Assembly (NCBI RefSeq): GCF_056746865.1
Contig: NZ_CM163382.1
Reading direction: 5' to 3' (one strand)
Length of the DNA stretch: 64,000 bases
The translations under genes and the position numbers were made by a program. How positions within the stretch are numbered: the first letter of the stretch is position 1; each line of letters opens with the position of its first letter. The notes beneath the pieces were generated by a model. The model had not been told where the DNA came from. It made no database searches and saw only the letters and a list, made by a program, of their open reading frames with translations. Shown piece after piece: positions 1 to 64,000 of the stretch.

Positions 1-3000
1 GAAGCGGCAGTCTTTACTATTCACGGTTTTTGCCAGCGCATGCTCAACCTGAATGCCTTTGAATCCGGCATGCTGTTTGAGCAGCAGCTGATTGAAGATG
101 AGTCTCTGCTACGCTACCAGGCCTGCGCCGATTTCTGGCGTCGCCACTGCTACCCGCTGCCGCGTGAAATTGCCCAGGTCGTCTTTGAAACCTGGAAAGG
201 ACCGCAGGCGTTGCTGCGCGATATTAATCGTTATCTGCAAGGCGAAGCGCCGGTTATCAAAGCGCCGCCGCCCGATGATGAAACGCTGGCTTCCCGCCAC
301 GCGCAAATTGTGGCGCGTATTGATACGGTAAAACAGCAGTGGCGCGACGCGGTGGGTGAACTGGATGCGCTGATCGAATCTTCTGGTATTGATCGACGCA
401 AGTTTAACCGTAGCAATCAGGCTAAATGGATCGACAAGATCAGCGCCTGGGCAGAAGAAGAGACCAACAGTTATCAGTTACCGGAGTCGCTGGAAAAATT
501 CTCTCAGCGTTTCTTAGAAGATCGCACGAAAGCCGGGGGGGAAACCCCGCGACATCCACTGTTTGAGGCGATCGATCAACTGCTTGCAGAACCATTGTCG
601 ATCCGCGATCTGGTGATCACCCGCGCATTGGCTGAGATCCGCGAAACAGTAGCGCGTGAAAAACGCCGCCGTGGCGAATTGGGTTTTGATGACATGTTAA
701 GTCGGCTCGATTCCGCGCTGCGTAGCGAAAGCGGAGAGGTGTTGGCAGCGGCGATCCGTACGCGATTCCCGGTGGCAATGATCGATGAATTTCAGGATAC
801 CGACCCCCAGCAGTACCGAATTTTTCGCCGTATCTGGCACCATCAGCCGGAAACCGCATTGTTGCTGATTGGCGACCCGAAACAGGCCATATATGCATTC
901 CGGGGTGCGGATATCTTCACTTATATGAAGGCGCGTAGCGAAGTTCACGCCCACTACACTTTAGATACCAACTGGCGCTCCGCACCAGGAATGGTGAACA
1001 GCGTGAATAAGCTTTTCAGTCAGACTGATGACGCGTTCATGTTTCGCGAAATTCCTTTTATTCCAGTGAAATCAGCCGGGAAAAATCAGGCGTTACGTTT
1101 TGTGTTTAAAGGTGAAACGCAGCCTGCGATGAAAATGTGGCTGATGGAAGGCGAAAGCTGCGGCGTTGGCGACTATCAAAGTACCATGGCGCAGGTATGT
1201 GCTGCGCAAATCCGCGACTGGCTACAAGCCGGACAGCGGGGCGAAGCGTTGCTGATGAACGGCGACGACGCGCGTCCGGTGCGTGCTTCGGACATCAGTG
1301 TGCTGGTGCGCAGCCGCCAGGAGGCCGCTCAGGTGCGCGATGCCTTAACGCTGCTGGAAATCCCTTCCGTTTACCTTTCGAACCGCGACAGTGTTTTTGA
1401 AACTCTGGAAGCGCAGGAGATGCTTTGGCTGTTGCAGGCGGTGATGACTCCCGAACGTGAGAACACCCTGCGCAGTGCGCTGGCAACGTCAATGATGGGG
1501 CTGAATGCGCTGGATATTGAAACGCTGAATAATGACGAACATGCGTGGGATGCGGTAGTCGAAGAGTTCGATGGTTATCGGCAAATCTGGCGCAAACGTG
1601 GCGTTATGCCGATGCTGCGGGCGCTGATGTCGGCGCGTAACATTGCTGAAAACTTGCTGGCAACGGCAGGCGGTGAGCGGCGTCTTACCGATATCTTGCA
1701 TATCAGCGAACTGCTACAAGAAGCCGGAACGCAGCTGGAAAGTGAACATGCGCTGGTACGCTGGTTATCGCAACATATCCTCGAGCCAGACAGTAATGCC
1801 TCCAGCCAACAAATGCGCCTCGAAAGTGATAAACATCTGGTGCAGATTGTCACGATCCATAAATCAAAAGGGCTGGAATATCCGCTGGTCTGGTTGCCAT
1901 TTATTACCAATTTCCGCGTCCAGGATCAGGCGTTCTATCACGATCGCCACTCGTTTGAGGCTGTTCTGGATCTTAACGCTGCGCCAGAAAGTGTCGATCT
2001 CGCGGAGGCCGAACGTCTGGCGGAAGATCTGCGTTTGCTTTACGTGGCGCTGACGCGTTCGGTTTGGCATTGCAGTCTCGGCGTTGCACCGCTGGTGCGC
2101 CGTCGTGGCGATAAAAAAGGTGACACCGACGTCCACCAAAGTGCGCTCGGGCGTTTGCTGCAAAAAGGGGAACCGCAAGATGCGGCAGGACTTCGCACCT
2201 GTATTGAAGCGTTATGCGATGATGATATTGCCTGGCAAACGGCACAAACGGGTGATAACCAGCCCTGGCAGGTTAATGATGCTATAACTGCAGAACTGAA
2301 TGCGAGGACACTACAACGATTGCCCGGCGATAACTGGCGTGTCACCAGCTACTCCGGTTTGCAGCAGCGTGGTCACGGTATCGCTCAGGATCTGATGCCA
2401 CGGCTGGATGTTGATGCCGCAGGCGTGGTCAGCGTCGTTGAAGAACCGACGTTAACACCGCATCAGTTCCCGCGCGGTGCGTCACCGGGGACATTCTTGC
2501 ACAGTTTGTTTGAAGACCTCGATTTTACCCAGCCGGTTGACCCGAACTGGGTACAGGAAAAACTGGAACTCGGCGGCTTTGAATCGCAGTGGGAACCGGT
2601 GTTGACCGAGTGGATCACGGCTGTCCTCCAGGCACCTCTCAATGAAACGGGTGTTAGCCTGAGTCAGCTTTCCGACCGCGATAAACAGGTGGAGATGGAG
2701 TTTTACCTGCCGATTAGTGAACCGCTCATCGCCAGCCAGCTTGATGCACTAATTCGCCAGTTTGATCCGCTATCCGCTGGCTGCCCGCCGCTGGAGTTCA
2801 TGCAGGTACGCGGCATGTTAAAAGGCTTTATCGACCTGGTATTCCGCCACGAAGGGCGTTATTACCTGCTCGACTATAAATCCAACTGGCTGGGTGAAGA
2901 CAGTTCGGCTTACACCCAACAGGCTATGGCAGCGGCGATGCAGGCACACCGCTATGATCTGCAATATCAGCTTTATACCCTGGCGCTGCACCGTTATCTG

Positions 3001-3177
3001 CGCCATCGCATTGCTGATTACGACTATGATCGTCACTTTGGCGGCGTTATCTATCTGTTCCTGCGTGGCGTTGATAAAGAACATCCGCAACAAGGGATTT
3101 ACACAACCCGACCCAACGCCGGGTTGATTGACCTGATGGATGAGATGTTTGCCGGTATGACCCTGGAGGAGGCGTAA
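1..3177 (+). CDS. recB: RecBCD helicase/nuclease subunit RecB, 5'-truncated by the window edge (about 1045 C-terminal codons present)
   Basis: Open frame runs from position 1 (track ORF 40..3177); protein recognised as RecB; stop TAA overlaps the recD ATG by 1 nt; synteny with recD. Confidence 0.95.
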
Positions 3178-5003
3178 TGAAATTGCAAAAGCAATTACTG
3201 GAAGCTGTGGAGCACAAACAGCTACGCCCGCTGGATGTGCAATTTGCCCTGACCGTGGCGGGAGATGAACATCCTGCCGTCACCCTCGCGGCAGCCCTGT
3301 TAAGCCACGACGCCGGGGAAGGGCATGTCTGTTTACCGCTCTCACGACTGGAAAATAACGAGGAGTCACATCCGCTGTTAGCAACCTGTGTCAGTGAAAT
3401 CGGTGAGTTACAAAATTGGGAAGAATGCTTGCTGGCTTCACAAGCGGTCAGCCGGGGAGATGAACCAACGCCGATGATCCTCTGTGGTGATCGTCTTTAT
3501 TTGAATCGCATGTGGTGTAACGAGCGCACAGTGGCACGCTTTTTCAACGAAGTGAATCATGCCATTGAGGTTGATGAAGCTCTACTGGCGCAAACCCTGG
3601 ACAAACTTTTTCCAGTAAGCGATGAAATTAACTGGCAAAAAGTTGCGGCGGCAGTGGCGCTGACGCGGCGGATCTCGGTGATTTCCGGCGGCCCTGGCAC
3701 CGGTAAAACGACCACCGTAGCGAAGTTGCTGGCAGCGTTAATTCAAATGGCAGACGGCGAACGCTGCCGTATCCGTCTGGCTGCACCAACGGGTAAAGCT
3801 GCCGCGCGCTTAACCGAATCTCTCGGCAAGGCTTTGCGCCAGTTACCGCTGACCGATGAACAAAAGAAACGCATTCCGGAAGATGCCAGCACTTTGCACC
3901 GATTGCTGGGTGCGCAGCCGGGTAGCCAGCGTTTACGTCATCATGCCGGTAACCCGCTGCATCTTGATGTGCTGGTGGTAGATGAAGCGTCAATGATCGA
4001 TCTGCCTATGATGTCGAGACTGATCGACGCCTTGCCCGATCATGCGCGAGTGATCTTTCTCGGCGATCGTGATCAACTGGCTTCGGTTGAGGCTGGGGCA
4101 GTGCTGGGCGATATCTGCGCTTATGCCAATGCCGGCTTTACCGCCGAGCGTGCCGGGCAGTTGAGCCGCCTGACGGGAACTCACGTTCCGGCAGGAACTG
4201 GCACAGAAGCGGCATCTTTGCGCGACAGTCTCTGCCTGCTGCAAAAAAGCTATCGTTTCGGCAGCGATTCTGGCATTGGTCAGTTAGCTGCGGCGATCAA
4301 CCGTGGTGATAAAACGGCAGTGAAAACCGTTTTTCAGCAGGATTTTTCTGATATCGAAAAACGGCTTTTACAGAGCGGCGAAGATTATATTGCGATGCTT
4401 GAGGAAGCTCTTGCGGGTTACGGACGTTATCTGGATCTGCTGCAAGCGCGTGCCGAGCCGGATTTAATCATTCAGGCGTTCAATGAGTACCAGCTTTTGT
4501 GCGCCCTGCGGGAAGGGCCGTTTGGCGTGGCTGGACTGAATGAGCGAATTGAGCAGTTTATGCAACAGAAGCGCAAAATTCATCGTAATCCGCACTCTCG
4601 TTGGTACGAAGGCCGACCGGTGATGATTGCCCGTAATGACAGCGCGCTTGGGTTGTTTAATGGCGATATCGGTATCGCTCTGGATCGTGGGCAGGGGACG
4701 CGCGTCTGGTTTGCGATGCCGGACGGCAATATTAAGTCTGTGCAACCGAGTCGCTTGCCAGAGCACGAAACTACGTGGGCGATGACGGTACATAAATCGC
4801 AGGGATCGGAGTTCGACCATGCGGCGTTGATTTTACCGAGCCAACGCACGCCGGTAGTAACACGAGAGCTGGTTTACACCGCGGTGACCCGCGCGCGTCG
4901 CCGTCTGTCGCTGTATGCCGATGAGCGCATTTTAAGTGCGGCAATTGCCACGCGCACCGAGCGGCGCAGCGGTCTGGCGGCGTTGTTTAGTTCACGGGGA
5001 TAA
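3177..5003 (+). CDS. recD: RecBCD subunit RecD (5'-3' helicase)
   Basis: 608-aa ORF with Walker A motif GGPGTGKTT; start overlaps recB stop. Confidence 0.95.
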
Positions 5004-5011
5004 ACGTAATT

Positions 5012-5052
5012 GCCGGATGCGACGCACGAGTGTTACGCATGTCGCATCCGGC
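5012..5052. repeat. REP-like palindrome (gccggatgcgac ... gtcgcatccggc), probable bidirectional terminator between convergent recD and argA
   Basis: Perfect 12-bp inverted repeat seen directly, followed by a short T-run. Confidence 0.5.
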
Positions 5053-5064
5053 GATTTTCATCGC

Positions 5065-6396
5065 TTACCCCAAATCCGCCATCAACACTTTGGATTTACG
5101 CTGGTAGTTGTACAACTGCTTTTTGCTCTCGGGCAGTAAATCAATATCCACTGGGGTAAATCCACGTTCCTGGAACCAGTGAATACTGCGCGTGGTCAGC
5201 ACAAATAATTTGCTTAAGCCGCTCTGCTTCGCCTGAGCGGCAATGCGTTCCAGCAGAACCTCGCCCCGTGATGAACTGCGGTAATCCGGGTGAACTGCCA
5301 CACAGGCCATTTCCCCAATCTTCTCTTCCGGGAAAGGATAGAGCGCGGCGCAGGCAATAGTCGTGTTATCGCGCTGAATAATGGTGAATTTGTCGATTTC
5401 CATCTCCAGCTGCTCGCGAGAACGGCGTACCAGAATACCTTGCTGCTCCAGCGGGCGAATCAACTCCAGAATACCGCCAATATCATTGATTGTTGCGCGA
5501 CGAATCTGCTCGGCGCTTTCCATCACAATCTGCGTACCGATACCGTCGCGTGAGAACAACTCTTGCAATAGCGCGCCATCTTCCTGATAACTGATTAAAT
5601 GACAGCGACGCACGCCGCTGCGGCAGGCTTTCACTGCGCCACGCAAAAAGCGCACCGTACCGGAGTTGTAATCGCCTTTCTCTTCCTGGGCTTCTACCCG
5701 CGCTTGCGCTTCGTTAGGGAAAAGTTCGGAGACAATATCACCGTCGTCATTAGTGACGCCCTGGGAAGAGCAAAAACCAATCATCTTTTCAGCTTTCAGT
5801 TTGATGGCCAGTTGAGTGGCAATCTCTTCCGAGGTCAGATTAAAGCTCTCGCCAGTGACTGAAACAGCGACCGGCCCCATTAGCACTATTGCACCGCTGT
5901 CCAGTTGACGATGGATCGCGTCTTCATCAATCCGCCGGATACGCCCGCTATGGCAGTAATCCACGCCGTCATCGACGCCCAGCGGCTGGGCGATAATAAA
6001 ATTGCCACTGACGACGTTGATATGCGCGCCCTGTAGCGGCGTGTTATTGAGACTCATCGACAGGCGAGCAGTAATATCCAGTTGCAATGTTCCCGCAGCC
6101 TGCTTCACCAGTTCCAGTGTTTTGGCGTCGGTCACACGTATATTCTTGTGATACAGCGGTTCGTGGTGATGCGCAGCCAGATTTGCGTCGATCTGCGGAC
6201 GTGCGCCATAGACCACCACCAGACGGATGCCGAGGCTGTGCAGCAACCCGATATCATTAACGATACTGGAGAAATTCTCATGCTCAATGGCTTCACCGCC
6301 GAGCATGATGACAAACGTTTTTCCCCGGTGGGTATTGATATAGGGAACCGAATGGCGGAATCCCTCGACCAACTCGGTTTTACGTTCCTTTACCAC
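5065..6396 (-). CDS. argA: N-acetylglutamate synthase (443 aa from a GTG start; track ORF extends 22 codons further upstream)
   Basis: Protein recognised as ArgA; GTG at 6394-6396 preceded by an AGAGG Shine-Dalgarno; track ORF 5065..6462. Confidence 0.9.
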
Positions 6397-6410
6397 GGCA
6401 CACCTCTTTG

Positions 6411-6447
6411 CATGATTATTCGAAATTATTGTATTTTTATTCTGTTT
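6411..6447 (-). promoter_or_regulatory. Candidate pair of ARG boxes (ArgR operator) upstream of argA
   Basis: Minus strand reads cAGAATAAAAATAcAATaa and ttcGAATAATCATGCAaa, two adjacent 18-mers resembling the TGAAT-wwww-ATTCA ARG-box consensus; argA is a known ArgR target. Confidence 0.4.
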
Positions 6448-6627
6448 TTTCGCAGGGTGCAAGTGTAAATTTTATGCGAGAGCGACTTTTTTATCAGTAA
6501 TGCCGTGAATATAAAAAGAATGTTTACCGTTTATTAGATGACAGATTATGCGTCTTTCGCTAAAGTTTCCGGTCAAATTAGTCGTTTACTTGTTACACAG
6601 CTTAGATTTCTTTTGCTCGGGAGAGGC

Positions 6628-7881
6628 ATGTCAGGATCCAACACTGCAATCAGCCGTCGTCGTTTACTGCAAGGCGCGGGTGCCATGTGGCTATTGAGCG
6701 TAAGTCAGGTCAGTCTGGCTGCGGTCAGCCAGGTCGTGGCGGTGCGCGTCTGGCCTGCGTCCAGCTACACCCGCGTGACGGTAGAATCAAATCGTCAGCT
6801 GAAATATAAGCAGTTCGCGTTGAGTAACCCGGAACGCGTGGTGGTGGATATCGAAGATGTAAACCTGAACTCGGTACTCAAGGGGATGGCGGCACAAATT
6901 CGTGCAGACGACCCGTTCATCAAGTCGGCGCGCGTCGGGCAATTTGACCCGCAAACCGTACGCATGGTTTTTGAATTAAAGCAAAACGTAAAACCGCAGC
7001 TGTTTGCCCTTGCGCCGGTCGCCGGGTTTAAAGAGCGTCTGGTGATGGACCTCTATCCGGCTAATGCACAGGATATGCAGGACCCGCTGCTGGCGCTGCT
7101 GGAGGATTACAACAAAGGCGACCTCGAAAAGCAGGTGCCGCCAGCACAAAGTGGTCCACAACCGGGTAAAGCAGGGCGCGATCGTCCGATTGTTATTATG
7201 CTTGACCCTGGCCACGGCGGCGAAGACTCCGGTGCGGTGGGGAAATACAAAACGCGCGAAAAAGACGTGGTATTGCAAATAGCTCGCCGTTTGCGCTCTC
7301 TGATCGAGAAAGAGGGCAATATGAAGGTGTACATGACGCGCAATGAAGACATCTTCATTCCGTTGCAAGTGCGCGTAGCAAAAGCCCAGAAACAGCGTGC
7401 CGACCTGTTTGTCTCTATCCATGCCGACGCCTTTACCAGTCGCCAGCCGAGCGGTTCCTCTGTGTTTGCGCTCTCAACCAAAGGTGCAACCAGTACTGCG
7501 GCAAAATATCTGGCACAAACCCAGAACGCCTCGGACTTGATTGGTGGCGTGAGCAAAAGCGGTGACCGCTATGTCGACCACACCATGTTCGATATGGTGC
7601 AGTCGCTGACCATTGCCGACAGCCTTAAGTTTGGTAAAGCGGTGCTGAATAAGCTCGGTAAAATCAACAAGCTGCATAAAAATCAGGTTGAACAGGCCGG
7701 GTTTGCCGTGCTGAAAGCGCCTGATATTCCCTCCATTCTGGTCGAAACGGCGTTTATCAGTAACGTTGAGGAAGAGCGTAAACTGAAAACGGCGACCTTC
7801 CAGCAGGAAGTTGCGGAGTCTATTCTTGCGGGGATTAAAGCGTATTTTGCCGATGGGGCGACGCTGGCGAGAAGGGGATGA
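6628..7881 (+). CDS. amiC: N-acetylmuramoyl-L-alanine amidase AmiC (Tat signal RRRLLQGAG)
   Basis: Track ORF 6538..7881; start taken at the ATG at 6628 preceded by GGGAGAGG; twin-arginine signal and amidase_3 domain recognisable. Confidence 0.9.
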
Positions 7882-7883
7882 TA

Positions 7884-7910
7884 AAAAGGCGCTGAATGGC
7901 GCTTTTTTTA
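7884..7910 (+). terminator. Possible weak hairpin plus T-run after amiC
   Basis: ggcgctgaatggcgc followed by ttttttt; the stem is imperfect. Confidence 0.3.
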
Positions 7911-7923
7911 TGGGAGAGCAGAA

Positions 7924-7948
7924 ACAAAAAAACACCCGTTAGGGTGTT
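7924..7948 (-). terminator. Rho-independent terminator of the tRNA-fMet operon
   Basis: Minus strand reads acaccctaacgggtgt followed by ttttttt, immediately downstream of the last tRNA. Confidence 0.55.
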
Positions 7949-7955
7949 CAATAAT

Positions 7956-8032
<77 letters not shown>

Positions 8033-8064
8033 TCACCGTACTGCTTTATTTCATCAAATTTGAT

Positions 8065-8141
<77 letters not shown>

Positions 8142-8174
8142 TCACCGTACTGCTTTACTTCATCAAATTTTAAT

Positions 8175-8251
<77 letters not shown>

Positions 8252-8459
8252 TCCGTGGATGCGCACTATACTCCGCTCGCGTTTTCATGCAACCTTTTTT
8301 TTACCCCGATCACGGATTCGGCATGATTTTGAACAAAAACAAATCACTAAAGCCTATTTTTTGTGCAAAATTTGCGTCAGGGAGAGGCTGCTCATTTCAT
8401 TAAACGCGGCGGTTTGTTATCTTCGTTGCGCCTTATTTTTTAACCTGAAGAAGAGAACA

Positions 8460-9557
8460 ATGAAAGGACGTTGGGTAAAGTACCTTCTTATGGGCACGGT
8501 TGTGGCAATGCTTGCCGCCTGCTCTTCCAAACCAACCGATCGCGGACAGCAATATAAAGACGGGAAATTTACCCAGCCTTTCTCTCTGGTGAACCAGCCA
8601 GATGCCGTTGGCGCGCCGATTAACGCCGGTGATTTTGCCGAGCAAATTAACCATATCCGTAATTCGTCACCGCGTCTGTATGGCAACCAGAGTAATGTTT
8701 ATAACGCGGTGCAAGAGTGGCTGCGCGCAGGCGGTGATACCCGCAATATGCGCCAGTTCGGCATTGATGCCTGGCAGATGGAAGGTGCCGACAACTATGG
8801 TAACGTGCAGTTTACAGGCTATTACACGCCGGTAATTCAGGCGCGCCATACCCGCCAGGGCGAGTTCCAGTATCCGATTTACCGTATGCCGCCAAAACGT
8901 GGTCGTCTGCCGTCTCGTGCGGAGATCTACGCGGGGGCATTGAGTGATAAATATATTCTCGCTTACAGTAACTCCCTGATGGATAACTTCATTATGGATG
9001 TGCAGGGTAGTGGGTATATCGACTTTGGTGATGGCAGTCCGCTTAACTTTTTCAGCTATGCAGGGAAAAACGGTCATGCCTATCGCAGCATTGGTAAGGT
9101 GCTGATCGACCGTGGCGAAGTGAAAAAAGAAGATATGTCGATGCAGGCGATTCGTCACTGGGGCGAAACACACAGTGAAGCCGAGGTTCGCGAGCTGCTG
9201 GAACAGAACCCGTCTTTCGTCTTCTTTAAACCGCAATCTTTTGCACCGGTGAAAGGGGCAAGTGCGGTGCCGCTGGTTGGCCGTGCTTCTGTTGCCTCCG
9301 ATCGTTCAATTATTCCGCCAGGTACTACCTTGCTGGCAGAAGTGCCGCTGCTGGATAATAACGGCAAATTTAACGGTCAGTACGAATTGCGTCTGATGGT
9401 GGCGCTGGATGTCGGTGGCGCAATCAAAGGCCAACACTTCGATATCTATCAAGGGATCGGGCCGGAAGCCGGGCACCGCGCAGGTTGGTACAACCACTAT
9501 GGACGTGTCTGGGTGCTGAAAACGGCTCCGGGCGCAGGTAACGTCTTTAGCGGCTGA
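8460..9557 (+). CDS. mltA: Membrane-bound lytic murein transglycosylase A (lipoprotein, 365 aa)
   Basis: Track ORF 8178..9557 is over-extended across the tRNAs; true start is the ATG at 8460 (MKGRWVKYLLMGTVVAMLAACSS, lipobox LAAC). Confidence 0.9.
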   Translation: MKGRWVKYLLMGTVVAMLAACSSKPTDRGQQYKDGKFTQPFSLVNQPDAVGAPINAGDFAEQINHIRNSSPRLYGNQSNVYNAVQEWLRAGGDTRNMRQFGIDAWQMEGADNYGNVQFTGYYTPVIQARHTRQGEFQYPIYRMPPKRGRLPSRAEIYAGALSDKYILAYSNSLMDNFIMDVQGSGYIDFGDGSPLNFFSYAGKNGHAYRSIGKVLIDRGEVKKEDMSMQAIRHWGETHSEAEVRELLEQNPSFVFFKPQSFAPVKGASAVPLVGRASVASDRSIIPPGTTLLAEVPLLDNNGKFNGQYELRLMVALDVGGAIKGQHFDIYQGIGPEAGHRAGWYNHYGRVWVLKTAPGAGNVFSG

Positions 9558-9645
9558 TGTGATATTCTGTATGCCGTTTTTACGGATATGACAGGGTGAG
9601 GGGTAACCTCACATCCTGATTATTGACTAAGTGCGCGTTGTTCAT

Positions 9646-9742
9646 GCCGGATGCGGCGTGAACGCCTTATCCGGCCTACAAATCATGCAAATCCAAAATA
9701 TTGCAGGAGTTATGTAGGCCTGATAAGCGTAGCGCATCAGGC
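9646..9742. repeat. REP/BIME cluster (two REP palindromes)
   Basis: gccggatgcggcgtgaacgccttatccggcctaca and gtaggcctgataagcgtagcgcatcaggc, typical enterobacterial REP units. Confidence 0.6.
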
Positions 9743-9795
9743 ATTTATGCGTTTAGGGTGAGGGATAACCTCGCCCTTTTTAATTCTGAGGTGCT

Positions 9796-10602
9796 ATGTC
9801 TGTGGTAATTAGTGATGCATGGCGTCAGCGTTTTGGCGGCACTGCGCGTCTGTATGGTGAAAAAGCGCTGCAACTGTTTGCCGATGCACATATTTGTGTG
9901 GTGGGTATTGGCGGTGTCGGTTCCTGGGCGGCGGAAGCGCTGGCGCGCACAGGGATTGGCGCAATCACGCTTATCGATATGGATGATGTGTGCGTCACCA
10001 ATACCAATCGGCAAATTCATGCCCTGCGCGATAACGTTGGGCTGGCAAAAGCGGAAGTTATGGCGGAGCGTATTCGCCAGATTAACCCGGAGTGCCGTGT
10101 AACGGTGGTGGATGATTTCGTGACGCCGGATAACGTAGCGCAGTATATGAGCGTGGGTTATTCGTACGTGATTGATGCCATTGATAGTGTACGGCCCAAA
10201 GCGGCGCTGATTGCTTATTGTCGGCGCAATAAAATCCCGCTGGTCACGACTGGTGGCGCGGGTGGGCAGATTGACCCGACGCAGATTCAGGTTACCGATC
10301 TGGCGAAAACGATTCAGGACCCGCTGGCGGCGAAGTTGCGTGAGCGCCTGAAAAGCGATTTTGGCATAGTGAAAAACAGTAAAGGTAAGCTCGGCGTGGA
10401 TTGCGTGTTCTCTACCGAAGCATTGGTGTACCCGCAGTCAGACGGTACGGTGTGTGCTATGAAAGCCACGGCGGAAGGGCCGAAGCGGATGGATTGTGCA
10501 TCTGGATTTGGCGCGGCGACGATGGTGACCGCCACCTTTGGTTTTGTTGCGGTTTCTCATGCGCTGAAGAAGATGATGGCGAAAGCGGCCCGTCAGGGGT
10601 AA
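9796..10602 (+). CDS. tcdA: tRNA threonylcarbamoyladenosine dehydratase (E1-like, ThiF/MoeB fold)
   Basis: 268-aa ORF with GIGGVGS nucleotide-binding motif; adjacent to csdE/csdA. Confidence 0.9.
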   Translation: MSVVISDAWRQRFGGTARLYGEKALQLFADAHICVVGIGGVGSWAAEALARTGIGAITLIDMDDVCVTNTNRQIHALRDNVGLAKAEVMAERIRQINPECRVTVVDDFVTPDNVAQYMSVGYSYVIDAIDSVRPKAALIAYCRRNKIPLVTTGGAGGQIDPTQIQVTDLAKTIQDPLAAKLRERLKSDFGIVKNSKGKLGVDCVFSTEALVYPQSDGTVCAMKATAEGPKRMDCASGFGAATMVTATFGFVAVSHALKKMMAKAARQG

Positions 10603-10608
10603 ACAATC

Positions 10609-10643
10609 AGGTCGGATGCGACGCGAACGTCTTATCCGACCTG
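10609..10643. repeat. REP element
   Basis: gtcggatgcgacgcgaacgtcttatccgacc palindrome between convergent tcdA and csdE. Confidence 0.55.
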
Positions 10644-10652
10644 GTTCTGTGC

Positions 10653-11096
10653 TTAAACCTGCTTCGCCACAGCGATAATCGCCTCGCTTAACGCATTCAA
10701 CCCTTGGCTGCGTGAGGCGCTAAGCTGCGCACGCAATCCCAGCTCATCAAACAATGCCAGCGGCGACTGTGCCTGCAATTCGGCGGCGGTTTTCCCCTCA
10801 ACGGCAGTCAACAACACCGCCAGCAGGCCGCGCACAATGCGCCCTTCGCTGTCGCCAAAGAAGTGCATTTTACCGTTTTCAGCCACGGTATATCCCAGCC
10901 AGACGCGGTTTTCGCATCCGGCAATCTCTTTAGCCTGCGCTTTTAACTCGTCTGGCAAAGCCGGAAGCTGTTTCCCCAGCATGATCAACTGGCGATATTT
11001 ATCTTCCCATTGCGTCAACGGTGCGAAGGTATTGCGTAACGTTTCTGCGGTTACGGTTGTGCCGAACGGATGTCCGGCGAATTGCGGGTTCGTCAT
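10653..11096 (-). CDS. csdE: Sulfur acceptor protein CsdE (SufE-like)
   Basis: 147-aa ORF; start ATG shares 1 nt with the csdA stop. Confidence 0.9.
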
Positions 11097-12301
11097 TAAT
11101 CCACCAATAATTCCAGCGCGCGGTCAACGGCATTCACCAGCGCATCCACATCACTCTTTGTATTATATGGCGCAAAAGAGGCGCGCAGTGTGCCGGTTAC
11201 GCCTAATTCTGCCAGTAGCGGCTGAGCGCAATGTTGCCCGGCGCGCAGGGCAATACCGTACTCCGCCAGCAGCGTCACCATATCGCTGTGATGAACGCCA
11301 GCAAAATCAAAGGCCAGCAGGCTGGAATCCTGGCAGCGAAATGAGCGGAAGCCAGGACGTTTTGCCAGCGCATCTTCCGCCAGCGTTGCTAAGCTACGGC
11401 TCCAGCTTTCGGCCTGGTTGATATCGTAATCTGCCAGCCATTCCAGCGCCGCGCTTAATCCTATGACACCAGCGACATTTGGCGTTCCAGCTTCCAGTTT
11501 CCACGGCGCAGATTGAGTCGTGAAGCCGTCAAAACTCACTTCGTGAACCATTTTGCCGCCGCCCAGCCAGGGCGACATCGCTTCCAGCAGTTCTGATTTG
11601 CCATACAGCACGCCGATACCTGTCGGGCCATACAGTTTGTGACCTGAAAAAGCATAGAAATCAATATCCAGTTGCTGAACATCCGCGGGGAAATGCACTG
11701 CCCCCTGAGCACCATCAACCATCACCACCATCCCGGCTGAATGAGCAAAGGTAATCGCTCGCGCCAGATCCGGGCAACCGCCAGTGACGTTCGACATTTG
11801 TCCCAGAGCAAGAATTCGACTACGAGGTGTGATCAGTTCTGGCAACAAATCGACATCCGGCAGTCGCTGCGCATTAAGCGGCAATTTCACCACTTTGGCT
11901 CCAGTTTGTTGGGCGACCATCAGCCAGGGGACGAGGTTGGCGTGGTGTTCTGCCACGCTGGCAATAATCTCATCGCCCGGTTGCAGACGCGGACGCGCAT
12001 AGCATTGTGCCACCATGTTGATGGATTCAGTGGTGCCGCGCGTCCAGACGATAGTTTTATCATCCGGTGCATTCAGTAATTGCGCCACTTTCTCTCGTGC
12101 AGCTTCATAACGCGCGGTCAGGCATTGGGCTTCGGCAAACTGGCTGCGATGGACGTTTCCGGCGCTCAGGCTGTAAAACTGTCGAGTGGCTTCAACCACG
12201 GCTTCAGGTTTAAGCGCGGTCGCGGCGCTGTCGAGATAGACGCCCGCATCCTGTAGTGCGGGAAACTGGGCGCGAAACTGCGCGGGATTAAAAACGTTCA
12301 T
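11096..12301 (-). CDS. csdA: Cysteine sulfinate desulfinase / cysteine desulfurase CsdA (PLP-dependent)
   Basis: Track ORF 11096..12337; start taken at the ATG at 12301 ([12 protein letters not shown]); class V aminotransferase features. Confidence 0.9.
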
Positions 12302-12489
12302 GGTACTCCTCGGCTTGATGCACCGATCGTGACGCAAAATTCACTTTGATACAAGGAGAGTGCTAACCATCAGAATTATCTGGATATCCTGGCGAAGCCG
12401 CGTCAGTAACATATGCTGAATAGTGTTAGGCGTTAATTTTAGCCTGTTAATCAATACTATTAAGATTTATTAATCGCTTTAAGGAGAAG

Positions 12490-12720
12490 ATGATGAAAAA
12501 GACTGCCGCAATTATTTCTGCCTGTATGCTGACTTTTGCCCTGAGCGCCTGTTCCGGTTCGAACTATGTGATGCACACCAATGACGGACGTACCATCGTC
12601 TCTGACGGCAAGCCACAGACTGATAACGATACCGGTATGATTTCGTATAAAGACGCTAATGGCAACAAACAGCAGATCAACCGTACCGACGTGAAAGAGA
12701 TGGTCGAACTGGATCAGTAA
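12490..12720 (+). CDS. ygdI: Small lipoprotein YgdI (DUF903 family)
   Basis: 76-aa ORF with lipobox LSAC, preceded by AAGGAGAAG Shine-Dalgarno. Confidence 0.85.
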
Positions 12721-12736
12721 TTCGCGATCGCAAGGT

Positions 12737-12944
12737 AAAAAAAAAGCACCGCAATTAGGCGGTGCTACATTAATCACTATGGACAGACAGGGTAAATGTA
12801 CAGGAAGTGAAAAAAGGTAGCTTTGCTACCATGGTCTGAATCGCAGACCAATTGCAAACACAACAACACAACATCACAACCGTAAGCCAAAAGTTCACCA
12901 GAACACGCATTCCGATAAAACTTTTCGTTCCGGCTCAGGAAGTG
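12737..12944 (-). ncRNA. gcvB: GcvB small regulatory RNA
   Basis: Minus strand reads ACTTCCTGAGCCGGAACGAAAAGTTTTATCGGAATGCGTGTTCTGGTGAACTTTTGGCTTACGGTTGTGATGTTGTGTTGTTGTG... ending in hairpin GCACCGCCTAATTGCGGTGC plus T-run; GU-rich targeting region present; divergent from gcvA. Confidence 0.85.
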
Positions 12945-13071
12945 CCGCCACTATAGGTATTTGCTGGTAGAAGCTCAACGGACAATTTATAATGGCTCAG
13001 ATTAAAAAAACTAATAGGTTACACAGCGTGATCTAATTGTTAAATTCATTTAACATCAAAGTTTAAAAGCC
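12945..13071. promoter_or_regulatory. Divergent gcvB/gcvA promoter region (candidate gcvB -10 TATAGT and -35 TTGAGC on the minus strand; candidate gcvA -10 TATAAT at 12988-12993)
   Basis: Hexamers read directly from sequence; exact transcription starts not determined. Confidence 0.45.
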
Positions 13072-13989
13072 ATGTCTAAACGATTACCACCGCTAAATGC
13101 CTTACGAGTTTTTGATGCCGCAGCACGCCATTTAAGTTTCACTCGCGCAGCAGAAGAGCTTTTTGTGACCCAGGCCGCAGTAAGTCATCAAATCAAGTCT
13201 CTTGAGGATTTTTTGGGGCTAAAACTGTTCCGCCGCCGTAATCGTTCACTCCTGCTGACCGAGGAAGGGCAAAGCTATTTCCTCGATATCAAAGAGATAT
13301 TTTCGCAATTAACCGAAGCGACGCGTAAACTCCAGGCCCGTAGCGCCAAGGGGGCGTTGACGGTCAGTTTACTCCCCAGTTTCGCCATTCATTGGTTGGT
13401 TCCGCGACTTTCCAGCTTTAATTCAGCTTATCCGGGAATTGACGTTCGAATCCAGGCGGTTGATCGTCAGGAAGATAAGCTGGCGGATGATGTTGATGTG
13501 GCGATATTTTATGGTCGGGGCAACTGGCCGGGGCTACGGGTGGAAAAACTTTACGCCGAATATTTATTGCCGGTGTGTTCGCCGCTACTGCTGACTGGCG
13601 AAAAACCCTTGAAGACCCCGGAAGATCTGGCTAAACATACGTTATTACATGATGCGTCACGCCGTGACTGGCAGACATATACCCGACAGTTGGGGTTAAA
13701 TCATATCAACGTTCAGCAAGGGCCAATTTTTAGCCATAGCGCCATGGTGCTGCAAGCGGCTATCCACGGGCAGGGAGTGGCGCTGGCAAATAACGTGATG
13801 GCGCAATCTGAAATTGAGGCCGGACGTCTTGTTTGCCCGTTTAATGATGTTCTGGTCAGTAAAAACGCTTTTTATCTGGTTTGTCATGACAGCCAGGCAG
13901 AACTGGGTAAAATAGCCGCCTTTCGCCAATGGATCCTGGCGAAAGCCGCTGCTGAACAAGAAAAATTCCGCTTTCGTTATGAACAATAA
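13072..13989 (+). CDS. gcvA: LysR-family glycine cleavage system transcriptional activator
   Basis: 305-aa ORF with N-terminal LysR-type helix-turn-helix. Confidence 0.95.
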   Translation: MSKRLPPLNALRVFDAAARHLSFTRAAEELFVTQAAVSHQIKSLEDFLGLKLFRRRNRSLLLTEEGQSYFLDIKEIFSQLTEATRKLQARSAKGALTVSLLPSFAIHWLVPRLSSFNSAYPGIDVRIQAVDRQEDKLADDVDVAIFYGRGNWPGLRVEKLYAEYLLPVCSPLLLTGEKPLKTPEDLAKHTLLHDASRRDWQTYTRQLGLNHINVQQGPIFSHSAMVLQAAIHGQGVALANNVMAQSEIEAGRLVCPFNDVLVSKNAFYLVCHDSQAELGKIAAFRQWILAKAAAEQEKFRFRYEQ

Positions 13990-14007
13990 TTTACGTAGGG
14001 TACGACC

Positions 14008-14403
14008 ATGACCAGCCGTTTTATGCTGATTTTTGCCGCCATTAGCGGCTTCATTTTTGTGGCTCTGGGCGCTTTTGGCGCGCATGTGTTAAGTAAAACC
14101 ATGGGGGCCGTTGAGATGGGCTGGATCCAGACCGGTCTCGAATACCAGGCGTTCCACACGCTGGCGATCTTAGGTCTGGCGGTGGCAATGCAGCGTCGCA
14201 TCAGTATCTGGTTTTACTGGAGTAGCGTTTTCCTCGCGTTAGGCACGGTGCTGTTCAGCGGCAGCCTTTATTGCCTGGCGCTGTCCCATCTGCGTTTGTG
14301 GGCATTTGTCACACCGGTTGGCGGCGTGAGCTTCCTCGCGGGCTGGGCGTTAATGTTAGTTGGTGCTATCCGTTTAAAGCGCAAGGGCGTAAGTCATGAA
14401 TAA
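14008..14403 (+). CDS. ygdD: DUF423 inner membrane protein
   Basis: 131-aa hydrophobic ORF; stop overlaps the rlmM start by 8 nt. Confidence 0.85.
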
Positions 14404-15496
14404 GGTTGTATTGCTGTGCCGTCCGGGCTTTGAAAAAGAGTGCGCCGCAGAAATTACCGATAAAGCCGGCCAGCGGGAAATTTTCGGTTTTGCCCGCGTG
14501 AAAGAGAATGCGGGTTATGTCATTTATGAATGTTATCAACCTGATGATGGCGATAAGTTAATCCGTGAGCTGCCGTTCAGTTCATTAATTTTTGCCCGCC
14601 AGTGGTTTGTGGTGGGGGAACTCCTGCAGCATTTGCCGCCAGAAGATCGTATTACCCCCATTGTCGGCATGTTACAGGGTGTAGTAGAGAAGGGCGGTGA
14701 ACTGCGTGTTGAAGTTGCCGATACCAACGAAAGCAAAGAGTTGCTGAAATTCTGCCGTAAATTCACCGTGCCGCTACGCGCTGCCTTGCGCGATGCGGGT
14801 GTGCTGGCGAACTATGAAACGCCGAAGCGTCCGGTTGTGCATGTATTCTTTATTGCACCAGGCTGCTGCTATACCGGTTACTCATACAGCAACAATAATT
14901 CTCCGTTCTATATGGGCATTCCGCGCCTGAAATTTCCGGCAGATGCGCCGAGTCGTTCCACGCTCAAACTGGAAGAGGCATTTCATGTGTTTATTCCTGC
15001 GGATGAGTGGGATGAACGCCTGGCGAACGGGATGTGGGCGGTGGATTTAGGCGCTTGCCCAGGCGGCTGGACCTACCAACTGGTGAAGCGCAACATGTGG
15101 GTTTATTCCGTCGACAACGGCCCGATGGCGCAAAGTCTGATGGATACCGGACAGGTGACGTGGCTGCGGGAAGACGGTTTCAAATTCCGTCCGACACGCA
15201 GCAATATCTCCTGGATGGTATGCGATATGGTTGAAAAACCGGCGAAAGTTGCGGCATTGATGGCGCAGTGGCTGGTTAATGGCTGGTGCCGTGAAACCAT
15301 TTTCAACCTCAAACTGCCGATGAAAAAACGCTACGAAGAAGTGTCACACAATCTGGCGTATATTCAGGCACAGCTTGATGAACATGGCATAAATGCTCAG
15401 ATTCAGGCGCGGCAGTTGTATCACGATCGCGAAGAAGTGACGGTGCACGTCCGCCGCATCTGGGCTGCGGTGGGTGGTCGTCGCGACGAGCGATAA
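14396..15496 (+). CDS. rlmM: 23S rRNA 2'-O-ribose methyltransferase RlmM
   Basis: 366-aa ORF; synteny ygdD-rlmM-fucR. Confidence 0.9.
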
Positions 15497-15502
15497 CAGG
15501 CA

Positions 15503-15526
15503 AGGCCGGGGCGTCGTCTCCGGCCT
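15503..15526. terminator. GC-rich hairpin between convergent rlmM and fucR
   Basis: aggccgg ... ccggcct inverted repeat; no clear T-run. Confidence 0.3.
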
Positions 15527-15539
15527 GCTACCCTTTCCG

Positions 15540-16271
15540 TCAGGCTGTTACCAAAGAAGTTGCAACCTGGCGCTCATCAGAAATAATGTGCGTTACCTCA
15601 TCCAGATGCCCGATGCGGGCTTCCCCTGAACGATTAAATTTACTTTTATCAATCAATAACAACGATTGCGCGGCACGTTTTAATAGCATCGATTTGTAAT
15701 CAGCGTTGATGGCATTGGAGTCCCACAGTGCGCCGCTGCTATCGATCCCTTCACAAGAAAAAATAAACAGATCGATTTCCAGCGATTTAAGTTGGGAAAT
15801 CAGCGAGGGATTGACGTAACAGCCATATTTGCGCTCAAGTGTGCCACCGGAACTGATCAGTTGAATGCGTTCGCGTTTACCGAGTTCATGGCAAATCGGA
15901 TGGCTATTGGTGAAGACCTGAATGTTGATGTCAGGCAACTGGCGTGCCAGATACCAGCAAGTTGAACTGGCGTCTAAGGCTATCACCATCCCTTCTTCAA
16001 TCCACGCGAGCGCCTCGCGCGCGATATCTGCTTTATGCGCATAATGGCTTTTCAGCCGGATGTGAAAGGGATCGCCACTGTCTTGATTTTGACGGTGGAT
16101 ATATTTAGCGCGCCCATGATTGCGCAGAATTTTACCCTGCGTCTGTAATTCATTGAGATCGCGACGAATGGTTTCTTTACTGACCTTTAGCTGTTCAGAG
16201 AGAGCTTCCGTGGTCAGGCTGGTATGGTTCAGCAGCAGGTCGACTATCGCTTGCTGGCGTGCCGCTTTCAT
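15540..16271 (-). CDS. fucR: DeoR-family L-fucose operon activator
   Basis: Track ORF 15540..16280; start taken at MKAARQQ (243 aa); DeoR helix-turn-helix plus sugar-binding domain. Confidence 0.9.
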   Translation of the reverse strand: MKAARQQAIVDLLLNHTSLTTEALSEQLKVSKETIRRDLNELQTQGKILRNHGRAKYIHRQNQDSGDPFHIRLKSHYAHKADIAREALAWIEEGMVIALDASSTCWYLARQLPDINIQVFTNSHPICHELGKRERIQLISSGGTLERKYGCYVNPSLISQLKSLEIDLFIFSCEGIDSSGALWDSNAINADYKSMLLKRAAQSLLLIDKSKFNRSGEARIGHLDEVTHIISDERQVATSLVTA

Positions 16272-16328
16272 AATTTTCACCCCATCATTCGATAACCGCC
16301 CGCGTCATGCGGGCGTACCGGTATGAGA

Positions 16329-16751
16329 TTACGGTGTTACCCCTTTTTTTAAAAGAATATTCCCGTACTTCGCTCGTTCGCCTGTGATAACGATCGCAAA
16401 GGCTTTTTGCGCCCGTTCATAAAACGCAAAACGATTGATGCGGATGATGTCAGGACAGGGGGCTTGTAGTGAAAGCGCATTACGATAACGTCGTTCTACT
16501 TCAGGATCGAGAGTGTCACCTTCTACCGCCGCCATCATCACCAGCGGCGGGGCATAACTGTCCAGTTCAAATAACGGGATAATCGCCTGGAGCAAGTCGC
16601 TCACCAACAGGCCATCAGCGCGGATCACCTGCGGTCCCATCGAATGGGCGGGAAAGTGAGCATCGGAAAAAATAATTTCATCTCCATGTCCCATCTCTGC
16701 CAGCACTTTCAATAGTTCGGGAGAAATTAACGGCGAAATTGTTTTCAGCAT
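16329..16751 (-). CDS. fucU: L-fucose mutarotase (RbsD/FucU family)
   Basis: 140-aa ORF, conserved position in the fuc operon. Confidence 0.9.
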
Positions 16752-16752
16752 T

Positions 16753-18201
16753 TCACACTTCCTCTATAAATTCAGGTTCAGTTTGCGGGTAGAAATAACG
16801 GTACTGATAATGAATCTGTGCGCGGGCTTCTTCCGGGCTGTTAAATTCCCCTACGCCATACCAACCGAACAGCGCAGCTCCTGCGACGGTCGTTTCTGCG
16901 TCGTCGAGAACTTTTACCGGAATATCAAGCATATTGGCTTTAATCTGATTCCACAATGTGTTGCGACTTCCTCCGCCGACTAACAATAATTCAGAGGCTT
17001 TAAAGTGCCCGATTTTTTCCAGCATCTGTAGATTGCGCTGTAATTGCGCGGTTAACCCTTCCAGCGCCGCGCGGTAGAAATGCCCCCGCGTGGTATTAAG
17101 CGTCACTCCTTGCCAGCCAGCGTTCTGACACGACAATAAATCACACTGCATTTTCACGCCATCCGCGCCAGGTGCGATCAGACGAGCCTCTTCAATCAAC
17201 ATTTGCCAGGGAGTTTCAGCCGTCCAGAACAGTTTTCTCACCCATTCCAGCACGCCGGATGCCAGCCATTGCATACCTGGGTTATACAACCCTGCCTGAC
17301 TATCCAGTTCGCAGGTGGAACCGGCATACTGACTTAACAGCGAAGTATCAACCTGGGCGCTACGGACCATTAAAATTTCCCATGTACCGGAAGAGAGCAC
17401 GGGTTCATTTTGGTCGGCACCAGCGCCAAAAAGGGCGAACTGGGTATCGTGACCTGCGGAAATCACCGGTATGCCAACGGGTAAGCCGAGCATTGCTGCG
17501 GCGCTGTTCTGTAACGTACCAATCTGTTCACCCGCTTCCACCAGACGAGGGAAGAGTCGGCGTGGAATACCGGTGGCTTGTAAAATTTGCGGACTGAAAT
17601 CGCGTTGCTGGATATCCAGCATCTGGCTGGTTCCGGCCATCGTGATATCAGTAGTGAATTCGCCGGTTAAACGGTGGTTAATCAGCGACGAAATAAAGAG
17701 CCAGGCGTGCGCGCGTTCCAGCAGTTGTGGATGATTTTCTTTCAACCACACCAACTTATATAACGTATTGAAACTAAAGGCTCCGACGCCAGAAATAGCC
17801 TGCAACTGCTGTGCGGAGATCAACCGTTCAATATTGTCCATTACCGCTGCTGTTCGCGGACATTTCCAGCTAATGATCGGATAGAGCAGATTGCCTTGCT
17901 TATCTACCAGAGCGCCATCCACACCAAAGGTGGTGACGGCGATACCGCGGATGTGGCAATCAGTCAGTTCACTATTGATTTGCCGACAGCAATCAGCAAA
18001 GCGTTGCAAAATGGCGTCTAAAGACCACTGGTGCCAGGTGTTGTTTTCCATCGCGATATCGCTGGCATTAGGCGTTGAGGCGCGGGCAACAATTTTTCCC
18101 TGCCGATTAACCGCGATGGCCCTGACATTGGTCGCGCCACAGTCGAGTACCAGGATAACTTCTTGTTTCATAATCGCTCCTGCAATATAGCCGGATAACA
18201 T
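16753..18201 (-). CDS. fucK: L-fuculokinase (FGGY kinase); an alternative start at 18171 ([12 protein letters not shown]) gives 472 aa
   Basis: 482-aa track ORF; FGGY carbohydrate kinase motifs. Confidence 0.9.
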
Positions 18202-18279
18202 TGTTTATCCGGCTAACCACTCTTGCTTGTTCAGGCCCGGTAGCCGGAGCGACCGGGCATCACATCAGGGAGTAATGTA

Positions 18280-20055
18280 TTAACGCTTGTACAACGGGCC
18301 GTAGTTCTGGCAAGCGCGGTAATCCTGGCCTTCAATATCCATGCCGTGCGCGGCCCAGGCAGAAGGACGATACACTTTGGTCTCTTCAACGTTGTGCATA
18401 CATACCGGGATACGCAGCATGGAGGCAAGAGTGATAAAGTCTGCGCCAACGTGGCCGATGGTCAGAACCCCGTGGTTAGCACCCCAGTTCGCCATTACCG
18501 AGTACACATCCGTAAACGGCCCTTTACCGGTGAGGCGCGGTGCAAACCAGGTGGTTGGCCAGGTTGAGTTGGTGCGTTTGTTGAGGATGTCATGCACATC
18601 CTTCGGCAATTCCACGCTCCAGCCTTCCGCGATTTGCAGTACCGGTCCCAGGCCTTTGATGATGTTGACTCGAGTCATAGTGAACGGGACGCCGCCTTCG
18701 GTAAGGAAGCGAGAAGAGTAACCGCCGCCACGGAAGTATTCGTGGATCGCCGGGCACCATTCGGTAGCGGCGAGGCAAGCGTCAGCCTCTTGCTGAGAGA
18801 TTTCCCAGTGCGGCTTCATCGTCGGGTTACCTTCGCTGTCGCGTTGTTTACAGGAACCGTCCAGCGCAGCAGAACCGGAGTTGATCAAATGGATGATGCC
18901 GTGTTCTGCCAGTCCGTCCAGTTTATGCCCCGTTACACGCTCAATTGCTTCTGGTGACCAGTAGGTACGCACATCGGCAAATACCTGAGCGGTACCAGTG
19001 AGCTGGTGGCCCATTAGCATTGCCACGCCGTTAAGACTGTCGTTTTCGGTCGCCACGACAAAGGGTTCGCGCACGCCATTCCAGTCAAATGAACTGTTAA
19101 GGATCGCTTCGGCGGTGTCGCCATTGGGATATTGATCGGTCCAGTGACGTTGTCCCTGGAAGCCCGCAGCGATGGCGTTGTAGCCAAGTGATTCTTCCAC
19201 GCGACCAATATCGGTCAGTTTGCTGTTGCCTTGCATCATGTCGCGGATACACATCGCCATCAGTAAACTTTCGCGCAGAACTGCGCGGCTTTGCTCGGCA
19301 TTGCGTTGATACTGTTTGTTATTTTCATCTTCGCCATAGCGGAAGTTTTTATCAGCCCAGGCCAGCGCCATTTCCAGTTCGGCTTCGTCGTAAATCTTCT
19401 GATCGATACGGCGACGCAGTTCGGTCATATCCACCGCCTGGACTTTCATTCCCAGCCAGGATTCAAAGAAGTTGTGATCAACAATGGAACCGGCGATACC
19501 CATCGAAACGCCGCCCAGCGACAGATAGCTTTTACCTTTCATGCTGGCGACGGCCAAACCGGCGCGGGCAAAGCGCAGCAGTTTTTCTTCAACATCAGCA
19601 GGAATCGATGTGTCATCGGCATCCTGAACGTCATGACCGTAAATGGAGAATGCCGGGATGCCTTTCTGGCTGTGAGCTGCCAGAGCCGCTGCCAGGTAAA
19701 CAGCGCCGGGACGTTCAGTGCCGTTAAAGCCCCAAATGGCTTTCGGGCGGGTTGGATCCATGTCGATGGTTTCACTGCCATAGCACCAGCAAGGCGTTAC
19801 CGTAATGGTGAGGCCTACATTCTGACTGCTGAATTTTTCTTCGCAAGCAGCGGCTTCAGCCATACCCGCGATACAGGTATCGGAAATGACACACTCGACG
19901 GCAGCTCCGCAGGCATGGCGCAGTTTCTCGGTCAGCAGTGCGGCCGTGGCTTTCGCCATATTCATTGTTTGTTCTTCAAGCGACTCACGAACACCCATGC
20001 GACGACCGTCAATAACCGGGCGGATACCAATTTTCGGTAAGCTGATTTTTTTCAT
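18280..20055 (-). CDS. fucI: L-fucose isomerase
   Basis: 591-aa ORF recognised as FucI. Confidence 0.95.
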
Positions 20056-20087
20056 TACTGATTCCTCACTTTATTCGGAAAATATGT

Positions 20088-21404
20088 TCAGTTAGTTGCC
20101 GTTTGAGAACGGAAACGGGCAAAGATAAAGATGACTGCGAAGCAGAGTGCCGGGATCAGTTCGGCAGTGGGGATGTTGCCCGCTGCGTCACTGACAAACC
20201 CCATGACCGGAGTGACAATACCGCCGCCAATAATGGTCATAACGATGAAGGACGAACCGTATTTGGTGTCCTGGCCGAGATTTTTAATGCCCAGCGAGAA
20301 GATTGTTGGGTACTGAATCGACATAAAGGCACTGCATAAAGTCAGGGCTATTAAGCCCACATGACCGCCAGCGAAGGCTGAGATCAGGCACAGTGCCATA
20401 GCGATTAATGCGTAGGCGGCCAGGACTTTGTGTGGTGCGAAGCGACTGATGAGCCAGGTACCGGTGAAACGACCAATAAAGAAGCACACCATGGTTCCGG
20501 TTAAATAGTTAGCGGCAAAGCCTGCAGTCATACCTGGAATTTCTTCTACAGCGTAGCGAATCAAATAGCTCCAGCAGGCCGTTTGTGCGCCGACATAGCA
20601 GAATTGCGCTAATACCGCCCAGCGCCAGTGACGAATACGCGCCAGACGAGAAAGCGATGCGGAGAACGATCCTTGTTTGGCGTCACTGTGATTATCACTC
20701 TGCAATGCCGGGAATTTCGTCAGCATGATCAGCAGGGCGACCAGTAACACGATAGCCACGATGATCATATAAGGTGTCTGTACCGATAATACCAGGCTGT
20801 GTTTATACGCACTCAATTGCTCTGGAGACATTTTATCGAGAACGTCTTGCGATTGATGTGGCACGTTAGACAAAATAAGACTTTGCCCAAAGACAACCGC
20901 GATAATTGCGCCAAATGAGTTAAATGTTTGCGCAAGATTTAAGCGGAAGTGACCACTGCTTTCCGGCCCTAATACCGTAACAAAAGGGTTTGCGGCAGTT
21001 TCCAGACAACCTAATCCGGCTGCAATAATAAATAGGCCAACTAAAAATAAGGTGTAGTTCATTATTTCTGCAGCGGGCCAGAATAATGCAGCGCCCAAGG
21101 CATATAAAAATAATCCGGTAATAATCCCTGCTTTATAACTGAGTTTTTTCATCAATATCCCAGCAGGGATTGGGATAATGAAATAACCAAAGTAAAAGGC
21201 CGATTGGATCAGGCCAGCCTGGAAATTTGTCAGCGTAAAAGCCTGCTGGAATTGAGGTAATAAAATGTCGTTAAGGTTATTGGCTACCGCCCAAAGAAAA
21301 AACAGTGAGCACAGCAGCGCGAATGGAATAATGTAACTTCTGCTTTGCCCTGCATCTTTATCTACCGCACGGTAACTCTGCGTTTGTATTGATGTGTTTC
21401 CCAT
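20088..21404 (-). CDS. fucP: L-fucose:H+ symporter (MFS)
   Basis: 438-aa polytopic membrane ORF. Confidence 0.95.
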   Translation of the reverse strand: MGNTSIQTQSYRAVDKDAGQSRSYIIPFALLCSLFFLWAVANNLNDILLPQFQQAFTLTNFQAGLIQSAFYFGYFIIPIPAGILMKKLSYKAGIITGLFLYALGAALFWPAAEIMNYTLFLVGLFIIAAGLGCLETAANPFVTVLGPESSGHFRLNLAQTFNSFGAIIAVVFGQSLILSNVPHQSQDVLDKMSPEQLSAYKHSLVLSVQTPYMIIVAIVLLVALLIMLTKFPALQSDNHSDAKQGSFSASLSRLARIRHWRWAVLAQFCYVGAQTACWSYLIRYAVEEIPGMTAGFAANYLTGTMVCFFIGRFTGTWLISRFAPHKVLAAYALIAMALCLISAFAGGHVGLIALTLCSAFMSIQYPTIFSLGIKNLGQDTKYGSSFIVMTIIGGGIVTPVMGFVSDAAGNIPTAELIPALCFAVIFIFARFRSQTATN

Positions 21405-21593
21405 AGCATCCTCTTAGGTTCAGAAGCTTAAGCACGTAATCGGTTATGTTTTCAAAAGTGCAAAACCAGCGAGTTCGGGCTTCATATCAGTGAATATTTG
21501 CCTGTCAGAAATGAACTCATGGATTCATTTTCAAATAAAAAACGCTCTGTAATATGACGGCGGTCACACTTATTAGCTGGGAGGTGACTTTAT

Positions 21594-21609
21594 GTGACTA
21601 CCATCACTT
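21594..21609. promoter_or_regulatory. Candidate CRP site in the divergent fucPIKUR / fucAO control region
   Basis: TGTGActaccaTCACT matches TGTGA-N6-TCACA at 9 of 10 positions; the fuc promoters are known to be CRP-dependent. Confidence 0.35.
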
Positions 21610-21950
21610 TAATAATCGAAATTTCATGCCCGTTTCAGAAAATAAATCATAAAAAACACAAACCCGATGACCGTATTAATTGTTTGTGCCGAAAACGGGC
21701 ATTTCTGGCGAGGGGGAATGGAAAAATGACCGTTTTGATAAATATTTTTAAGAGCGGTCATTTTTAATAGGGTTATAAAAAGAGAACTTGCAGTTATTTA
21801 CTATGATTAGTTGAACCAGGTCACAAAATATAAGCTTGTGAATTTCTTTCTGGTTAATCAGGAAGAAGATGGTGGGTAATTAAACGGCTAATTCAATAGT
21901 GTGAAAGGAACAACATTATTGCCCTGTTTTGAATCAGAGAGAGGTAGCTA

Positions 21951-22598
21951 ATGGAACGAAATAAACTTGCTCGTCAGATTATTGACACTTGCCTGGAAAT
22001 GACCCGCCTGGGACTGAACCAGGGGACAGCGGGTAACGTCAGTGTACGTTATCAGGATGGGATGCTGATTACGCCTACAGGTATTCCATATGAAAAACTG
22101 ACGGAGTCGCATATTGTCTTTATTGATGGCAACGGTAAACATGAGGAAGGAAAGCTCCCCTCAAGCGAATGGCGTTTCCATATGGCGGCCTATCAAAGCA
22201 GACCGGATGCCAACGCGGTTGTTCACAATCATGCCGTTCATTGCACAGCAGTTTCCATTCTTAACCGACCGATCCCCGCTATTCACTACATGATTGCGGC
22301 GGCTGGCGGTAATTCTATTCCTTGCGCGCCTTATGCGACCTTTGGAACACGCGAACTTTCTGAACATGTTGCGCTGGCTCTCAAAAATCGTAAGGCAACT
22401 TTGTTACAACATCATGGGCTTATCGCTTGTGAGGTGAATCTGGAAAAAGCGTTATGGCTGGCGCATGAAGTTGAAGTGCTGGCGCAACTTTACCTGACGA
22501 CCCTGGCGATTACGGACCCGGTGCCAGTGCTGAGCGATGAAGAGATTGCCGTAGTGCTGGAGAAATTCAAAACCTATGGGTTACGGATTGAAGAGTAA
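21951..22598 (+). CDS. fucA: L-fuculose-phosphate aldolase (class II)
   Basis: 215-aa ORF. Confidence 0.95.
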   Translation: MERNKLARQIIDTCLEMTRLGLNQGTAGNVSVRYQDGMLITPTGIPYEKLTESHIVFIDGNGKHEEGKLPSSEWRFHMAAYQSRPDANAVVHNHAVHCTAVSILNRPIPAIHYMIAAAGGNSIPCAPYATFGTRELSEHVALALKNRKATLLQHHGLIACEVNLEKALWLAHEVEVLAQLYLTTLAITDPVPVLSDEEIAVVLEKFKTYGLRIEE

Positions 22599-22622
22599 TT
22601 TCGTAAAGCAACAAGGAGAAGG

Positions 22623-23774
22623 ATGATGGCTAACAGAATGATTCTGAACGAAACGGCATGGTTTGGTCGGGGTGCTGTTGGGGCTTTAACCGATGAGGTG
22701 AAACGCCGTGGTTATCAGAAGGCGCTGATCGTCACCGATAAAACGCTGGTGCAATGCGGCGTGGTGGCGAAAGTGACCGATAAGATGGATGCTGCAGGGC
22801 TGGCATGGGCGATTTACGACGGCGTAGTGCCCAACCCAACAATTACTGTCGTCAAAGAAGGGCTCGGTGTATTCCAGAATAGCGGCGCGGATTACCTGAT
22901 CGCTATTGGTGGTGGTTCTCCACAGGATACTTGTAAAGCGATTGGCATTATCAGCAACAACCCGGAGTTTGCCGATGTGCGTAGCCTGGAAGGACTTTCC
23001 CCGACCAATAAACCTAGTGTACCGATTCTGGCAATCCCCACCACAGCAGGCACTGCGGCAGAAGTGACCATTAACTACGTGATCACTGACGAAGAAAAAC
23101 GGCGCAAGTTTGTTTGCGTTGATCCGCATGATATCCCGCAGGTGGCGTTTATTGACGCTGACATGATGGATGGTATGCCTCCAGCGCTGAAAGCTGCGAC
23201 GGGTGTCGATGCGCTCACTCATGCTATTGAGGGGTATATTACCCGTGGCGCGTGGGCGCTAACCGATGCACTGCACATTAAAGCGATTGAAATCATTGCT
23301 GGGGCGCTGCGAGGATCGGTTGCTGGTGATAAGGATGCCGGAGAAGAAATGGCGCTCGGGCAGTATGTTGCGGGTATGGGCTTCTCGAATGTTGGGTTAG
23401 GGTTGGTGCATGGTATGGCGCATCCACTGGGCGCGTTTTATAACACTCCACACGGTGTTGCGAACGCCATCCTGTTACCGCATGTCATGCGCTATAACGC
23501 TGACTTTACCGGTGAGAAGTACCGCGATATCGCGCGCGTTATGGGCGTGAAAGTGGAAGGTATGAGCCTGGAAGAGGCGCGTAATGCCGCTGTTGAAGCG
23601 GTGTTTGCTCTCAACCGTGATGTCGGTATTCCGCCACATTTGCGTGACGTTGGTGTACGCAAGGAAGACATTCCGGCACTGGCGCAGGCGGCGCTTGATG
23701 ACGTTTGTACCGGTGGCAACCCGCGCGAAGCAACGCTTGAGGATATTGTAGAGCTTTACCATACCGCCTGGTAA
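22623..23774 (+). CDS. fucO: Lactaldehyde reductase / propanediol oxidoreductase (iron-type alcohol dehydrogenase); start could be 22623 or 22626
   Basis: 383-aa ORF; Fe-ADH family. Confidence 0.95.
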   Translation: MMANRMILNETAWFGRGAVGALTDEVKRRGYQKALIVTDKTLVQCGVVAKVTDKMDAAGLAWAIYDGVVPNPTITVVKEGLGVFQNSGADYLIAIGGGSPQDTCKAIGIISNNPEFADVRSLEGLSPTNKPSVPILAIPTTAGTAAEVTINYVITDEEKRRKFVCVDPHDIPQVAFIDADMMDGMPPALKAATGVDALTHAIEGYITRGAWALTDALHIKAIEIIAGALRGSVAGDKDAGEEMALGQYVAGMGFSNVGLGLVHGMAHPLGAFYNTPHGVANAILLPHVMRYNADFTGEKYRDIARVMGVKVEGMSLEEARNAAVEAVFALNRDVGIPPHLRDVGVRKEDIPALAQAALDDVCTGGNPREATLEDIVELYHTAW

Positions 23775-23792
23775 ATGCGCTGATGTGATAAT

Positions 23793-23826
23793 GCCGGATG
23801 CGACGCTAGCTGCGTCTTATCCGGCG
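23793..23826. repeat. REP element
   Basis: gccggatgcgacgctagctgcgtcttatccggcg palindrome between fucO and xni. Confidence 0.5.
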
Positions 23827-23878
23827 TATAAGTTCATTAAATTCAATGTGTTGATAATCGTTTGCATCCGGCACGCCG

Positions 23879-26112
<2,234 letters not shown>

Positions 26113-26169
26113 AGGAAATACATCGCGTTAAAACGGAGGAAGCGCCGCCCGAAAGCGGCGCGAAAGGAC

Positions 26170-27459
26170 TTAGCTGAACAGAGAGTAGAAGATTGCGGAG
26201 ATTGCAATCAGACCCATCACGACAACGAATACGTTGCTGATGTGACCGCTGTACTTACGCATTGCCGGTACTTTCTGAATTGCGTACATCGGCATCAGGA
26301 ACAGGATCATCGCGATGATTGGGCCGCCCAGGGTTTCAATCATACCCAGGATGCTCGGGTTCAGGGTGGCAACAATCCAGGTCGTTACCAGCATGAACAG
26401 CGCAGTGATACGGTTCAGCTTGTTGATTTCGATAGACTTACCTTTACCACGCAGAGATTTAATCACCATACCGTTGAAGCCTTCACGTGCGCCCAGGTAG
26501 TGGCCGAGGAAGGATTTGGTGATAGCGATAATCGCGATAATCGGAGCCATCCACGCGATAACCGGTGCGTTAAAGTGGTTAGCCAGGTAAGACAGAATCG
26601 AGATGTTCTGCTCTTTAGCCGCAGCCAGGTCTGCCGGAGTCAGGCTCAGTACGCAGCTGAATACGAAGAACATTACGGTCAGCACCATCATGATGTGTGC
26701 GAATGCCAGGATCTTCGAGCATTTCTGTTCTGCCATATCGCCGTACTCTTCACGCTTCGCAACAGCGAAAGAAGAGATGATCGGAGAGTGGTTGAACGAG
26801 AACACCATTACTGGAATTGCCAGCCACAGGGTCATCCACAGACCGTTTCCGGTTGCCGATGCAGTGTCCAGAGACAGCGTTTCCAGTGCTGCGCCGTTCC
26901 ACTGCGGGATCAGGTACAGAGCCAGCAGCATCAGTACGCCAACAAACGGGAATACCAGAATACTCATCGCTTTAACGATCATCTGCTCACCGAAGCGAAC
27001 GATGGTCATCATACCCACGATCAGGATCAGCGACAGAATCGCACGCGGCGGTGGTGTCATACCCAGCTGGTGAGACATGAAGCTTTCAACTGTATTGGTG
27101 ATTGCCACGCTATAAACCAGCAGGATCGGGTAGATAGCGAAGAAGTAGAGCAGGGTAATCAGTTTACCTGCGCCAATACCAAAGTGTTCTTCTACAACCT
27201 CGGTGATGTCTTCGCCTGGGTTTTTACCAGACAGTACGAAGCGAGTCAGGCCGCGGTGAGCAAAAAATGTCATCGGGAACGCAAGGATAGCCATGATGAT
27301 CAGCGGGATCATACCGCCAACACCGGCGTTGATTGGCAGGAACAGCACGCCCGCGCCGATTGCCGTGCCGTAAAGGCCCAGCATCCACATGGTGTCTGTC
27401 TTGCGCCAGGCACTACGAGAGTCTTTCGACGCAATCGTGCTGGTTTGAGTCGTTTCCAT
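26170..27459 (-). CDS. sdaC: Serine:H+ symporter (HAAAP family)
   Basis: 429-aa polytopic membrane ORF. Confidence 0.95.
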
Positions 27460-28015
27460 CTATTTCTCCTGGAGGAATGCAAATAATTCAGCTTTTAGCC
27501 AGTTCAGCCCGGGAAGGTGCCTGACCGTAAAAATGAAATCTGTCTATCGGCGATGGCTTAATCATTTACCGCCGTAATAATTTGAGGGCGGAAAGATACA
27601 CACAAGTTATGTATCTATCAGTGATCTTGATCCCAAATACAATAATCTACTTGGAAGATAGATTATCCCAACGCTTTACTCTGTAAATCAAAAGTAAAAG
27701 AGAATTTAAGGGCAATATTTGCCCATTAAACGACATCTGACTTCTTCCGGGGCGCGCAATATATGTAGGTTGAACTGAAAAAATCAATACTTTTAGTTAA
27801 TCATGGCGATAATTTCTTTTTCATAGCGATAAAATGTGGTTTATGAAAATAGGGAAACGTTTGCGTTGCAATATAAATTGTATGACATATTAACTGTGAT
27901 GATATTTGTTGCGTGAGGGTGGTAAGAAACATTCATATAACAAATGAAATGAGTTGATGAGTAAGTGACCAAAAACGAGAAAACCCGGCAACAAACGTCA
28001 CCGGGGGAGGGGAGA

Positions 28016-29380
28016 TTACGTGCAGATTTCGTAGCAAGGGATGTAGGCTGAGCCTGGCAACTTCATACGATGCTGGGCAACAAAACCCTGTAGCAGGTCA
28101 TCCATACGACGCATAATCTCTTTATCGCCGTTGATTTTATAAGGACCAAACTCTTCAATGGCGCGAATACCGACTTCTTTTACGTTACCCGCCACAATAC
28201 CGGAGAACGCACGGCGCAGGTCGGCAGCCAGCACTTCAACGGGTTGATCCGGGTAAAGCTTCAGATTAGCCATATTCTCGTGAGACGGCTCAAACGGCAT
28301 TTGCAAATCTGGCGCAATGCGCATTGACCAGTTAAAGCTGTAGGCATCGCCTGTGTCGCGGCGATTTTCTTTCACCAGCGGCATCGATTTTTTCATCTGA
28401 CGAGCGACTTCAGCGGCGTCATCAATGATGATGCGGTAATGGCGGCGCGCGTTTTCACCCAACGTATGCACGACAAACTCGTCCAGTACGCGGAAGTAGT
28501 CGGCGCTCTCTTTCGGGCCGGTGAGGATCAATGGTAAAACCTGATCTTTGTTGGCCGGGTTCATTAAAATTCCCAGCAAATACAGCAACTCTTCTGCCGT
28601 ACCCACACCGCCAGGGAAGATAATGATACCGTGAGCGATACGGACAAACGCTTCCAGACGTTTTTCGATATCCGGCATGATGATCAATTCGTTGACCAGC
28701 GGGTTAGGCGGTTCAGCGGCGATAATCGACGGCTCTGTCATACCAATAAAACGACTGTCTTTGTAACGCTGCTGTGCGTGTCCGACCGCAGCGCCTTTCA
28801 TCGGCGCTTCCATCGCTCCCGGACCACAGCCGGTGCAGATATTCAGCTCACGCAGGCCCAGCTGATTCCCTACGCGACGGGCATACAAATACTCGTTTTC
28901 GTTAATTGAGTGCCCGCCCCAGCAGACCACCATATTTGGCGCTTCACCAACATGCAGCGCGCGAGCGTTACGCAAGATGGAAAAGACCAGGTTAGTGATG
29001 TGGACGGAGTTGTCGAGATTCAGGTTGGGAAAACGAACGGTGTTATGGATTTGCCCGTAAACGAAGAGAATGTCACGCAGAACCGCGAACAAGTTGGCCT
29101 GCAAAGCGCGAATAATTCGCCCATCGACAAAAGCCTCTTCCGGGGGATTAATCAGTTCCAGCTTTACGCCGCGTTCACGGCGCAGGACGTTAATATCGAA
29201 ATTTTCAAAACGAGACAGCAATTCTTTGCTGTTATCGGTCAAACTACCGGAGTTCAGTACGGCAAGTGAACAGTTGCGAAACAGTTGATAGAGGTCGCTG
29301 CTGGCGGTGCGTTTAAGCATATCCACTTCCAGCTGCGACAACATATCCATGGAGCCAAGCGGGCTAATATGTGTAATCAA
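28016..29380 (-). CDS. ppnN: Nucleotide 5'-monophosphate nucleosidase PpnN (LOG family; formerly YgdH)
   Basis: 454-aa ORF with LOG-type PGGxGTxEE motif ([10 protein letters not shown]). Confidence 0.9.
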
Positions 29381-29491
29381 GAAAAACTCCTTATGGGACG
29401 AATATCGTCATTCCCTTTGATTACAATAGCCCTGCCTGATGACCTTTCACAACCTTCTGCGTGAATCCAGCACGCAAAATTGAGAAAAAAT

Positions 29492-30340
29492 TTATTGCCG
29501 AACCAGTCTTGTGGTCGATGGGACAAAATCGCTATTACTGCGCCACGGGTTAATGTCCAGACCGCCACGACGGGTATAACGTGCGTAAACGCTCAATTTC
29601 TCTGGCTGGCAGAAGCGTAACAGGTCATTAAAGATGCGTTCCACGCACTGTTCGTGGAACTCGTTGTGATGACGGAAAGAAACCAGGTAACGCAGCAGTT
29701 TTTCTCTGTCAATTTGGCGTCCACGATACTGAATTTGGATCGATCCCCAATCTGGTTGATGGGTGATCAGGCAATTTGATTTCAGCAGGTGGCTGACGAG
29801 CGTCTCTTCTACTACTTTTTCTCCACTGGTGGCATTCTCCAGATAGTCAGTAGTGAATTCATAGTTATCGATAGTGATATCCTGGTCATCAATGCAAGTG
29901 CCATTGAAATGACCTATCGGTTGGCCTTCCAGTTCATCAAGACGATATAACGCCACGCTAACCTTACCCTGAGCGCAAGTGCTTAAGTCGCGCTCCAGCG
30001 TCTGGCGCACCTCATCCCAGTTATTAAAACGCGTCTGGTTAAAACTGTTGAGATAGAGCTTAAAACTCTTCGACTCAATCAGATTTGCGCTGGTGTAATC
30101 AAGTTCAACATGACCGACGGCGACCTGCGGCAAACCTTTCGCATTCAGCCAGGAAAGTTCATATAGCGTCCAGATATCCGTACCGTGAAAAGGCAGGTTA
30201 TCCGCTTTCAGACCCAGCGGATCGCGATTCAGACTACGCGGAACGCCTTGCAGTAGGCTGGCGTCATAGGTATCCCGGTAATCGGTTGATTTTCCAAGAG
30301 TCAGGCCCGCAAGTACCTGATGGTTTGCATAAGAAGACAT
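29492..30340 (-). CDS. queF: NADPH-dependent 7-cyano-7-deazaguanine (preQ0) reductase
   Basis: 282-aa ORF, two-domain QueF type. Confidence 0.9.
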
Positions 30341-30407
30341 GTTTCACCGTCATAAACCAGATAAACTAAACGACAAGTGTATCTGGTTTAAGTGAAGAGA
30401 GAAATTA

Positions 30408-30953
30408 GTGGACGATTTGACCGCACAAGCCCTGAAAGATTTTACTGCACGCTACTGCGATGCGTGGCATGAAGAGCATAAAAGCTGGCCGTTGAGTGAG
30501 GAACTGTACGGCGTTCCTTCACCGTGCATTATTTCAACCACCGAAGACGCCGTATACTGGCAACCCCAGCCGTTTACCGGGGAACAAAATGTAAACGCGG
30601 TTGAACGCGCTTTTGATATTGTGATACAACCCACAATTCATACCTTTTATACGACTCAGTTTGCCGGGGATATGCACGCGCAGTTTGGCGATATTAAACT
30701 GACATTGCTGCAAACCTGGAGTGAAGACGACTTCCGTCGGGTGCAGGAAAATCTGATTGGTCATCTGGTGACTCAGAAAAGGCTAAAATTGCCGCCCACG
30801 CTATTTATCGCGACGCTGGAAGAAGAGTTAGAGGTGATCTCGGTGTGTAATCTCTCCGGTGAAGTGTGTAAAGAGACGCTGGGAACACGTAAACGGGCGC
30901 ATTTAGCCTCAAATCTTGCGGAATTCCTTAATCAACTTAAGCCTCTTCTGTAA
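30408..30953 (+). CDS. syd: SecY-interacting protein Syd
   Basis: 181-aa ORF. Confidence 0.9.
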
Positions 30954-30972
30954 TCCAAATACCCCATTTGGT

Positions 30973-30990
30973 TGTGAGAGATCTCTTACA
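30973..30990. promoter_or_regulatory. UvrY (BarA/UvrY two-component) binding box upstream of csrB
   Basis: Perfect 18-bp palindrome TGTGAGAGATCTCTTACA about 175 bp upstream of the csrB 5' end. Confidence 0.6.
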
Positions 30991-31163
30991 GACTCTGTAG
31001 GAGATCGCCAGGAAATAAGCGAATACTTAAAAAGATAAGAATCGTTATTTTCATTTAAAATCAATATATTGCTTGTTAATCCTTAACTTTCATATGAAAT
31101 TTTCCTTAAGGCATTGTCTGTAAGCGCCTTGTAAGACTTCGCGAAAAAGACGATTCTATCTTC

Positions 31164-31530
31164 GTCGACAGGGAGTCAGACAACGAAGTGAACATCAGGA
31201 TGATGACACTTCTGAAGGACACACCAGGATGGTGTTTCAGGGAAAGGCTTCTGGATGAAGCGAAGAGGATGACGCAGGACGCGTTAAAGGACACCTCCAG
31301 GATGGAGAATGAGAACCGGTCAGGATGATTCGGTGGGTCAGGAAGGCCAGGGACACTTCAGGATGAAGTATCACATCGGGGTGGTGTGAGCAGGAAGCAA
31401 TAGTTCAGGATGAACGATTGGCCGCAAGGCCAGAGGAAAAGTTGTCAAGGATGAGCAGGGAGCAACAAAAGTAGCTGGAATGCTGCGAAACGAACCGGGA
31501 GCACTGTGAATACAGTGCTCCCTTTTTTTA
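31164..31530 (+). ncRNA. csrB: CsrB sRNA (CsrA-sequestering RNA)
   Basis: Begins GTCGACAGGGAGTCAGACAACGAAGTGAACATCAGGATGATG; many CAGGAUG/AGGA-type CsrA-binding motifs throughout; ends with a rho-independent terminator. Confidence 0.9.
31497..31529 (+). terminator. csrB rho-independent terminator
   Basis: gggagcactg-tgaata-cagtgctccc hairpin followed by TTTTTTT. Confidence 0.85.
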
Positions 31531-31574
31531 TTCCTGCTATTCTTCGCGGCAGTTTTTCTTATTGAGGTTGCTTT

Positions 31575-31904
31575 ATGACCACTCATGACCGCGTTCGTCT
31601 CCAGTTGCAGGCGCTTGAAGCGTTACTGCGTGAACATCAGCACTGGCGAAACGATGAACCCCAGCCGCATCAATTTAATAGTACCCAACCGTTCTTTATG
31701 GACACCATGGAACCACTGGAGTGGTTGCAGTGGGTGCTGATCCCGCGAATGCACGATTTGTTAGAAAACAACCAGCCGTTACCGGGCGCTTTTGCCGTTG
31801 CTCCCTATTATGAAATGGCGCTGGCGACGGACCACCCGCAACGCGCGCTTATTCTGGCTGAGCTGGAAAAACTGGATGCTCTTTTTGCGGATGATGCGAG
31901 CTAA
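31575..31904 (+). CDS. yqcC: DUF446 family protein
   Basis: 109-aa ORF; stop overlaps the truC start. Confidence 0.85.
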   Translation: MTTHDRVRLQLQALEALLREHQHWRNDEPQPHQFNSTQPFFMDTMEPLEWLQWVLIPRMHDLLENNQPLPGAFAVAPYYEMALATDHPQRALILAELEKLDALFADDAS

Positions 31905-32686
31905 TGCTGGAAATACTCTATCAGGATGAATGGCTGGTTGCGGTAAATAAACCCTCCGGCTGGCTGGTTCACCGCAGCTGGCTGGATCGCGACGAGAAAG
32001 TAGTGGTCATGCAAACCGTGCGTGACCAGATAGGCCAGCATGTGTTTACTGCTCATCGTCTGGACCGACCAACTTCTGGTGTGTTGTTGATGGGATTATC
32101 CAGCGAGGCCGGACGGCTGCTGGCACAACAGTTTGAACAGCACCAAATCCAGAAACGTTACCATGCGATTGTGCGCGGCTGGTTGATGGAAGAAGCAGTT
32201 CTGGATTATCCACTGGTGGAAGAACTGGACAAAATCGCTGATAAATTTGCCCGCGAAGATAAAGGCCCACAGCCAGCAGTGACGCATTATCGCGGTCTGG
32301 CGACCGTAGAAATGCCGGTAGCGACCGGACGTTACCCGACCACGCGCTACGGCCTGGTGGAACTGGAGCCGAAAACCGGACGCAAGCACCAGCTCCGTCG
32401 CCATCTTGCCCATTTGCGCCACCCGATTATTGGCGACAGCAAACATGGTGATTTACGCCAGAATCGCAGCGGTGCTGAACATTTTGGCCTTCAGCGGTTA
32501 ATGTTGCATGCCAGTCAGTTGTCATTGACGCATCCTTTTACTGGCGAGCCGCTGACTATTCACGCGGGCCTGGACGACACCTGGATGCAGGCGTTATCAC
32601 AATTTGGCTGGCGCGGTCTGCTTCCTGAAAATGAAAGGGTTGAGTTCAGTGCGCCATCGGGTCAGGATGGAGAGATAAGTTCCTAA
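31904..32686 (+). CDS. truC: tRNA pseudouridine(65) synthase
   Basis: 260-aa ORF, RluA-family pseudouridine synthase. Confidence 0.9.
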
Positions 32687-32703
32687 TCCAGGGAGAAAAC
32701 GGT

Positions 32704-33153
32704 ATGGCGGAAATTGGTATTTTTGTCGGCACCATGTACGGAAATTCGCTGTTAGTGGCGGAAGAAGCAGAAGCAATTCTGACCGCACAGGGCCACAAAG
32801 CAACGGTATTTGAAGATCCTGAATTAAGCGACTGGCTGCCCTATCAGGATAAGTATGTTCTGGTGGTTACGTCCACGACCGGGCAGGGCGACCTTCCTGA
32901 TAGCATTGTGCCGCTCTTTCAGGGAATCAAAGATACCCTGGGCTTCCAGCCGAATCTGCGTTATGGCGTGATTGCGCTCGGCGACAGTAGTTATGTGAAT
33001 TTCTGCAATGGCGGCAAACAGTTCGATGCCTTGTTGCAGGAACAGAGCGCTCAGCGAGTGGGAGAAATGCTGTTGATTGACGCCAGTGAGAACCCGGAAC
33101 CGGAAACGGAATCAAATCCGTGGGTCGAACATTGGGGCACGCTGTTGTCCTGA
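32704..33153 (+). CDS. yqcA: Flavodoxin-like protein
   Basis: 149-aa ORF with flavodoxin motif TSTTGQG. Confidence 0.9.
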
Positions 33154-33162
33154 TACGTTCAG

Positions 33163-33228
33163 CGAGCGGTAAATGCCGTTTTAGCGGTGTAAATGCCGTT
33201 TTAGCGGTGTAAATGCCGTTTTAGCGGT
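33163..33228. repeat. Tandem direct repeat, 20-bp unit gtaaatgccgttttagcggt, 3 full copies plus a partial
   Basis: Exact copies at 33169-33188, 33189-33208 and 33209-33228, preceded by a partial agcggt. Confidence 0.85.
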
Positions 33229-33627
33229 GCTGAATCGAATCTTTTCAGGCAAATGCCAGTAAAAACTGCTTCATAGCGCGGATTTTTACTGGCGTTTGCC
33301 TGGAGTCAAGCGATCCATTTCATACTCTTCTTTATTTCTTCGTTTTAACCCTTCCTTTCTTGTTCTTGTTTTCATTTCCGTGAAGTGGATTCCACCGTCC
33401 AGGGCTAATGCCAAAATTGGGCCTCATTGAACGCATTAATGTTGTGTTGTTGCACGGTGAGCCGCTATGGCGCGCTTTTTATACTGCTATTGCCAGATAT
33501 AAACACGCGCCGTATTCGGCGAACGACCTATAAAAACGGCAAAAAACACCCTACGTCACCTCTGATTTCCTGGCGATGTCGCAGTCCAGAGTGAGCGTGG
33601 CTAACGCGAATTTTCAGGAGTGCAACA

Positions 33628-34980
33628 ATGAGTTCTTTAAGTCAGGCTGCGAGCAGTGTGGAAAAACGCACGAATGCTCGTTACTGGATAGTGGTGATGT
33701 TGTTTATCGTCACATCCTTCAACTACGGCGACCGCGCTACGCTTTCTATTGCCGGTTCGGAAATGGCCAAAGATATCGGCCTTGATCCCGTGGGAATGGG
33801 CTATGTGTTCTCTGCCTTCTCATGGGCTTATGTTATCGGGCAGATCCCTGGTGGTTGGTTGCTGGATCGTTTTGGTTCAAAACGCGTCTACTTCTGGTCG
33901 ATCTTTATCTGGTCGATGTTTACCTTGCTGCAAGGCTTCGTCGATATCTTTAGTGGATTCGGCATTATCGTTGCCCTGTTTACGCTGCGCTTCCTGGTCG
34001 GGCTTGCTGAAGCGCCATCTTTCCCCGGCAACAGTCGCATTGTTGCGGCCTGGTTTCCGGCGCAGGAAAGGGGAACGGCGGTGTCGATTTTTAACTCCGC
34101 TCAATACTTCGCAACGGTGATCTTCGCGCCGATTATGGGCTGGCTGACGCATGAAGTGGGCTGGTCACACGTCTTCTTCTTTATGGGCGGTCTGGGGATT
34201 GTCATCAGCTTTATCTGGTTGAAAGTCATCCACGAGCCAAATCAACATCCGGGGGTAAATCAGAAAGAGCTGGAGTACATCGCCGCGGGTGGCGCGCTGA
34301 TCAATATGGATCAGCAAAACACCAAAGTTAAAGTGCCGTTCAGCGTGAAGTGGGGGCAGATCAAACAACTGCTCGGGTCACGGATGATGATCGGCGTTTA
34401 TATCGGTCAGTACTGTATCAACGCCCTGACTTACTTCTTTATTACCTGGTTCCCGGTTTATCTGGTGCAGGCGCGTGGGATGTCGATTCTGAAAGCGGGC
34501 TTTGTGGCTTCCGTTCCGGCGGTTTGCGGTTTTATCGGCGGTGTGCTGGGTGGGATTATTTCCGACTGGCTGATGCGCCGCACGGGATCGCTGAACATTG
34601 CGCGTAAAACACCGATCGTAATGGGCATGTTGCTGTCGATGGTGATGGTGTTCTGCAACTACGTCAACGTTGAGTGGATGATCATCGGCTTTATGGCGCT
34701 GGCCTTCTTCGGTAAGGGCATCGGGGCGCTGGGTTGGGCAGTAATGGCAGATACCGCGCCAAAAGAGATCAGCGGTCTTTCCGGTGGCCTGTTCAACATG
34801 TTCGGTAACATTTCTGGCATCGTCACGCCAATCGCAATTGGTTATATCGTTGGCACGACTGGCTCCTTTAATGGGGCGCTGATTTATGTTGGTGTTCATG
34901 CCTTAATCGCGGTACTGAGCTACCTGGTGCTGGTGGGCGATATCAAGCGTATCGAGCTGAAACCTGTCGCGGGGCAATAA
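33628..34980 (+). CDS. gudP: Glucarate/galactarate transporter (MFS)
   Basis: 450-aa polytopic membrane ORF. Confidence 0.9.
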
Positions 34981-34981
34981 G

Positions 34982-36322
34982 ATGACGACACAATCCAGTC
35001 CTGTTATTACTGATATGAAAGTCATTCCGGTCGCCGGGCACGATAGCATGTTGCTTAATATTGGTGGGGCGCATAACGCATATTTCACTCGCAATATTGT
35101 GGTACTCACCGATAACGCCGGGCATACCGGCATTGGTGAAGCGCCAGGCGGAGAGGTGATTTATCAGACATTGGTCGATGCTATTCCGATGGTGCTGGGC
35201 CAGGAAGTTGCGCGCCTGAATAAAGTGGTTCAGCAGGTGCATAAAGGTAATCAGGCAGCCGATTTTGATACCTTCGGCAAAGGTGCCTGGACTTTTGAAT
35301 TGCGCGTTAATGCCGTGGCGGCGCTGGAAGCCGCCTTGCTTGACCTGCTAGGTAAGGCGCTGAATGTTCCGGTCTGCGAACTGTTGGGGCCAGGCAAGCA
35401 ACGCGAGGCTATTACCGTCCTCGGTTATCTGTTTTATATCGGTGATCGGACCAAAACCGATCTTCCTTATCTGGAAAATACGCCGGGCAACCATGAGTGG
35501 TATCAATTGCGGCATCAGAAAGCGATGAACAGCGAAGCCGTTGTGCGTCTGGCGGAAGCTTCACAGGATCGCTATGGCTTTAAAGATTTCAAACTTAAGG
35601 GCGGGGTGTTACCTGGCGAGCAAGAAATCGACACTGTTCGTGCATTGAAGAAACGCTTCCCGGATGCGCGAATTACCGTTGATCCCAACGGTGCATGGCT
35701 GCTTGATGAAGCAATTTCTCTGTGCAAAGGGCTGAATGATGTTCTCACCTATGCTGAAGATCCATGCGGCGCTGAGCAGGGTTTCTCCGGTCGTGAAGTG
35801 ATGGCTGAGTTTCGACGGGCGACCGGCCTGCCCGTCGCGACCAACATGATTGCCACCAACTGGCGCGAAATGGGCCATGCGGTAATGCTTAATGCGGTGG
35901 ATATTCCACTTGCCGATCCGCATTTCTGGACGCTTTCCGGTGCAGTCCGCGTAGCGCAGCTTTGCGACGACTGGGGGCTGACCTGGGGCTGCCATTCCAA
36001 TAACCACTTTGATATCTCTCTGGCGATGTTTACCCATGTGGGTGCGGCGGCACCGGGTAATCCTACCGCTATCGATACCCACTGGATTTGGCAGGAGGGC
36101 GATTGTCGCCTGACCAAAAATCCGCTGGAGATTAAAAACGGAAAAATTGCCGTTCCTGATGCGCCCGGTCTGGGCGTGGAACTGGACTGGGAGCAGGTAC
36201 AAAAGGCGCATGAGGCCTATAAACGTCTGCCTGGCGGTGCGCGTAACGACGCGGGCCCGATGCAGTACCTGATCCCCGGCTGGACCTTTGACCGTAAACG
36301 TCCCGTTTTCGGCCGTCATTGA
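34982..36322 (+). CDS. gudX: Glucarate dehydratase-related protein (enolase superfamily)
   Basis: 446-aa ORF, paralogous to the downstream gudD. Confidence 0.9.
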
Positions 36323-36342
36323 TTTTGAAAAAGGACATAAAT

Positions 36343-37683
36343 ATGAGTTCTCAATTTACGACGCCTGTTGTTACTGAAATGCAGGTCATCCCGGTGGCGG
36401 GCCATGACAGTATGCTGATGAATCTGAGTGGTGCACACGCACCGTTCTTCACGCGTAATATTGTGATTATCAAAGATAATTCTGGTCACACTGGCGTAGG
36501 GGAAATTCCCGGCGGCGAGAAAATCCGTAAAACGCTGGAAGATGCGATTCCGCTGGTGGTGGGTAAAACGCTGGGTGAATACAAAAACGTTCTGACGCTG
36601 GTGCGTAATACATTTGCCGATCGTGATGCCGGCGGGCGCGGTTTGCAGACATTTGACCTGCGGACCACTATTCATGTGGTTACCGGGATAGAAGCGGCAA
36701 TGCTGGATCTGCTGGGGCAGCATCTGGGGGTTAACGTGGCATCGCTGCTGGGCGATGGTCAACAGCGTAGCGAAGTCGAAATGCTCGGTTATCTGTTCTT
36801 CGTCGGTAATCGCAAAGCCACACCGCTGCCGTATCAAAGCCAGCCGGATGATAAATGTGACTGGTATCGCCTGCGTCACGAAGAAGCGATGACGCCGGAT
36901 GCGGTGGTGCGCCTGGCGGAAGCGGCATATGAAAAATATGGCTTCAACGATTTCAAACTGAAGGGCGGTGTACTGGCCGGGGAAGAAGAAGCAGAATCTA
37001 TTGTGGCACTGGCGCAACGCTTCCCACAGGCGCGTATTACCCTCGATCCTAACGGTGCCTGGTCGCTGAACGAGGCGATTAAAATTGGTAAATACCTGAA
37101 AGGTTCGCTGGCTTATGCAGAAGATCCGTGTGGTGCGGAGCAAGGTTTCTCCGGGCGTGAAGTGATGGCAGAGTTCCGTCGCGCGACAGGTCTGCCGACT
37201 GCAACCAATATGATCGCCACCGACTGGCGGCAGATGGGCCATACGCTCTCCCTGCAATCCGTTGATATCCCGCTGGCGGATCCGCATTTCTGGACGATGC
37301 AAGGTTCGGTACGTGTGGCGCAAATGTGCCATGAATTTGGCCTGACCTGGGGTTCACACTCTAACAATCATTTCGATATTTCCCTGGCGATGTTTACCCA
37401 CGTTGCCGCTGCTGCACCGGGTAAAATTACTGCTATTGATACGCACTGGATCTGGCAGGAAGGCAATCAGCGTCTGACCAAAGAACCGTTTGAGATCAAA
37501 GGCGGGCTGGTACAGGTGCCGCAAAAACCAGGATTGGGCGTAGAAATCGATATGGATCAGGTGATGAAAGCCCACGAGCTGTATCAGAAACATGGGCTTG
37601 GTGCGCGTGACGATGCGATGGGAATGCAGTACCTGATTCCTGGCTGGACGTTTGATAACAAGCGCCCGTGCATGGTGCGTTAA
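36343..37683 (+). CDS. gudD: Glucarate dehydratase
   Basis: Track ORF 36319..37683; start taken at the ATG at 36343 ([15 protein letters not shown]). Confidence 0.9.
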
Positions 37684-37694
37684 GACAGAAAACC

Positions 37695-37721
37695 AAAACC
37701 GGCTCTTTCAGGAGCCGGTTT
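37695..37721. terminator. Hairpin terminator between convergent gudD and barA
   Basis: aaaa-ccggctc-tttcag-gagccgg-ttt. Confidence 0.5.
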
Positions 37722-37805
37722 GAGACTGATGCCAAACGCAAAATTGCCTGTTGCGCTACGTATCAGGCCAACATACTTTTTAATTCATTGAATTTAATTG
37801 GTTTT

Positions 37806-37840
37806 GTAGGCCGGATAAGGCGTTAACGCCGCATCCGGCA
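37806..37840. repeat. REP element
   Basis: gtaggccggataaggcgttaacgccgcatccggca palindrome. Confidence 0.5.
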
Positions 37841-37913
37841 TAAACACAGGCACCTTGTCACCAATCTGAAACCAGCGTCATAAAAAGCCGATTGCTACTC
37901 GACAAGACGTCCA

Positions 37914-40670
37914 TTACCCGAGAATTTTGCTGGCTTCGCGCGCTACATTATCCATCTCGTCCAACAGTTCCAGCAGCTCCGGCTCCAAATCTTCTTCTTT
38001 AGTACCGCTACGTAGCTGTTGTTCGATCAGTTGGCAGAGATTCTTCATACGCGGCACACCGCTATAGCCGCAACTGCCATGCAGTTTATGAATCAAATCA
38101 ACCAGGCCTTCCGGGTTTTCTCCAACCAGCTGTTCCTCAACTTTGTTGCGAACTTCAGGCAGGAAATCGAGTAACATTTGCAGCATATCGCGCGCTAAAT
38201 CGGTTTTTCCTGCTGCCTGGCGTAGTGCCAGTTGCCAGTCGAGGGTCGCATTCGGGTTCACCACAATTTCGTTGACTTCGGGCGTCACGACGCGAGAGGA
38301 AATACCGCTGCCAGGCTTGTAGCGCAACAGCAAATTATGCAATCGTTCTTCTTCAATCGGTTTCGCCAGATAATCGCTCATCCCTGCGCCAAGCAGCTTC
38401 TCTTTTTGCCCGGCCATTGCATGCGCCGTTACCGCGATAACTGGCGTTTGTTGCTGATGGGGGAGCTGGTGGATGAGTTCGCAGGCCCGAATGCCGTCCA
38501 TGTCCGGCATTTGAATATCCATTAAGATCAAATCGAACGGCATCTGTTTCGCCCGTTCAACCGCCTGATGCCCGCTATCGCAAAGTTCCACATGTTGCAC
38601 CATATCTTCCAGCAATGCGCCGATAAGTTTCAGGTTAGCGGGGTTGTCATCAACCGCCATGACTGTCATTGCCAGCTTACTTTCATCGGTTACAGGCAAA
38701 AGCGTGTTTTGTTTGTGATGACAAAATTCCGTCAGGGCAGGTAACAGGCGCGTAGGTGTTAATGGTTTCAGCAGACACGCGCCGATACCATCTTGCTTAA
38801 GTTTTTCAGCATTGACTTGTGCATGGCAAGGAAGTGCCAGCATCAGAAAATCGGTCATCGATACCGCTTTCGCTAATCGCTCATGTTGCATTGTTAGCGG
38901 CTCGCGGAAGGTCACCGCAATGCCTAATAACATCATGTCGTAATGCGCGGGAGGCAGCGCGGAGAACGTTGGGCTATAAACCACTTCCAGCGGCGTTTCA
39001 CTTAAAATATCCAGCGTGCATTGCGCTGCTGCGGAGTTTGGTTCGACATAGGCCAGGCGCTTGCCGGCGAGGCATTGGGTGGATGGCCCTTCGATAATAA
39101 TGTTCGGATTCAGATCGAGATTAATGTGGAACCAGAAAGTTGAACCGCGATTCGGCTGGCTATGGAACGAAATATCGCCGCCCATTTCATTAACCAGTTT
39201 TTGTGTAATCACCAGCCCCAGCCCGGTGCCACCATGACGGCGGGAAATACTGGCATCAGCCTGTCGGAAGGCCTGGAATAAGCGCGATTGATCGCGTTCC
39301 GGAATACCAATGCCGGTATCCCGAATCTGCACTTCAATCTGCACTTTGGTATTACTCAGCGCACGTTTTTCTACCAGAATATCAATGTTGCCATTCTCGG
39401 TGAATTTAATTGCATTCCCTACCAGGTTAGTGATGATTTGCTGTAATCGTAGTGGGTCGCCGATAACGTTATCAGGCACGTCGCTTTTAATATTGAGCGT
39501 CAGTTCCAGCCCTTTATCGTGAGAAGAATGTGCCAGCAGGGTAACGACTTCATCCAGCGTGCTGCGTAGTGGGAATGGAATACTTTCCAGAATCAGCTTA
39601 CCTGCTTCCAGTTTCGAGAAGTCGAGAACATCATTAATAATTGCCAGCAAATTATTTGCCGAACGTTCAATCGTATTCAGGTGATCGCGCTGCGTTGGTG
39701 TTAATTCTGTTTTCAGCGTCAGGCGGGTAAAGCCAATAACACCATTCAGTGGTGTACGCAGTTCGTGTGACATATTTGCCAGAAACTCGGATTTAATACG
39801 CGCCGCTTCCTGGGCGCGCTTTTTCGCCAGATCCAACTCAACGTTCTGAATTTCCATCTGCTCCAGCGTTTCACGCAGATCGGACGTCGCCTGGTCGATA
39901 TTGTGCTGCATCTCTTCGTGATAAGCAGCCAGCGACATTGCCATCGAGTTGATACCGTTTTTCAGCATATCCAGCTCACCAAGCATAAATCCTTCCACCC
40001 GGCTGTCGAGTTGCCCGCGACGGATGCGGTCGACGGTATTCACCATGTTGCGAATCGGACCGGTTACATCGCGCATTAAGCGCCAGCCAAAAATAAGCGC
40101 AATACCGATACAAAACAGCATCATCACGCTGGAAATAAAGATCTCTTTATATTGCTGCAAGCGAACCGATTTAAGATCCAGCTCCAGCGCAATATATCCC
40201 AGCATATTTTGACTATTTTTGGCATCGCTACTGGGCGATTCGTCGGGGGAGTAACTCTCAGAAATAATCGGCGTGCGGAGGATCATAATATCGCCGTCAC
40301 GAGTGACAGTGAGCTGGCGAGGAAACGGCACGTTGCTGCCGAGCTGCATTGATGAGGGATCAAGATGAAAATTGGAAGTGACAAAGAGTCGGTTATTTTC
40401 ATCATAAACCGAAATCGCGCGAACAATATCGGAATGGCGACGATGCAGTACGCTTATTAACTGACCGATAGATTCGCGATTTTGCAGGCTCATGCCATAT
40501 TCAGTAGAAACTGCAAGCGGCTCAATAATGCTGGCTCCGGCATCTTCCAGTTGACGCTGCAAGTCGTTATAGCGATGCACAACGAAAAAGATACTCAGCA
40601 ATAAACCAATAAGGACGGTCGGTGCCAGGATCAGAATCATCATGCGTGCGCGCAGGCTGTAGTTGGTCAT
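37914..40670 (-). CDS. barA: Hybrid sensor histidine kinase BarA (HAMP-HisKA-HATPase-REC-HPt)
   Basis: 918-aa ORF; cognate regulator UvrY controls csrB, also present in this window. Confidence 0.95.
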
Positions 40671-40726
40671 GGAGTTCCGTTATGGGACAATTAAGGTCAC
40701 ACTGTTAAATTGAGAAAGTCTCGCCA

Positions 40727-42028
40727 ATGGCGCAATTCTACTCTGCAAAACGACGCACGACGACGCGTCAGATCATAACTGTTTCAGTCAACGACCTCGA
40801 CTCTTTTGGTCAGGGCGTGGCACGACATAACGGCAAAGCGTTATTTATTCCTGGATTACTGCCACAGGAAAACGCGGAAGTTACTGTTACTGAAGATAAA
40901 AAACAATACGCCCGCGCTAAAGTCGTACGCCGGTTAAGCGATAGCCCGGAACGCGAAACGCCACGCTGCCCTCATTTTGGCGTATGCGGCGGCTGTCAGC
41001 AACAACACGCCAGCGAGGATTTACAGCAGCGAAGCAAAAGTGCGGCACTCGCCCGATTAATGAAACACGAGGTCTCTGAAGTGATCGCCGATGTTCCCTG
41101 GGGCTATCGCCGTCGCGCGCGTTTAAGTTTGAACTACTTACCGAAAACACAGCAACTTCAGATGGGGTTTCGCAAAGCGGGCTCCAGTGACATTGTCGAC
41201 GTTAAACAATGTCCCATTTTAGTGCCCCAACTTGAAGCATTGCTGCCCAAAGTCAGGGCATGCCTGGGCAGCTTACAAGCTATGCGCCATCTTGGTCATG
41301 TTGAACTGGTACAGGCAACCAGCGGCACGCTGATGATTTTGCGCCATACCGCACCGCTAAGTTCGGCAGATCGCGAAAAACTGGAACGCTTTTCGCATTC
41401 TGAAGGCCTGGATCTGTATCTCGCCCCCGATAGTGAGATACTCGAAACCGTCTCTGGTGAGATGCCCTGGTATGACTCAAACGGGTTGCGCTTAACTTTT
41501 AGCCCGCGCGATTTTATTCAGGTCAATGCGGGTGTGAACCAAAAAATGGTAGCGCGTGCGTTGGAATGGCTGGATGTGCAACCTGAAGATCGCGTACTGG
41601 ATCTGTTCTGCGGTATGGGCAACTTTACACTGCCATTGGCGACACAAGCTGCCAGTGTGGTGGGTGTAGAAGGTGTTCCGGCGCTGGTGGAAAAAGGCCA
41701 GCAGAATGCGCGTCTTAATGGCTTACACAATGTGACGTTTTATCACGAAAATCTTGAAGAAGATGTCACAAAGCAGCCGTGGGCGAAAAACGGCTTCGAT
41801 AAAGTGTTGCTGGACCCGGCGCGAGCAGGTGCCGCAGGAGTTATGCAGCAAATTATAAAACTGGAACCTATTCGTATAGTTTATGTATCCTGTAACCCTG
41901 CAACGCTGGCTCGGGATAGCGAAGCGTTATTAAAAGCAGGATATACCATTGCGCGACTGGCGATGCTGGATATGTTCCCACACACGGGACATCTGGAATC
42001 GATGGTACTTTTCTCGCGCGTTAAATAG
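40727..42028 (+). CDS. rlmD: 23S rRNA m5U1939 methyltransferase (TRAM plus Fe-S cluster)
   Basis: 433-aa ORF with Cys cluster [10 protein letters not shown]. Confidence 0.9.
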
Positions 42029-42075
42029 TTACGATTTGCCGATTTCGGCAGGTCTGGTCCCTAAAGGAGAGGACG

Positions 42076-44310
42076 ATGGTTGCGGTAAGAAGTGCACATA
42101 TCAATAAGGCTGGTGAATTTGATCCGGAAAAATGGATCGCAAGTCTGGGTATTACCAGCCAGAAGTCGTGTGAGTGCTTAGCCGAAACCTGGGCGTATTG
42201 TCTGCAACAGACGCAGGGGCATCCGGATGCCAGTCTGTTATTGTGGCGTGGTGTTGAGATGGTGGAGATCCTCTCGACATTAAGTATGGACATTGACACG
42301 CTGCGGGCGGCGCTGCTGTTCCCTCTGGCGGATGCCAACGTAGTCAGCGAAGATGTGCTGCGTGAGAGCGTCGGTAAGTCGGTCGTTAACCTTATTCACG
42401 GCGTGCGTGATATGGCGGCGATCCGCCAGCTGAAAGCGACGCATACCGATTCTGTTTCCTCCGAGCAGGTCGATAACGTTCGCCGGATGTTATTGGCGAT
42501 GGTCGATGATTTTCGCTGCGTGGTCATCAAACTGGCAGAGCGTATTGCTCATCTGCGCGAAGTAAAAGACGCGCCGGAAGATGAACGCGTACTGGCGGCA
42601 AAAGAGTGCACCAATATCTACGCGCCGTTGGCGAACCGTCTTGGGATTGGACAACTGAAATGGGAGCTGGAAGATTACTGCTTCCGTTATCTCCACCCGA
42701 CCGAATACAAACGCATCGCAAAACTGCTGCATGAACGCCGTCTCGACCGCGAACACTATATCGAAGAGTTTGTCGGCCATCTGCGCGCTGAGATGAAAGC
42801 TGAAGGCGTTAAAGCTGAAGTGTATGGTCGACCGAAACACATCTACAGCATCTGGCGCAAAATGCAGAAAAAGAACCTCGCCTTCGATGAGCTGTTTGAT
42901 GTGCGTGCGGTACGTATTGTCGCCGAGCGTTTACAGGATTGTTATGCCGCACTGGGGATAGTGCACACTCACTATCGCCACCTGCCGGATGAGTTTGACG
43001 ATTACGTCGCTAACCCGAAACCAAACGGTTATCAGTCTATTCATACCGTGGTTCTGGGGCCGGGTGGAAAAACCGTTGAGATCCAAATCCGCACCAAACA
43101 GATGCATGAAGATGCAGAGTTGGGGGTTGCTGCGCACTGGAAATATAAAGAAGGCGCGGCAGCTGGCGGCGCACGTTCGGGACATGAAGACCGAATTGCC
43201 TGGCTGCGTAAACTGATTGCGTGGCAGGAAGAGATGGCTGATTCCGGCGAAATGCTCGACGAAGTACGCAGCCAGGTCTTTGACGACCGGGTGTACGTCT
43301 TTACGCCGAAAGGTGACGTCGTTGATTTGCCTGCGGGATCAACGCCGCTGGACTTCGCTTACCACATCCACAGTGATGTCGGGCACCGCTGCATCGGGGC
43401 AAAAATTGGCGGGCGCATTGTGCCGTTCACCTACCAGCTGCAGATGGGCGACCAGATTGAAATTATCACCCAGAAACAGCCGAACCCCAGCCGTGACTGG
43501 TTAAACCCAAACCTCGGTTACGTCACAACCAGCCGTGGGCGTTCGAAAATTCACGCCTGGTTCCGTAAACAGGACCGTGACAAAAACATTCTGGCTGGGC
43601 GGCAAATCCTTGACGACGAGCTGGAACATCTGGGGATCAGCCTGAAAGAAGCAGAAAAACATCTGCTGCCGCGTTACAACTTCAATGATGTCGACGAGTT
43701 GCTGGCGGCGATTGGTGGCGGGGATATCCGTCTCAATCAGATGGTGAACTTCCTGCAATCGCAATTTAATAAGCCGAGTGCCGAAGAGCAGGATGCCGCC
43801 GCGCTGAAGCAACTTCAGCAAAAAAGCTATACGCCGCAAAACCGCAGTAAAGATAACGGTCGTGTGGTGGTTGAAGGTGTCGGTAACCTGATGCACCACA
43901 TCGCGCGCTGCTGCCAGCCGATTCCTGGAGATGAGATTGTCGGCTTCATTACCCAGGGACGCGGTATTTCAGTACACCGCGCCGATTGCGAACAACTGGC
44001 GGAACTGCGCTCCCATGCGCCAGAACGTATTGTTGATGCGGTATGGGGCGAGAGCTACTCCGCCGGATATTCGCTGGTGGTCCGCGTGGTGGCTAATGAT
44101 CGTAGTGGGTTGTTACGTGATATCACGACCATTCTCGCCAACGAGAAGGTGAACGTACTTGGCGTTGCCAGCCGTAGCGACACCAAACAGCAACTGGCGA
44201 CCATCGACATGACCATTGAGATTTACAACCTGCAAGTGCTGGGCCGCGTGCTGGGTAAACTCAACCAGGTGCCGGATGTTATCGACGCGCGTCGGTTGCA
44301 CGGGAGTTAG
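42076..44310 (+). CDS. relA: GTP pyrophosphokinase, (p)ppGpp synthetase I
   Basis: 744-aa ORF ending ...VIDARRLHGS. Confidence 0.95.
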   Translation: MVAVRSAHINKAGEFDPEKWIASLGITSQKSCECLAETWAYCLQQTQGHPDASLLLWRGVEMVEILSTLSMDIDTLRAALLFPLADANVVSEDVLRESVGKSVVNLIHGVRDMAAIRQLKATHTDSVSSEQVDNVRRMLLAMVDDFRCVVIKLAERIAHLREVKDAPEDERVLAAKECTNIYAPLANRLGIGQLKWELEDYCFRYLHPTEYKRIAKLLHERRLDREHYIEEFVGHLRAEMKAEGVKAEVYGRPKHIYSIWRKMQKKNLAFDELFDVRAVRIVAERLQDCYAALGIVHTHYRHLPDEFDDYVANPKPNGYQSIHTVVLGPGGKTVEIQIRTKQMHEDAELGVAAHWKYKEGAAAGGARSGHEDRIAWLRKLIAWQEEMADSGEMLDEVRSQVFDDRVYVFTPKGDVVDLPAGSTPLDFAYHIHSDVGHRCIGAKIGGRIVPFTYQLQMGDQIEIITQKQPNPSRDWLNPNLGYVTTSRGRSKIHAWFRKQDRDKNILAGRQILDDELEHLGISLKEAEKHLLPRYNFNDVDELLAAIGGGDIRLNQMVNFLQSQFNKPSAEEQDAAALKQLQQKSYTPQNRSKDNGRVVVEGVGNLMHHIARCCQPIPGDEIVGFITQGRGISVHRADCEQLAELRSHAPERIVDAVWGESYSAGYSLVVRVVANDRSGLLRDITTILANEKVNVLGVASRSDTKQQLATIDMTIEIYNLQVLGRVLGKLNQVPDVIDARRLHGS

Positions 44311-44319
44311 TCTTACATA

Positions 44320-44347
44320 GCTGGATATGGCGTCAGCCGTATCCAGC
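44320..44347 (+). terminator. Hairpin downstream of relA
   Basis: gctggata ... tatccagc, 8-bp stem with 12-nt loop, followed by gatatctttt. Confidence 0.4.
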
Positions 44348-44405
44348 GATATCTTTTACTCGAAGGTATTACACCTGACAGACCCGCAATTTTCAGGACA
44401 TTCTA

Positions 44406-45197
44406 ATGAATCAAATCGACCGTTTGCTCACTATTATGCAGCGCCTGCGCGATCCGGAAAACGGCTGCCCGTGGGATAAAGAGCAGACATTTGCCACCAT
44501 TGCGCCTTACACCCTTGAAGAAACCTACGAGGTGCTGGACGCCATCGCCCGTGAAGATTTTGACGATCTTCGCGGTGAACTGGGCGATCTGCTGTTCCAG
44601 GTGGTGTTTTACGCACAAATGGCTCAGGAAGAAGGGCGCTTTGACTTTAATGATATATGCGCCGCGATCAGCGATAAATTAGAACGTCGCCATCCGCATG
44701 TTTTTGCTGACAGTTCTGCCGAAAATAGTAGTGAAGTGCTTGCCCGTTGGGAGCAAATCAAAACCGAAGAGCGCGCGCAGAAAGCGCAGCATTCGGCGCT
44801 GGACGATATTCCTCGTAGTTTACCGGCTTTAATGCGTGCGCAAAAAATCCAGAAACGTTGCGCCAACGTTGGTTTTGACTGGACGACGCTTGGTCCGGTA
44901 GTCGATAAAGTCTACGAAGAGATCGACGAGGTGATGTACGAGGCACGGCAGGCTGTTATCGACCAGGCTAAACTGGAGGAGGAAATGGGCGACCTGCTGT
45001 TTGCCACGGTCAATCTGGCTCGTCATTTAGGGACAAAAGCGGAAATCGCATTGCAAAAAGCGAACGAAAAATTCGAGCGTCGTTTTCGCGAAGTGGAGCG
45101 TATTGTTGCCGCGCGTGGACTGGAAATGACAGGTGTTGACCTCGAAACAATGGAAGAAGTCTGGCAACAGGTAAAACGGCAGGAAATTGATCTCTAA
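44406..45197 (+). CDS. mazG: Nucleoside triphosphate pyrophosphohydrolase MazG
   Basis: 263-aa ORF with tandem MazG domains; lies directly after relA with no mazE/mazF between. Confidence 0.9.
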   Translation: MNQIDRLLTIMQRLRDPENGCPWDKEQTFATIAPYTLEETYEVLDAIAREDFDDLRGELGDLLFQVVFYAQMAQEEGRFDFNDICAAISDKLERRHPHVFADSSAENSSEVLARWEQIKTEERAQKAQHSALDDIPRSLPALMRAQKIQKRCANVGFDWTTLGPVVDKVYEEIDEVMYEARQAVIDQAKLEEEMGDLLFATVNLARHLGTKAEIALQKANEKFERRFREVERIVAARGLEMTGVDLETMEEVWQQVKRQEIDL

Positions 45198-45409
45198 GGG
45201 AATTACGTGGTCAAGCGCGATTTGTGTCATTTTTTAAATGACAAGCGCTTGATTTGCGTCAAAAACATTTACCCCAAAGGGGCTATTTTCTCACTCCTGA
45301 TTTCAATAGTGCGCTGGCGAAGAGGAGGGATAATGAAAGTTTGTGGCACAGGTCATGTTCGGGTATACTGCTTTCCCGTCCTGGTTATTCCATCGTCTTT
45401 TCAACCTAA

Positions 45410-47062
<1,653 letters not shown>

Positions 47063-47133
47063 GAAAAAAGTTAGAACGGCAACGCGTACCCTGGGTACGC
47101 GTTGTTTGTCTGGAGTTTCAGTTTAACTAGTGA

Positions 47134-48447
<1,314 letters not shown>

Positions 48448-48465
48448 GTCTGACTTTATCTGATT

Positions 48466-48498
48466 TAAAAATGCCAGCCTTCGGGCTGGCATTTTTTA
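48466..48498. terminator. Bidirectional rho-independent terminator between eno and the TPM gene cluster
   Basis: aaaaa-tgccagcc-ttcg-ggctggca-tttttt; A-run before and T-run after a perfect 8-bp stem. Confidence 0.8.
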
Positions 48499-48506
48499 TG
48501 GTTGAG

Positions 48507-49424
48507 TTACCAGCGACCGGACGCGCCGCCACCGCCAGAAGAACCGCCCCCGCCGCTAAAGCCACCGCCTGAGCCTCCGCCACTTGAGCCGCCACCGGAA
48601 GAGGATGAAGAAGAACCTTTTCTTGAAGCTCTTTCTTTACCGAGCTTCTTGTATTTAGCGCGTAGCTTTTTATTAACGATAAGCCAAAAAATAAGCAGTG
48701 GTACGATGGCAAAAGGCGTGAGCATACCGCAGGCAACGATTAAATTGGTCCATGGTCCTGGCTCGGCAACATAGAGGAATACCATCCCGTAAATGGCGCC
48801 AGTGAGAGTGATCCAGGGTAAATTCGACGGATCGGTAAAAACAATAAAATATGAAAGTACCGCCAGCAATATAATTACAGCAAGCGATAATGGAATAAAG
48901 GGATTGATACTGTAATAATCCCCCCTGTCTTCCGATAATTCACCATTCAACAGAAGCGCGCCGATATTTTCGCTTGCCAGTGTTAATCCACCCATCAGGT
49001 CATCACTTTTGAAGGCAGGGATCAAAATATCTCTGATAATCTTCGCCGCTTGCAGGTCGGTAACCACCCCTTCCAGCCCGTAGCCAACCTCAATACGAAC
49101 AGCATGCTCCTCCCAGGCAACCAGAAGTAAAATACCATCGTTTCTCTGCTTATCTCCCAGTTTCCAGCTATCAAAAACGCGTGCTGCATATTGTTCAATG
49201 GAATCGTCTCCGGTGGACGGCACTACTAATACAGCGACCTGCGCCCGTGTTTTATGTGTAATATCCTGCAGCTGCTGCGTTAGCGATTGCTGTTCAGACG
49301 TGCTTAACGTACCAGTAATATCAGTCACTTGTTGGCGCAGCTCCGGCACAGCAATTTGCTGGGCAAGCCCGGGAAGGCTCCACAAAGCAAGTAGAATAAA
49401 GATTAAGCGCATTACGATCACCAA
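48507..49424 (-). CDS. TPM-domain (TLP18.3/Psb32/MOLO-1 family) membrane protein, paralog 1; ends in a Gly/Ser tail ...GGGGSSGGGGASGRW. Track start at 49424 is a TTG; the first ATG at 49412 (MRLIFILLALWSLPGLA) is the likelier start
   Basis: 305-aa track ORF: signal peptide, TPM domain, hydrophobic segments, low-complexity tail; adjacent to eno, the position of ygcG in K-12 as I recall it. Confidence 0.85.
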   Translation of the reverse strand: MVIVMRLIFILLALWSLPGLAQQIAVPELRQQVTDITGTLSTSEQQSLTQQLQDITHKTRAQVAVLVVPSTGDDSIEQYAARVFDSWKLGDKQRNDGILLLVAWEEHAVRIEVGYGLEGVVTDLQAAKIIRDILIPAFKSDDLMGGLTLASENIGALLLNGELSEDRGDYYSINPFIPLSLAVIILLAVLSYFIVFTDPSNLPWITLTGAIYGMVFLYVAEPGPWTNLIVACGMLTPFAIVPLLIFWLIVNKKLRAKYKKLGKERASRKGSSSSSSGGGSSGGGSGGGFSGGGGSSGGGGASGRW

Positions 49425-50566
49425 CGGCCGGATGAACCGCCGCCTCCTGAAGAACCGCCACCACCGCGGAAAGAATTTCTCGACGAAGAGCGAGAATGAG
49501 CATTACGATTCCCCGTTTTCCTGTTGCTTTTTTCTCCTGATCCCAGCTTAAGATTGCCAGTAAATTTGGCCACAATGATCAGCAGAACGATGCCAGCAAT
49601 GGTTATTGGGCCGATAAAATGATCAATTAACCCAATAATTGTTGAGATGAATGCAATATCTTTATTACTGGCGAACACCAGGCACCATCCCACAATAATT
49701 ATCAGCATCACGACAAACAATGAATTTCGTCCTGATTCACGAACCTGCGGAGTCTTCTTTTGTTTTTTCACTTTAGCGTTTTTATTTTTTGGGGTCAGCA
49801 TCATAGGAAATACGCGGCACATATTAAAAACTACCGCGAGACGCTGCTTGCAGGTTGTTGCTAACAATAAACTAAAACAAACGACCGATACCCGCCGAAT
49901 GATGACATCGTCCTGAAAGGAGAAAAACCAGACCATAGGGGTAATCATCGATATCATCCATATGCCACGCCCTGGGCGGCTGGCAAATCGCCAGAGGACA
50001 ACGATGGCAACGATCATCAGCAGTGTCCAGGCAAGACAAGGCAGCGAACGTTGCGGATTAGCAAACAGATGATTGGCTAAAGCATCCAAAGGGCTAAGGT
50101 TCGCTTTGATATGGGTAAACTGTGCGATGCTTTCAATTCCGCCCGTTAATCCAGCAAAGAGATTGTTTTTTTCGAATTCTGGCTGCATATGGTAACGAAC
50201 AATTTGCGAAGCTTGTTCCGGCGGCAACATCTGTTCCAGTCCATGTCCAATCTTCATTGACGCCAGCCCTTCCGGCCATACGACGAGAATTAAGATACCT
50301 TCGCCATATCGCTTCTCTCCAACGGGTTTCCAGTGATATACCCCGTATCTCTGCGAGGCTGCAAGTTTAATGTTTTTGCCCCCTGTGGTCGGCGTGACCA
50401 ACACGGCCACCTGGAAGTGGTTTTGCTGCTCGAGAGTCTGTAATTGTTGAGTTAAAGCAGTTTGTTCTTCTGTCGTTAATGTCCCGGTTAAGTCAGTTAC
50501 TGAAGGCAATTGTTCAGCGAATACCTGAAAACCGCATAGCATCAGAAGTAAGAGAAAAATACGCAT
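49418..50566 (-). CDS. TPM-domain-like membrane protein, paralog 2 (divergent, longer membrane region); ends ...GGGGSSGGGGSSGRW
   Basis: 382-aa ORF: signal peptide MRIFLLLLMLCGFQVFA, several hydrophobic segments, Lys-rich linker, Gly/Ser tail; stop lies 5 nt before the paralog 1 ATG. Confidence 0.8.
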   Translation of the reverse strand: MRIFLLLLMLCGFQVFAEQLPSVTDLTGTLTTEEQTALTQQLQTLEQQNHFQVAVLVTPTTGGKNIKLAASQRYGVYHWKPVGEKRYGEGILILVVWPEGLASMKIGHGLEQMLPPEQASQIVRYHMQPEFEKNNLFAGLTGGIESIAQFTHIKANLSPLDALANHLFANPQRSLPCLAWTLLMIVAIVVLWRFASRPGRGIWMISMITPMVWFFSFQDDVIIRRVSVVCFSLLLATTCKQRLAVVFNMCRVFPMMLTPKNKNAKVKKQKKTPQVRESGRNSLFVVMLIIIVGWCLVFASNKDIAFISTIIGLIDHFIGPITIAGIVLLIIVAKFTGNLKLGSGEKSNRKTGNRNAHSRSSSRNSFRGGGGSSGGGGSSGRW

Positions 50567-50580
50567 ATCAATTCCTTTTG

Positions 50581-51474
50581 TTACCAGCGCCCGGAAGCGC
50601 CACCGCCACCAGATGAACCGCCACCACCGCTGAAATTGTCATTGTTGAATGAAGAGGATGACGATGATGAATAGTGGGAGGAAGAATTGCTTCTTGTATG
50701 GCGTGATGGCTGGTTGGCATCACGCATCGAATCCCGAACCTTTTTGCCGAAGGGGGTAAAAGCGATGGCGACAGCCAGGAACGGTGTGGCGAAGCAGAGT
50801 AATGTTGCGAGTACTCCCCAGCTTCCGCTGAAGCCTGCTATAGGTAAAACAAAGGCCAGTACAATAGCTGCGAAGCAAATTACTCCCAGCGTTTTGATAT
50901 ATCCTCTGGCAGAAATAAACGTCAGTACTATCGCCCAGACTAACAAAGCCCACCAACCGCTAAAAGGCAAAGGGTGATCGGTCGGTGTTATCGTTGCTAA
51001 ATTATTCCCCGTCAGACGACTTTCAATATCGCTGATTCCCTTTTGCAAACCACCAGCCAGGTCCCCTTTTTTAAATGCCGGAATAATACTGTTGCGAATA
51101 ATTTTCCCGGACTGTGCATCCGTAATAATACCTTCCAGTCCGTAACCGATTTCAATACGCACGGTATGATCCTGCCAGGCGACTAACAGTAGAACGCCAT
51201 CATCGTGGTCTTTATCACCCGGTTTCCAGCTATCGAATACCCGCGTTGCGTACTGCTCGATGGTTTCATCGCCAGTTGTTTCAACCACTAACACGACCAA
51301 CTGTGCGTAGTTTTTTTGCGTCAGGGCTTTAATCTGGTTGGTCAGGGTGTTTACTTCGCTGTTTGTTAATGTGCCGGTTAAGTCATTCACATACTTGGGT
51401 GATTCAGGTACTGGAATTTGTGTGGCAAACACAGATGAACAGAAGAAAGCCATAAGGAAGATAAAATTTCGCAT
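50581..51474 (-). CDS. TPM-domain membrane protein, paralog 3; ends ...GGGGSSGGGGASGRW
   Basis: Track ORF 50581..51504; start taken at the ATG at 51474 (MRNFIFLMAFFCSSVFA), 13 nt after the LemA stop with a GGGGAAG Shine-Dalgarno-like sequence. Confidence 0.8.
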   Translation of the reverse strand: MRNFIFLMAFFCSSVFATQIPVPESPKYVNDLTGTLTNSEVNTLTNQIKALTQKNYAQLVVLVVETTGDETIEQYATRVFDSWKPGDKDHDDGVLLLVAWQDHTVRIEIGYGLEGIITDAQSGKIIRNSIIPAFKKGDLAGGLQKGISDIESRLTGNNLATITPTDHPLPFSGWWALLVWAIVLTFISARGYIKTLGVICFAAIVLAFVLPIAGFSGSWGVLATLLCFATPFLAVAIAFTPFGKKVRDSMRDANQPSRHTRSNSSSHYSSSSSSSFNNDNFSGGGGSSGGGGASGRW

Positions 51475-51487
51475 AGAACTTCCCCGC

Positions 51488-52090
51488 TTAATGAGCATTA
51501 GCATTCTGGCTAAAATCTATTGTTGGGGCTTTACTTACTGCGGCGACATCATCCGGCAAATAATTTTTCTTTGGTGTGTAATCCATGACCTTTGCGGTTA
51601 ACACAGCGGGGAATTTGCGGATAGTGACATTATATTGTTCAATGGCTTTAATATATCTTCCTCGCGCAACGGCAATCCGATTTTCACTTCCTTCAAGCTG
51701 TACCATTAAATTTTGATAGAGTTCCTGAGATTTTAACTCAGGGTAACGCTCACTAATTATCGTTAACTGACCGAGAGTGCGAGTCACCTGCGCTTGAGCC
51801 TGTTGCCAGGCTTGTAATTTTTGTTCATCGCCCGGAGTTTGCTGAAGATCGCTACTGGCGCGATTAGCCTGGCTACGAGCCAATGTTACGGCTTCCAGTA
51901 CATCTCGTTCATGGCTGGAATAACCTTTAATGCTGGCGACAAGATTAGGAATAAGATCGGCGCGACGTTGATATTGATTCAATACCTCAGACCAGGAGGC
52001 GTTAACCTGCTCATCATAGGTTTGAATATCGTTATATCCACAGCCTGATAAATTGAAAATAAATATAATTACGATGAATATTCTGAGCAT
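51488..52090 (-). CDS. LemA-family lipoprotein
   Basis: 200-aa ORF; N-terminus MLRIFIVIIFIFNLSGC has a lipobox (LSGC); LemA-like coiled region; first gene of the apparent LemA-TPM operon. Confidence 0.85.
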   Translation of the reverse strand: MLRIFIVIIFIFNLSGCGYNDIQTYDEQVNASWSEVLNQYQRRADLIPNLVASIKGYSSHERDVLEAVTLARSQANRASSDLQQTPGDEQKLQAWQQAQAQVTRTLGQLTIISERYPELKSQELYQNLMVQLEGSENRIAVARGRYIKAIEQYNVTIRKFPAVLTAKVMDYTPKKNYLPDDVAAVSKAPTIDFSQNANAH

Positions 52091-52262
52091 GTTTAAATCC
52101 CTTTTAATTAATTCCTTAAAACATAATACTCTGCTTCATTTTATTCTTTATGATCTAATCCACTTTTTGCCTTAAAACTGCCTGTAACAGAATGTTAATA
52201 AGACATGATTGTTGTGGCAGGATCTGCAATAATTAACAATTATCCACTTCACAGAGAATGCT

Positions 52263-52934
52263 ATGCAGTACCCGATTAACGAGATGTTCCAGACCCTGCA
52301 AGGTGAGGGTTACTTTACCGGCGTCCCCGCCATTTTTATTCGTTTACAGGGATGCCCGGTTGGCTGTGCCTGGTGCGACACCAAACACACCTGGGAAAAG
52401 CTTGAGGATCGGGAAGTCTCCCTTTTCAGCATTCTGGCGAAGACCAAAGAGAGTGATAAGTGGGGGGCGGCGAGCAGTGAAGACTTGCTGGCTGTCATTG
52501 GTCGCCAGGGATACACCGCGCGGCATGTGGTGATTACGGGTGGTGAGCCTTGCATTCATGATTTGCTGCCACTGACTGACCTGCTCGAAAAGAACGGTTT
52601 TAGCTGCCAGATCGAAACCAGTGGTACTCATGAGGTACGCTGCACACCGAATACCTGGGTTACCGTATCGCCAAAGCTGAACATGCGCGGCGGCTATGAA
52701 GTGTTGTCACAGGCACTGGAGCGAGCCAACGAAATCAAGCATCCAGTGGGACGCGTACGTGATATTGAAGCACTGGATGAACTTTTGGCGACGCTGACCG
52801 ATGATAAACCGCGAGTCATTGCACTGCAGCCGATTAGCCAAAAGGATGATGCCACACGATTGTGCATTGAAACCTGCATTGCTCGTAATTGGCGTTTGTC
52901 GATGCAAACACATAAATATCTAAATATTGCCTGA
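52263..52934 (+). CDS. queE: 7-carboxy-7-deazaguanine synthase (radical SAM)
   Basis: 223-aa ORF with Cys motif CPVGCAWCDT. Confidence 0.9.
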   Translation: MQYPINEMFQTLQGEGYFTGVPAIFIRLQGCPVGCAWCDTKHTWEKLEDREVSLFSILAKTKESDKWGAASSEDLLAVIGRQGYTARHVVITGGEPCIHDLLPLTDLLEKNGFSCQIETSGTHEVRCTPNTWVTVSPKLNMRGGYEVLSQALERANEIKHPVGRVRDIEALDELLATLTDDKPRVIALQPISQKDDATRLCIETCIARNWRLSMQTHKYLNIA

Positions 52935-53159
52935 TTAAACATTTATAAGCGTTATAAATGGGTGGAACCTGTAAAGATTTCTACTCATTTATATTGTTTG
53001 TCGCCTCTGAAAACTCCTCCATTTTACCCATCCAGGGCTAATCATTAGCATTCTCTACAAATTCTGCGGCATTAATTTTTCGCTGGAGTGAAAATTATTG
53101 CGGTAAAGTTTGGTAGATTTTAGTCGGTATAGGATTACTTTAAATATTTAGCTTTTCAA

Positions 53160-53273
53160 TCAATGGATTAAGTGCTCTTTAACATAATGGATGTGTTGTT
53201 TGTGTGATACTATAAAGTTGGTAGATTGTGACTGACTTAAAAAATCAATAATTAATAATAGGTTATGTTTAGT
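53160..53273 (+). promoter_or_regulatory. AT-rich CRISPR leader
   Basis: AT-rich tract immediately upstream of the first repeat, on the side opposite the degenerate terminal repeat. Confidence 0.5.
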
Positions 53274-53851
53274 GAGTTCCCCGCGCCAGCGGGGATAAAC
53301 CGTCTGGGCCGGATTCGATCCCGCGCGTACCGGAGAGTTCCCCGCGCCAGCGGGGATAAACCGTACAATCCCGCATCGAAACTGAATACCCCGATGAGTT
53401 CCCCGCGCCAGCGGGGATAAACCGTTGCCCAGGCTTTTGCGAAAATTTGTGATTTGGAGTTCCCCGCGCCAGCGGGGATAAACCGACACGGGGCAGATTG
53501 AGCAGGACTGCGACCTCGAGTTCCCCGCGCCAGCGGGGATAAACCGGCAGCAGATTTACAAACAGATCGGAGATTACTGAGTTCCCCGCGCCAGCGGGGA
53601 TAAACCGCGCGGCCTGCGCTCGCGTAAAATCAGTTGCAGGAGTTCCCCGCGCCAGCGGGGATAAACCGTCCGCGCAAGCCTATATAAACCAGATTGATCA
53701 GAGTTCCCCGCGCCAGCGGGGATAAACCGCGAAATCGCACGCGCTTCCCGCATGGGGGAAAGAGTTCCCCGCGCCAGCGGGGATAAACCGTGTAAAAGTC
53801 TTGGTTTTGGCGCATCATTTGTGAGTTCCCCGCGCCAGCGGGGATAAACCA
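53274..53851 (+). CRISPR. Type I-E CRISPR array: 10 repeats of 29 bp (GAGTTCCCCGCGCCAGCGGGGATAAACCG) and 9 spacers of 32 bp; the last repeat is degenerate at its 3' end
   Basis: Exact 61-bp periodicity; repeats start at 53274, 53335, 53396, 53457, 53518, 53579, 53640, 53701, 53762, 53823; no cas genes in the window. Confidence 0.95.
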
Positions 53852-54379
53852 CCATATAACCCGTTATCTCTTTCTCAAGTTTTTATATTAGCAGTACTCG
53901 TATTAAGCAATATATCCACGTAACACCTCATGTTCAAAATAGCTCTCCATATATGAGAAGTTCACAATTATCGATACAAAAAATCAAATTTAATTAAAGT
54001 GTTAGTTGTATGATACTTAAATCATTAAGAAATTATCATATATTATTTTTTTAATATTGAATTGATGTTTGTTAATTTTTTCTTTAGGATAGTAGTTTGT
54101 TTTTTAAGCTTATTATTCATTGATTAAGTAATAAATCTGGAAATTTGTCTTTGTTTTGAGGCTAATGAGTGGTTTTACATAATCGCCTCTATACGCTGTT
54201 GATGAATAGTTCTTATGAATAAAGATATCCAGTTCATACTTTAAGTGAAAATTGATAAAGTGCGATTCGTATTGTCTTTTATTCTAAATAGACTGGCCCC
54301 CTGAATCTCCAGACAACCAATATCACTTAAATAAGTGATAGTCTTAATACTAGTTTTTAGACTAGTCATTGGAGAGCAG

Positions 54380-54745
54380 ATGATTGATGTCTTAGGACCG
54401 GAGAAACGCAGACGGCGTACTACACAGGAAAAGATCGCTATTGTTCAGCAGAGTTTTGAACCGGGAATGACGGTCTCCCTTGTTGCCCGGCAACACGGTG
54501 TGGCAGCCAGCCAGTTATTTCTCTGGCGCAAGCAATACCAGGAGGGAAGTCTTACTGCTGTGGCCGCAGGAGAGCAGGTCGTTCCTGCCTCTGAACTTGC
54601 TGCTGCCATGAAGCAGATTAAAGAACTCCAGCGCCTGCTCGGCAAAAAAACGATGGAAAATGAACTCCTTAAAGAAGCCGTTGAATACGGGCGTGCAAAA
54701 AAGTGGATAGCGCACGCGCCCTTATTGCCCGGGGATGGGGAGTAA
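54380..54745 (+). CDS. insC: IS2 transposase OrfA (InsC), helix-turn-helix
   Basis: Track ORF 54335..54745; start taken at [13 protein letters not shown] (121 aa). Confidence 0.9.
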
Positions 54746-55608
54746 GCTTAGTCAGCCGTTGTCTCCGGGTGTCGCGTGCGCAGTTGCACGTCATTCTCAG
54801 ACGAACCGATGACTGGAAAGATGGTCGCCGCAGCCGTCACTCAGATGATACGGATGTGCTTCTCCGTATACACCATGTTATCGGAGAGCTGCCCACGTAT
54901 GGTTATCGTCGGGTATGGGCGCTGCTTCGCAGACAGGCCGAACTTGATGGTATGCCTGCGATCAATGCCAAACGTGTTTACCGGATCATGCGCCAGAATG
55001 CGCTGTTGCTTGAGCGAAAAACCGCTGTACCGCCATCGAAACGGGCACATACTGGCAAAGTGGCCGTGAAAGAAAGCAATCAACGATGGTGCTCTGACGG
55101 GTTCGAGTTCCGCTGTGATAACGGAGAAAAACTGCGAGTCACGTTCGCGCTGGACTGCTGTGACCGTGAGGCACTGCACTGGGCAGTCACTACGGGCGGC
55201 TTCGACAGTGAAACAGTACAGGACGTAATGCTGGGAGCGGTGGAACGCCGCTTCGGCAACGAGCTTCCGGCGTCTCCAGTAGAGTGGCTGACGGATAATG
55301 GTTCATGCTACCGGGCTAATGAAACACGGCAGTTTGCCCGGATGTTGGGGCTTGAACCGAAGAACACGGCGGTGCGGAGTCCGGAGAGTAACGGCATAGC
55401 AGAGAGCTTCGTGAAAACGATAAAGCGTGACTACATCAGTATCATGCCTAAACCAGACGGGTTAACGGCAGCAAAGAACCTTGCAGAGGCGTTCGAGCAT
55501 TATAACGAATGGCATCCGCATAGTGCACTGGGTTATCGCTCGCCACGGGAATATCTACGGCAGCGGGCCAGTAATGGGTTAAGTGATAACAGGTGTCTGG
55601 AAATATAG
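54703..55608 (+). CDS. insD: IS2 transposase OrfB (InsD), DDE catalytic domain; overlaps OrfA in the -1 frame (programmed frameshift arrangement)
   Basis: 301-aa ORF recognised as IS2 InsD. Confidence 0.9.
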
Positions 55609-55641
55609 GGGCAAATCCACTAAAGACATCGAGTGTAGTTA

Positions 55642-55780
55642 ATATTCCTTGTAAAAACAGGGATAAACCGAACTAGTTAAAGTTTTTATTATGTTCCCTG
55701 CATCAGCGGGGATAAACCGGACTTGTTATCATTTTTTAAGTTGTCGAACTTATGTTCCCCGCGTCAGCGGGGATAACCAT
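55642..55780 (+). CRISPR. Degenerate CRISPR array remnant (about 3 diverged type I-E repeats, 2 spacers)
   Basis: atattccttgtaaaaacagggataaaccg, atgttccctgcatcagcggggataaaccg and atgttccccgcgtcagcggggataaccat, in the same orientation as the main array. Confidence 0.6.
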
Positions 55781-55825
55781 TCAGGTACGTTCATGCCGGG
55801 CAGTTTCCCGCCCGGCCTTCCTCAC

Positions 55826-57304
55826 TTACGCATTCGACCAGCTCTGGATCGAATCCGCATTCCCCAATTCCCCATGCATCACTTCATACGATTTTTTCAG
55901 GATTACATCAGTATGTTTGGTTAACTCCTTGAAAATGCCTTTATTCATCGCGTCGTAGCGTTTGGCATTGTTCTCAACAGGCATAAAGATATCTTTCACG
56001 CGAACCATTTTGTCGACAGCCGTTGCGTAATCCGGGTATAGCCCCAGACCTACCGCCGTATTGATCGCTGCCCCCAGACTTGCACAACCATTAATGGCGT
56101 TACGGCGTGCCGGAAGGTTGAACACGTCGGCAAAAATCTGCATAAACAGATCGCTGTTCGAACCGCCGCCAGTAATGATCACATGTTTGGCAAAGTGATT
56201 CATTTCATTACACATATTGTCGTAATTGTTCTTCAGCGTCAGCGCCACGCTTTCCAGTATCGAACGATATATCCATGCGTAATCCATGCTGGAATCAAAG
56301 CCGATCATAATCCCGCGTTTGTACGGTTCCCACGGATTGGTCAGCCAGTCCAGCACCGTCATCAGACCATTACAGCCAGGCGGCACACAAGACGCTTTCT
56401 TGTTGAGTAAATCTTCCGGTGAAAGATCCTGTGCTTTGGCATCCTGAATTAACGACTCGCCTAACATGTCGCGCAGCCAGCTCACTGTCCACATGCCTTT
56501 GCGGATACCGTAACCTTCATACAGCAATGTTTGCGGAATAGAAGACATAATTGGCCAGTACGCCACCGGATCTTTCGGCAGTGCTTTGCCGTTCATCATC
56601 AATGCGATGTAAGTGCCAAGAGAAATTACCGCAGTTTCATTATCCAGTAATCCGGCCCCCAGAGCTTCTACCGGTTTATCACTGGTGGTACAAACAACCG
56701 GCAGTCCTGCCGGGAAATGTGTCGCCAGTGCGGCTTGTGGTGTGATATGTCCGAGGACGGTGCCAGGCATTTGCACATCAAAAAGCATATGACGGGGGAT
56801 ATTAAACTTCTCCATGACTGCGGCATCTTCACTCCATGCCCAGGTCTTATAATCCACCGGCCACTGACCAAAATAGTTGGCGATATTGTCTTTAAACTCG
56901 CCGGTTAAGCGATGCGTCAGATAACCTGAAAAAGAGGTGACATATGCCACGTCAGGATTCGTATGTTCGTAAGGGCGTGTAACGCGTGCATCCTGCCAGC
57001 TAATCAACGGCGCAGCTGGCGTGCCATCGGCTTTCAATAACGCACGGCAGCAACGGATGGATCCCAGACCAATACCGACAATATCTTCTTTATTCCCGGC
57101 AAACTGACTCATCAAATCGTGACCGGCAAAACATAATGATGCCCATAAATCGTCGTCAGGATGTTCTGCGGTATCGGCATCTGGCGTGTGCATCGGCTGC
57201 AATAAGCCTTTGCCTTCGCAAACCACATTACCTTCCAGATCATACATCACCACTTTTGTGCTCTGACTTCCGCCATCAATCCCTATGATGTATTTTTTCG
57301 ACAT
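55826..57304 (-). CDS. ygcE: FGGY-family carbohydrate kinase, substrate unknown
   Basis: 492-aa ORF with FGGY kinase N- and C-terminal domains. Confidence 0.9.
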   Translation of the reverse strand: MSKKYIIGIDGGSQSTKVVMYDLEGNVVCEGKGLLQPMHTPDADTAEHPDDDLWASLCFAGHDLMSQFAGNKEDIVGIGLGSIRCCRALLKADGTPAAPLISWQDARVTRPYEHTNPDVAYVTSFSGYLTHRLTGEFKDNIANYFGQWPVDYKTWAWSEDAAVMEKFNIPRHMLFDVQMPGTVLGHITPQAALATHFPAGLPVVCTTSDKPVEALGAGLLDNETAVISLGTYIALMMNGKALPKDPVAYWPIMSSIPQTLLYEGYGIRKGMWTVSWLRDMLGESLIQDAKAQDLSPEDLLNKKASCVPPGCNGLMTVLDWLTNPWEPYKRGIMIGFDSSMDYAWIYRSILESVALTLKNNYDNMCNEMNHFAKHVIITGGGSNSDLFMQIFADVFNLPARRNAINGCASLGAAINTAVGLGLYPDYATAVDKMVRVKDIFMPVENNAKRYDAMNKGIFKELTKHTDVILKKSYEVMHGELGNADSIQSWSNA

Positions 57305-57330
57305 GATTTTTCTCCTGTAATTTTCTGGAC

Positions 57331-58608
57331 TTACTTGCTGCTAGCCATAGCAGGGGCGCTATCAGCAGTACGAATTTTTTGGAACAGCAAAAAGGTAAAG
57401 ACGATCACCATGGCAAGCGCCGCCATGCCCATCAGCCACATATTGCGGTAGGCTTCTGCAGCGGGCAGGGTGTCTTGCCAGTAGCCGATAATCGGGTAAA
57501 CGAAGACATCCGGCAGGAATCCAATCACCGAACAAATACCTACCGTGGTGCCCATAATGTAAGACGGTGTTCTCGCTTCGCCAGGGCAGGCCCAGTACAG
57601 CCCGCGTGAGGCGTAACAGGTGAATCCCAGCAGTAAAATCAGGCCAATCCCCATCGCGACCGATTGCGGGTTAGAGTTCGTGACGAGCAGGGCAGTTAAC
57701 GCCAGCAAGCCGAGTACGGAAAGGATTTGGATCACGCGGGTAGGGGATTTCACTTTGCTGTAGGTGGTGATAATGCCACCAAGTGGGCCGCACAGTGCGC
57801 GGAAGATTTTGTTGATCACAATCCCCATGTAGCTCGCCGCCACCAGCGACATGCCGTACATTTCGGTCAGATAGTTGGTGGAGTAACTCAGAATGGCGTA
57901 GATGGTGAAGACACCAAAAATCACCATGCTGCAATACCAGGTGGTGCTGATGCGCAAAACAGCCAGGATGTCGCTAAGCTGGAATGACTGTTTTTCTTCG
58001 TTATTGGTATTGCGCAGGTTGTTGTTATCGCTAACAAAAAACCAACACAAAATGCCCAGCAGAATGTAAACCACACTATAGATAATAATGACCGTTTTCA
58101 GGCTGGCGCTGTCATCCGGTGCAAAGCGAGAAAAGACCCACATGGTAAACACCGCCAGCGACATTACACCGACGCCGCGCAGCCCTTCCATCCAGCCCAT
58201 AATTTTCCCTTGCTCGCTATGATCGCCCAGCAACGAGGCGGCTTTAATCGACACCGACCACAGCATTAAAATCGTCGTTATCGCAAAGGCGACCTGAATA
58301 CAGAGCATTACCCACAGCGGTGGATATGTTGCCATTAACAGACCCAGTAATCCGGTAATGATCATCGCGGAAGTAATCATTTTGCGGTGTGAAAATTTAT
58401 CGGCAATAACGCCGCTGGGGGCATAAAGAATAATAGCCGCAATACCAAAGGTACTCATTATTAAACCTATCTCGGTATTGCTGAATCCCATAAATTTCGC
58501 CATGGGAATTTGATAAATATAACGTAAATAAGCCAGGTCGAAACTAACGCCGCCGCTAAAACTAATTATCGCGAGGGTTATCCAACGGCGATATGAGTTG
58601 TGTTGCAT
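57331..58608 (-). CDS. yqcE: MFS transporter
   Basis: 425-aa polytopic membrane ORF. Confidence 0.9.
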   Translation of the reverse strand: MQHNSYRRWITLAIISFSGGVSFDLAYLRYIYQIPMAKFMGFSNTEIGLIMSTFGIAAIILYAPSGVIADKFSHRKMITSAMIITGLLGLLMATYPPLWVMLCIQVAFAITTILMLWSVSIKAASLLGDHSEQGKIMGWMEGLRGVGVMSLAVFTMWVFSRFAPDDSASLKTVIIIYSVVYILLGILCWFFVSDNNNLRNTNNEEKQSFQLSDILAVLRISTTWYCSMVIFGVFTIYAILSYSTNYLTEMYGMSLVAASYMGIVINKIFRALCGPLGGIITTYSKVKSPTRVIQILSVLGLLALTALLVTNSNPQSVAMGIGLILLLGFTCYASRGLYWACPGEARTPSYIMGTTVGICSVIGFLPDVFVYPIIGYWQDTLPAAEAYRNMWLMGMAALAMVIVFTFLLFQKIRTADSAPAMASSK

Positions 58609-58926
58609 ATCGTATTCCCATTTGTAATAGACAAAAAAAAGAGAAAAGTAAGCCGCCCTTTCAGGTGGATTACTTTTCTCAGGTCTCTAGTAATTGCAAT
58701 AAGAAATAACATGGAAAGCAGTGGTGTTGTGTGAGAGTAATCACGCTTCTGCTTTTTAAAATTATTTGACAATTCGAATATAACACTGTGATTACGATCA
58801 CATTAGCGATTATGCCCTTATGATAAAAATTATCTCCAGTTACCAGAGATAATGAGAAAGGTAACTTCCCTCTCGCGGGGGAAGTTACCTTTCTTTTTTT
58901 TTGCCTTACGGAAATTGGAGCTAACT

Positions 58927-59712
58927 ATGTCAATCGAATCTCTCAATGCGTTCTCAATGGATTTTTTCTCCCTGAAAGGTAAAACCGCAATTGTTACCGG
59001 CGGGAATAGCGGTTTAGGCCAGGCATTTGCCATGGCGCTGGCCAAAGCAGGCGCAAATATCTTTATTCCAAGCTTCGTTAAAGATAACGGCGAAACAAAG
59101 GAAATGATTGAAAAACAGGGTGTTGAGGTGGACTTCATGCAGGTGGATATCACCGCAGAAGGCGCGCCGCAGAAGATAATCGCCGCCTGTTGCGAACGTT
59201 TCGGTACCGTCGATATTCTGATTAACAATGCCGGTATTTGTAAGCTGAATAAGGTGCTGGACTTCGGTCGTGCCGACTGGGACCCGATGATTGATGTGAA
59301 CCTGACCGCCGCATTCGAGTTAAGCTATGAAGCTGCAAAAATTATGATCCCGCAGAAAAGCGGTAAAATCATTAATATCTGTTCATTATTCTCTTACTTA
59401 GGTGGACAATGGTCACCTGCATATTCTGCCACTAAACATGCTCTTGCCGGATTCACCAAAGCTTACTGTGATGAACTAGGTCAATATAATATTCAGGTAA
59501 ATGGTATTGCCCCTGGCTATTATGCAACAGATATTACGCTGGCGACACGCAGTAATCCAGAAACCAATCAGCGCGTTCTTGATCATATTCCGGCAAACCG
59601 TTGGGGCGATACTCAGGATTTAATGGGCGCAGCCGTATTCCTCGCAAGTCCGGCATCGAATTATGTCAACGGACATTTATTAGTGGTTGATGGTGGTTAT
59701 TTAGTGCGCTAA
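58927..59712 (+). CDS. ygcW: Short-chain dehydrogenase/reductase (SDR)
   Basis: Track ORF 58852..59712; start taken at the ATG at 58927 (MSIESLNAF); TGGNSGLG Rossmann motif and YSATK catalytic motif. Confidence 0.85.
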   Translation: MSIESLNAFSMDFFSLKGKTAIVTGGNSGLGQAFAMALAKAGANIFIPSFVKDNGETKEMIEKQGVEVDFMQVDITAEGAPQKIIAACCERFGTVDILINNAGICKLNKVLDFGRADWDPMIDVNLTAAFELSYEAAKIMIPQKSGKIINICSLFSYLGGQWSPAYSATKHALAGFTKAYCDELGQYNIQVNGIAPGYYATDITLATRSNPETNQRVLDHIPANRWGDTQDLMGAAVFLASPASNYVNGHLLVVDGGYLVR

Positions 59713-59781
59713 TCCATAACGGTGGTTTCTGTTTTCTCTTATTAATGATTATTCCATTTTTATTATCAGGAAGGAATTACT

Positions 59782-61236
59782 ATGTCTTTATCTCGCGCAG
59801 CGATTGTCGACCAGCTAAAGGAAATTGTTGGTGCAGATCGCGTAATTACCGATGAAACAGTATTAAAGAAGAACAGTATTGACCGTTTTCGCAAATTTCC
59901 GGATATTCATGGCATTTATACTTTGCCGATTCCGGCAGCGGTCGTAAAACTCGGTTCCACAGAACAAGTATCCCGTGTGCTGAATTTTATGAATGCGCAC
60001 AAAATTAACGGTGTGCCGCGTACCGGTGCTTCCGCTACCGAAGGTGGGCTGGAAACCGTTGTGGAAAACTCGGTGGTGCTCGACGGCTCTGCCATGAATC
60101 AAATCATTAATATTGATATTGAGAATATGCAGGCCACGGCGCAATGCGGAGTTCCGCTGGAAGTGCTGGAAAACGCGTTGCGTGAAAAAGGTTACACCAC
60201 GGGGCATTCTCCGCAGTCAAAGCCGCTGGCGCAGATGGGCGGCCTGGTAGCAACCCGCAGTATCGGGCAGTTCTCCACACTCTACGGCGCAATCGAAGAT
60301 ATGGTCGTTGGTCTGGAAGCAGTATTGGCTGATGGCACCGTAACACGCATTAAAAACGTACCACGCCGCGCGGCAGGCCCGGACATTCGTCACATCATCA
60401 TCGGCAACGAAGGTGCATTGTGCTATATCACTGAAGTAACTGTGAAAATCTTTAAGTTCACCCCGGAAAACAACCTCTTCTACGGCTATATCCTGGAAGA
60501 CATGAAAACCGGCTTCAACATCCTGCGTGAAATCATGGTGGAAGGGTATCGTCCGTCGATCGCTCGTTTGTATGACGCTGAAGATGGCACCCAACACTTC
60601 ACCCATTTTGCTGACGGAAAATGCGTGCTGATCTTTATGGCTGAAGGTAACCCTCGCATTGCGAAGGCGACGGGCGAAGGGATTGCTGAAATCGTGGCAC
60701 GTTACCCGCAATGCCAGCGAGTGGACAGCAAGCTGATCGAAACCTGGTTTAACAACCTGAACTGGGGACCGGATAAAGTAGCTGCCGAACGTGTGCAGAT
60801 CCTCAAAACCGGCAACATGGGCTTTACCACCGAAGTGTCCGGCTGCTGGAGCTGCATTCACGAAATCTACGAAAGCGTTATTAACCGTATTCGTACCGAG
60901 TTCCCGCACGCCGACGACATCACCATGCTGGGCGGTCACTCCTCTCACAGCTACCAGAACGGCACCAACATGTACTTCGTTTACGACTACAACGTTGTTG
61001 ACTGTAAGCCGGAAGAGGAAATCGACAAGTACCACAATCCGCTCAACAAAATCATCTGCGAAGAAACCATTCGCCTCGGTGGTTCGATGGTGCACCACCA
61101 CGGCATTGGTAAACATCGCGTTCACTGGAGCAAGCTGGAACACGGCAGCGCGTGGACGTTGCTGGAAGGTCTGAAAAAGCAGTTCGATCCTAACGGCATT
61201 ATGAATACGGGTACTATCTATCCGATTGAAAAATAA
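59782..61236 (+). CDS. ygcU: FAD-linked oxidase (FAD-binding PCMH-type, glycolate-oxidase/D-lactate-dehydrogenase-like)
   Basis: 484-aa ORF. Confidence 0.9.
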   Translation: MSLSRAAIVDQLKEIVGADRVITDETVLKKNSIDRFRKFPDIHGIYTLPIPAAVVKLGSTEQVSRVLNFMNAHKINGVPRTGASATEGGLETVVENSVVLDGSAMNQIINIDIENMQATAQCGVPLEVLENALREKGYTTGHSPQSKPLAQMGGLVATRSIGQFSTLYGAIEDMVVGLEAVLADGTVTRIKNVPRRAAGPDIRHIIIGNEGALCYITEVTVKIFKFTPENNLFYGYILEDMKTGFNILREIMVEGYRPSIARLYDAEDGTQHFTHFADGKCVLIFMAEGNPRIAKATGEGIAEIVARYPQCQRVDSKLIETWFNNLNWGPDKVAAERVQILKTGNMGFTTEVSGCWSCIHEIYESVINRIRTEFPHADDITMLGGHSSHSYQNGTNMYFVYDYNVVDCKPEEEIDKYHNPLNKIICEETIRLGGSMVHHHGIGKHRVHWSKLEHGSAWTLLEGLKKQFDPNGIMNTGTIYPIEK

Positions 61237-61329
61237 TGTGTCAGGCAGCGTTCCGCGATGACGGGGCGTTGCCTTTTCGGCTTCTCAGGCGAGAAGCCGT
61301 TCTTATTACCGGACAATGAAGGGATAAAG

Positions 61330-62667
61330 ATGAACACTTCACCGGTGCGAATGGATGATTTACCACTTAACCGTTTTCACTGCCGCATTGCTGCGCTCAC
61401 TTTCGGCGCACACCTGACCGACGGTTATGTCCTCGGCGTCATTGGTTACGCCATTATTCAGCTTACGCCCGCCATGCAACTGACGCCGTTTATGGCGGGA
61501 ATGATTGGCGGCTCAGCACTCCTTGGTTTGTTTCTTGGCAGCCTGGTTCTGGGCTGGATCTCCGACCATATTGGGCGACAAAAAATCTTCACCTTCAGCT
61601 TTTTGCTGATTACGCTTGCTTCGTTTTTACAATTTTTTGCCACCACGCCAGAGCATCTTATTGGACTGCGCATTTTGATTGGCATTGGTCTGGGAGGCGA
61701 TTACTCAGTCGGTCACACCTTGCTGGCTGAATTTTCCCCGCGCCGCCACCGCGGTATTTTGCTGGGCGCGTTCAGCGTGGTGTGGACTGTAGGCTATGTG
61801 CTGGCAAGTATTGCCGGACATCACTTTATTAGCGAAAGCCCGGAGGCCTGGCGCTGGCTGCTGGCATCGGCAGCTCTGCCCGCATTGTTGATTACGTTAT
61901 TACGCTGGGGAACGCCAGAATCGCCACGCTGGCTACTGCGCCAGGGGCGTTTTGCAGAAGCTCACGCTATCGTGCATCGCTATTTTGGTCCCCATGTTTT
62001 ACTGGGCGATGAAGTGGCAACGGCGACCCATAAACACATCAAAACCTTGTTCTCTTCGCGCTACTGGCGGCGCACAGCGTTTAACAGCGTCTTCTTTGTC
62101 TGCCTCGTAATCCCATGGTTTGTGATTTATACCTGGCTGCCAACTATCGCCCAGACTATTGGTCTGGAAGATGCGTTGACCGCTAGCCTGATGCTTAATG
62201 CGTTGTTAATTGTGGGTGCGCTGCTGGGATTAGTTCTGACGCACCTGCTGGCACATCGCAAATTTTTGCTGGGAAGTTTTTTGCTGCTGGCGGCAACGCT
62301 GGTAGTGATGGCTTGTTTGCCTTCCGGCAGTTCATTAACGCTGCTGCTTTTTGTTCTCTTCAGCACCACCATTTCGGCAGTCAGTAATCTGGTGGGCATT
62401 TTGCCTGCGGAAAGTTTTCCTACTGACATTCGCTCGCTGGGCGTCGGTTTTGCCACCGCCATGAGTCGGTTGGGCGCGGCGGTAAGTACTGGCCTGCTGC
62501 CGTGGGTGCTGGCGCAGTGGGGAATGCAAGTCACCTTATTGCTCCTGGCGGCAGTGTTGTTGGTTGGTTTTGTCGTGACCTGGCTATGGGCACCAGAAAC
62601 CAAAGCACTCCCGCTGGTGGCGGCGGGAAATGTTGGAGGTGCGAATGAACATTCTGTTAGCGTTTAA
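61330..62667 (+). CDS. ygcS: MFS sugar-type transporter
   Basis: Track ORF 61258..62667; start taken at MNTSPVRMDD at 61330. Confidence 0.85.
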   Translation: MNTSPVRMDDLPLNRFHCRIAALTFGAHLTDGYVLGVIGYAIIQLTPAMQLTPFMAGMIGGSALLGLFLGSLVLGWISDHIGRQKIFTFSFLLITLASFLQFFATTPEHLIGLRILIGIGLGGDYSVGHTLLAEFSPRRHRGILLGAFSVVWTVGYVLASIAGHHFISESPEAWRWLLASAALPALLITLLRWGTPESPRWLLRQGRFAEAHAIVHRYFGPHVLLGDEVATATHKHIKTLFSSRYWRRTAFNSVFFVCLVIPWFVIYTWLPTIAQTIGLEDALTASLMLNALLIVGALLGLVLTHLLAHRKFLLGSFLLLAATLVVMACLPSGSSLTLLLFVLFSTTISAVSNLVGILPAESFPTDIRSLGVGFATAMSRLGAAVSTGLLPWVLAQWGMQVTLLLLAAVLLVGFVVTWLWAPETKALPLVAAGNVGGANEHSVSV

Positions 62668-63424
62668 AGCCGAACCGGATGCCGGAATGCTGGCGGAAAA
62701 AGAGTGGCAGGCGGCGGCTCAGGGTAATAGCGGACCGGATGTTTCGCTTCTGCGAAGTTTGCTCGGTGCTGATGAACAGGCTGCCGCCGCGCTGCTGTTG
62801 GCGCAGAGAAAAAACGGTACGTCGATGTCTTTAACCGCGTTGAGCATGGGGGATGAACGGGCGTTGCACTGGCTGCGCTATCTTATGGCTCTTGGGTTTG
62901 AGGAAGCTGTATTGCTGGAGACGGCGGCAGATCTGCGCTTTGCGCCGGAATTTGTCGCTCGCCATATTGCCGAATGGCAGTACCAGAATCCGCTGGAGCT
63001 GATAATTACTGGCTGCCAAAGCAGCGAAGGGCAGAATGGGCAAACGCCATTTTTGCTGGCGGAAATGCTGGGCTGGCCCTGCTTCACCCAGGTGGAGCGT
63101 TTTACTCTCGACGCGCCGTTTATCACCCTTGAACAGCGTACTGAAAACGGGCTGCGCTGTTGCCGGGTTCGCTTGCCTGCGGTGATTGCCGTGCGTCAGT
63201 GTGGTGAAGTGGCCTTGCCAGTACCGGGAATGCGCCAGCGAATGGCTGCGGGGAAAGCAGCAATTATCCGTAAAACTGTTGCTGCCGAATCGCCAGCGAT
63301 GCAGTGTCGGCAACTGGCAAGAGCAGAGCAACGACGCGGAGCGACGCTGATTGATGGGCAAACGGTAGCAGAAAAAGCGCAAAAGCTATGGCAGGACTAT
63401 TTACGCCAAAGGATGCAGCCATGA
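62645..63424 (+). CDS. ygcR: Electron transfer flavoprotein beta-subunit-like protein (FixA-like)
   Basis: Track ORF 62630..63424; start taken at MNILLAFKAEPD at 62645. Confidence 0.85.
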   Translation: MNILLAFKAEPDAGMLAEKEWQAAAQGNSGPDVSLLRSLLGADEQAAAALLLAQRKNGTSMSLTALSMGDERALHWLRYLMALGFEEAVLLETAADLRFAPEFVARHIAEWQYQNPLELIITGCQSSEGQNGQTPFLLAEMLGWPCFTQVERFTLDAPFITLEQRTENGLRCCRVRLPAVIAVRQCGEVALPVPGMRQRMAAGKAAIIRKTVAAESPAMQCRQLARAEQRRGATLIDGQTVAEKAQKLWQDYLRQRMQP

Positions 63425-64000
63425 ATATCGCAATTGTGACAATAAATCAGGAGAATGCCGCAATAGCGAGCTGGCAGGCGGCGCAGGATTTCAGCGGTTG
63501 TACCCTGGCGCACTGGAAGATTGAACCTCAGCCCGCTGTGGCGGAACAGGTGCTGGATGCGCTGGTGGAACAGTGGCAGCGAACGCCTGCGGACGTTGTT
63601 CTCTTTCCGCCGGGAACGTTTGGCGATGAACTGTCGACCCGGCTGGCCTGGCGTTTACATGGTGCAAGCATCTGCCAGGTGACTTCGTTAGATATTCCAA
63701 CCGTAAGCGTGCGCAAATCCCACTGGGGAAATGCGCTAACGGCGACGCTGCAAACAGAAAAACGCCCGCTATGCCTTTCCCTGGCGCGTCAGGCGGGAGC
63801 AGCGAAAAACGCCACGTTGCCCTCTGGTATGCAGCAACTGAACATTGTCCCAGGTGCGCTTCCCGACTGGCTGGTTAGCACAGAGGATCTGAAAAATGTT
63901 ACCCGTGACCCATTAGCTGAGGCCAGACGGGTGCTGGTGGTGGGGCAGGGCGGAGAGGCAGATAACCAGGAAATCGCTATGCTGGCAGAAAAGCTGGGAG
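63421..64000 (+). CDS. ygcQ: Electron transfer flavoprotein alpha-subunit-like protein (FixB-like), 3'-truncated by the window edge
   Basis: ATG at 63421 overlaps the ygcR stop; frame stays open to the window end (MNIAIVTINQENAAIASWQ...); absent from the ORF track because no stop is reached. Confidence 0.8.
   Translation, partial: MNIAIVTINQENAAIASWQAAQDFSGCTLAHWKIEPQPAVAEQVLDALVEQWQRTPADVVLFPPGTFGDELSTRLAWRLHGASICQVTSLDIPTVSVRKSHWGNALTATLQTEKRPLCLSLARQAGAAKNATLPSGMQQLNIVPGALPDWLVSTEDLKNVTRDPLAEARRVLVVGQGGEADNQEIAMLAEKLG

Follow-up and report, generated by a model that had tools for sequence, protein, structure and literature searches.

The window analysed here is the whole 64-kb stretch of DNA, and the region tested in it is 100% identical to E. 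coli strain 118UI. The open reading frame list and the RefSeq annotation, mapped from loci that are 98–100% identical, place the mltA coding sequence at 8460–9557 on the plus strand (stop codon TGA at 9555–9557) and the tcdA coding sequence at 9796–10602 on the same strand (start codon ATG at 9796). All the features of the spacer lie on this strand as given below. From 5′ to 3′, the spacer holds a left copy of a duplicated stem-loop at 9593–9617 (AGGGTGAGG-GGTAA-CCTCAC[AT]CCT, a bulged hairpin with a fold of −14.7 kcal/mol), a REP pair with its linker and flanking motifs (9618–9754), a right copy of the stem-loop at 9755–9777 (AGGGTGAGG-GATAA-CCTCGCCCT) and a T-run with its tail, TTTTAATTCT, at 9778–9787. 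The Shine-Dalgarno sequence of tcdA (GAGG, 9788–9791) follows directly. One hairpin copy plus the REP-containing element constitutes a 162-bp unit (9593–9754, the register being arbitrary within the repeat) whose copy number varies between genomes.

The direct repeat and the predicted mltA terminator

A repeat search detected AGGGTGAGGGRTAACCTC, an 18-nt direct repeat whose copies, AGGGTGAGGGGTAACCTC at 9593–9610 and AGGGTGAGGGATAACCTC at 9755–9772, have 17 of 18 bases in common (94%) and start 162 bp apart. In the 64-kb window there are two exact matches to the 17-mer GGGTGAGGGRTAACCTC, at 9594–9610 and 9756–9772, and no third match with up to 3 mismatches, for which the chance expectation is 0.24. 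A sequence-only reading had described the REP pair as bracketed by a near-identical 17-bp repeat, and this is confirmed: the two exact matches enclose one y and one z1 REP. The limits that it gave to the repeats (9594–9612 and 9755–9775) are right within a few bases, but their ends slightly overshoot the identical core. When an AT insertion at 9613–9614 is allowed, the repeat becomes a complete 23-nt stem-loop, the left copy (9593–9617) being a bulged version of 9755–9777.

The right copy has the features of an intrinsic (Rho-independent) terminator, with a G+C-rich stem-loop (fold of −17.2 kcal/mol, z = −4.2) and then the T-run TTTTAATTCT. It is the sole terminator-like site called by the terminator scan in 9300–10000, it ends 10 nt 5′ of the tcdA Shine-Dalgarno sequence, and its orthologue is the one hairpin that short-allele strains and other genera possess; the scan, the fold and this orthology identify it as the stem of the predicted mltA terminator. 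After the left hairpin, ATTATTGAC is found instead of a T-run, and the scan did not call this copy. Since the bulged hairpin has no T-run after it, the left copy is not expected to act as a terminator. According to the predicted fold, the mltA 3′ UTR gains 162 nt with three strong hairpins. The right copy has kept the T-run and would still be the mltA terminator, and the left copy would be an internal hairpin in the lengthened mltA 3′ UTR.

A 49-nt probe containing the hairpin matched a median of 1 and a maximum of 2 places per genome across 5,425 E. coli genomes, and every place listed or fetched was the mltA-tcdA locus. BLAST, with a sensitivity of about 19–20 nt or longer, revealed no dispersed copies of the 17-mer in E. 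coli genomes. A search for other copies had been proposed along with the sequence-only reading; none beyond the mltA-tcdA locus was found in the window or, at this sensitivity, in the E. coli genomes. As the hairpin is confined to this locus and occurs as a single, BIME-free copy in other genera, the direct repeat is most probably local target DNA, namely a duplicated mltA terminator stem-loop, and not a component of a dispersed element.

The insert between the two hairpins

In 2,753 records the insert (9618–9754, 137 bp) is found with an identity of 99% or more. Its closest paralogue is the BIME-1 between fepA and entD, to which it is 89% identical over 137 bp, non-REP flanks included, and which is the best match to the 137 bp in genomes without the insert. 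Because it has paralogues elsewhere, such as the fepA-entD copy, the insert can be regarded as a dispersed element, while the hairpin stays local. For comparison with other copies, metagenome contigs were scanned for a y REP, a gap of 28–40 nt and a z1 REP. This gave 110 usable matches, which clustering by flanking k-mers resolved into 42 distinct sites; they are a sample from metagenome contigs and not a curated genome census.

Homology with the fepA-entD copy starts at the left flanking motif (GATTATTGACTAAGTGCGCGTTGTTCA, 9618–9644). It is followed by a y-type REP of 35 nt (9645–9679), an inverted repeat of the pattern TTATCCGGCCTAC, common to all sampled BIME-1 copies, that reads TGCCGGATGCGGCGTGAACGCCTTATCCGGCCTAC and has CTAC at its end; TGCCGGATGCGGCGTGAACGCCTTATCCGGCCTAC is present in all 42 sampled sites. 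An L linker of 34 nt (9680–9713), homologous to the linkers of other BIME-1 copies, leads to a z1-type REP (9714–9742), which was recognised from inverted-repeat pairs, reads GTAGGCCTGATAAGCGTAGCGCATCAGGC with GTAG at its start and is inverted relative to y. Its length is 29 nt, whereas a z2 REP would have 37 nt. In published BIME-1 the y REP has 35 nt and the z1 REP 29 nt (PMC8266576), and an L linker with an IHF site has been described for BIME-1 (PMC3333891). The linker of the window copy contains a putative, degenerate IHF-type site, ATCCAAAATATTG, with 2 mismatches to the consensus WATCAANNNNTTR, as against 1 mismatch in the ATTCAATATATTG of most other copies. The fold of 9588–9790 pairs the y with the z1 REP (−86.9 kcal/mol, z = −7.0). 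The BIME-1 unit is single in this window and extragenic, lying between the mltA stop codon (9557) and the predicted mltA terminator (9755–9787).

Comparison with the fepA-entD copy and with the 42-site sample showed that the right flanking motif (ATTTATGCGTTT, 9743–9754) is truncated: the terminal GTCATCAGTCTC of full-length copies is absent, which leaves it 12 nt short. In the 42-site consensus, full-length copies begin with (T)CAGATTGCTGACAAAGTGCGC... and end with ...GCGTTTGTCATCAGTCTC, and the left end of the window copy is a diverged form of the former, with CCTGATT instead of TCAGATT. Written on one strand, the boundaries of full-length copies are CAGATTGCTGACAAAG...CTTTGTCATCAGTCTC; their start CAGATTGCTGACAAAG and their end read as the reverse complement, GAGACTGATGACAAAG, form an imperfect terminal inverted repeat. 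Both junctions at mltA-tcdA have been remodelled and the left hairpin has a 2-nt insertion, so that the exact original cut sites cannot be read.

In the region, ES036/CssrF (RF02751, 9679–9721, 46.5 bits vs a gathering score of 37.6) alone scored above the Rfam threshold, and its match overlaps and corresponds to the BIME-1 L linker; naRNA4 matches were below threshold and fall on the REPs. We did not retain the reading of the region as an sRNA gene, the ES036/CssrF match being just the L linker.

Orthologous spacers and the direction of change

Orthologous spacers were fetched via TcdA from 80 species. In Salmonella (L017, L021), Phytobacter (L013), Enterobacter (L052, L053, L063), Leclercia (L045, L047) and others, the spacer has a single (C)AGGGTGAGGGATAACCTCACCC with TTTTT that immediately precedes the ribosome-binding site of tcdA. 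The conservation of a single hairpin across these outgroup genera argues that the ancestral spacer had one hairpin. E. albertii and three Escherichia lineages (separate species in GTDB) have the BIME with two hairpins, and their right end is truncated as in the window (...GCGTTT directly followed by AGGG). Since the insertion and the truncated end are common to E. albertii and these lineages, the insertion predates E. coli. E. albertii carries a single 162-bp unit, and its left copy is a complete hairpin, AGAGTGAGA-AATAA-TCTCGCTCT, with two compensatory pair changes relative to the right copy, which suggests that the left hairpin is maintained in this species. The two repeat copies of another Escherichia genome (L008) are identical over 20 nt. 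A tandem hairpin without a BIME was found at the mltA-tcdA spacer in none of the 80 species loci.

Copy-number variation in Escherichia

Of 5,426 complete E. coli genomes, 2,751 match a 551-bp query across the spacer over its full length and the remainder over 388–389 bp; the 162-bp unit is absent from about 49% and single in about 51% of these genomes. Short alleles are 162–163 bp shorter than long ones, which is the repeat spacing, and their alignment shows exactly one perfect or near-perfect hairpin with its T-run and nothing more. Escherichia sp. MOD1-EC7003 (L009) has a tandem array of at least 4 units, with at least 5 hairpin copies at an exact spacing of 162 bp; the array runs to the contig end, and its true length and part of the assembly are uncertain. 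Alleles with 0, 1 and at least 4 units are thus all found, and they differ exactly at the repeat boundaries. This bears out the suggestion of the sequence-only reading that the region is prone to recombination. The same reading had stated that it would be given up if the repeat had no other copies and the region were invariant across strains. The first half of this is true and the second is false, as strains differ in the number of units.

Strain 1919D62 (short allele) shows no differences from K-12 (long allele) in flanks of 900 and 807 nt. On local mltA and tcdA trees, long and short alleles are interleaved, which points to recombination around the locus. The 1919D62 hairpin has A at position 11 and A at position 19, where the K-12 copies have G..A and A..G. 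A single crossover between the K-12 copies was considered as the source of the 1919D62 allele and is contradicted by these two SNPs; to produce this hairpin, slippage with mismatch correction, a further mutation or a micro-import would be required.

Hairpin duplication at other BIME-1 sites

At each sampled site, the 110 nt left of the y REP were aligned with the 110 nt right of the z1 REP, and 1,722 mismatched left/right pairs served as the null. A flank-to-flank direct repeat exceeded the 99th percentile of the null at 12 of the 42 BIME-1 sites, and three more sites were borderline, with the same offsets. At these 12–15 sites, local stem-loops of 18–37 nt are duplicated and directly abut the element. 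Strict end detection gave repeats of 18–27 nt located 0–2 nt from both ends at 8 of the 12 sites, with scores of 21–46 vs a null maximum of 20. The duplicated segment abuts the ends of the element, and its length varies with the stem-loop, with which it coincides.

All the detected flanking repeats fold as stem-loops, and the hairpins differ from site to site, i.e. they are locus-specific. They resemble uni- or bidirectional intrinsic terminators, given that 10 of 13 repeats are preceded by an A-rich run and/or followed by a T-rich run; the T-run or A-run remains outside the duplicated segment. Empty alleles were found for five sites (mltA-tcdA, artJ-rlmC, ysgA-metE, pitA-uspB and rutG-ymdF), and all five hold exactly one hairpin. 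The fbp-flanking site (L154), whose left flank is absent from E. coli, was left out of this filled/empty comparison. About two thirds of the sampled BIME-1 sites have no detectable flanking repeat, nor does the fepA-entD paralogue. These repeat-free sites could result from decay, or the duplication could be non-obligatory.

A full-text literature search returned no description of a hairpin-length duplication around BIME-1 and no mention of its imperfect terminal inverted repeats (CAGATTGCTGACAAAG / GAGACTGATGACAAAG); the 1990s BIME literature lies outside the coverage of this search, and an earlier report is possible. A 1997 article by Bachellier in Genetics reportedly mentions "excisions of a whole BIME-1". 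The element itself is already known, and what looks new is that terminator stem-loops are duplicated, in a structure-defined way, around BIME-1 and related inserts.

Inserts in the same terminator of other genera

The mltA terminator of Cedecea-like genomes is a different hairpin, CGGGCTGTATAATCAGCCCG. One of them (L054) has a 141-bp insert between two copies of this hairpin, and two more (L055 and L069) have a different insert of 128–130 bp, again between two hairpin copies. Their close relatives (L068, L060, L046 and L072) have one hairpin copy. In Kosakonia sp. S29 (L029), 137 bp are inserted between two copies of a GGGTGAGG-type hairpin. The y and z1 REPs are absent from all these inserts, which have a subterminal inverted TGACAAA(G/C) in common with BIME-1; a perfect sequence match to the IHF consensus was also detected in the L054 insert. 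Inserts with similar ends and without y/z1 REPs indicate that the ends, rather than the REPs, are the conserved part. The same mltA terminator appears to have received inserts in several independent events, each with the same geometry.

Origin of the repeat

The anatomy of the spacer, the single-copy state in the outgroups, the polymorphism of the unit and the similar architecture elsewhere are the observations to be explained. We consider it highly probable that the repeat originated as a target-site duplication when a BIME-1 entered at the base of the stem-loop, and that instability followed. The ancestral spacer would have contained one terminator, AGGGTGAGG-GATAA-CCTCACCCT with its T-run, directly 5′ of the tcdA ribosome-binding site. 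In an ancestor of E. coli and E. albertii, a BIME-1 with its y REP, L linker, z1 REP and A/B-type end motifs would have entered at the stem-loop base, and the whole stem-loop would have ended up on either side of it. Two repeats of 18–23 bp placed 162 bp apart would then have made the unit unstable by slippage or unequal exchange, leading to its precise loss in about half of the E. coli genomes and to its tandem amplification in another Escherichia lineage.

We infer that the insertion itself produced the duplication, in the course of integration. The length of the duplication, varying from 18 to 37 bp, does not fit a transposase with a fixed stagger. The simplest model, which we prefer although it is rather doubtful, has the element joined across the base of the extruded stem-loop (cruciform). 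At the base of a cruciform the borders of the palindrome would lie side by side, and when the DNA returned to its linear form, a small stagger there would have duplicated the whole palindrome.

The sequence-only reading had suggested a composite element, possibly a mobile BIME variant, which would have the 17-bp repeats as its ends and move along with them. The REP pair is exactly bracketed, and strains either have or lack the 162-bp block as a whole. However, the window holds no further copy of the repeat, the 5,425 E. coli genomes have it in at most 2 places each, the BIME-free genera have the hairpin once, at the same position and as a terminator, and the hairpins around other BIME-1 copies are different and specific to each locus. 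A composite element is therefore very improbable, and the part that was formerly mobile would be the ordinary BIME-1 between the hairpin copies and not the hairpin repeat. A chance likeness of two short G-rich hairpin-like intergenic sequences has a negligible probability: short two-copy repeats are often chance matches, but here two exact matches compare with 0.24 expected even at 3 mismatches, the copies of L008 are identical over 20 nt, and the indel between strains equals the exact repeat spacing. The duplication might also be unrelated to the insertion, if the hairpin had become tandem by slippage before BIME-1 arrived, or if a second hairpin had been added later under selection restoring termination. 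Tandem amplification of the unit does occur (L009), and the junctions at mltA-tcdA are degraded, so that the order of events is not directly readable there. Against such an unrelated origin, abutting pairs of local hairpins with gaps of 0–2 nt recur at 12–15 sites with unrelated hairpins, the five empty alleles all have one hairpin and not two, and none of the 80 species loci has a BIME-free tandem hairpin; we find this origin improbable.

With target-site duplication as the preferred origin, two histories can be considered for the short E. coli alleles. We infer that they are mainly secondary precise losses between the repeats. They could instead be the ancestral empty site, retained as a polymorphism or re-imported, as the empty configuration of distant genera, the interleaving of long and short alleles on local haplotype trees (i.e. 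recombination) and the 1919D62 hairpin, which is no simple crossover product, would allow. Yet the insertion is older than E. coli, and an empty allele would have had to survive speciation. Moreover, the repeats give an easy route to deletion, the reverse event (amplification) is observed, and 1919D62 is without the unit while being identical to K-12 over 1.7 kb of flank. Retention of the empty site seems rather unlikely on this evidence.

A broader reading, possible and put forward tentatively, is that BIME-1 and the 128–152-bp Cedecea-like and Kosakonia inserts belong to one non-autonomous family that integrates at the bases of extruded terminator stem-loops, with the REPs as cargo and an enzyme other than RAYT. 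The subterminal inverted TGACAAA(G/C) would be common to its members, and the central IHF-type site to BIME-1 and one Cedecea-like insert. Its target duplication would be an entire stem-loop, of a variable length given by DNA structure and not by a fixed transposase stagger, with a terminator preserved on each side. A plasmid search with full-length BIME-1 returned only captured chromosomal segments (cueO, dppA) and no autonomous element. To our knowledge, the end motifs have only short, unconvincing similarities to those of IS1, IS3, IS4/IS10/IS50, IS5, IS21, IS30, IS186, IS903, Tn3 and Tn7.

Wider meaning

REPs and BIMEs rank with the commonest repeats of enterobacterial genomes, and how they spread has been a question for decades. 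Taken alone, the mltA-tcdA locus is a modest result, since an element of this type, located in a 3′ UTR, is already catalogued. If reproducible, the signature of inverted-repeat ends, preference for intrinsic-terminator stem-loops and duplication of a whole stem-loop would lead to testable predictions on the choice of target, on the role of the ends vs the REPs and on the enzyme. It would also explain why BIME-1 is found at the 3′ ends of transcription units without termination being destroyed, why precise presence/absence and copy-number differences so often stem from it, and why intergenic typing markers based on BIME-1 are unstable. The stem-loop duplication around BIME-1, of which E. coli K-12 is reported to have several dozen copies, merits a genome-wide census.

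Comparison with known systems

The sequence features assign the window element to BIME-1 (RIB/RIP), with which it shares the types and lengths of its REPs (y, 35 nt; z1, 29 nt), an overall size near 140 bp, the inverted orientation of the REPs and the L linker. Like published BIME-1, it is extragenic, follows the coding part of a transcription unit at the 3′ end and is present in some strains only (PMC3333891, PMC8266576, PMC1187871). Its peculiarities are a degenerate IHF-type site and a truncated right end. The instability of the 162-bp unit resembles deletion and amplification between short direct repeats by slippage or unequal exchange: direct repeats flank about 10% of the small variable segments of E. 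coli (PMC2884548), and here the indel equals the repeat spacing and both loss and tandem products are seen. Such slippage or exchange accounts for the instability of the unit, not for the origin of the repeat.

HUH/RAYT transposition is the usual proposal for REP movement. REPINs mobilised by RAYT (TnpA-REP, HUH Y1 transposases) likewise consist of two inverted REPs that form a long imperfect hairpin, and they are non-autonomous, intergenic and dispersed. The dissemination mechanism of REP/BIME was still called unresolved in 2021 (PMC8266576). Single-strand transposition of the IS200/IS605 type generates no larger target duplications (PMC2817692). Unlike its products, the BIME-1 copies studied here are flanked by duplications of 18–37 bp, and mobilisation without target duplication, as for RAYT, would not predict such long flanking repeats.

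Spacer integration by Cas1-Cas2 offers an analogy only. Attack at both borders of a partly palindromic repeat duplicates the whole unit; in E. coli IHF takes part, and off-target integration reportedly occurs beside cruciform-forming sequences that abut AT-rich DNA. The DNA inserted in that system has about 33 bp, against 150 bp for the element here, and nothing in the present data connects BIME-1 with Cas proteins.

Bacterial MITEs such as ERIC/IRU and Correia/NEMIS come closer in form. They are small (130–155 bp), ORF-free and multicopy, with imperfect terminal inverted repeats, as is BIME-1, and they also have flanking direct repeats and empty sites in other strains. Correia elements contain a central IHF site, and a 2011 review described REPs as being without MITE signatures (PMC3184786). 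Our analysis found terminal inverted repeats in the BIME-1 family, the window copy being truncated at its right end and diverged at its left end, and target-site duplications with a one-copy empty site in 5 of 5 filled/empty pairs, the duplications being seen at 12–15 of 42 sites. No cognate transposase or autonomous element with ends like those of BIME-1 was recognised among the plasmid matches or the IS and Tn elements compared. In classical MITEs, the transposase sets a short duplication of fixed length, whereas BIME-1 sites have duplications of 18–37 bp that comprise a whole stem-loop, and their length appears to be set by the structure of the target.

Duplicated and short alleles of the mltA–tcdA spacer

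In Escherichia sp. MOD1-EC7003, the mltA–tcdA spacer (L009, positions 1-815) carries at least 5 copies of the mltA terminator hairpin, at positions 121, 283, 445, 607 and 769, a lower bound as the array reaches the contig end. Their spacing is exactly 162 bp, and the array consists of tandem [BIME-1 + hairpin] units that are 95-97% identical to one another.

An aberrant allele was found in E. coli E166 (NZ_CP032066.1, 2792059-2794446), where a tandem duplication covers the mltA 3' end, the left hairpin and half of BIME-1. The duplication junction lies within the L linker (ACAAATC|TGGCAGAAG) and the duplicated part is followed by a short-type allele; RefSeq annotates a "3D domain" pseudogene at the duplication.

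Among the short alleles (L093, L094 and L096-L101), the single hairpin exists in at least three variants, on different flanking haplotypes. At stem-loop positions 11 and 19 these variants read G..A, A..G or A..A, and in the long allele the left hairpin reads G..A and the right one A..G. The variety of the short-allele hairpins fits several independent losses, or gene conversion.

Rfam matches and other features of the window

The Rfam family RF02751 (ES036/CssrF "sRNA") scores above its gathering threshold at 9679-9721, and the sequence under this match is the L linker of BIME-1. RF02751 is probably a model of the BIME-1 repeat rather than of a dedicated sRNA gene. Also above their Rfam gathering scores are three tRNA genes (7959-8251, minus strand) and the sRNA genes GcvB (12738-12943, minus strand) and CsrB (31173-31532, plus strand). 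The tRNA genes lie upstream of mltA, have identical scores and are presumably metZ, metW and metV, as in the K-12 gene order. The convergent tcdA/csdE spacer (10603-10652) holds one REP-like palindrome, GGTCGGATGCGACGCGAACGTCTTATCCGACC; all naRNA4 matches there are sub-threshold.

Inserts and palindromes at related sites

Around the match at 7852-7914 (minus strand) of metagenome site 3 (L105), a y-L-z1 core lacks the usual BIME-1 end motifs and has a boxC-like hairpin on each side, CCCTCTCC-GTGA-GGAGAGGG and CCTTCTCC-ATGT-GGAGAGGG. Either a further hairpin has been duplicated here, with the element bounded differently, or the pair is simply boxC present twice. In Enterobacter sp. and Pseudocitrobacter (L023, L073 and L083), the spacer upstream of tcdA also contains nested palindromes of boxC-like type, CCCTCTCCC..GGGAGAGGGTTAGGGTGAGGG, and their outer arm, GGGTGAGGG, resembles the Escherichia/Salmonella-type terminator stem.

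In Cedecea-like and Kosakonia genomes (L054, L055, L069 and L029), non-REP inserts of 128-141 bp sit inside the orthologous mltA terminator, at about 1270-1500 in locus coordinates, within the spacer that precedes tcdA. Each is bordered on both sides by a copy of the local hairpin. The L054 insert contains a perfect IHF consensus, AATCAATGAATTG, and all four inserts have in common with BIME-1 the subterminal TGACAAA(G/C) inverted repeats.

Follow-up and report, generated by a model that had tools for sequence, protein, structure and literature searches.

The small RNA GcvB and the gene of its activator, GcvA, form a divergent pair with overlapping promoters, and a 48-bp GcvA DNase I footprint has been mapped in their intergenic region (PMC5002191). 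The GcvA motifs described there are CTAAT and ATTA-N7-TAAT, with one inverted repeat (IR1) at -65 and another (IR2) at -43 from the gcvB start; GcvA bound at IR1 represses the promoter of its own gene (PMC5002191). A recent addition to the activators of gcvB is OxyR, and ArcA is listed among the known regulators of gcvB (PMC12266141). According to PMC1557403, which cites Urbanowski et al. 2000, two terminators, t1 and t2, yield 130-nt and 206-nt products, about 90% of transcripts stopping at t1 and 10% at t2, and repression of oppA and dppA is said to need the 206-nt form. GcvB requires Hfq (PMC3658693). R1 is its main target-pairing region and R3 lies in stem-loop SL4; GcvB uses R1 or R3, rarely R2, on more than 50 mRNAs, its targets being amino-acid and peptide transporters and metabolic enzymes, and the RNA SroC pairs with it at SL1 and SL4 and triggers its decay by RNase E (PMC9299463).

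We analyzed a stretch of 64,000 nucleotides from contig NZ_CM163382.1 (assembly GCF_056746865.1), hereafter the window. Interval 12737..13071 is, almost beyond doubt, the E. coli gcvB gene together with the shared gcvA-gcvB control region, operating by the published GcvA/Hfq mechanism. When the whole window was compared with all Rfam models, the GcvB family (RF00022) matched 12738..12943 on the minus strand with 199.0 bits, against a gathering score of 42 (E = 1.1e-46). This match covers model positions 1-204 of 204 and is not truncated. Alignment to the curated K-12 record showed 0 substitutions in the 206-nt body relative to K-12 gcvB (b4443); the RNA differs only by a ninth T in the t2 tail, where K-12 has 8. 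The RNA is thus 206 nt long, or 207 nt if the ninth T (12737) is transcribed. Its minimum free energy (MFE) is -62.1 kcal/mol, compared to a mean of -47.1 for shuffled sequences (z = -3.6), and 0 of 200 dinucleotide shuffles were as stable. These results bear out a reading made from the sequence only, which had proposed a minus-strand non-coding GcvB gene and named the covariance model as a check; the strand was right, but its length of about 208 nt was not. That reading also described the gene as missed by ORF calling, which is trivially true. The locus itself holds nothing new: it is the known gcvB gene with its known LysR-type divergent promoter architecture. Family membership, identity to K-12, conservation across genera and the anatomy of the locus are direct observations, and the elements that we could place are the following (numbers in nt refer to GcvB).

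12738..12943, minus strand: gcvB gene, encoding the 206-nt GcvB sRNA (full-length RF00022 match and identity to K-12 b4443).
12943, minus strand: gcvB +1 (A); the 3' U-run may reach 12737 in the analyzed strain.
12937..12883, minus strand: SL1 (nt 7-61), from the Rfam structure line and the MFE fold, with compensatory changes at 3 pairs across genera.
12881..12855, minus strand: R1 (nt 63-89), the G/U-rich seed GGUUGUGAUGUUGUGUUGUUGUGUUUG, which the Rfam consensus leaves unpaired between SL1 and SL2.
12849..12833, minus strand: SL2 (nt 95-111), GGUCUG-CGAUU-CAGACC, from the Rfam structure and the MFE fold.
12830..12816, minus strand: SL3, the stem of the internal intrinsic terminator t1 (nt 114-128), from the terminator scan.
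12815..12810, minus strand: U6 of t1 (nt 129-134), from the terminator scan.
12809..12797, minus strand: R2, CACUUCCUGUACA (nt 135-147), upper-case in the Rfam consensus and single-stranded; R2 is described in PMC9299463.
12799..12767, minus strand: SL4 (nt 145-177), which contains seed R3 and the other of the two sites of SroC pairing (Rfam structure; PMC9299463).
12766..12745, minus strand: SL5, the stem of terminator t2 (nt 178-199), from the terminator scan.
12744..12737, minus strand: U-run of t2 (from nt 200), 9 T here and 8 in K-12 (alignment).
12950..12978, minus strand: gcvB sigma-70 promoter, with -35 TTGAGC (12978..12973), a 17-bp spacer and -10 TATAGT (12955..12950), from the promoter scan.
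12979..12993, no strand: IR2, the weaker GcvA site, centered at 12986, about -43 from the gcvB start (position from PMC5002191).
12988..12993, plus strand: putative gcvA -10, a perfect TATAAT, from our own scan and invariant across genera.
13001..13015, no strand: IR1, the GcvA site ATTAAAAAAACTAAT (ATTA-N7-TAAT, containing CTAAT), from the pattern match and the published position and motif (PMC5002191).
13072..13989, plus strand: gcvA, the gene of the LysR-type protein that activates gcvB and regulates gcvTHP (ORF, Pfam and RefSeq annotation).

The 22-nt G/U-rich string quoted as the seed, GTTGTGATGTTGTGTTGTTGTG, has one exact match in the window, at 12859..12880 on the minus strand and inside R1, and none in 100 shuffles even with 2 mismatches permitted. 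Relative to the Rfam consensus, the E. coli R1 carries an 8-nt insertion (uuguguug). The R2 element CACUUCCUGU was found 3' of SL3. The consensus scan of the minus strand detected two intrinsic terminators, the internal t1, followed by T6, and the terminal t2, whose hairpin AGCACCGCCTAATTGCGGTGCT has 8 pairs, of which 6 are G-C, and is followed by a T-run. The terminal hairpin announced for the minus strand is therefore present at 12745..12766 with its U-run, and SL5 and this U-run are the expected Hfq-binding 3' module. Neither of the two outcomes that the sequence-only reading had named as refuting it, a missing covariance-model match and a missing terminator on the minus strand, was obtained.

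The divergent neighbor was correctly recognized as gcvA. Its ORF (305 aa) carries the Pfam domains HTH_1 and LysR_substrate, and the RefSeq name is gcvA. The control region between the two genes (12944..13071) exists as described but measures 128 bp instead of 127 bp; its length is the same in K-12, where the curated record places the ncRNA gcvB at 2942696..2942901 and gcvA at 2941650..2942567 on the opposite strand. The gcvB promoter matches the sigma-70 consensus at 9 of 12 positions and is correctly positioned for a start at 12943. On the gcvA side, the -35 is poor (CTGGTA, with an 18-bp spacer to TATAAT; -35 region about 12964..12969). If TATAAT at 12988..12993 is the gcvA -10, transcription of gcvA would start near 13000, adjacent to IR1, with a leader of about 72 nt, and the two starts would lie about 57 bp apart. 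With this arrangement, the gcvB -35 (12973..12978) falls inside the putative gcvA promoter spacer and the gcvA -35 region falls inside the gcvB spacer. The overlap of promoters claimed for this region fits both this layout and the published description (PMC5002191).

The center of IR1, at 13008, lies exactly at -65 from the gcvB start. The ATTA-N7-TAAT pattern, which is of the T-N11-A type, is by itself not rare, with 0.9 chance matches expected per window, so the evidence for IR1 is its position and its conservation. Only the right half of IR2 (ATAAT) resembles the GcvA motif here; this site borders directly on the gcvB -35 and shares positions with the putative gcvA -10. A 48-bp GcvA footprint around the gcvA start would cover both repeats, the position of its edges being deduced from that of the start. 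Lrp sites had also been suggested at the gcvB promoter. This suggestion found no support, since the literature on gcvB control that we searched did not yield Lrp as a regulator there: the regulators named are GcvA, GcvR, ArcA and OxyR (PMC12266141, PMC9299463), and lrp appears as a GcvB target via R3, not as a regulator of gcvB (PMC9299463).

The window is colinear with K-12 MG1655, in reverse orientation, from recB to ygcR. Over 23.8 kb aligned around the locus, the difference from K-12 is 1.75%, a rate at which about 3.6 changes are expected in 206 nt. Zero changes in the GcvB body are thus mild evidence that the RNA is under purifying selection. The spacer carries 3 substitutions, all on the gcvA-leader side, at 13024 and 13027 (both C for T) and at 13067 (A for T). 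These positions belong to a poorly conserved part of the spacer and lie outside every mapped element. The exact allele is common to other strains, for example the urine isolate 118UI.

A megablast search with 12650..13150 showed that 5425 of the 5426 complete E. coli genomes examined carry the locus, at 99% identity or more in 5259. In the analysis of variation within the species, 5311 of the 5425 genomes reached at least 99% identity, which is too little variation for covariation to be used within E. coli. In one record, NZ_CP195093.1 (laboratory strain TUM1509), a transposase gene of the IS4-like element ISVsa5 (IS10-type) lies at 1779..2987 between ygdI and gcvA. This insertion splits gcvB near window position 12819 and represents a natural or laboratory gcvB disruption.

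Orthologues from other genera were obtained by a sensitive search of a plasmid collection (PLSDB), which returned nine records. They measure 0.57-5.4 Mb and carry the chromosomal rlmM-ygdD-gcvA-gcvB-ygdI-csdA neighborhood, and are apparently complete or partial chromosomes deposited under a plasmid label; the sole "plasmid" place in the E. coli genome search is probably an artefact of the same kind. These records give no evidence of a plasmid-borne gcvB. The comparison set comprised five loci (n = 5), from the E. coli window, Salmonella enterica, Klebsiella pneumoniae, K. aerogenes and Proteus mirabilis. The four loci outside E. coli all give full-length RF00022 matches of 155-190 bits, each beside a divergent gcvA; the Proteus gcvA ORF is 85% identical to the GcvA of the window.

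In the five-way alignment, the gcvB start and first nucleotides are invariant, as are the TTGA of the gcvB -35, the block AAATACCTATAGT that includes the gcvB -10 (and the upstream AAATACC), the block CATTATAA, which is the complement of the gcvA -10, and IR1 (TATTAGTTTTTTT-AT). Within the RNA, the same holds for R2, for the interior of SL4 and for the two arms of the t2 stem. E. coli, Salmonella and the two Klebsiella species have the same R1. The beginning of the Proteus R1 is altered by the deletion of 7 nt and by substitutions, and the distal part GTTGTGTTTGCAA is all of R1 that the five loci have in common. Conservation is lowest in the gcvA leader. RNAalifold applied to the five orthologues confirmed SL1, SL2, SL4 and SL5, with compensatory changes at three pairs of SL1. 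An additional pairing in its output, between part of R1 and the t1 region, is not credible and conflicts with Rfam and with the structure in the literature; as five sequences do not suffice to settle the point, we relied on the Rfam model.

Other explanations of the interval have to be weighed against this evidence. Inside GcvB, an AUG at nt 34 opens a 46-codon ORF (12910..12770, minus strand), and the transcript could be a small mRNA whose ORF is translated, either protein-coding or dual-function. This AUG sits in the apical loop of SL1, however, without a spaced Shine-Dalgarno sequence. In Proteus, the SL1 loop changes from ATGCGTG to GTAGTA-, so that the start of the ORF is not conserved. 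GcvB is, moreover, not translated according to PMC1557403, citing Urbanowski et al. The 46-aa ORF was rejected as a coding gene for these reasons (AUG in a loop, no Shine-Dalgarno sequence, unconserved start and literature), and we consider a translated GcvB to be extremely improbable. Similarly, the hairpins could form the 3' end or terminator of the convergent gene ygdI (12490..12720, plus strand), the rest being non-functional intergenic DNA that resembles GcvB by chance. Only 17 nt separate the end of ygdI from that of GcvB, and the t2 hairpin has enough palindromic character to form on both strands. On the plus strand, however, no T-run follows this hairpin and the scan found no plus-strand terminator there. 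A full-length match of 199 bits combined with 100% identity to a characterized gene makes chance resemblance impossible, and conservation spans all 206 nt and the promoter as well. The probability of this explanation is practically nil.

It could also be proposed that gcvB is present but differently regulated in this lineage, through the three gcvA-leader substitutions and the longer U-tail. The differences from K-12 are real, and the allele recurs in other strains as indicated above. The substitutions nevertheless spare IR1, IR2 and the two promoters and fall where the spacer is least conserved, and a U9 tail in place of U8 still makes a canonical terminator; a change of regulation on these grounds seems very unlikely. 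We thus retain the reading of the interval as gcvB with the GcvA-controlled region that it shares with gcvA.

Since this GcvB does not differ in its body from that of K-12, the mechanism described for K-12 should carry over; control by glycine, GcvA and GcvR, dependence on Hfq, the targets and the SroC sponge are all known from published work on the identical K-12 sequence. According to this model, gcvB would be transcribed leftward from 12943 by sigma-70 RNA polymerase, and the transcript would end either at t1 (about 130 nt) or at t2 (206-207 nt). When glycine is plentiful, GcvA would bind the inverted repeat at -65 and the weaker site at about -43 and activate gcvB; the bound protein would also cover the gcvA promoter, leading to repression of gcvA. 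When glycine is scarce, GcvA together with GcvR would repress gcvB. Full-length GcvB is predicted to bind Hfq and to pair, through seeds R1, R2 and R3 (in SL4), with C/A-rich sites at or near ribosome-binding sites. Such pairing would repress more than 50 mRNAs, mostly encoding amino-acid and peptide transporters and amino-acid biosynthetic enzymes. Pairing of the sponge RNA SroC with SL1 and SL4 would lead to decay of GcvB by RNase E.

One gene of the window was considered as an additional candidate target. The gene yqcE, encoding a putative MFS transporter, starts with ATG CAA CAC AAC (58597..58608, minus strand), and its codons 2-4, CAACACAAC (58605..58597, minus strand), are a perfect complement of the R1 core GUUGUGUUG. 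Among the 42 initiation regions tested in the window, that of yqcE gave the best predicted duplex with R1, whose energy of -25.9 kcal/mol exceeds the 1st percentile of shuffles. A set of 42 genes should contain about 0.4 such matches by chance, and yqcE is not significant after correction for multiple testing. None of the papers searched links yqcE to GcvB. It is therefore unlikely, on the strength of this predicted duplex, that yqcE is an unrecognized R1 target of GcvB.

Several other features of the window were recorded. A second sRNA, CsrB, is present at full length at 31173..31532 on the plus strand (RF00018, 382.9 bits) and matches K-12 csrB between syd and yqcC. As the sequence-only reading called GcvB a second non-coding gene, CsrB is presumably the one that it counted first. 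Three tandem identical tRNA matches of 61.4 bits each, at 7959..8251 on the minus strand, correspond to K-12 metZ-metW-metV (initiator tRNA-Met). A match to RF02751, ES036 (CssrF), with 46.5 bits against a gathering score of 37.6, was found at 9679..9721 on the plus strand, between mltA and tcdA and a short distance upstream of the latter (9796..10602).

The remaining observations are departures from K-12. Between relA and mazG (44310..44364), mazE-mazF are absent, about 690 bp of K-12 being replaced by about 54 bp with a short inverted repeat, GCTGGATATGGCGTCAGCCGTATCCAGC. At 48507..52090 on the minus strand lies a cluster of four genes, one for a LemA-family protein of 200 aa and three for proteins with a TPM domain (307, 382 and 305 aa). 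The corresponding place in K-12 is occupied by ygcG/yqcG alone, about 0.9 kb compared to about 3.5 kb here. The queE region (52056..54288) is 83-89% identical to K-12 with many gaps, whereas identity is about 98% elsewhere in the window. An insertion of about 1.3 kb relative to K-12 (54289..55620) carries an IS3-family transposase pair, with ORFs at 54335..54745 and 54703..55608 on the plus strand; orfA contains an HTH_Tnp_1 domain and orfB contains rve, rve_3 and HTH_21 domains. Between ygdG (xni) and fucO, about 50 bp at 23815..23866, possibly a REP-type element, are missing from K-12.

The gcvB locus matters little as a discovery, and the practical point that it raises is an omission in annotation. 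No gcvB feature lies under the match in any of the 60 listed PGAP RefSeq records of E. coli, nor in NZ_CP032515.1, and the record with the identical sequence carries no ncRNA feature at gcvB. The curated K-12 record annotates "ncRNA gcvB, b4443, small regulatory RNA GcvB" and is the only record examined that names the gene. Because PGAP omits gcvB, pipelines based on ORFs or on RefSeq annotation see a seemingly empty gap of 350 bp. The sequence-only reading nonetheless shows that a known sRNA can be recognized from the raw DNA, the elements that it described being present at the coordinates that it gave or within 1-2 nt of them.

Compared with K-12 gcvB (b4443), the locus has the same 206-nt body, 128-bp spacer, promoter hexamers, GcvA site, R1, R2 and R3 and two terminators, and it differs in the U-run (9 here versus 8) and at the three leader positions 13024, 13027 and 13067. 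With the GcvB genes of Salmonella, Klebsiella and Proteus, it shares the full-length RF00022 match, the divergent gcvA and the invariance of R2, the SL4 interior, IR1 and both -10 hexamers, whereas variation, in part compensatory, is seen in SL1, in the loops of SL2 and t2 and in the t1 stem. Proteus GcvB differs further by additional bases between the t1 stem and the U-run and by the altered start of R1.

Among LysR-type systems, gcvA-gcvB resembles metR-metE, oxyR-oxyS and ilvY-ilvC, in which the regulator and its target gene are likewise divergent with interleaved promoters. In such pairs, the inverted repeat of high affinity is located near -65 of the target promoter and overlaps the promoter of the regulator, which leads to autorepression (PMC5002191); with the putative gcvA -10 at 12988..12993, IR1 would have this relation to gcvA. 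In contrast to pairs whose target is a protein gene, the target of GcvA is here a small RNA, as in oxyR-oxyS, and the gcvA-gcvB region contains only two inverted repeats instead of three (PMC5002191).

Follow-up and report, generated by a model that had tools for sequence, protein, structure and literature searches.

The present study analyzes the interval between ppnN (ygdH) and sdaC in a 64-kb window, by which we mean the whole stretch of DNA examined, 64,000 nucleotides long, 100% identical to E. coli chromosomes and collinear with MG1655. Four genes on the minus strand frame the interval in the list of open reading frames: queF (29492-30340), ppnN (28016-29380), the serine transporter gene sdaC (26170-27459), and sdaB (24745-26112). 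From the same list and the MG1655 annotation, the gap between ppnN and sdaC occupies positions 27460-28015 and is exactly 556 bp long; its MG1655 counterpart lies between the end of ppnN at 2927672 and the start of sdaC at 2928229, with zero features between them (coordinates were converted as window x = 27459 + (2928229 - MG1655 position)). An earlier note on this DNA had described an unusually large, AT-rich region of about 555 bp upstream of sdaC, and this description holds in each part. GC content was 0.378 compared with 0.508 for the whole window and fell to 0.335-0.34 in 200-nt windows of the gap core, the gap was among the five largest between long open reading frames in the window (median 61 bp), and it is upstream of sdaC because sdaC is on the minus strand. 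The gap was present in 5425 of 5426 complete E. coli genomes, with the annotation under it given as "none" throughout those 5425, and a long ppnN-sdaC spacer of 436-648 bp was kept in 76 other Enterobacteriaceae genomes. Coverage fell below 80% of the gap in five of the 5425 genomes. In the E. coli sequence NZ_CP195448.1 the best match spanned only 61% of the gap (query 220-556), so that the sdaC-proximal part, window 27460-27678, is missing there; this genome and those with low coverage may have indels just upstream of sdaC. Two observations concern the neighborhood of the gap. A plus-strand open frame of 613 codons (25645-27486) runs antisense to sdaC and sdaB and is almost certainly a mechanical reading frame opposite real genes and not a gene. 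A further large gap follows syd at approximately 30954-31903 and, by collinearity with MG1655, should hold the csrB small RNA gene.

Features within the gap are described on the minus strand, the strand of sdaC, unless otherwise stated. The first after ppnN is the ppnN intrinsic terminator (27976-28005), located by terminator scan and Term-seq. Its hairpin CCCGGTGACGTTTGTTGCCGGG at 28005-27984 has nine pairs, six of them GC, and is followed by the U-tract TTTTCTCGTT, and the 3′ end published from Term-seq, MG1655 2927709 or window 27979, falls at this terminator (PMC7815308, supplementary table); the GC-rich hairpin, U-tract, and mapped 3′ end of an intrinsic terminator are thus all present. 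No other 3′ ends were listed on either strand between MG1655 2927700 and 2928299 in the accessible portions of the Term-seq tables of that paper. The ppnN 3′ end (MG1655 2927710) recurs, scored 2.2 (p 8e-10), in the second of the supplementary tables of PMC7815308. We take this second table to be the bicyclomycin (Rho) read-through table and, if it is, some read-through from ppnN toward sdaC would be stopped by Rho.

Two YieP sites reported in PMC8282354 were located past the terminator: site 1, ATTTGTTATATGAAT, at 27931-27945 (sequence from the Methods of that paper) and site 2, ATATGTCATACAATT, at 27876-27890. Site 1 was conserved within Escherichia and not in other genera, and site 2 was invariant across four Escherichia species. 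Published experiments document both binding and effect, in that an occupancy peak over the sdaC promoter was seen in rich medium, YieP was pulled down and the two sites were defined, site 2 sits under the IPOD-HR occupancy peak and a ChIP-exo peak, and expression of a lacZ reporter was lowered by scrambling both sites or by deleting yieP (PMC8282354).

Directly beside YieP site 2 is a palindrome, ACGCAAACGTTTCCCT (27851-27866), that resembles the operator of PurR. It has two mismatches to the PUR consensus ACGCAAACGTTTTCNT and is the sole match within three mismatches in the 64-kb window, while ten known MG1655 PUR boxes have one to five mismatches to the same consensus. A matrix was built from those ten boxes (purC, purM, guaB, glyA, glnB, purL, cvpA-purF, purH, purE, and purR); with it the palindrome scored 19.5 bits, compared with leave-one-out scores of 12.8-21.3 for the ten real boxes, and the next-best site outside the training set in 195 kb scored 12.4 bits. 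A PUR match within four mismatches was found in 43 of 77 genomes, compared with 50 of 1540 shuffled controls, and in most genera the PUR-like sites lie approximately 386-410 nt upstream of the sdaC ATG. At the level of sequence, then, the element has the palindrome match and the orthologous conservation expected of a PUR box.

Farther toward sdaC, a promoter scan and published up-mutations point to a distal sigma-70 promoter at 27751-27787. The predicted elements are a -35 hexamer TTGATT (27787-27782), an 18-nt spacer, a -10 hexamer TATATT (27763-27758), and a GC-rich discriminator, with the start predicted near 27751-27746 and a leader of approximately 290 nt. This promoter was invariant within Escherichia. 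In a cya mutant, recurrent insertions have been reported of +A at MG1655 2927924 and +ATT at 2927928 (PMC8546631, Table S1), and such alleles raise sdaC expression and permit growth on serine (PMC10882989). They convert to window 27764 and 27760, respectively, and so both fall in the distal -10 box; the +ATT insertion turns that box into TATAAT. Since these mutations were selected without cAMP, they are of little help in telling which promoter is important in the wild type, and what they produce may be a new promoter, not a better version of a native one. The repeat search also returned a direct repeat, TTATCGCYATGA, in two copies with 20-bp spacing (27801-27832), some 50-80 bp ahead of the distal start; its second copy is divergent in other Escherichia species, and the repeat is possibly due to chance. 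Scores from a sigma-70 matrix (best 8.7 in the gap, compared with a median best of 8.1 after shuffling) were set aside as evidence on promoters in either direction, since AT-rich sequence scored as well after shuffling. That matrix flagged TTGATT-18-GATAAT at 27691-27662, which is poorly conserved. A third promoter with a -10 of TATATT at 27875-27870 is unlikely, with a low score and a spacer that YieP site 2 would cover. The consensus scan returned no plus-strand promoters in the gap, and matrix scores for that strand were at background level.

To place these features in an evolutionary context, SdaC was used to scan one genome per species, which yielded 80 loci from approximately 30 enterobacterial genera, with ppnN as the upstream neighbor in 76 of the 80, and conservation was expressed as mean identity to the E. 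coli base in an alignment of 77 sequences. Mean identity was 0.23 over the terminator and YieP region (28015-27867), 0.66 over the PUR-like box (27866-27851), 0.49 over the distal promoter (27787-27751), and 0.44 over the first 100 nt past it (27750-27651). It then rose to 0.80 between the CRP site and the predicted proximal start (27650-27586), where TGTATCTTTCCGCC at 27600-27587 reached 0.94 and was the most conserved stretch of the gap, fell to 0.50 over the proximal leader (27585-27480), and was 0.77 in the Shine-Dalgarno region (27479-27460); the flanking coding ends, for comparison, had identities of 0.82-0.84. The conservation profiling that the earlier note had proposed therefore singles out one block, 27650-27586, in a gap most of whose remainder is at 0.23-0.50. 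Outside Escherichia a different motif, RTGNTAGCCTTCGCGCC, was strongly conserved approximately 245-269 nt upstream of sdaC (e.g. L009:2236-2268, among loci L005-L081).

The conserved block contains a CRP binding region (27604-27635), located by pattern match in the window and by a published ChIP-seq table. The main site, of the TGTGA-N6-TCACA type, is TGGGATCAAGATCACT at 27635-27620, with a weaker adjacent match, TGATAGATACATAACT, at 27619-27604. CRP occupancy has been found in ETEC H10407, for which the ChIP-seq table gives AGTGATCTTGATCTCA and AGTTATGTATCTATCA at sdaC (PMC4287617); these correspond, apart from one base, to plus-strand window positions 27620-27635 and 27604-27619. Expression of sdaC is known to respond to cAMP and CRP (PMC10882989 among other sources). 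Elsewhere in the window, a perfect CRP consensus, TGTGATTACGATCACA, occurs at 58787-58802 and is the sequence of the ygcW/yqcE CRP ChIP-seq site in ETEC (PMC4287617). The CRP 16-mer TGnGATCnnGATCACT was found in 76 of 77 genomes across approximately 30 genera, and in the same number of genomes a hexamer was positioned exactly 32 bp from the CRP site, center to center, with zero indels (TATCTT in 68, TACATT in five, and TATCGT in three). In E. coli this hexamer, TATCTT, is at 27598-27593 and is followed by a GC-rich discriminator. From the conserved spacing, a proximal promoter core was predicted at 27586-27598, with a start near 27586 (+/-2), 7 nt past the hexamer, which would center CRP at approximately -41.5; the leader from this predicted start would be approximately 127 nt in E. 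coli and 105-132 nt across genera. The block therefore joins a site occupied by CRP in ETEC to a -10 hexamer in the -41.5 geometry of class II promoters, and we read it, from its sequence, as an ancestral class II CRP-dependent sdaC promoter, a reading that explains the known catabolite control. Class I arrangements with CRP at -61.5 or -71.5 were also considered (-10 candidates TATTAC, TAAATG, and AATGAT), and were rejected because those hexamers are poor and unconserved, in comparison with the near-invariant TATCTT at the class II distance. A repeat search showed in addition an inverted repeat over the -10 hexamer (27591-27619; arms 27619-27610 and 27600-27591), which folds at -9.9 kcal/mol compared with -2.9 kcal/mol after shuffling (z -3.5). 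In most other genera the form is GATRCATT-N9-AATGTATC, its register shifted 4 nt relative to E. coli, and z was below -1.5 in 35 of 58 distinct orthologous sequences. Covariation cannot be scored because the right arm is invariant, and the repeat may act as an operator, serve as the weak second CRP site, or form a hairpin in RNA made from the distal promoter.

The sdaC 5′ leader from the predicted proximal start (27460-27585) ends in a Shine-Dalgarno sequence, GGAG at 27469-27466, with a conserved CCUCC upstream. The ArcZ small RNA pairs with sdaC mRNA at -13 to -2 (PMC11331407, citing Papenfort 2009), a stretch that is window 27472-27461 and covers the Shine-Dalgarno sequence, and ArcZ has been shown to lower sdaC mRNA in E. 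coli. The sequence UCCUCCAGGAGA at 27463-27478 was near-invariant across genera and overlaps the ArcZ pairing site. Lrp ChIP enrichment is on record at sdaC and ygdH, and the Lrp site in EcoCyc is approximately 200 bp downstream of the YieP peak (PMC8282354). RNA structure in the leader was less distinct. The fold of the 311-nt leader differed weakly from shuffled sequence (z -2.15), and RNAalifold on 43 diverse leaders (27600-27448) gave no consensus fold, with three CC/GG pairs and zero compensatory changes. The only pairs it predicted were those of the anti-Shine-Dalgarno CCUCC, which directly adjoins GGAG. A GC hairpin, CCGCC/GGCGG at 27591-27569, had stems in many genera in shifted registers, and so cannot be scored as one helix.

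Patterns detected are consistent with the gap being, in all probability, the cis-regulatory region of sdaCB, the operon for serine uptake and deamination, with two promoters and no separate gene. The suggestion in the earlier note that it holds the sdaCB promoter and regulator sites agrees with the published YieP, up-mutation, CRP, ArcZ, and Lrp data as mapped here and with the cross-genus conservation. Reading toward sdaC, the ppnN terminator comes first, followed by an Escherichia-specific module of two YieP sites, directly after these a widely conserved operator of PurR type, and then the distal sigma-70 promoter with its -10 of TATATT, which small insertions can strengthen to give cAMP-independent sdaC expression. 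Approximately 165 bp past the distal promoter would be the ancestral class II promoter, comprising the CRP site and TATCTT at 32 bp. We infer a division of labor in which the distal promoter, served by YieP, would be active in rich medium with glucose, a condition in which sdaC expression is high despite inactive CRP, and the conserved proximal promoter would depend on CRP; the YieP sites, approximately 290-340 bp upstream of the predicted proximal start, make sense only with the distal promoter in use. Lrp binds at some point in the AT-rich stretch that separates the two promoters. Leaders of approximately 127 nt (proximal) or 290 nt (distal) would both end in the ribosome-binding site, at which ArcZ pairs and represses translation.

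An alternative explanation could be that the distal promoter acts alone from a start near 27750, the 290 nt downstream being simply a leader in which the conserved block serves as RNA structure (hairpins at 27619-27591 and 27591-27569) or as a downstream CRP site. The only promoter mutations selected experimentally do sit in the distal -10 box, but selection took place in a cya mutant, in which a promoter that needs CRP is silent and any near-promoter of AT-rich sequence can be recruited. The placement of the YieP sites suits the distal promoter, although that promoter is only moderately conserved outside Escherichia. For an RNA element there is the leader folding somewhat better than shuffled sequence, and the inverted repeat at 27619-27591 being more stable than its shuffles in E. 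coli and in the 35 orthologous sequences noted above, with E. coli keeping a hairpin in a shifted register; against it, RNAalifold found no consensus fold in 27600-27448 and no Rfam family was matched. A CRP site at approximately +120 would be in an unusual position for an activator. The fixed 32-bp spacing between CRP site and hexamer, with no indel across approximately 30 genera, is what a promoter needs and a leader element need not keep. A single distal promoter is on this evidence unlikely, and the two-promoter reading is preferred.

The earlier note had left room for a small RNA or small protein in the gap while seeing no convincing open reading frame; the latter judgment stands and the former finds no support. 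Reading frames in the gap reach at most 46 codons in the list, with small frames of 25-46 codons on both strands. One of 29 codons, MSFNGQILPLNSLLLLIYRVKRWDNLSSK (27647-27736), follows the purine-rich GGAAGAAG, would lie close to where the distal transcript begins, and encloses a hairpin, GGGCAAATATTGCCC, at 27724-27710, but it has a stop at codon 3 in one Escherichia locus (L004) and unrelated sequence in other genera, and it was judged not to be a gene. A 25-codon sense frame from 27565 has non-synonymous changes within Escherichia and lies in a stretch poorly conserved across genera, and the antisense frame over the conserved block, tested as a 34-codon frame, is interrupted by stops in other genera, where 16-113 codons are open. 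A conserved small-protein frame with a ribosome-binding site was thus not found among the 29-codon, 25-codon, and antisense frames. In other genera, at an equivalent place, RTGNTAGCCTTCGCGCC opens a frame of 10 codons (e.g. MVAFAPVNSL) in 29 of 43 genomes with the motif, but this frame is without a Shine-Dalgarno sequence, and its codons 3-6 are near-invariant at all three positions, which is nucleotide-level constraint; E. coli is without the 10-codon frame and has the hairpin GGGCAAATATTGCCC at that place instead. A permissive Rfam search of the gap reached no threshold, with best E-values above 4 and inside sdaC, and no family attained its gathering score in eight orthologous loci. As for a small RNA gene with its own promoter and a terminator or 3′ end, the sole terminator and the sole Term-seq 3′ end, in the accessible portions of the published tables, are those of ppnN. 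The curated MG1655 record has zero small proteins or small RNAs in the gap, although it includes ypfM, iroK, shoB, and small RNAs elsewhere. Together with the empty annotation in the 5425 genomes, these results make it highly improbable that the gap also encodes an independent product, whether a small protein from 27736 or 27565 or a small RNA.

Within the two-promoter reading, the part played by the PUR-like box is less certain. It is a tentative possibility that the conserved box at 27866-27851 is a working PurR operator. If so, sdaCB would join the purine regulon as a so far unrecognized member and, with glyA and gcvTHP, would couple serine supply to purine status; there could be interplay between the PurR operator and the adjacent YieP site, and PurR would account for part of the "orphan" peak of occupancy in rich medium that was assigned to YieP. 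Expression of sdaC is highest in purine-containing rich medium (PMC8282354), which makes simple repression by PurR doubtful. The lysate used for the sdaC pull-down in the YieP study had first been probed with purR promoter DNA (PMC8282354), and one may speculate that this could have depleted PurR from the lysate. No link between PurR and sdaC was found in accessible papers, including those that mention both, and the ChIP-chip paper on the PurR regulon has no mention of sdaC in its text, judging by that paper's absence from a literature search for sdaC and PurR. Searchable papers contained no earlier report of ACGCAAACGTTTCCCT as a PUR-like box.

The gap is thus an ordinary, largely known, and partly studied sdaCB control region, to which a class II reading of the proximal promoter and the PUR box add a little. 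The E. coli K-12 sdaCB promoter region was reportedly described by Shao, Lin and Newman in 1994. A 2024 paper stated that no sdaC promoter had been verified experimentally (Frendorf et al. 2024, PMC10882989). The conserved core suggests a candidate class II CRP promoter approximately 127 nt upstream of sdaC, and recent papers center approximately 165 bp further upstream. A PUR-type operator on a par with those of purine genes suggests a link between purine availability and serine import or catabolism. As SdaC bears on lysis when glucose runs out, on serine toxicity, and on the industrial production of serine, mapping its promoter correctly is of some practical use; beyond such housekeeping the significance is small, this being the control region of a well-known operon on which several groups already work.

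Comparison with known systems begins with the same region in K-12. The "sdaC promoter" of the Freddolino laboratory's IPOD-HR study (PMC8282354), MG1655 2927672-2928228, is the same DNA as the gap within one base, and control by CRP, Lrp, and YieP and the -10 up-mutations have already been described there (PMC8282354, PMC10882989). In those papers the core promoter is the distal one; the accessible parts of texts on the sdaCB promoter region contain no mention of the class II arrangement of CRP with TATCTT or of the PUR-like box. For ArcZ, the Salmonella stretch aligned at -13 to -2 is the same as that of E. coli, and ArcZ is encoded elsewhere, so that the gap is a pairing target and not a small RNA gene.

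Likeness to two families of regulatory site is closer and in each case incomplete. The proximal promoter resembles class II CRP promoters in its weak or absent -35 and in a recognizable -10 placed 32 bp from the center of the CRP site. In class II promoters such as galP1 and melR, the CRP site is centered at approximately -41.5 and overlaps the -35 region. Unlike the class II norm, the sdaC proximal start is a predicted one, and the -10 matches consensus at four of six positions without a proper extended -10 TG. In E. coli a pyrimidine occupies position +1 as predicted, which, like the four-of-six match, weighs against this promoter. A peculiarity of the sdaC promoter is that a second weak CRP-like site and the inverted repeat overlap the spacer and the -10. 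The PUR-like box, for its part, differs from real PurR operators in overlapping no recognized promoter, since the distal start is approximately 108 bp and the proximal start approximately 272 bp downstream of it. It shares with the operators of glyA and purR the 16-bp palindrome, the GCAAACGTTTGC core, and a score inside the range of real operators, and the glyA operator itself, ACGCAAACGATTACCT, is identical to the site upstream of sdaC in many Enterobacter and Citrobacter genomes.

Follow-up and report, generated by a model that had tools for sequence, protein, structure and literature searches.

csrB and its UvrY box in the syd-yqcC intergenic region of an Escherichia coli chromosome, 6.4 kb from barA

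Is there a gene in the unannotated space between syd and yqcC, and if so, which one? We analyzed a stretch of 64,000 nucleotides from contig NZ_CM163382.1 (NCBI RefSeq assembly GCF_056746865.1), referred to here as the window. The whole window is 100% identical to 118UI (urine isolate, Mexico) save two indel differences, and the RefSeq/PGAP record of 118UI, 100% identical at this place, has nothing annotated between syd and yqcC (window 30954..31574; L001 10055..10675). The upstream neighbour syd encodes the SecY-interacting protein (30408..30953, + strand; NCBIfam NF003439, 285.8 bits) and the downstream neighbour is yqcC (DUF446; 31575..31904, + strand; Pfam PF04287, 119 bits); both are annotated in 118UI and in K-12. 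The initial annotation had proposed that the space holds a non-coding gene for the sRNA CsrB, preceded by a UvrY box and located about 6 kb from barA, the gene for the sensor kinase.

An Rfam scan of the whole window returned a match to the CsrB model RF00018 at 31173..31532 (+ strand) with 382.9 bits (E = 2.2e-111), against a gathering score of 71 bits; overlapping matches of the same clan were reduced to the best one. The match covers positions 1-356 of the 356-position model and shows no truncation. The curated csrB of K-12 MG1655 (b4408, 369 nt) aligns to 31164..31532, its annotated start lying 9 nt 5' of the Rfam model start. In K-12 the gene occupies the same syd-yqcC locus, has the same extent of 369 nt and carries the same number of GGA sites (22); csrB shares the orientation of its two neighbours. 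The Rfam/Infernal search had been named beforehand as the analysis able to refute the CsrB assignment; it upheld the assignment, as did the annotation of the same sequence as csrB (b4408) in the K-12 record. The extent put forward earlier, ∼367 nt ending at 31530, was correct to within 2 nt, the curated annotation giving 369 nt and an end at 31532. From the RF00018 match, the syd-yqcC synteny and the near-identity to K-12, we conclude with a probability of about 97% that 31164..31532 (+) is E. coli csrB, which would be transcribed via a box for phosphorylated UvrY (UvrY-P) and would sequester CsrA.

The 369-nt RNA contains 22 GGA (CsrA-binding) motifs, 21 of them inside the Rfam span, and the opposite strand has 2. 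The Rfam span also holds 14 AGGA, 6 CAGGATG and 9 CAGGA[A/T/C]G motifs, in agreement with the many CAGGAUG/AGGA motifs described initially. Composition-preserving mononucleotide shuffles gave an expectation of 12.0 ± 2.7 GGA; the window-wide mean is 4.5 GGA per 360 nt, with a maximum of 12 outside csrB. The minimum free energy (MFE) of the fold of 31173..31541 corresponds to z = -5.28 vs. dinucleotide shuffles. Seventeen of the 22 GGA motifs are fully unpaired in the MFE fold. The count of GGA motifs in hairpin loops, suggested earlier as a check, came to 9 entirely within loops, whereas shuffles averaged 1.5 and never exceeded 5. The mean unpaired probability was 0.81 for the GGA triplets vs. 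0.44 for the whole RNA. The 22-site numbering, with site 22 in the terminator hairpin, and the length of 369 nt are those of Vakulskas et al. 2016 (PMC5027483), with which the window csrB agrees in number of sites, in length and in the positions of A327 and A331. CsrB of K-12 binds multiple CsrA dimers and antagonizes CsrA (PMC4682653, PMC5027483). All 22 GGA sites are kept in the window copy, and CsrA sequestration, carried over from the K-12 literature, is predicted here as well: the 22 motifs, mostly single-stranded or in short hairpin loops, would bind multiple CsrA dimers, and CsrB would titrate CsrA off its mRNA targets.

The RNA ends in an intrinsic terminator at 31497..31529 (+), recovered by a terminator scan and as an Rfam helix. 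Its 11-bp stem GGGAGCACTGT/ACAGTGCTCCC (31497..31522) has 7 G-C pairs and a 4-nt loop and is followed by TTTTTTT, so that the strong terminator of the initial annotation is confirmed by the scan. GGA site 22 sits inside the stem, and orthologues preserve this helix through compensatory changes. Taking +1 as 31164, the coordinates of PMC5027483 place a turnover-control segment at 31459..31494 (+), with GGA sites 20 (31459..31461) and 21 (31477..31479) and the necessary RNase E cleavage site. The RNase E positions A327 and A331 correspond to 31490 and 31494, both A in the window, and the entire segment is identical to K-12. Cleavage by RNase E at A327/A331 and protection by CsrA sites 20 and 21 have been reported (PMC5027483). 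If turnover proceeds as described in the K-12 literature, RNase E would clear CsrB by cutting just 5' of the terminator, CsrA bound to GGA sites 20 and 21 would shield the RNA from RNase E, and CsrD would override the shield.

Upstream of the RNA, an 18-bp near-perfect inverted repeat, TGTGAGAGATCTCTTACA (halves TGTGAGAGA|TCTCTTACA), is found at 30973..30990, 19 bp after the syd stop codon. It spans -191..-174 (centre -182.5) relative to +1, has a GATC (Dam) site at its middle and is found at no other place in the window. This repeat had been described as a perfect 18-bp palindrome serving as the UvrY box; the assignment as UvrY box stands, and the perfection does not, since 16 of the 18 positions are self-complementary and one pair, G4 opposite T15, is mismatched. 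Zere et al. 2015 reported for E. coli csrB an "18 nt nearly perfect palindrome" centred at -183/-182, which is protected by phosphorylated UvrY in a DNase I footprint and shows BarA-dependent ChIP-exo crosslinking (PMC4682653). The repeat in the window has the same letters and the same distance to +1 as this footprinted UvrY-P site. Binding of UvrY-P and dependence on BarA are expected here from the K-12 data, the box being identical. In Pseudomonas and related gammaproteobacteria, the orthologous two-component system GacS/GacA activates GGA-rich sponge RNAs; RsmY and RsmZ are much shorter than CsrB and have fewer GGA motifs. The upstream box of the GacS/GacA-RsmY/RsmZ system is of the TGTAAG-N6-CTTACA type, as is the one at 30973..30990, and an 18-bp Gac-type consensus is quoted in PMC4682653.

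An extra half-site-like element, TGTAGGAGA, follows at 30996..31004 (+), 5 bp 3' of the inverted repeat. In csrB of E. coli and Salmonella, partial conservation of TGTAGGAGA was noted 5 bp past the palindrome (PMC4682653). In an alignment of 13 Enterobacterales promoters the TGT, G, A and T positions of this third half-site (TGT..G..AT) are invariant, though they lie outside the pattern by which boxes were searched, and in the survey described below TGT occurs exactly 5 bp past the box in 52 of 91 loci.

For the survey, one genome per species was scanned for TGTRAGAGATCTCTYACA, which yielded 120 loci with 125 boxes in Enterobacterales, Vibrionaceae, Shewanella, Halomonadaceae, Alcanivorax and Kangiella. 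The pattern itself required the central GATC, and its presence is no gauge of conservation. The better side of the boxes had a median of 22 GGA per 300 nt vs. 5 on the other side, and for 91 of the 125 boxes the better side had at least 18 GGA per 300 nt. A full-length CsrB match adjoins the box in 16 of 19 taxonomically spread loci searched with Rfam, including 14 of 14 from Enterobacterales. In the window, 183 nt separate the edge of the box from Rfam position 1. The corresponding distance is 180-184 nt in E. albertii, three Citrobacter, two Enterobacter, Pluralibacter, Pseudescherichia and Serratia, 166-197 nt in remoter Enterobacterales, and ∼262-265 nt in Vibrio and Photobacterium. The orthologues carry 17-25 GGA, a range in which the count of the window is typical. 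Within E. coli, csrB gave one ungapped match at 98.4-100% identity in each genome among the full-length matches listed, and repeat number, which the initial annotation had proposed to compare, is therefore fixed within E. coli among these matches while ranging over 17-25 GGA across genera.

Several further observations came from the survey loci. Among 91 loci, the box is a perfect palindrome in 20; in the others it is asymmetric, with the half that contains the G, TGTGAGAGA, farther from the RNA in 59 loci and nearer to it in 12. These counts (loci L003-L122) are phylogenetically non-independent. The box loci of Shewanella, Alcanivorax and Vreelandella gave no RF00018 match at the gathering score. 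In Shewanella morhuae (L019), a permissive search found tandem CsrB-like RNAs at 7671..8019 (-) and 8575..8954 (-) with 54.9 and 57.1 bits, under the gathering score of 71 (E ∼1e-12 to 1e-13), one of them 242 nt from the box. The loci of Alcanivorax (L005) and Vreelandella (L048) had no Rfam match even in the permissive search and only ∼10 GGA per 300 nt by the box; they possibly encode short Rsm-type RNAs missed by the library models.

Inverted repeats after genes are frequently terminators, and the repeat at 30973..30990 stands directly 3' of syd, with the stop codon 19 bp upstream. It might accordingly be read as the syd terminator, or as a chance palindrome. The repeat, however, is A/T-rich, its arms abut without a loop and no T-run trails it, and the terminator scan did not call it. 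Neither reading explains why 91 of the 125 occurrences of this 18-mer family, across Enterobacterales, Vibrionaceae and Shewanella, adjoin a GGA-rich RNA, at loci lacking syd as well, or why the spacing from box to csrB is held at 180-184 nt in 10 Enterobacterales genomes, the window counted. The published UvrY-P footprint, moreover, covers the repeat (PMC4682653). We consider both readings very unlikely and retain the repeat as the UvrY-P site.

Between the UvrY box and the promoter, the IHF core consensus AATCAATATATTG (WATCAANNNNTTR) is present as an exact match at 31059..31071 (+), i.e., -105..-93. Exact WATCAANNNNTTR matches number only 7 in the whole 64-kb window. The alignment of promoters from 13 genera shows partial conservation of the core, its TT being invariant. 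A putative IHF site was reported between the upstream UvrY site and a second crosslinking region close to the promoter (-56..+25), and CsrB drops ∼10-fold in ihf mutants (PMC4682653). We infer that the 13-mer at 31059..31071 is this published IHF site. A strict consensus scan of 30900..31620 called no sigma-70 promoter, as fits an activator-dependent promoter, and the -35 and -10 were therefore drawn from conservation. The putative weak sigma-70 promoter (31129..31157, +) would consist of a -35 TTGTAA at 31129..31134, a 17-bp spacer and a -10 GATTCT at 31152..31157, with +1 seven nt downstream; the exact hexamers are predictions from sequence and conservation. Across 13 genera, the TTG of the -35 does not vary, and neither do A2 and T6 of the -10. 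The predicted -35 overlaps a half-site-like TGTAAGA, and the predicted promoter falls within the UvrY crosslinking region -56..+25 of PMC4682653. UvrY-P on the box ∼183 bp upstream would activate this promoter, and an IHF bend of the A/T-rich DNA at about -99 is thought to bring UvrY-P to RNA polymerase.

The 621-bp syd-yqcC intergenic region is 99% identical to K-12, with 8 differences: 2 in the RNA, 5 in the promoter region and 1 downstream. At 31215 the window has A and K-12 has C, so that GGA site 3 reads AAGGAC in the window and CAGGAC in K-12. At 31503, A in the window replaces the G of K-12, which turns a G-U pair of the terminator into A-U and makes the stem fully Watson-Crick. The window alleles at both positions equal the Rfam consensus. 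The substitutions in the promoter region are at 30968, 31065, 31068, 31072 and 31081. Four of the 8 differences thus fall within 17 bp (31065..31081), in the NNNN stretch of the IHF core and immediately past it, and no substitution touches the box, the third half-site, the -35, the -10 or the consensus positions of the IHF site. It is conceivable, though unlikely, that this cluster on the IHF flank tunes csrB output differently from K-12 in this lineage. The terminator architecture, UvrY box, third half-site, -35/-10 and RNase E segment are the same in K-12.

A search of complete E. coli genomes with a query of 701 bp around csrB found the csrB locus in 5425 of 5426, always between syd and yqcC; the match was nearly always single and chromosomal. 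In 22 genomes no place reached 80% coverage of the query, and a single genome lacked any match. In E. coli MARGA_3 an IS3-family element, whose transposase has a programmed frameshift, is inserted inside csrB near nt 94 (L123 4358..5700, corresponding to window ∼31257), a natural disruption of the gene. Mobile csrB was also considered and rejected: four "plasmid" matches in PLSDB are to records of 4.8-4.9 Mb and 0.73 Mb, i.e., mislabelled chromosomes or pieces of chromosomes, and of three "phage" matches one is to a Salmonella genome contig and two are to unannotated records of 2.4 and 6.5 kb. The 2.4- and 6.5-kb records, the latter named a Salmonella phage, are ∼87% identical to the query. 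The sequences matched in the phage collection probably represent host DNA, not phage genes.

Could the region be another member of the Csr/Rsm clan, or a decayed, non-functional copy of csrB? E. coli CsrC shares the mechanism of a GGA-rich CsrA sponge and is likewise activated by UvrY-P on a distal inverted repeat (PMC4682653), and disrupted csrB is known in some E. coli, as in MARGA_3 and perhaps in the 22 genomes lacking a place that covers at least 80% of the query. The best clan match, on the other hand, is RF00018 over all 356 model positions; no better-scoring CsrC model match and no truncation were observed, and the whole-window Rfam scan gave no CsrC match at any other place. The syd-yqcC synteny is specific to csrB, whereas csrC lies at another locus, has a less symmetric box of different sequence (TGTGAGACATTGCCGATA) and is expressed independently of IHF (PMC4682653). 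The locus is uninterrupted and its RNA is 2 nt away from the functional K-12 csrB, with the family consensus at both of these nucleotides. CsrC or a decayed copy is therefore extremely improbable, and we regard the gene as an intact csrB.

That the region instead encodes one or more small proteins, with the GGA periodicity as a by-product of coding, is scarcely credible and was rejected: mechanical ORFs of 22-71 aa do overlap it on both strands, but no CDS is annotated here in K-12 or 118UI, orthologues have indels of 1 and 2 nt across the RNA body, the covariance-model score is far over threshold, and conservation tracks stems (compensatory pairs) and GGA loops, not a reading frame. An RNAalifold consensus of 13 Enterobacterales orthologues, gathered via the upstream box and not via the RNA, has 62 pairs, in 24 of which both partners have changed and pairing is preserved; these include several hairpins with GGA loops and the terminator.

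Downstream of csrB the gene order is yqcC, truC, yqcA, gudPXD and then barA, which encodes the tripartite sensor histidine kinase responsible for UvrY phosphorylation (37914..40670, - strand; annotated in 118UI and K-12). The 918-aa product matches the NCBIfam BarA equivalog NF008318 over residues 1-917 with 1623.9 bits (cutoff 890), and the runner-up model, LetS, remained under its own cutoff. The distance from the csrB 3' end to barA is 6.4 kb, in line with the ∼6 kb given initially. In K-12, as described in the literature, BarA autophosphorylates and passes the phosphate to UvrY, and the same would be expected here. The window was said to hold both the sensor and the RNA output of the BarA/UvrY-Csr circuit, which is correct for barA and csrB; uvrY and csrA are absent from the window according to the annotation of the corresponding 118UI stretches, so it does not hold the full circuit.

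The order syd-csrB-yqcC-truC-yqcA is widespread in Enterobacterales and partly retained in Vibrionaceae and Shewanella, and csrB is flanked by syd and yqcC in dozens of Enterobacterales loci. In E. albertii, barA directly follows yqcA, ∼1.7 kb from csrB; the gap of 6.4 kb in E. coli exists because gudPXD intervenes. In several Enterobacter-like loci barA is also near csrB. The linkage of barA and csrB may be upheld by selection and not merely be inherited gene order, which we regard as unlikely; if it were selected, the reason might be, for instance, that a matched sensor and output are inherited together or that the two genes share a chromosomal micro-environment.

Other features were observed elsewhere in the window. 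Three tandem tRNA-Met (CAT) genes form repeat units of 109-110 bp at 7956..8251 (-), where 118UI has one copy; either the copy number truly differs or the repeats collapsed in assembly. Two more sRNAs matched Rfam: GcvB at 12738..12943 (-), full length to RF00022 with 199 bits and adjoining gcvA, and ES036 (CssrF) at 9679..9721 (+) with 46.5 bits (gathering score 37.6), which maps between tcdA and mltA on the 118UI annotation. A perfect 20-bp repeat, GTAAATGCCGTTTTAGCGGT, occurs three times in tandem at 33169..33229 between yqcA and gudP; the K-12 alignment breaks exactly there, implying another copy number in K-12. A CRISPR array of 10 repeats (GAGTTCCCCGCGCCAGCGGGGATAAACCG; 61-bp period) is located at 53274..53851 between ygcE and queE, with no cas genes annotated beside it in the adjacent 118UI stretch. 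Between the array and ygcE lies a 1331-bp insertion (54289..55619) that 118UI lacks. This IS3-family element, similar in size to IS2, has imperfect terminal inverted repeats of 33 nt and two overlapping ORFs (HTH_Tnp_1 and rve integrase core). The alignments on its two sides share 5 bp, as a target duplication would produce. The gap between relA and mazG is only ∼95 bp (44311..44405; 118UI annotation, 99.99% identical here); K-12 has the mazEF toxin-antitoxin genes between relA and mazG, and this lineage appears to be without mazEF at that site.

What does the locus mean for E. coli? It is the textbook E. coli csrB, with no departure from published CsrB biology. Published work on E. coli already covers the gene, the UvrY box, the dependence on IHF and the pathway of decay, and the copy described here is near-identical, so the finding carries little weight as a discovery. 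Its bearing is on annotation. A csrB feature underlies the match in none of the 12 E. coli genomes among the matches listed, and when these and 118UI are compared with K-12, csrB is listed only in the curated K-12 record. A reading of the genome based on ORFs would miss this global regulator, and a covariance-model scan recovers it unambiguously.

Follow-up and report, generated by a model that had tools for sequence, protein, structure and literature searches.

Between yqcA, which encodes a flavodoxin, and gudP, the gene of a glucarate/galactarate transporter and the first of gudPXD, the 64,000-nt stretch of E. coli DNA analysed here (the window; contig NZ_CM163382.1 of RefSeq assembly GCF_056746865.1) carries a 20-bp unit, GTAAATGCCGTTTTAGCGGT, three times in direct tandem with zero mismatches (33169-33228; Table 1). 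The array starts 16 nt 3′ of the yqcA stop codon and lies 400 nt 5′ of the gudP start codon, and its placement downstream of yqcA and upstream of gudP, as given in the original prediction, is confirmed by the ORFs and by the RefSeq gene names on identical sequence. The MG1655 record contains no annotated feature between the two genes. Upstream of yqcC-truC-yqcA lies the gene of the CsrB small RNA (31173-31532; full-length Rfam match of 382.9 bits), which was the sole hit in an Rfam scan of positions 30500-34500 (E ≤ 1); that is, neither the array nor the spacer had a match. A coding role for the array is implausible, since a 20-bp period is not divisible by 3.

Tandem Repeats Finder (TRF) reported a period of 20 with 3.0 copies, 100% matches and a score of 122 at 33169-33229, and a separate repeat search recovered the same units in register. 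The exact unit had three matches in the window versus 0.01 in shuffled sequence (100 shuffles, 3 mismatches allowed). The three perfect tandem copies claimed at the outset are thus real, and so is the end of the interval proposed for them (33163-33228); the array itself, though, begins six bases later than that interval. The additional partial copy mentioned with it comes down to one extra G at 33229 and the hexamer AGCGGT just upstream, and nothing longer was found. Perfect repeats of this kind had been described as uncommon in E. coli intergenic DNA, which is consistent with the TRF results for this window: no further array with at least three perfect copies was detected besides a tRNA-Met triplet and a CRISPR array. 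The former (7956-8251, minus strand) is a tandem set of three tRNA-Met (CAT) genes and corresponds to a TRF repeat with a 109-bp period. The latter is a CRISPR-like array with a period of 61 (53518-53731; repeat GAGTTCCCCGCGCCAGCGGGGATAAACCG), and genomes whose flanks, as far as compared, do not differ from those of the window carry a RefSeq CRISPR direct_repeat feature at the corresponding position. The only other near-match to the unit in the window is a 17/20 match within ppnN (28285-28304, minus strand; GCAAATGCCGTTTGAGCCGT, which includes GCAAATGC). Although rarer than chance expectation, this match is in frame within the coding sequence, does not extend past 11 exact bases, and was set aside as a coincidence.

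Table 1. Positions of the array and of neighbouring features in the window
Feature	Position	Strand	Basis
yqcA (flavodoxin) coding sequence	32704-33153	+	ORF; RefSeq annotation of identical or near-identical sequence
AGCGGT, direct repeat of the last six bases of the unit, 2 nt out of register	33165-33170	+	Sequence
Unit 1, GTAAATGCCGTTTTAGCGGT; counterpart of the single ancestral copy that every E. coli genome has	33169-33188	+	Repeat searches, allele alignment
Unit 2, identical to unit 1; junction 12-mer GGTGTAAATGCC at 33186-33197	33189-33208	+	Repeat searches, box scoring
Unit 3 plus one extra G; junction 12-mer at 33206-33217	33209-33229	+	Repeat searches, box scoring
CTGAATCG, first bases of the cross-genus module	33230-33237	+	Conservation
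20-nt inverted repeat, CAGGCAAATGCCAGTAAAAA / TTTTTACTGGCGTTTGCCTG	33246-33302	+	Fold, conservation, pair counting
Box 1, GGCAAATGCC	33248-33257	+	Within the inverted repeat
Short stem-loop (33266-33281) and T-run (33283-33287)	33266-33287	+	Enclosed by boxes 1 and 2
Box 2, GGCGTTTGCC, inverted	33291-33300	+	Within the inverted repeat
GTCAAGCGA, end of the conserved module	33305-33313	+	Conservation
GGCTAATGCC, third box-like element, closer to the gudP promoter	33403-33412	+	Enterobacter counterpart GGGCTTATGCC
AATGTTGTGTTGTTGCACGGTGAG, most widely conserved 24-mer of the spacer	33438-33461	+	Cross-genus alignment
gudP (glucarate/galactarate transporter) coding sequence, first gene of gudPXD	33628-34980	+	ORF, RefSeq annotation

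Copy number and haplotype of the array

A 351-bp region of the locus was present in 5,425 of the 5,426 complete E. coli genomes, with a median of one place per genome, and a dispersed repeat (REP/BIME, ERIC and similar) was rejected on that ground. A single copy of the unit was carried by 5,255 genomes, while 68 had two copies, 83 had three, 15 had four, 3 had five and 1 had six. A two-unit probe, which is unable to match a single copy, identified the 170 genomes with at least two copies, and full coverage of a three-unit probe identified the 102 with at least three. Alleles of four, five and six copies were counted from the match spans in the records. These spans took the place of the ‘80% coverage’ counts for the four-copy and five-copy queries, which were discarded as unusable because overlapping pieces had been joined. 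In total the two-unit probe matched 296 places, with a maximum of 5 per genome, consistent with the allele counts. The length of the yqcA-gudP spacer follows the same steps (434 bp in K-12, then 454, 474 in the window, 494, 514 in strain SCU-313 and 534 in strain 51489), and the five- and six-copy alleles were verified by their spacer lengths against the 434 bp of K-12. Alignment revealed that the alleles differ solely by whole perfect units. K-12 and most E. coli carry a variant single copy, GTAAATGTCG, with a T at unit position 8, and the exact 59-mer with the C allele occurs in at most 552 genomes, the 170 multi-copy ones among them.

To look at the surroundings of the alleles, 20 kb on either side of the locus from 11 genomes were compared with the window, and SNPs were counted over a 22-kb flank, excluding the repeat. 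The window (three copies), SCU-313 (five copies) and 51489 (six copies) had 0 SNPs in this flank, 2017C-4173W12 (four copies) had 1, and S1-ISR-02-A (four copies) had 14. Genomes with different copy numbers may thus be separated by 0-1 flanking SNPs, indicating that copy number changes faster than point mutations accumulate. The locus is therefore not invariant among E. coli genomes, as it ranges from one to six copies and changes between genomes without flanking SNPs, in keeping with the variable-number locus put forward in the original prediction. Over 24 kb around the locus, 51489 and dozens of three-copy genomes are 100.0% identical, and one genome identical over these 24 kb carries the name ‘O15:H18 strain ST69’, a record name that suggests that the window belongs to an ST69-like clone. 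ST69 is a pandemic ExPEC lineage, and both ST69 and strain 042 belong to phylogroup D.

Multi-copy alleles also occur on flanks that are 0.4-1.1% diverged, with two copies in M7424, C4, Ecol_316 and THO-008 and three in strain 042. Around the repeat, 2.2 kb or more is nevertheless the same in all multi-copy genomes examined: the first difference lies 1,359 bp away on the upstream side and 820 bp away on the downstream side. In the closest single-copy genomes, these distances are 98 and 188 bp, respectively. That is, multi-copy alleles are confined to a single haplotype, which ST69-like clones share with strain 042 and relatives. This pattern is as expected if the duplication was founded once and afterwards spread by descent or recombination; together with the copy-number changes on near-identical flanks, it points to a single rare founding event and to frequent slippage thereafter. 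At the borders of the founding duplication, only 1 bp of microhomology (G) is visible. Elsewhere on these chromosomes, relA is directly followed by mazG in 9 of 9 multi-copy genomes with annotated flanks (approximately 44371-44465 in the window), and in the single-copy neighbours elppa9 and strain 405 the two genes are separated by the toxin-antitoxin pair mazE-mazF.

Conserved elements of the yqcA-gudP spacer

The gene order yqcA then gudP is kept across Enterobacteriaceae. (In E. albertii and C. braakii, the 1.5 kb downstream of yqcA had no match to gudP, the gud operon being absent or moved.) The unit sits in approximately 36 nt that can be aligned within Escherichia alone, between the yqcA stop codon and a conserved module; in Citrobacter and Salmonella the unit region is occupied by unrelated sequence with a different hairpin (CCCTCCC...GGGAGGG). 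Cross-genus homology resumes exactly at CTGAATCG, one base past the array, and from there the module reads GGCAnnTGCC, GTAAAA, a stem-loop of variable sequence, TTTTT, GGCrTTT... and finally GTCAAGCGA, so that two GGCAnnTGCC boxes flank a terminator-like stem-loop. The first box is located at roughly constant distance (−371 to −389) from the gudP ATG in Escherichia, Citrobacter, Salmonella, Superficieibacter and one Enterobacteriaceae MAG. No Rfam entry corresponds to the module (33230-33313).

In most genera the stem-loop with its T-run resembles an intrinsic terminator (e.g. CCTTTC-ATTT-GAAAGG-GTTTTT in Citrobacter), and in a few (Phytobacter, Kosakonia) an A-rich run takes the place of the T-run after the stem-loop. 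In E. coli this element (33266-33287) is likely the terminator of yqcA. The whole element is predicted to form a very stable hairpin in E. coli (z of −5.6 to −7.3). RNAalifold gave no consensus structure for the cross-genus module, owing to variable inner stems that do not align in register, and the outer stem was examined by explicit pair counting: across genera, 79% of the cells of the outer inverted repeat were paired, versus 38-48% in slid controls, and one outer-stem pair switches between A-U, C-G and U-A. Such a signature fits either an RNA stem or a symmetric protein site.

Closer to gudP, AATGTTGTGTTGTTGCACGGTGAG is 92-100% identical in Enterobacter, Lelliottia, Leclercia, Citrobacter and other genera, and is probably a core promoter or regulator element of gudP. 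The array is located at least 210 nt upstream of this core, and additional units leave the distance between the conserved gud control elements and gudP unchanged. Over the gudP start codon itself (33620-33628), TTGTTGCAC recurs in inverted form as GTGCAACAA.

Origin and possible effects of the array

Taken together, we consider it quite probable that the array, a VNTR, arose by a rare duplication and subsequent slippage, that it lies in the yqcA 3′ UTR, and that it is most likely without selected function. A single illegitimate tandem duplication in one haplotype would have produced two perfect copies; the resulting 40 bp of perfect tandem homology would then have allowed replication slippage or unequal sister-strand exchange, by which whole units would often be gained and lost, giving rise to two to six copies. 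Slippage, transcription within the 3′ UTR and neutrality are the parts of this scenario that we infer. With the yqcA stop codon before it and the terminator-like stem-loop after it, the array is probably transcribed within the yqcA 3′ UTR. No promoter-like site was found by a scan of the array, nor any terminator-like site on either strand, and an intrinsic terminator within the array was thereby rejected, the terminator-like element being located downstream. The predicted DNA fold of the array is not significantly stable (z of −1.45), for which reason slippage promoted by hairpins was dropped; as the DNA is not unusually structured, plain misalignment of the repeats must be assumed. Three-copy genomes outnumber two-copy genomes (83 versus 68), an excess that could reflect the sampling of clones or selection. 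The array may have a small effect on the control of the glucarate genes.

An array of binding sites for a regulator of the gud operon, the other possibility raised in the original prediction, would make copy number functional. A common regulator was reportedly the topic of a paper by Monterrubio et al. in 2000. CdaR (SdaR) is a PucR-family activator of gudPXD, garD, garPLRK and cdaR (EcoCyc, RefSeq; for its role in the regulon, PMC2996990). No published CdaR motif was found in the literature searched, which took in a minor part of the subscription literature, and the control regions of the regulon were therefore compared directly. The region upstream of cdaR contains TGTGCAAATGCC on the reverse strand, and the divergent garP/garD region contains TGTGCAAATGCT and, inverted approximately 43 bp away, TGTGCATATGCT; in the Salmonella gud region TGTGCATATGCC occurs at the position of E. 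coli box 1. The 12-mer TGTGCAWATGCY is matched at 12/12 upstream of cdaR and twice in the garP/garD region, and is also present in the Salmonella gud region (locations outside the window: approximately 1895-1915 in L100 and 7035-7095 in L088). A 14-mer, CATTGTGCAAATGC, is common to cdaR and gar (shuffle mean of 8.2). The 8-mer GCAWATGC is not enriched window-wide (6 found versus 10.6 expected), so that finding it in each of the three CdaR-linked regions is informative, as a candidate only. From this comparison, TGTGCAWATGCY, which recurs in the cdaR, garP/garD and gud control regions, appears to be a good candidate for the CdaR operator.

When scored against TGTGCAWATGCY, the unit-unit junction GGTGTAAATGCC reaches 10/12, compared with 8/12 for the ancestral first copy, 7/12 for the K-12 single copy and 8-9/12 for the gud boxes of E. 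coli itself, so duplication does yield a better box-like sequence. Approximately 0.5% of random tandem 20-mers score 10/12 (P ~0.005). The junctions could accordingly be read as putative CdaR-like boxes, GTGTAAATGCC, beside the conserved distal pair, with additional copies recruiting or titrating CdaR and so tuning the induction of gudPXD by glucarate according to copy number. Apart from the junction score and the occurrence of the box in the cdaR, garP/garD and Salmonella gud regions, this reading draws on the location of the array 18 bp from a conserved module bearing such boxes, and on the AAATGCC core in each unit (at 33171, 33191 and 33211), which is in 20-bp register with the core of box 1 (33251). 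The link between the box and CdaR derives from the sequence comparison, however, and the junction has its core mismatch in the GCA half-site, at a C that is the same in every good box. Moreover, the unit region aligns within Escherichia only and is absent from other genera, unlike the orthologous gud control regions, whose elements are kept across genera, and 97% of E. coli have one weak copy, in most cases with the T that weakens the match. The similarity of the unit to the garP/garD region (13/20) was equalled by 122 of 200 shuffles; for all 20 rotations of the unit, and likewise for the conserved 24-mer core, similarity to that region was at chance level. Furthermore, the array is upstream of the terminator-like stem-loop and remote from the conserved promoter core, and its 20-bp period is a non-integral number of helical turns. 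On balance we regard CdaR recruitment or titration by the array as unlikely.

Very unlikely, in our estimation, is the population-level form of this idea, in which slippage in ST69 and its relatives would vary the number of the putative boxes GTGTAAATGCC in 20-bp register with the distal pair. Were it true, it would amount to a clone-level, heritable yet reversible tuning of glucarate/galactarate uptake, and any effect of the array on gudP expression would make the locus an uncommon example of regulator-site copy number that varies among members of one clone. The glucarate/galactarate pathway has been reported to be important in the inflamed or antibiotic-treated gut (the topic of PMC11775122).

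An effect at the RNA level would follow from the same position between stop codon and terminator-like stem-loop: the transcribed units would form an extra hairpin that alters the stability, RNase processing or termination of the yqcA mRNA, and hence read-through into gudP. The units can pair via G-U-rich quasi-palindromes, and a long hairpin of their own is predicted within the array. With the same flanks, the predicted minimum free energy is −81.2 kcal/mol for three copies versus −59.4 kcal/mol for one, i.e. three copies add approximately −22 kcal/mol of predicted RNA structure. The predicted terminator hairpin is nevertheless identical with one or three copies, the unit is not conserved beyond Escherichia, and a perfect, recent and unstable array is what drift is expected to produce, so that we assign this mechanism a low probability too. 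Finally, an error of sequencing or assembly, or a coincidence, has a practically negligible probability, since three copies recur in 83 independent complete genomes and multiple copies in 170, the alleles differ by whole units, and shuffling yields almost no matches. Rare duplication followed by slippage is our preferred account of the array.

Comparison with known repeat classes

In a search of the literature that took in a minor part of subscription papers, no paper was found that contained the unit sequence, yqcA together with gudP, or yqcA together with a terminator. A CRISPR was rejected as a class for the array, since the units abut without spacers. Arrays of CdaR operators would resemble the locus in that the junction 12-mer scores 10/12 against the regulon box and conserved boxes adjoin the array; unlike CdaR operators, the array junction is without the invariant C, the unit is not conserved beyond Escherichia, and the candidate box was derived in the present analysis.

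In the contingency loci of Haemophilus and Neisseria, repeats lie within a reading frame or near promoter hexamers, and changes in length switch expression. The array is like these loci in that the length of the tract mutates quickly and reversibly. It differs from them in being located after a stop codon and upstream of a terminator-like hairpin, with no on/off logic apparent, and no promoter-like site was found on the plus strand in or beside it.

Bacterial VNTR or minisatellite loci serve the MLVA typing of E. coli and Shigella. The array shares with these its intergenic location, perfect tandem units, and alleles that change by whole units and vary in number between close strains on unchanged flanks. 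Unlike MLVA VNTRs, it is multi-copy on one haplotype, in approximately 3% of complete genomes, and is monomorphic with one copy elsewhere. As a fast marker it splits genomes that are identical over 22 kb, and it could aid fine tracking within ST69-like clones. It also offers a natural case of frequent slippage after a rare founding duplication, in which the allele spectrum is measurable (68/83/15/3/1 genomes for two to six copies). The conserved module of box, terminator and box and the candidate CdaR box are the more interesting by-products of the analysis; the array itself is a tandem duplication turned VNTR, an ordinary kind of object.

Follow-up and report, generated by a model that had tools for sequence, protein, structure and literature searches.

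Conservation and divergence of the tandem enolase-superfamily genes gudX and gudD of the Escherichia coli gudP-gudX-gudD operon

The window, a stretch of 64,000 nucleotides, carries three closely spaced genes on its plus strand. The first gene of the operon is gudP (33628..34980), which codes for an MFS galactarate/glucarate/glycerate transporter of 450 aa according to RefSeq and to the NCBIfam profile search, where its product scored 538.6 bits against TIGR00893. Only 1 nt separates the stop codon of gudP from the ATG of gudX, and the junction reads ...CAATAAGATGACG. The second gene, gudX (34982..36322), encodes the glucarate dehydratase-related protein (GlucDRP) of 446 aa, an assignment that comes from the open reading frame, RefSeq and a PDB match. 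It is followed by a spacer of 20 nt (36323..36342, plus strand; TGATTTTGAAAAAGGACATAAATATG), read from the sequence, which holds the Shine-Dalgarno-like motif AAGGA 8 nt 5' of the gudD ATG; this motif may serve in ribosome binding. The third gene, gudD (36343..37683), encodes the 446-aa D-glucarate dehydratase, as given by RefSeq, TIGR03247 and PDB entry 1EC7. For this gene, the program-made list of open reading frames uses a TTG at 36319 as the start (454 aa), and the 446-aa RefSeq protein begins 21 nt past the gudX stop, at the ATG at 36343. The two adjacent 446-aa proteins described by the sequence-only reading of this DNA are thus found on the same strand, and RefSeq uses the same gene names, gudX and gudD. 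The two peptides quoted in that reading are also present, one being residues 8-28 of GudD and the other residues 7-27 of GudX.

Downstream of the pair, a pattern scan found a GC-rich hairpin with a 10-bp stem (37696..37721), located 13 nt past the gudD stop and before barA (37914-40670, minus strand), which encodes a sensor kinase of 918 aa and converges on gudD. The hairpin was scored on the minus strand, where it has a T-rich tail, the tail on the plus strand being just TTTGAG; it is a probable terminator. A scan for sigma-70 promoters 5' of gudP gave none that was convincing, with 2 matches versus 4.2 expected by chance.

Many E. coli chromosomes carry the 4.4-kb region with 100% identity, and it has a match in 5,425 of 5,426 complete genomes. 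On the matching chromosomes, RefSeq annotates gudP, gudX and gudD with the lengths, spacing and order seen in the window, naming the product of gudX 'enolase C-terminal domain-like protein' and that of gudD 'glucarate dehydratase'. We estimate at about 95% the probability that the region studied makes up the distal two-thirds of the gudP-gudX-gudD operon of E. coli, with GudX an ancient duplicate and the antisense open reading frames of the two genes mechanical shadows of their coding sequences. The identity and the paralogy of the pair are effectively settled.

GudX and GudD align from end to end by BLASTP with 284 of 448 positions identical (63%), 78% positives, 592 bits and E = 0.0. This is far above chance, and the strong pairwise identity claimed from the letters alone is therefore borne out. 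Profile PF13378 (MR_MLE_C) of Pfam matches both proteins, with 173.5 bits for GudX and 163.7 bits for GudD, which together with the 63% identity confirms their proposed homology within the enolase superfamily. For PF02746 (MR_MLE_N), GudX passes with 35.9 bits and GudD, with 15.8 bits, is under the gathering score of 22. Both proteins align over their full length with solved GlucD structures.

The assignment of the two proteins to a function is sharper with TIGR03247, the NCBIfam equivalog for glucarate dehydratase, which has a curated cut-off of 828.7 bits. GudD scores 899.3 bits, above the cut-off, and GudX scores 749.5 bits, below it; GudX is therefore not to be classed as a glucarate dehydratase. 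Other families of the subgroup (talarate/galactarate, arabinonate, mannonate and galactonate dehydratases) give at most 64 bits with both proteins. The near-identity of GudD to the crystallised enzyme, a comparison of sequences, makes D-glucarate dehydratase (EC 4.2.1.40) its accepted predicted function, an activity that converts D-glucarate or L-idarate to 5-keto-4-deoxy-glucarate. GudX matches PDB chains 4il0_A and 4gyp_C, both named 'Glucarate dehydratase-related protein', over residues 1-446 with approximately 1040 bits. Entry 4GYP was returned for both sequences and holds chains of GudX and of GudD, which means that the two proteins were crystallised together. This co-crystal points to a possible GudX/GudD complex, without being proof of a physiological heteromer.

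The sequence-only reading also drew attention to long open reading frames on the reverse strand of both genes, which it considered liable to mis-annotation. These frames do exist. On the minus strand of gudX, a frame of 236 aa (35609..36319) is the codon-aligned antisense frame and is not a gene, and a frame of 122 aa (35749..36117), which lies in a second reverse frame with an offset of 2 and has no annotation, is a chance open reading frame. The codon-aligned antisense frame of gudD, likewise not a gene, is open for 338 aa (36316..37332, minus strand), and that of gudP for 173 aa (34378-34899, minus strand). In a codon-aligned antisense frame, stops can only arise from the sense codons TTA, CTA and TCA. 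These codons occur 3 times in gudX and once in gudD (a TCA, with neither TTA nor CTA), and it is this near absence that explains the long reverse-strand frames.

That the frames at 35609-36319, at 36316-37332, or both, are real overlapping antisense genes hardly deserves consideration, even if a simulation with the average codon usage of the window places their lengths in its upper tail (P = 0.045 for 236 aa and P = 0.003 for 338 aa). Shadows of at least 337 codons are found in 4 of 29 long genes of the window, among them eno (393 of 432 codons), so that such a length is ordinary for codon-biased genes. The positions of antisense stops vary freely between species and the shadow frames are not conserved: another genome of Escherichia breaks that of gudD at codon 101, and the Orbales and Pasteurellales, whose GC3 is low, have 20-37 stops that leave shadow frames of 70 codons or less. 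Substitutions follow the sense frame, with low dN and saturated dS. The Pfam search of the 236-aa frame gave no match, and that of the 338-aa frame gave a best hit of E = 0.2 and 11.9 bits, far under the gathering score. RefSeq annotates no reverse-strand gene at the locus, and the exact shadow sequences were not found in a collection of 15 billion predicted proteins. Frame, lack of conservation, Pfam, RefSeq and the protein collection together rule out these reverse-strand frames as genes. The risk of mis-annotation did not materialise either, given that RefSeq annotates none of them, that their exact sequences are absent from the collection and that they are not conserved.

To examine the conservation of the active site, D-type (35) and X-type (21) sequences taken from 37 genomes were aligned, with residues numbered as in GudD. 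In GlucD, we take K207 and H339, with K205 and D313, to be the general bases. The metal ligands are presumably D235, E266 and N289, with E260 additionally conserved; E266 rather than E260 was assumed to be the Mg2+ ligand, a choice that does not affect the conclusion. Contacts with the substrate are presumed to be made by H32, T103, Y150, N237, N341, H368 and R422. These roles reportedly go back to Gulick et al. 2000, along with UniProt. A full-text search for literature naming Lys207, His339 or Asn289 gave only unrelated papers on human genetics.

All 15 catalytic or ligand residues (H32, T103, Y150, K205, K207, D235, N237, E260, E266, N289, D313, H339, N341, H368 and R422) are found in the GudD of the window, and all are invariant in 21 of 21 X-type sequences. 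Of these residues, 14 are also invariant in 35 of 35 D-type sequences, the remaining one, T103, being replaced by E in a single D-type sequence. The KxK motif and the His-Asp dyad are present in both proteins, as K205/K207 and H339/D313 in GudD and as K204/K206 and H338/D312 in GudX. The candidate Mg2+-binding residues D235, E260, E266 and N289 are also present and invariant in both clades. The catalytic residues, a check proposed in the sequence-only reading, are therefore conserved in both copies. Residue N341 is the site of the mutants in PDB entries 1JCT (N341L) and 1JDF (N341D), and is thus a residue of experimental interest.

The two clades are set apart by a signature that, from D to X, comprises S29G, an insertion of two residues near residue 89, Q102W, D105E, the deletion of residues 108-109, H111N, T114A, Q140K, D294N, S322A and S338C. 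Many of these sites adjoin the active site: S29G lies 3 residues before H32, the changes from Q102W to T114A cluster around T103, D294N lies 5 residues past N289, and S338C is beside H339. The GudX of the window belongs to the GlucDRP clade, given that it has G29, W102, E105, the deletion of 108-109, N111, A114, N294 and A322, and that its gene is directly 5' of gudD. It also bears a 14-letter loop stretch of the X type that is common to all displayed X-type sequences. In PDB entries 3PWG (S29G/P34A) and 3PWI (P34A), GudD was mutated to the residues that GudX has at these positions, which means that differences between X and D have already been probed by others. Judged from the aligned residues, GudX seems to retain the whole catalytic machinery under a lid that has been remodelled.

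The distribution of the two types was surveyed in 80 loci, with one genome per species. The order gudP, X-type, D-type is found in Citrobacter, Enterobacter, Erwinia, Pantoea, Mixta, Dickeya, Pectobacterium, Brenneria, Serratia, Rahnella and Siccibacter. It is also found in the Orbales (Zophobihabitans and one Orbaceae genome), in the genus Cricetibacter of the Pasteurellales and in one unclassified proteobacterial MAG. The tandem X-D order was counted in 34 loci. Halomonas and Salinicola have an X-like gene without a D-type partner, and Pseudomonas, Acinetobacter, beta- and alphaproteobacteria and Firmicutes have the D-type only.

In a neighbour-joining tree, the X-type sequences stand apart from every D-type sequence in 100 of 100 bootstraps, and both clades mirror the relationships of the species across three gammaproteobacterial orders. 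Since the tree was midpoint-rooted, without an outgroup, the X-type may either have branched ahead of all sampled D-type sequences or have accelerated after a duplication in the gammaproteobacteria. Between gudX and gudD of the window, synonymous sites are saturated (pS 0.69), the longest identical run of DNA is 18 nt and third-position identity per window of 30 codons ranges from 0.27 to 0.60. Recent gene conversion between the two genes is ruled out by this run length and by a third-position identity that never exceeds 0.60. The proposal that the pair reflects an old tandem duplication is upheld by clades that repeat the species tree in three orders, by the value of pS and by the lack of any sign of recent gene conversion.

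In-frame gudX::gudD deletion hybrids were observed to recur in Salmonella, E. coli, Klebsiella and Pantoea stewartii. In Pantoea stewartii subsp. stewartii (L025), a single gene of 445 aa stands in place of the pair. The X-type part of its product, approximately the first 250 residues, reaches 98% identity to the GudX of Erwinia and Pantoea, and the last approximately 170 residues are D-type, residues 276-375 being 96-100% identical to GudD versus 76-84% to GudX. Other strains of P. stewartii retain a normal GudX of 448 aa. Further chimeras of 445 aa cross over near residue 210 or residues 260-285 in Salmonella, near residue 245 in Klebsiella, and near residue 182 or residues 201-211 in E. coli, so that the X::D chimeras have at least six distinct crossover points. 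The contigs of several Salmonella assemblies read gudP, hybrid, glycerate kinase, barA, and an E. coli contig reads gudP, hybrid, barA; none of these contigs has a second copy of the enolase family. Assemblies GCA_023494805.1 and GCA_033785485.1 are examples of Salmonella isolates with the hybrid. For the E. coli hybrid, 451 of 482 informative DNA sites fit one crossover at nucleotides 615-624 of the hybrid, an interval that falls within the sequence coding for the KLKGG motif.

Two hybrid junctions, used as 300-nt probes in megablast, had no full-length match of at least 95% identity in 5,426 complete E. coli genomes. The probes aligned in every genome through the paralogous half, at approximately 86-88% identity, and their coverage is uninformative because megablast extended the alignments into that half. 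Recombination between tandem paralogs is expected to give deletion products such as these X::D alleles, and the existence of lineages in which one hybrid replaces both genes means that an intact GudX is, at least sometimes, dispensable. A more tentative idea, which we hold to be possible and rather less than probable, is that gudX-gudD is a recombination-prone module in which deletions at short homologies repeatedly give in-frame chimeras of 445 aa with an X-type cap and a D-type barrel. If this is true, and if the chimeras are active, they would be natural domain swaps, the capping loops of the X type would be compatible with the chemistry of GlucD and an intact GudX would be dispensable, which would narrow the long-open question of the purpose of GudX.

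The repeated loss of intact gudX through X::D fusion could be taken to mean that gudX is a decaying duplicate, a pseudo-enzyme that is being lost and has no function of its own, the more so as GudX scores below the glucarate dehydratase cut-off and has, in most comparisons over larger distances, diverged slightly more quickly than GudD. With respect to the E. coli proteins, GudX and GudD are 72% versus 82% identical in Cricetibacter and 78% versus 82% in Serratia. We nevertheless consider decay very improbable, and it is already contradicted by the selection data. The dN/dS values are 0.015-0.066 for gudX and 0.009-0.108 for gudD, which shows strong purifying selection on both genes. The gudX frame is intact, with approximately 443-451 codons, in 23 of 23 loci examined. 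The 21 X-type sequences show no change at any catalytic residue, and even the hybrids remain in frame.

From the conserved residues and the gene content, a mechanism can be proposed for the operon, which would handle the uptake and dehydration of D-glucarate, with GudP importing the substrate. GudD, a member of the mandelate-racemase type of the enolase superfamily, is accepted to follow the standard mechanism of the superfamily, given its near-identity to the characterised enzyme. In this mechanism a base, Lys207 (KxK motif) or His339 (His-Asp dyad), takes the C5 proton to give an enediolate stabilised by Mg2+, from which the 4-OH is eliminated to yield 5-keto-4-deoxy-glucarate. GudX keeps the full catalytic apparatus, its divergence lying mainly in the capping loops that close over the substrate, with second-shell changes beside His32, Thr103, Asn289 and His339.

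This retention of the catalytic and substrate-binding residues of GudD, together with the location of both genes in one operon with a common transporter and the survival of the X-type capping half in hybrids that replace both genes, would suit a GudX that backs up GudD as a weaker, redundant glucarate dehydratase and acts on the same substrate by the same chemistry. We find this explanation unlikely, although less so than decay. The score of GudX under the equivalog cut-off of TIGR03247 argues against it, as does a signature fixed beside the substrate-contacting residues and conserved over three orders, a pattern not to be expected of plain redundancy that has lasted so long at a dN/dS of approximately 0.02-0.07. 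In addition, according to Hubbard et al. 1998 and UniProt, GudX reportedly shows very little activity, if any, on glucarate or idarate, and no significant activity on them in vivo, which is again at odds with a back-up role. A full-text literature search for GlucDRP or 'glucarate dehydratase-related protein' gave no match. In a Tn-seq study of Dickeya solani, gudP, gudD, gudX and garL were fitness genes on galactarate (PMC10202176); polarity on the downstream gudD may account for the gudX phenotype.

Most likely, GudX is not in decay, nor is it a glucarate dehydratase that merely duplicates GudD. It is instead most likely a functional enolase-superfamily subunit, either with a specificity shifted towards another acid sugar or acting as a modulator of GudD in a mixed oligomer. 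We infer this from the evolutionary constraint on gudX, its invariant catalytic residues, the fixed clade-specific lid and the co-crystallisation with GudD.

The finding of the gudX-gudD pair is right and was previously known, since these are textbook genes that are properly annotated. Its impact on annotation is small, given that the genes have been crystallised and are correctly annotated. Nonetheless, gudX, being under the curated cut-off, should not take the name 'glucarate dehydratase' through homology, and several database entries do mislabel GudX in this way. Likewise, the long antisense frames in gudX and gudD should not be called genes. The conserved loop signature specific to the X-type and the natural X::D hybrids, which could act as natural domain swaps, give concrete handles on the role of GudX.

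When compared with known systems, the GudD of the window matches GudD/GlucD of E. coli K-12 (PDB 1EC7, 1EC8, 1EC9 and 1ECQ) over all of its 446 residues, and the two are alike in length, operon position and catalytic residues. The 2 substitutions with respect to 1EC7, at positions 171 and 394, represent strain-level polymorphism only. The GudX of the window has no substantive difference from GudX/GlucDRP (PDB 4IL0, and with GlucD in 4GYP), and its RefSeq gene name is the same. Non-enteric GlucD proteins (PDB 1BQG, and the single-copy genes of Pseudomonas, Bacillus and Bradyrhizobium, loci L034-L081) are 70-77% identical to the GudD of the window, and one of the two GlucD copies of Lucifera is 69% identical to it. 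They have the same 15 active-site residues as GudD, except for one sequence with E103, and are 62-66% identical to GudX; in contrast to the tandem pair, most of these genomes have at the locus one D-type gene, unaccompanied by an X-type one. A more distant group, labelled 'putative glucarate dehydratase', is represented by PDB entries 4IT1 and 3VC5. At the level of the mandelate racemase subgroup (MR_MLE_N plus MR_MLE_C), the two-domain build, the KxK motif and the His-Asp dyad are common to GudX and GudD, and the metal ligands are, as in both proteins, acidic or amide residues at the ends of the barrel strands.

Hybrid genes that join gudX and gudD in frame (gudX::gudD) and encode 445 aa recur in place of the tandem gudX-gudD pair; their N-terminal part is of the GudX clade (X-type) and their C-terminal part of the GudD clade (D-type). 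Such genes lie at 6001-7338 of a Pantoea stewartii locus (L025) and at 5001-6338 of loci from Salmonella (L082-L084) and E. coli (L085), and the database proteins P0082, P0150, P0183, P0191, P0209, P0210, and P0216 are likewise hybrids. At least six different crossover points occur among them. The breakpoint of the E. coli hybrid falls within the sequence coding for KLKGG, and a single crossover fits 451 of the 482 informative DNA sites. The Salmonella allele P0191 is carried by at least 24 contigs. When 5,426 complete E. coli genomes were searched with 300-nt probes at two junctions only, no gudX::gudD hybrid was found.

Among the database proteins, the entries P0031-P0037 and P0040, of 583-690 aa, reach 99% identity to GudX. 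These entries probably reflect gene calls fused across gudX-gudD or gudP-gudX, with frameshifts or mis-set starts as the probable cause. The source name "glucarate dehydratase", given to several 446-aa GudX sequences, is an over-annotation. The protein-cluster assignments appear muddled: cluster 1, given for GudX, has 450-aa GudP transporters among its members, and P0017, the representative of cluster 2, which was given for GudD, is 99% identical to GudX. The cluster sizes from this listing were excluded from the results.

The gudX and gudD of L023, recorded as Escherichia coli strain SCPM-O-B-8794, encode proteins 99% identical to those of the window and differ from them at synonymous sites with a pS of 0.32-0.34. 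This value is far above that usual within E. coli and, therefore, this species representative probably belongs to a cryptic Escherichia lineage.

Around the operon, the CsrB small RNA (31173-31532, + strand; Rfam RF00018, 382.9 bits, full length) is found approximately 2 kb upstream of gudP, with syd and yqcC on either side, and explains why GC and AT skew are strong in the 31000-31499 bin. The gene barA lies just past gudD, and csrB is controlled by the two-component system of BarA. Between gudD and barA, the palindromic GCCGGATAAGGCGTT...GCCGCATCCGGC (37780-37850) is, on a by-eye reading only, of the REP/BIME type. Enolase itself is encoded by eno (47149-48447, + strand; TIGR01060, 684.9 bits) approximately 9.5 kb downstream of gudX-gudD, which brings the enolase-superfamily genes in the window to three; its codon-aligned antisense reverse-strand ORF is very long, covering 393 of 432 codons.

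In Lucifera butyrica, two adjacent D-type genes (L052, 4581-7323) are located downstream of a gudP-like transporter. Compared with E. coli GudD, their proteins show identities of 69% and 76%, and the pair may have arisen in this Firmicute through a separate tandem duplication.

Follow-up and report, generated by a model that had tools for sequence, protein, structure and literature searches.

In Escherichia coli K-12, relA and mazG are separated by a 731-bp spacer (chpA locus) containing an autoregulated mazE promoter followed by the toxin-antitoxin genes mazE and mazF, and lacking a REP hairpin after relA. This gene order, relA-mazE-mazF-mazG, which an earlier note on the DNA studied here had given for K-12, is correct and is annotated in MC1061. 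The distribution and horizontal transfer of these modules have reportedly been treated by Fiedoruk et al. in 2015 and by Ramisetty & Santhosh in 2016, and Fraikin et al. (2020) cite Fiedoruk et al. (2015) along with Pandey & Gerdes (2005) in connection with the mazEF-free arrangement. A mazEF-free relA-mazG arrangement is described by Fraikin, Goormaghtigh & Van Melderen (2020, PMC7167474), who call relA-mazG in strains without mazEF, e.g. UTI89, an 'undisturbed bicistronic operon'. Phylogroup B2 is polymorphic in this respect, with UTI89 lacking mazEF (PMC7167474) and NRG857c carrying the classic copy. The relA-mazG spacer has also been described as a plastic insertion site, occupied by parDE in some Salmonella, while the roles of MazF in stress and cell death are disputed (Fraikin et al. 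2020, PMC7167474).

Here we analyze the relA-mazG spacer in a 64,000-nt stretch of E. coli DNA (hereafter the window), which lacks mazEF at this locus. The absence is a true but ordinary strain difference that has already been published: a common polymorphism, not peculiar to this strain. What base-level comparison adds is an indication that the empty allele is the ancestral form, and mazEF an insertion that displaced a REP. In the following sections, we elaborate on the structure of the spacer, its relatives in E. coli and other Enterobacterales, and the histories that could account for it.

The relA-mazG spacer of the window

The window carries rlmD, relA, mazG and pyrG in series, all on the + strand, as identified from the open reading frame (ORF) listing and NCBIfam matches. 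Downstream of rlmD (40727-42028), relA (42076-44310) encodes a GTP diphosphokinase of 744 aa (NCBIfam NF008124, full-length match, 1678 bits) and ends in a TAG stop codon at 44308-44310. The 263-aa nucleoside triphosphate pyrophosphohydrolase encoded by mazG (44406-45197; TIGR00444, 419 bits, and NF007113) is preceded by a Shine-Dalgarno sequence, AGGA, at 44395-44398, seven nt before the mazG ATG, and the next gene is pyrG (45425-47062). The ORF listing and NCBIfam matches bear out the gene boundaries given in the earlier note, with relA ending at 44310, mazG starting at 44406, and an intercistronic spacer of 95 bp between them (44311-44405, + strand). This mazEF-free form of the spacer is referred to below as the short allele.

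Positions 31000-57000 of the window are 99.996-100% identical over ∼24.7 kb, apart from one IS2, to strain 118UI and a set of human and poultry isolates. Strain 118UI belongs to ST69, phylogroup D (Table 2 of PMC8900328), and by this measure the window matches ST69, phylogroup D, genomes; 118UI is used below as its proxy. Both relA and mazG are likewise annotated in the identical region of 118UI, and the RefSeq annotations of 118UI and of SE15 place mazG directly after relA with no gene between, the two genomes having the same 95-bp spacer as the window. The arrangement is therefore the one known from the mazEF-free strains UTI89 and SE15 (PMC7167474), with relA and mazG adjacent and 95 bp apart. 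It differs in its background, since the published examples are from B2 whereas the window is of the ST69, phylogroup D, type, and its flanks differ by ∼1.5% from those of SE15.

Absence of mazEF coding sequence

The earlier note had claimed that mazE and mazF, although present in K-12, are absent here, and both alignment and translated searches bear this out. Using tblastn with the K-12 MazE, MazF, ChpS and ChpB proteins as queries, no match was found in the spacer or anywhere in the 64-kb window, the best E value being 0.022, at the level of noise. For a MazF/PemK-family toxin ORF in particular, the MazF and ChpB queries found nothing in the spacer and gave this same best value of 0.022 window-wide; for a MazE/AbrB-type antitoxin ORF, the MazE and ChpS queries gave nothing better than E = 2.7 across the window. 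Hidden coding sequence for any of these four proteins, whether in the spacer or elsewhere in the window, was accordingly rejected. Alignment likewise shows nothing in the window corresponding to the palindromic mazE promoter/operator of K-12 (GAAATTTGCTCGTATCTACAATGTAGATTGATATA...), which is located downstream of relA. In addition, no Rfam family matched the spacer at the gathering threshold, and a consensus scan of 44000-45500 returned no sigma-70-like promoter, which is weak negative evidence.

The earlier description of the spacer as containing only a hairpin and no small ORFs holds as far as mazE and mazF are concerned, but not to the letter, as a mechanical ORF of 50 codons (44327-44479) is present. 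It starts at an ATG inside the hairpin stem and overlaps the mazG start out of frame, and its 50-aa product has no NCBIfam or PADLOC family match. Nor is it conserved, with the ATG lost in the divergent Escherichia lineage L003 (see below) and a frameshift in A34. For want of family match and conservation, this ORF was rejected as a gene.

Comparison with the K-12 and E. albertii alleles

The flanking genes and their orientation are the same in the window and in K-12. Homology with K-12 breaks off 1-3 nt past the relA TAG and picks up again 34 nt upstream of the mazG ATG, at CACCTGACAGACCCGCAATTTTCAGGA, a shared segment that includes the mazG Shine-Dalgarno sequence. This common leader (CACCTGACAGACCCGCAATTTTCAGGACA...; window 44372-44405, + strand) forms invariant columns in an alignment of K-12, E. 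albertii, the window and the two divergent Escherichia lineages L003 and L004. Between the shared flanks, pairwise and multiple alignments define an allele-specific segment of ∼61 nt in the window (44311-44371, + strand) versus ∼700 nt in K-12, and the two sequences are unrelated. The ∼700 nt of K-12 consist of the mazE promoter/operator, mazE, mazF and a post-mazF tail.

Aligning the junction with K-12, as the earlier note had proposed for distinguishing a precise deletion scar from an ancestral empty site, yields evidence that favors an ancestral-type empty site. A precise deletion scar was rejected, since K-12 does not have the 61 nt that lie between the shared flanks and nothing of mazEF is left in the spacer of the window. 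Because a deletion cannot create sequence that its parent lacked, the junction in the window represents an allelic replacement rather than an excision scar.

A junction of the other kind is found in E. albertii NBRC 107761 (locus L005, 2740-3000), where mazE and mazF are likewise missing between relA and mazG. Its 261-bp spacer keeps ∼35 nt of the mazE promoter/operator and ∼40 nt of the post-mazF tail, and these remnants flank a multicopy BIME/REP cluster, present at a median of 31 places per E. coli genome. The E. albertii spacer is a genuine scar of mazEF loss, whereas the window has neither the operator start nor the post-mazF tail nor the BIME insert. A search for the E. albertii-type scar allele in complete E. 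coli genomes did not find it, and returned only the multicopy BIME that forms its middle part.

A REP-type hairpin downstream of relA

The hairpin mentioned in the earlier note is real, and turns out to be longer and stronger than described there. It occupies 44320-44347 (+ strand), starting 9 nt past the relA stop codon, and consists of a 12-pair stem (arms GCTGGATATGGC and GCCGTATCCAGC) closed by a GTCA loop. Its predicted folding energy is -23.3 kcal/mol (z = -4.77), and none of 200 shuffled sequences folds as well. Over the first 60 nt after relA, the predicted energy is -28.4 kcal/mol in the window versus -8.5 kcal/mol in K-12.

Several features relate this hairpin to the REPs of Enterobacteriaceae. 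It is extragenic, its 12-pair stem lies at the 3' end of a gene, and it is an imperfect palindrome of the same length as REPs, located after relA at the site of the canonical REPs of Citrobacter, Klebsiella and Salmonella. Its core, GCTGGATATGGCG, departs at two positions from the canonical REP core GCCGGATAAGGCG, a sequence that the window also contains in textbook REPs at 9646-9675 and 37810-37839. The hairpin can be aligned with the second of these, and also with the REP that occupies the orthologous position in C. gillenii. Compared with the family consensus GCCGGATAAGGCG...CGCCGCATCCGGC, 11 of 13 core positions match, and both hairpin arms carry substitutions. The conserved 5' GTAG of REPs is the recognition and cleavage motif of RAYT; the window copy lacks it, having ATAG at 44316-44319, while GTAG is present in the L003 and Citrobacter copies. 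The stem of the L003 copy shows a compensatory change from T-A to C-G. Other departures from canonical REPs are the change of the GCCGG arms to GCTGG/CCAGC, a loop that is 2 nt shorter, and the occurrence of the 62-nt allele-specific segment with its hairpin at a single place per genome. Judged by these likenesses and differences, the hairpin is probably a decayed REP copy.

The hairpin is followed by an interrupted T-run (GATATCTTTT; 44348-44357, + strand), and a consensus scan, which by itself says nothing about function, flagged the two together as terminator-like. Because the four Ts start 6 nt past the stem, however, the combination does not seem to be a textbook intrinsic terminator.

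One could suppose that the hairpin region encodes a product of its own, i.e. a small RNA, a riboswitch-like element or the 50-codon ORF, given that the hairpin is very stable and that such a mechanical ORF exists. The absence of an Rfam match at the gathering threshold in the spacer speaks against the RNA versions, and the ORF version has to contend with a start inside the stem, an out-of-frame overlap with mazG, the lack of any family match, and an ATG or reading frame that is broken in L003 and A34. REP ancestry moreover accounts for the hairpin, and we give the idea of an encoded product scarcely any credence.

The spacer in other Enterobacterales

To place the two alleles in a wider context, loci were collected by a MazG-based scan with one genome per species, yielding 80 Enterobacterales loci with 3 kb of flank on either side; E. 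fergusonii and named E. marmotae or E. ruysiae genomes are not among them. In all 80 of these other Enterobacterales loci (± 3 kb), tblastn found no MazE or MazF. Nearly all have relA as the immediate upstream neighbor of mazG, and most of the spacers measure 60-130 bp. A stable hairpin that begins at most 15 nt after the relA stop codon is present in 65 of 79 other loci, some of these being classical terminators, not REPs; the K-12 mazEF allele lacks one.

Canonical REP palindromes are found right after relA in the spacers of Citrobacter, Klebsiella and Salmonella. The C. gillenii spacer is also 95 bp, and aligns with that of the window across the REP and its borders. Within Escherichia, the same 95-bp allele is carried by L003 and L004, which are separate species representatives of two divergent lineages; their relA identities are 92.8% (L003) and 96.6% (L004), compared with 98.3% for K-12 and 91.0% for E. 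albertii. Since REPs are mobile, convergence might in principle account for their shared position in different genera.

In a few genera the spacer holds other genes. In Buttiauxella agrestis (L042, 1209-3001), it contains a Hcp/TssD gene (TIGR03344), a gene for a DUF4225 protein (PF13988) and an ORF for a 109-aa membrane protein, a cassette that looks like a type VI effector-immunity set. In Superficieibacter (L016, 2050-3001; L018), the spacer is ∼950 bp, and L016 has an ORF for a 112-aa membrane protein whose similarity to that of B. agrestis was judged by eye only. These cassettes fit the idea of an insertion hotspot, and the pattern suggests that conflict cassettes have repeatedly inserted into the relA-mazG spacer.

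Distribution of the two alleles in E. coli

Among 5426 complete E. coli genomes, a 62-nt core probe detected the short allele in 1000 (18.4%), always at one chromosomal place, and 985 of these 1000 matches were at least 99% identical to the probe. K-12-type mazEF DNA was found in 4419 (81.4%), always chromosomal and never on a plasmid. The two alleles together account for 5419 of the 5426 genomes; the other seven have neither at megablast sensitivity, one of them having no junction match. Because the counts are near-complementary and mazEF is never found on a plasmid, K-12-type mazEF does not seem to be present elsewhere in genomes with the short allele. In one mazEF genome, SW07163, the module is split into two places, probably through an insertion.

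Carriers of the short allele include SE15 and an O25b:H4-ST131 strain, both of phylogroup B2, whose 62-nt core is 100% identical to that of the window. A distribution restricted to B2 was nevertheless rejected, as the window matches ST69/phylogroup D and B2 itself is polymorphic.

The paralogous chpSB site

The earlier note had also called for a search for chp homologs, and the chpSB site was examined together with the window, the MazF-family search extending over the whole window plus two regions of 118UI. The chpSB module is dimorphic too, with ∼3086 of the 5426 genomes carrying it between ytfP and ppa. Intact chpSB is lacking in 118UI, where the ytfP-ppa spacer (L086, 5614-5992) is 379 bp and has no annotated chpS or chpB. 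What remains of chpB in it is a degenerate stretch of ∼80 bp, matched by tblastn at E = 0.002 with 50% identity over 28 aa. This site is a true deletion remnant, whereas the relA-mazG site is clean. Neither K-12 MazF-family module is thus intact at its canonical site in the proxy 118UI.

Origin of the short allele

The explanation that best accommodates these comparisons is that the short allele is an ancestral-type, uninserted spacer, and that mazEF entered within Escherichia, displacing the REP. We assign a probability of roughly 0.85 to this explanation as a whole; the direction of the event in this particular lineage is a point that we infer. The spacer of the window would then be a never-occupied ancestral form, comprising a degenerate REP hairpin, a short linker and the mazG ribosome-binding site. 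In most E. coli (81%, including K-12), a ∼700-bp cassette would have replaced the REP-containing 61 nt, while this strain would carry the uninserted allele and accordingly make no MazE or MazF from the relA-mazG locus. The opposite course of events, secondary loss, starts from an ancestor with K-12-type relA-mazEF-mazG in which the module was deleted in place, the 95-bp junction being the scar. Such a course would agree with mazEF being the majority state in E. coli (81%), with the E. albertii allele, which proves that loss occurs at this site, and with the true deletion remnant of 118UI at the paralogous chpSB site. It is difficult to reconcile with a spacer in which nothing survives of the mazE promoter/operator, the mazE and mazF genes or the post-mazF tail, and whose 61 nt, absent from K-12, match outgroup REPs at the same position. 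Secondary loss is largely refuted by these observations, and we regard it as highly improbable.

A different route to the same allele is re-import, in which the lineage was once mazEF+ and later recovered the empty allele when DNA of an empty-site donor recombined with it across relA and mazG. The E. albertii scar shows that the mazEF-type allele is old in the genus, and an ancestor of this lineage could have carried mazEF. To compare flank haplotypes, the window was aligned in 250-nt bins, covering ∼3 kb of left flank and 2.5 kb of right flank, with SE15 and AF22 (short allele) and AF34 and EDL933 (mazEF). It diverges from all four by 1.1-1.6% on the left and 0.5-1.5% on the right, with no identical tract around the junction in any of them. 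The closest right flank (window 44372-46900, ∼0.5% divergence) is that of mazEF+ AF34 (L090), which also has the same MazG protein accession as 118UI (WP_001071643.1). Because the closest right flank and the same MazG belong to a mazEF+ strain, allele state is uncoupled from flank haplotype, and both alleles evidently travel by homologous recombination spanning relA and mazG. This uncoupling, with AF34 sharing its MazG protein with ST69 genomes, is consistent with re-import, as are the polymorphism within B2 itself (NRG857c has mazEF, UTI89 does not) and the identity of the 62-nt core in ST69 and B2 carriers while their flanks differ by ∼1.5%. The last point loses some of its force, however, as zero differences in 62 nt would be expected by chance ∼30% of the time at ∼2% divergence (our own estimate). 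Moreover, within 250 nt of the junction, the window and B2 short-allele genomes differ at 4 positions on the left side and at 9 on the right side; because there is no identity tract around the junction in this comparison, there is no sign of recent import, and a recent import of the allele from B2 was rejected. Re-import is the less probable course, although one to be taken seriously, and retention and re-import in this lineage are not separable with present sequence data. In either case, the uninserted, ancestral type of the allele itself would be unaffected.

Expected consequences for relA and mazG expression

The hairpin, 9 nt past the relA stop codon, most likely acts as a stabilizer of the relA 3' end or a partial terminator, and relA and mazG are probably co-transcribed through it. 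Co-transcription would agree with the published view of the arrangement as a bicistronic operon (PMC7167474) and, more weakly, with the scan of 44000-45500, which gave mazG no promoter of its own. The terminator-like call could on the other hand mean substantial termination before mazG. In the short allele, mazG would lie outside the control of the MazE/MazF-autoregulated promoter, unlike in K-12.

According to Liang et al. (2015), as summarized in PMC12306157, REPs located <16 nt from a stop codon cause terminating ribosomes to stall and lower translation of the upstream gene. Because the hairpin, 9 nt from the relA stop codon, is inside this reported <16-nt range, it is conceivable, if rather unlikely, that the two alleles also differ in RelA output, with the hairpin tuning it and limiting read-through into mazG. 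If this were true, the mazEF insertion would have rewired relA and mazG expression in K-12, and the stringent-response set-point of this standard model strain would be an atypical one.

As regards MazF itself, MazF-dependent phenotypes of K-12 (RNA cleavage under stress, and effects on phage P1 and RNA phages) cannot stem from this locus in the strain studied here, and the same limit applies to approximately one in five sequenced E. coli. The phenotypic weight of the missing mazEF is uncertain, because the roles of MazF in stress and cell death are the disputed ones noted above (PMC7167474). The practical value of the comparison lies in annotation and interpretation, and its weight as a discovery is small. 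It does support the view of chromosomal toxin-antitoxin modules as accessory insertions into pre-existing operons, not integral to the stringent-response locus.

Other features of the window

Rfam matches at the gathering threshold in the window comprise CsrB (31173-31532, + strand), GcvB (12738-12943, - strand), three tandem tRNA genes (7959-8251, - strand) and ES036/CssrF (9679-9721), the last adjoining the canonical REP pair at 9646-9675. The eno-queE interval (window ∼48507-52090, mapped from L083 17508-21091) contains three TPM-domain genes and a LemA-family gene on the minus strand, according to the 118UI annotation. A CRISPR repeat array lies between queE and ygcE (window ∼53274-53851, transferred by offset from the 118UI annotation at L083 22275-22852). 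Between this orphan array and ygcE is an IS2 copy of 1331 bp (54289-55619) with TnpA and TnpB ORFs and a 5-bp target duplication, CTAAA. The IS2 is lacking in 118UI, and matches to the other closest genomes likewise cover 94% in two pieces.
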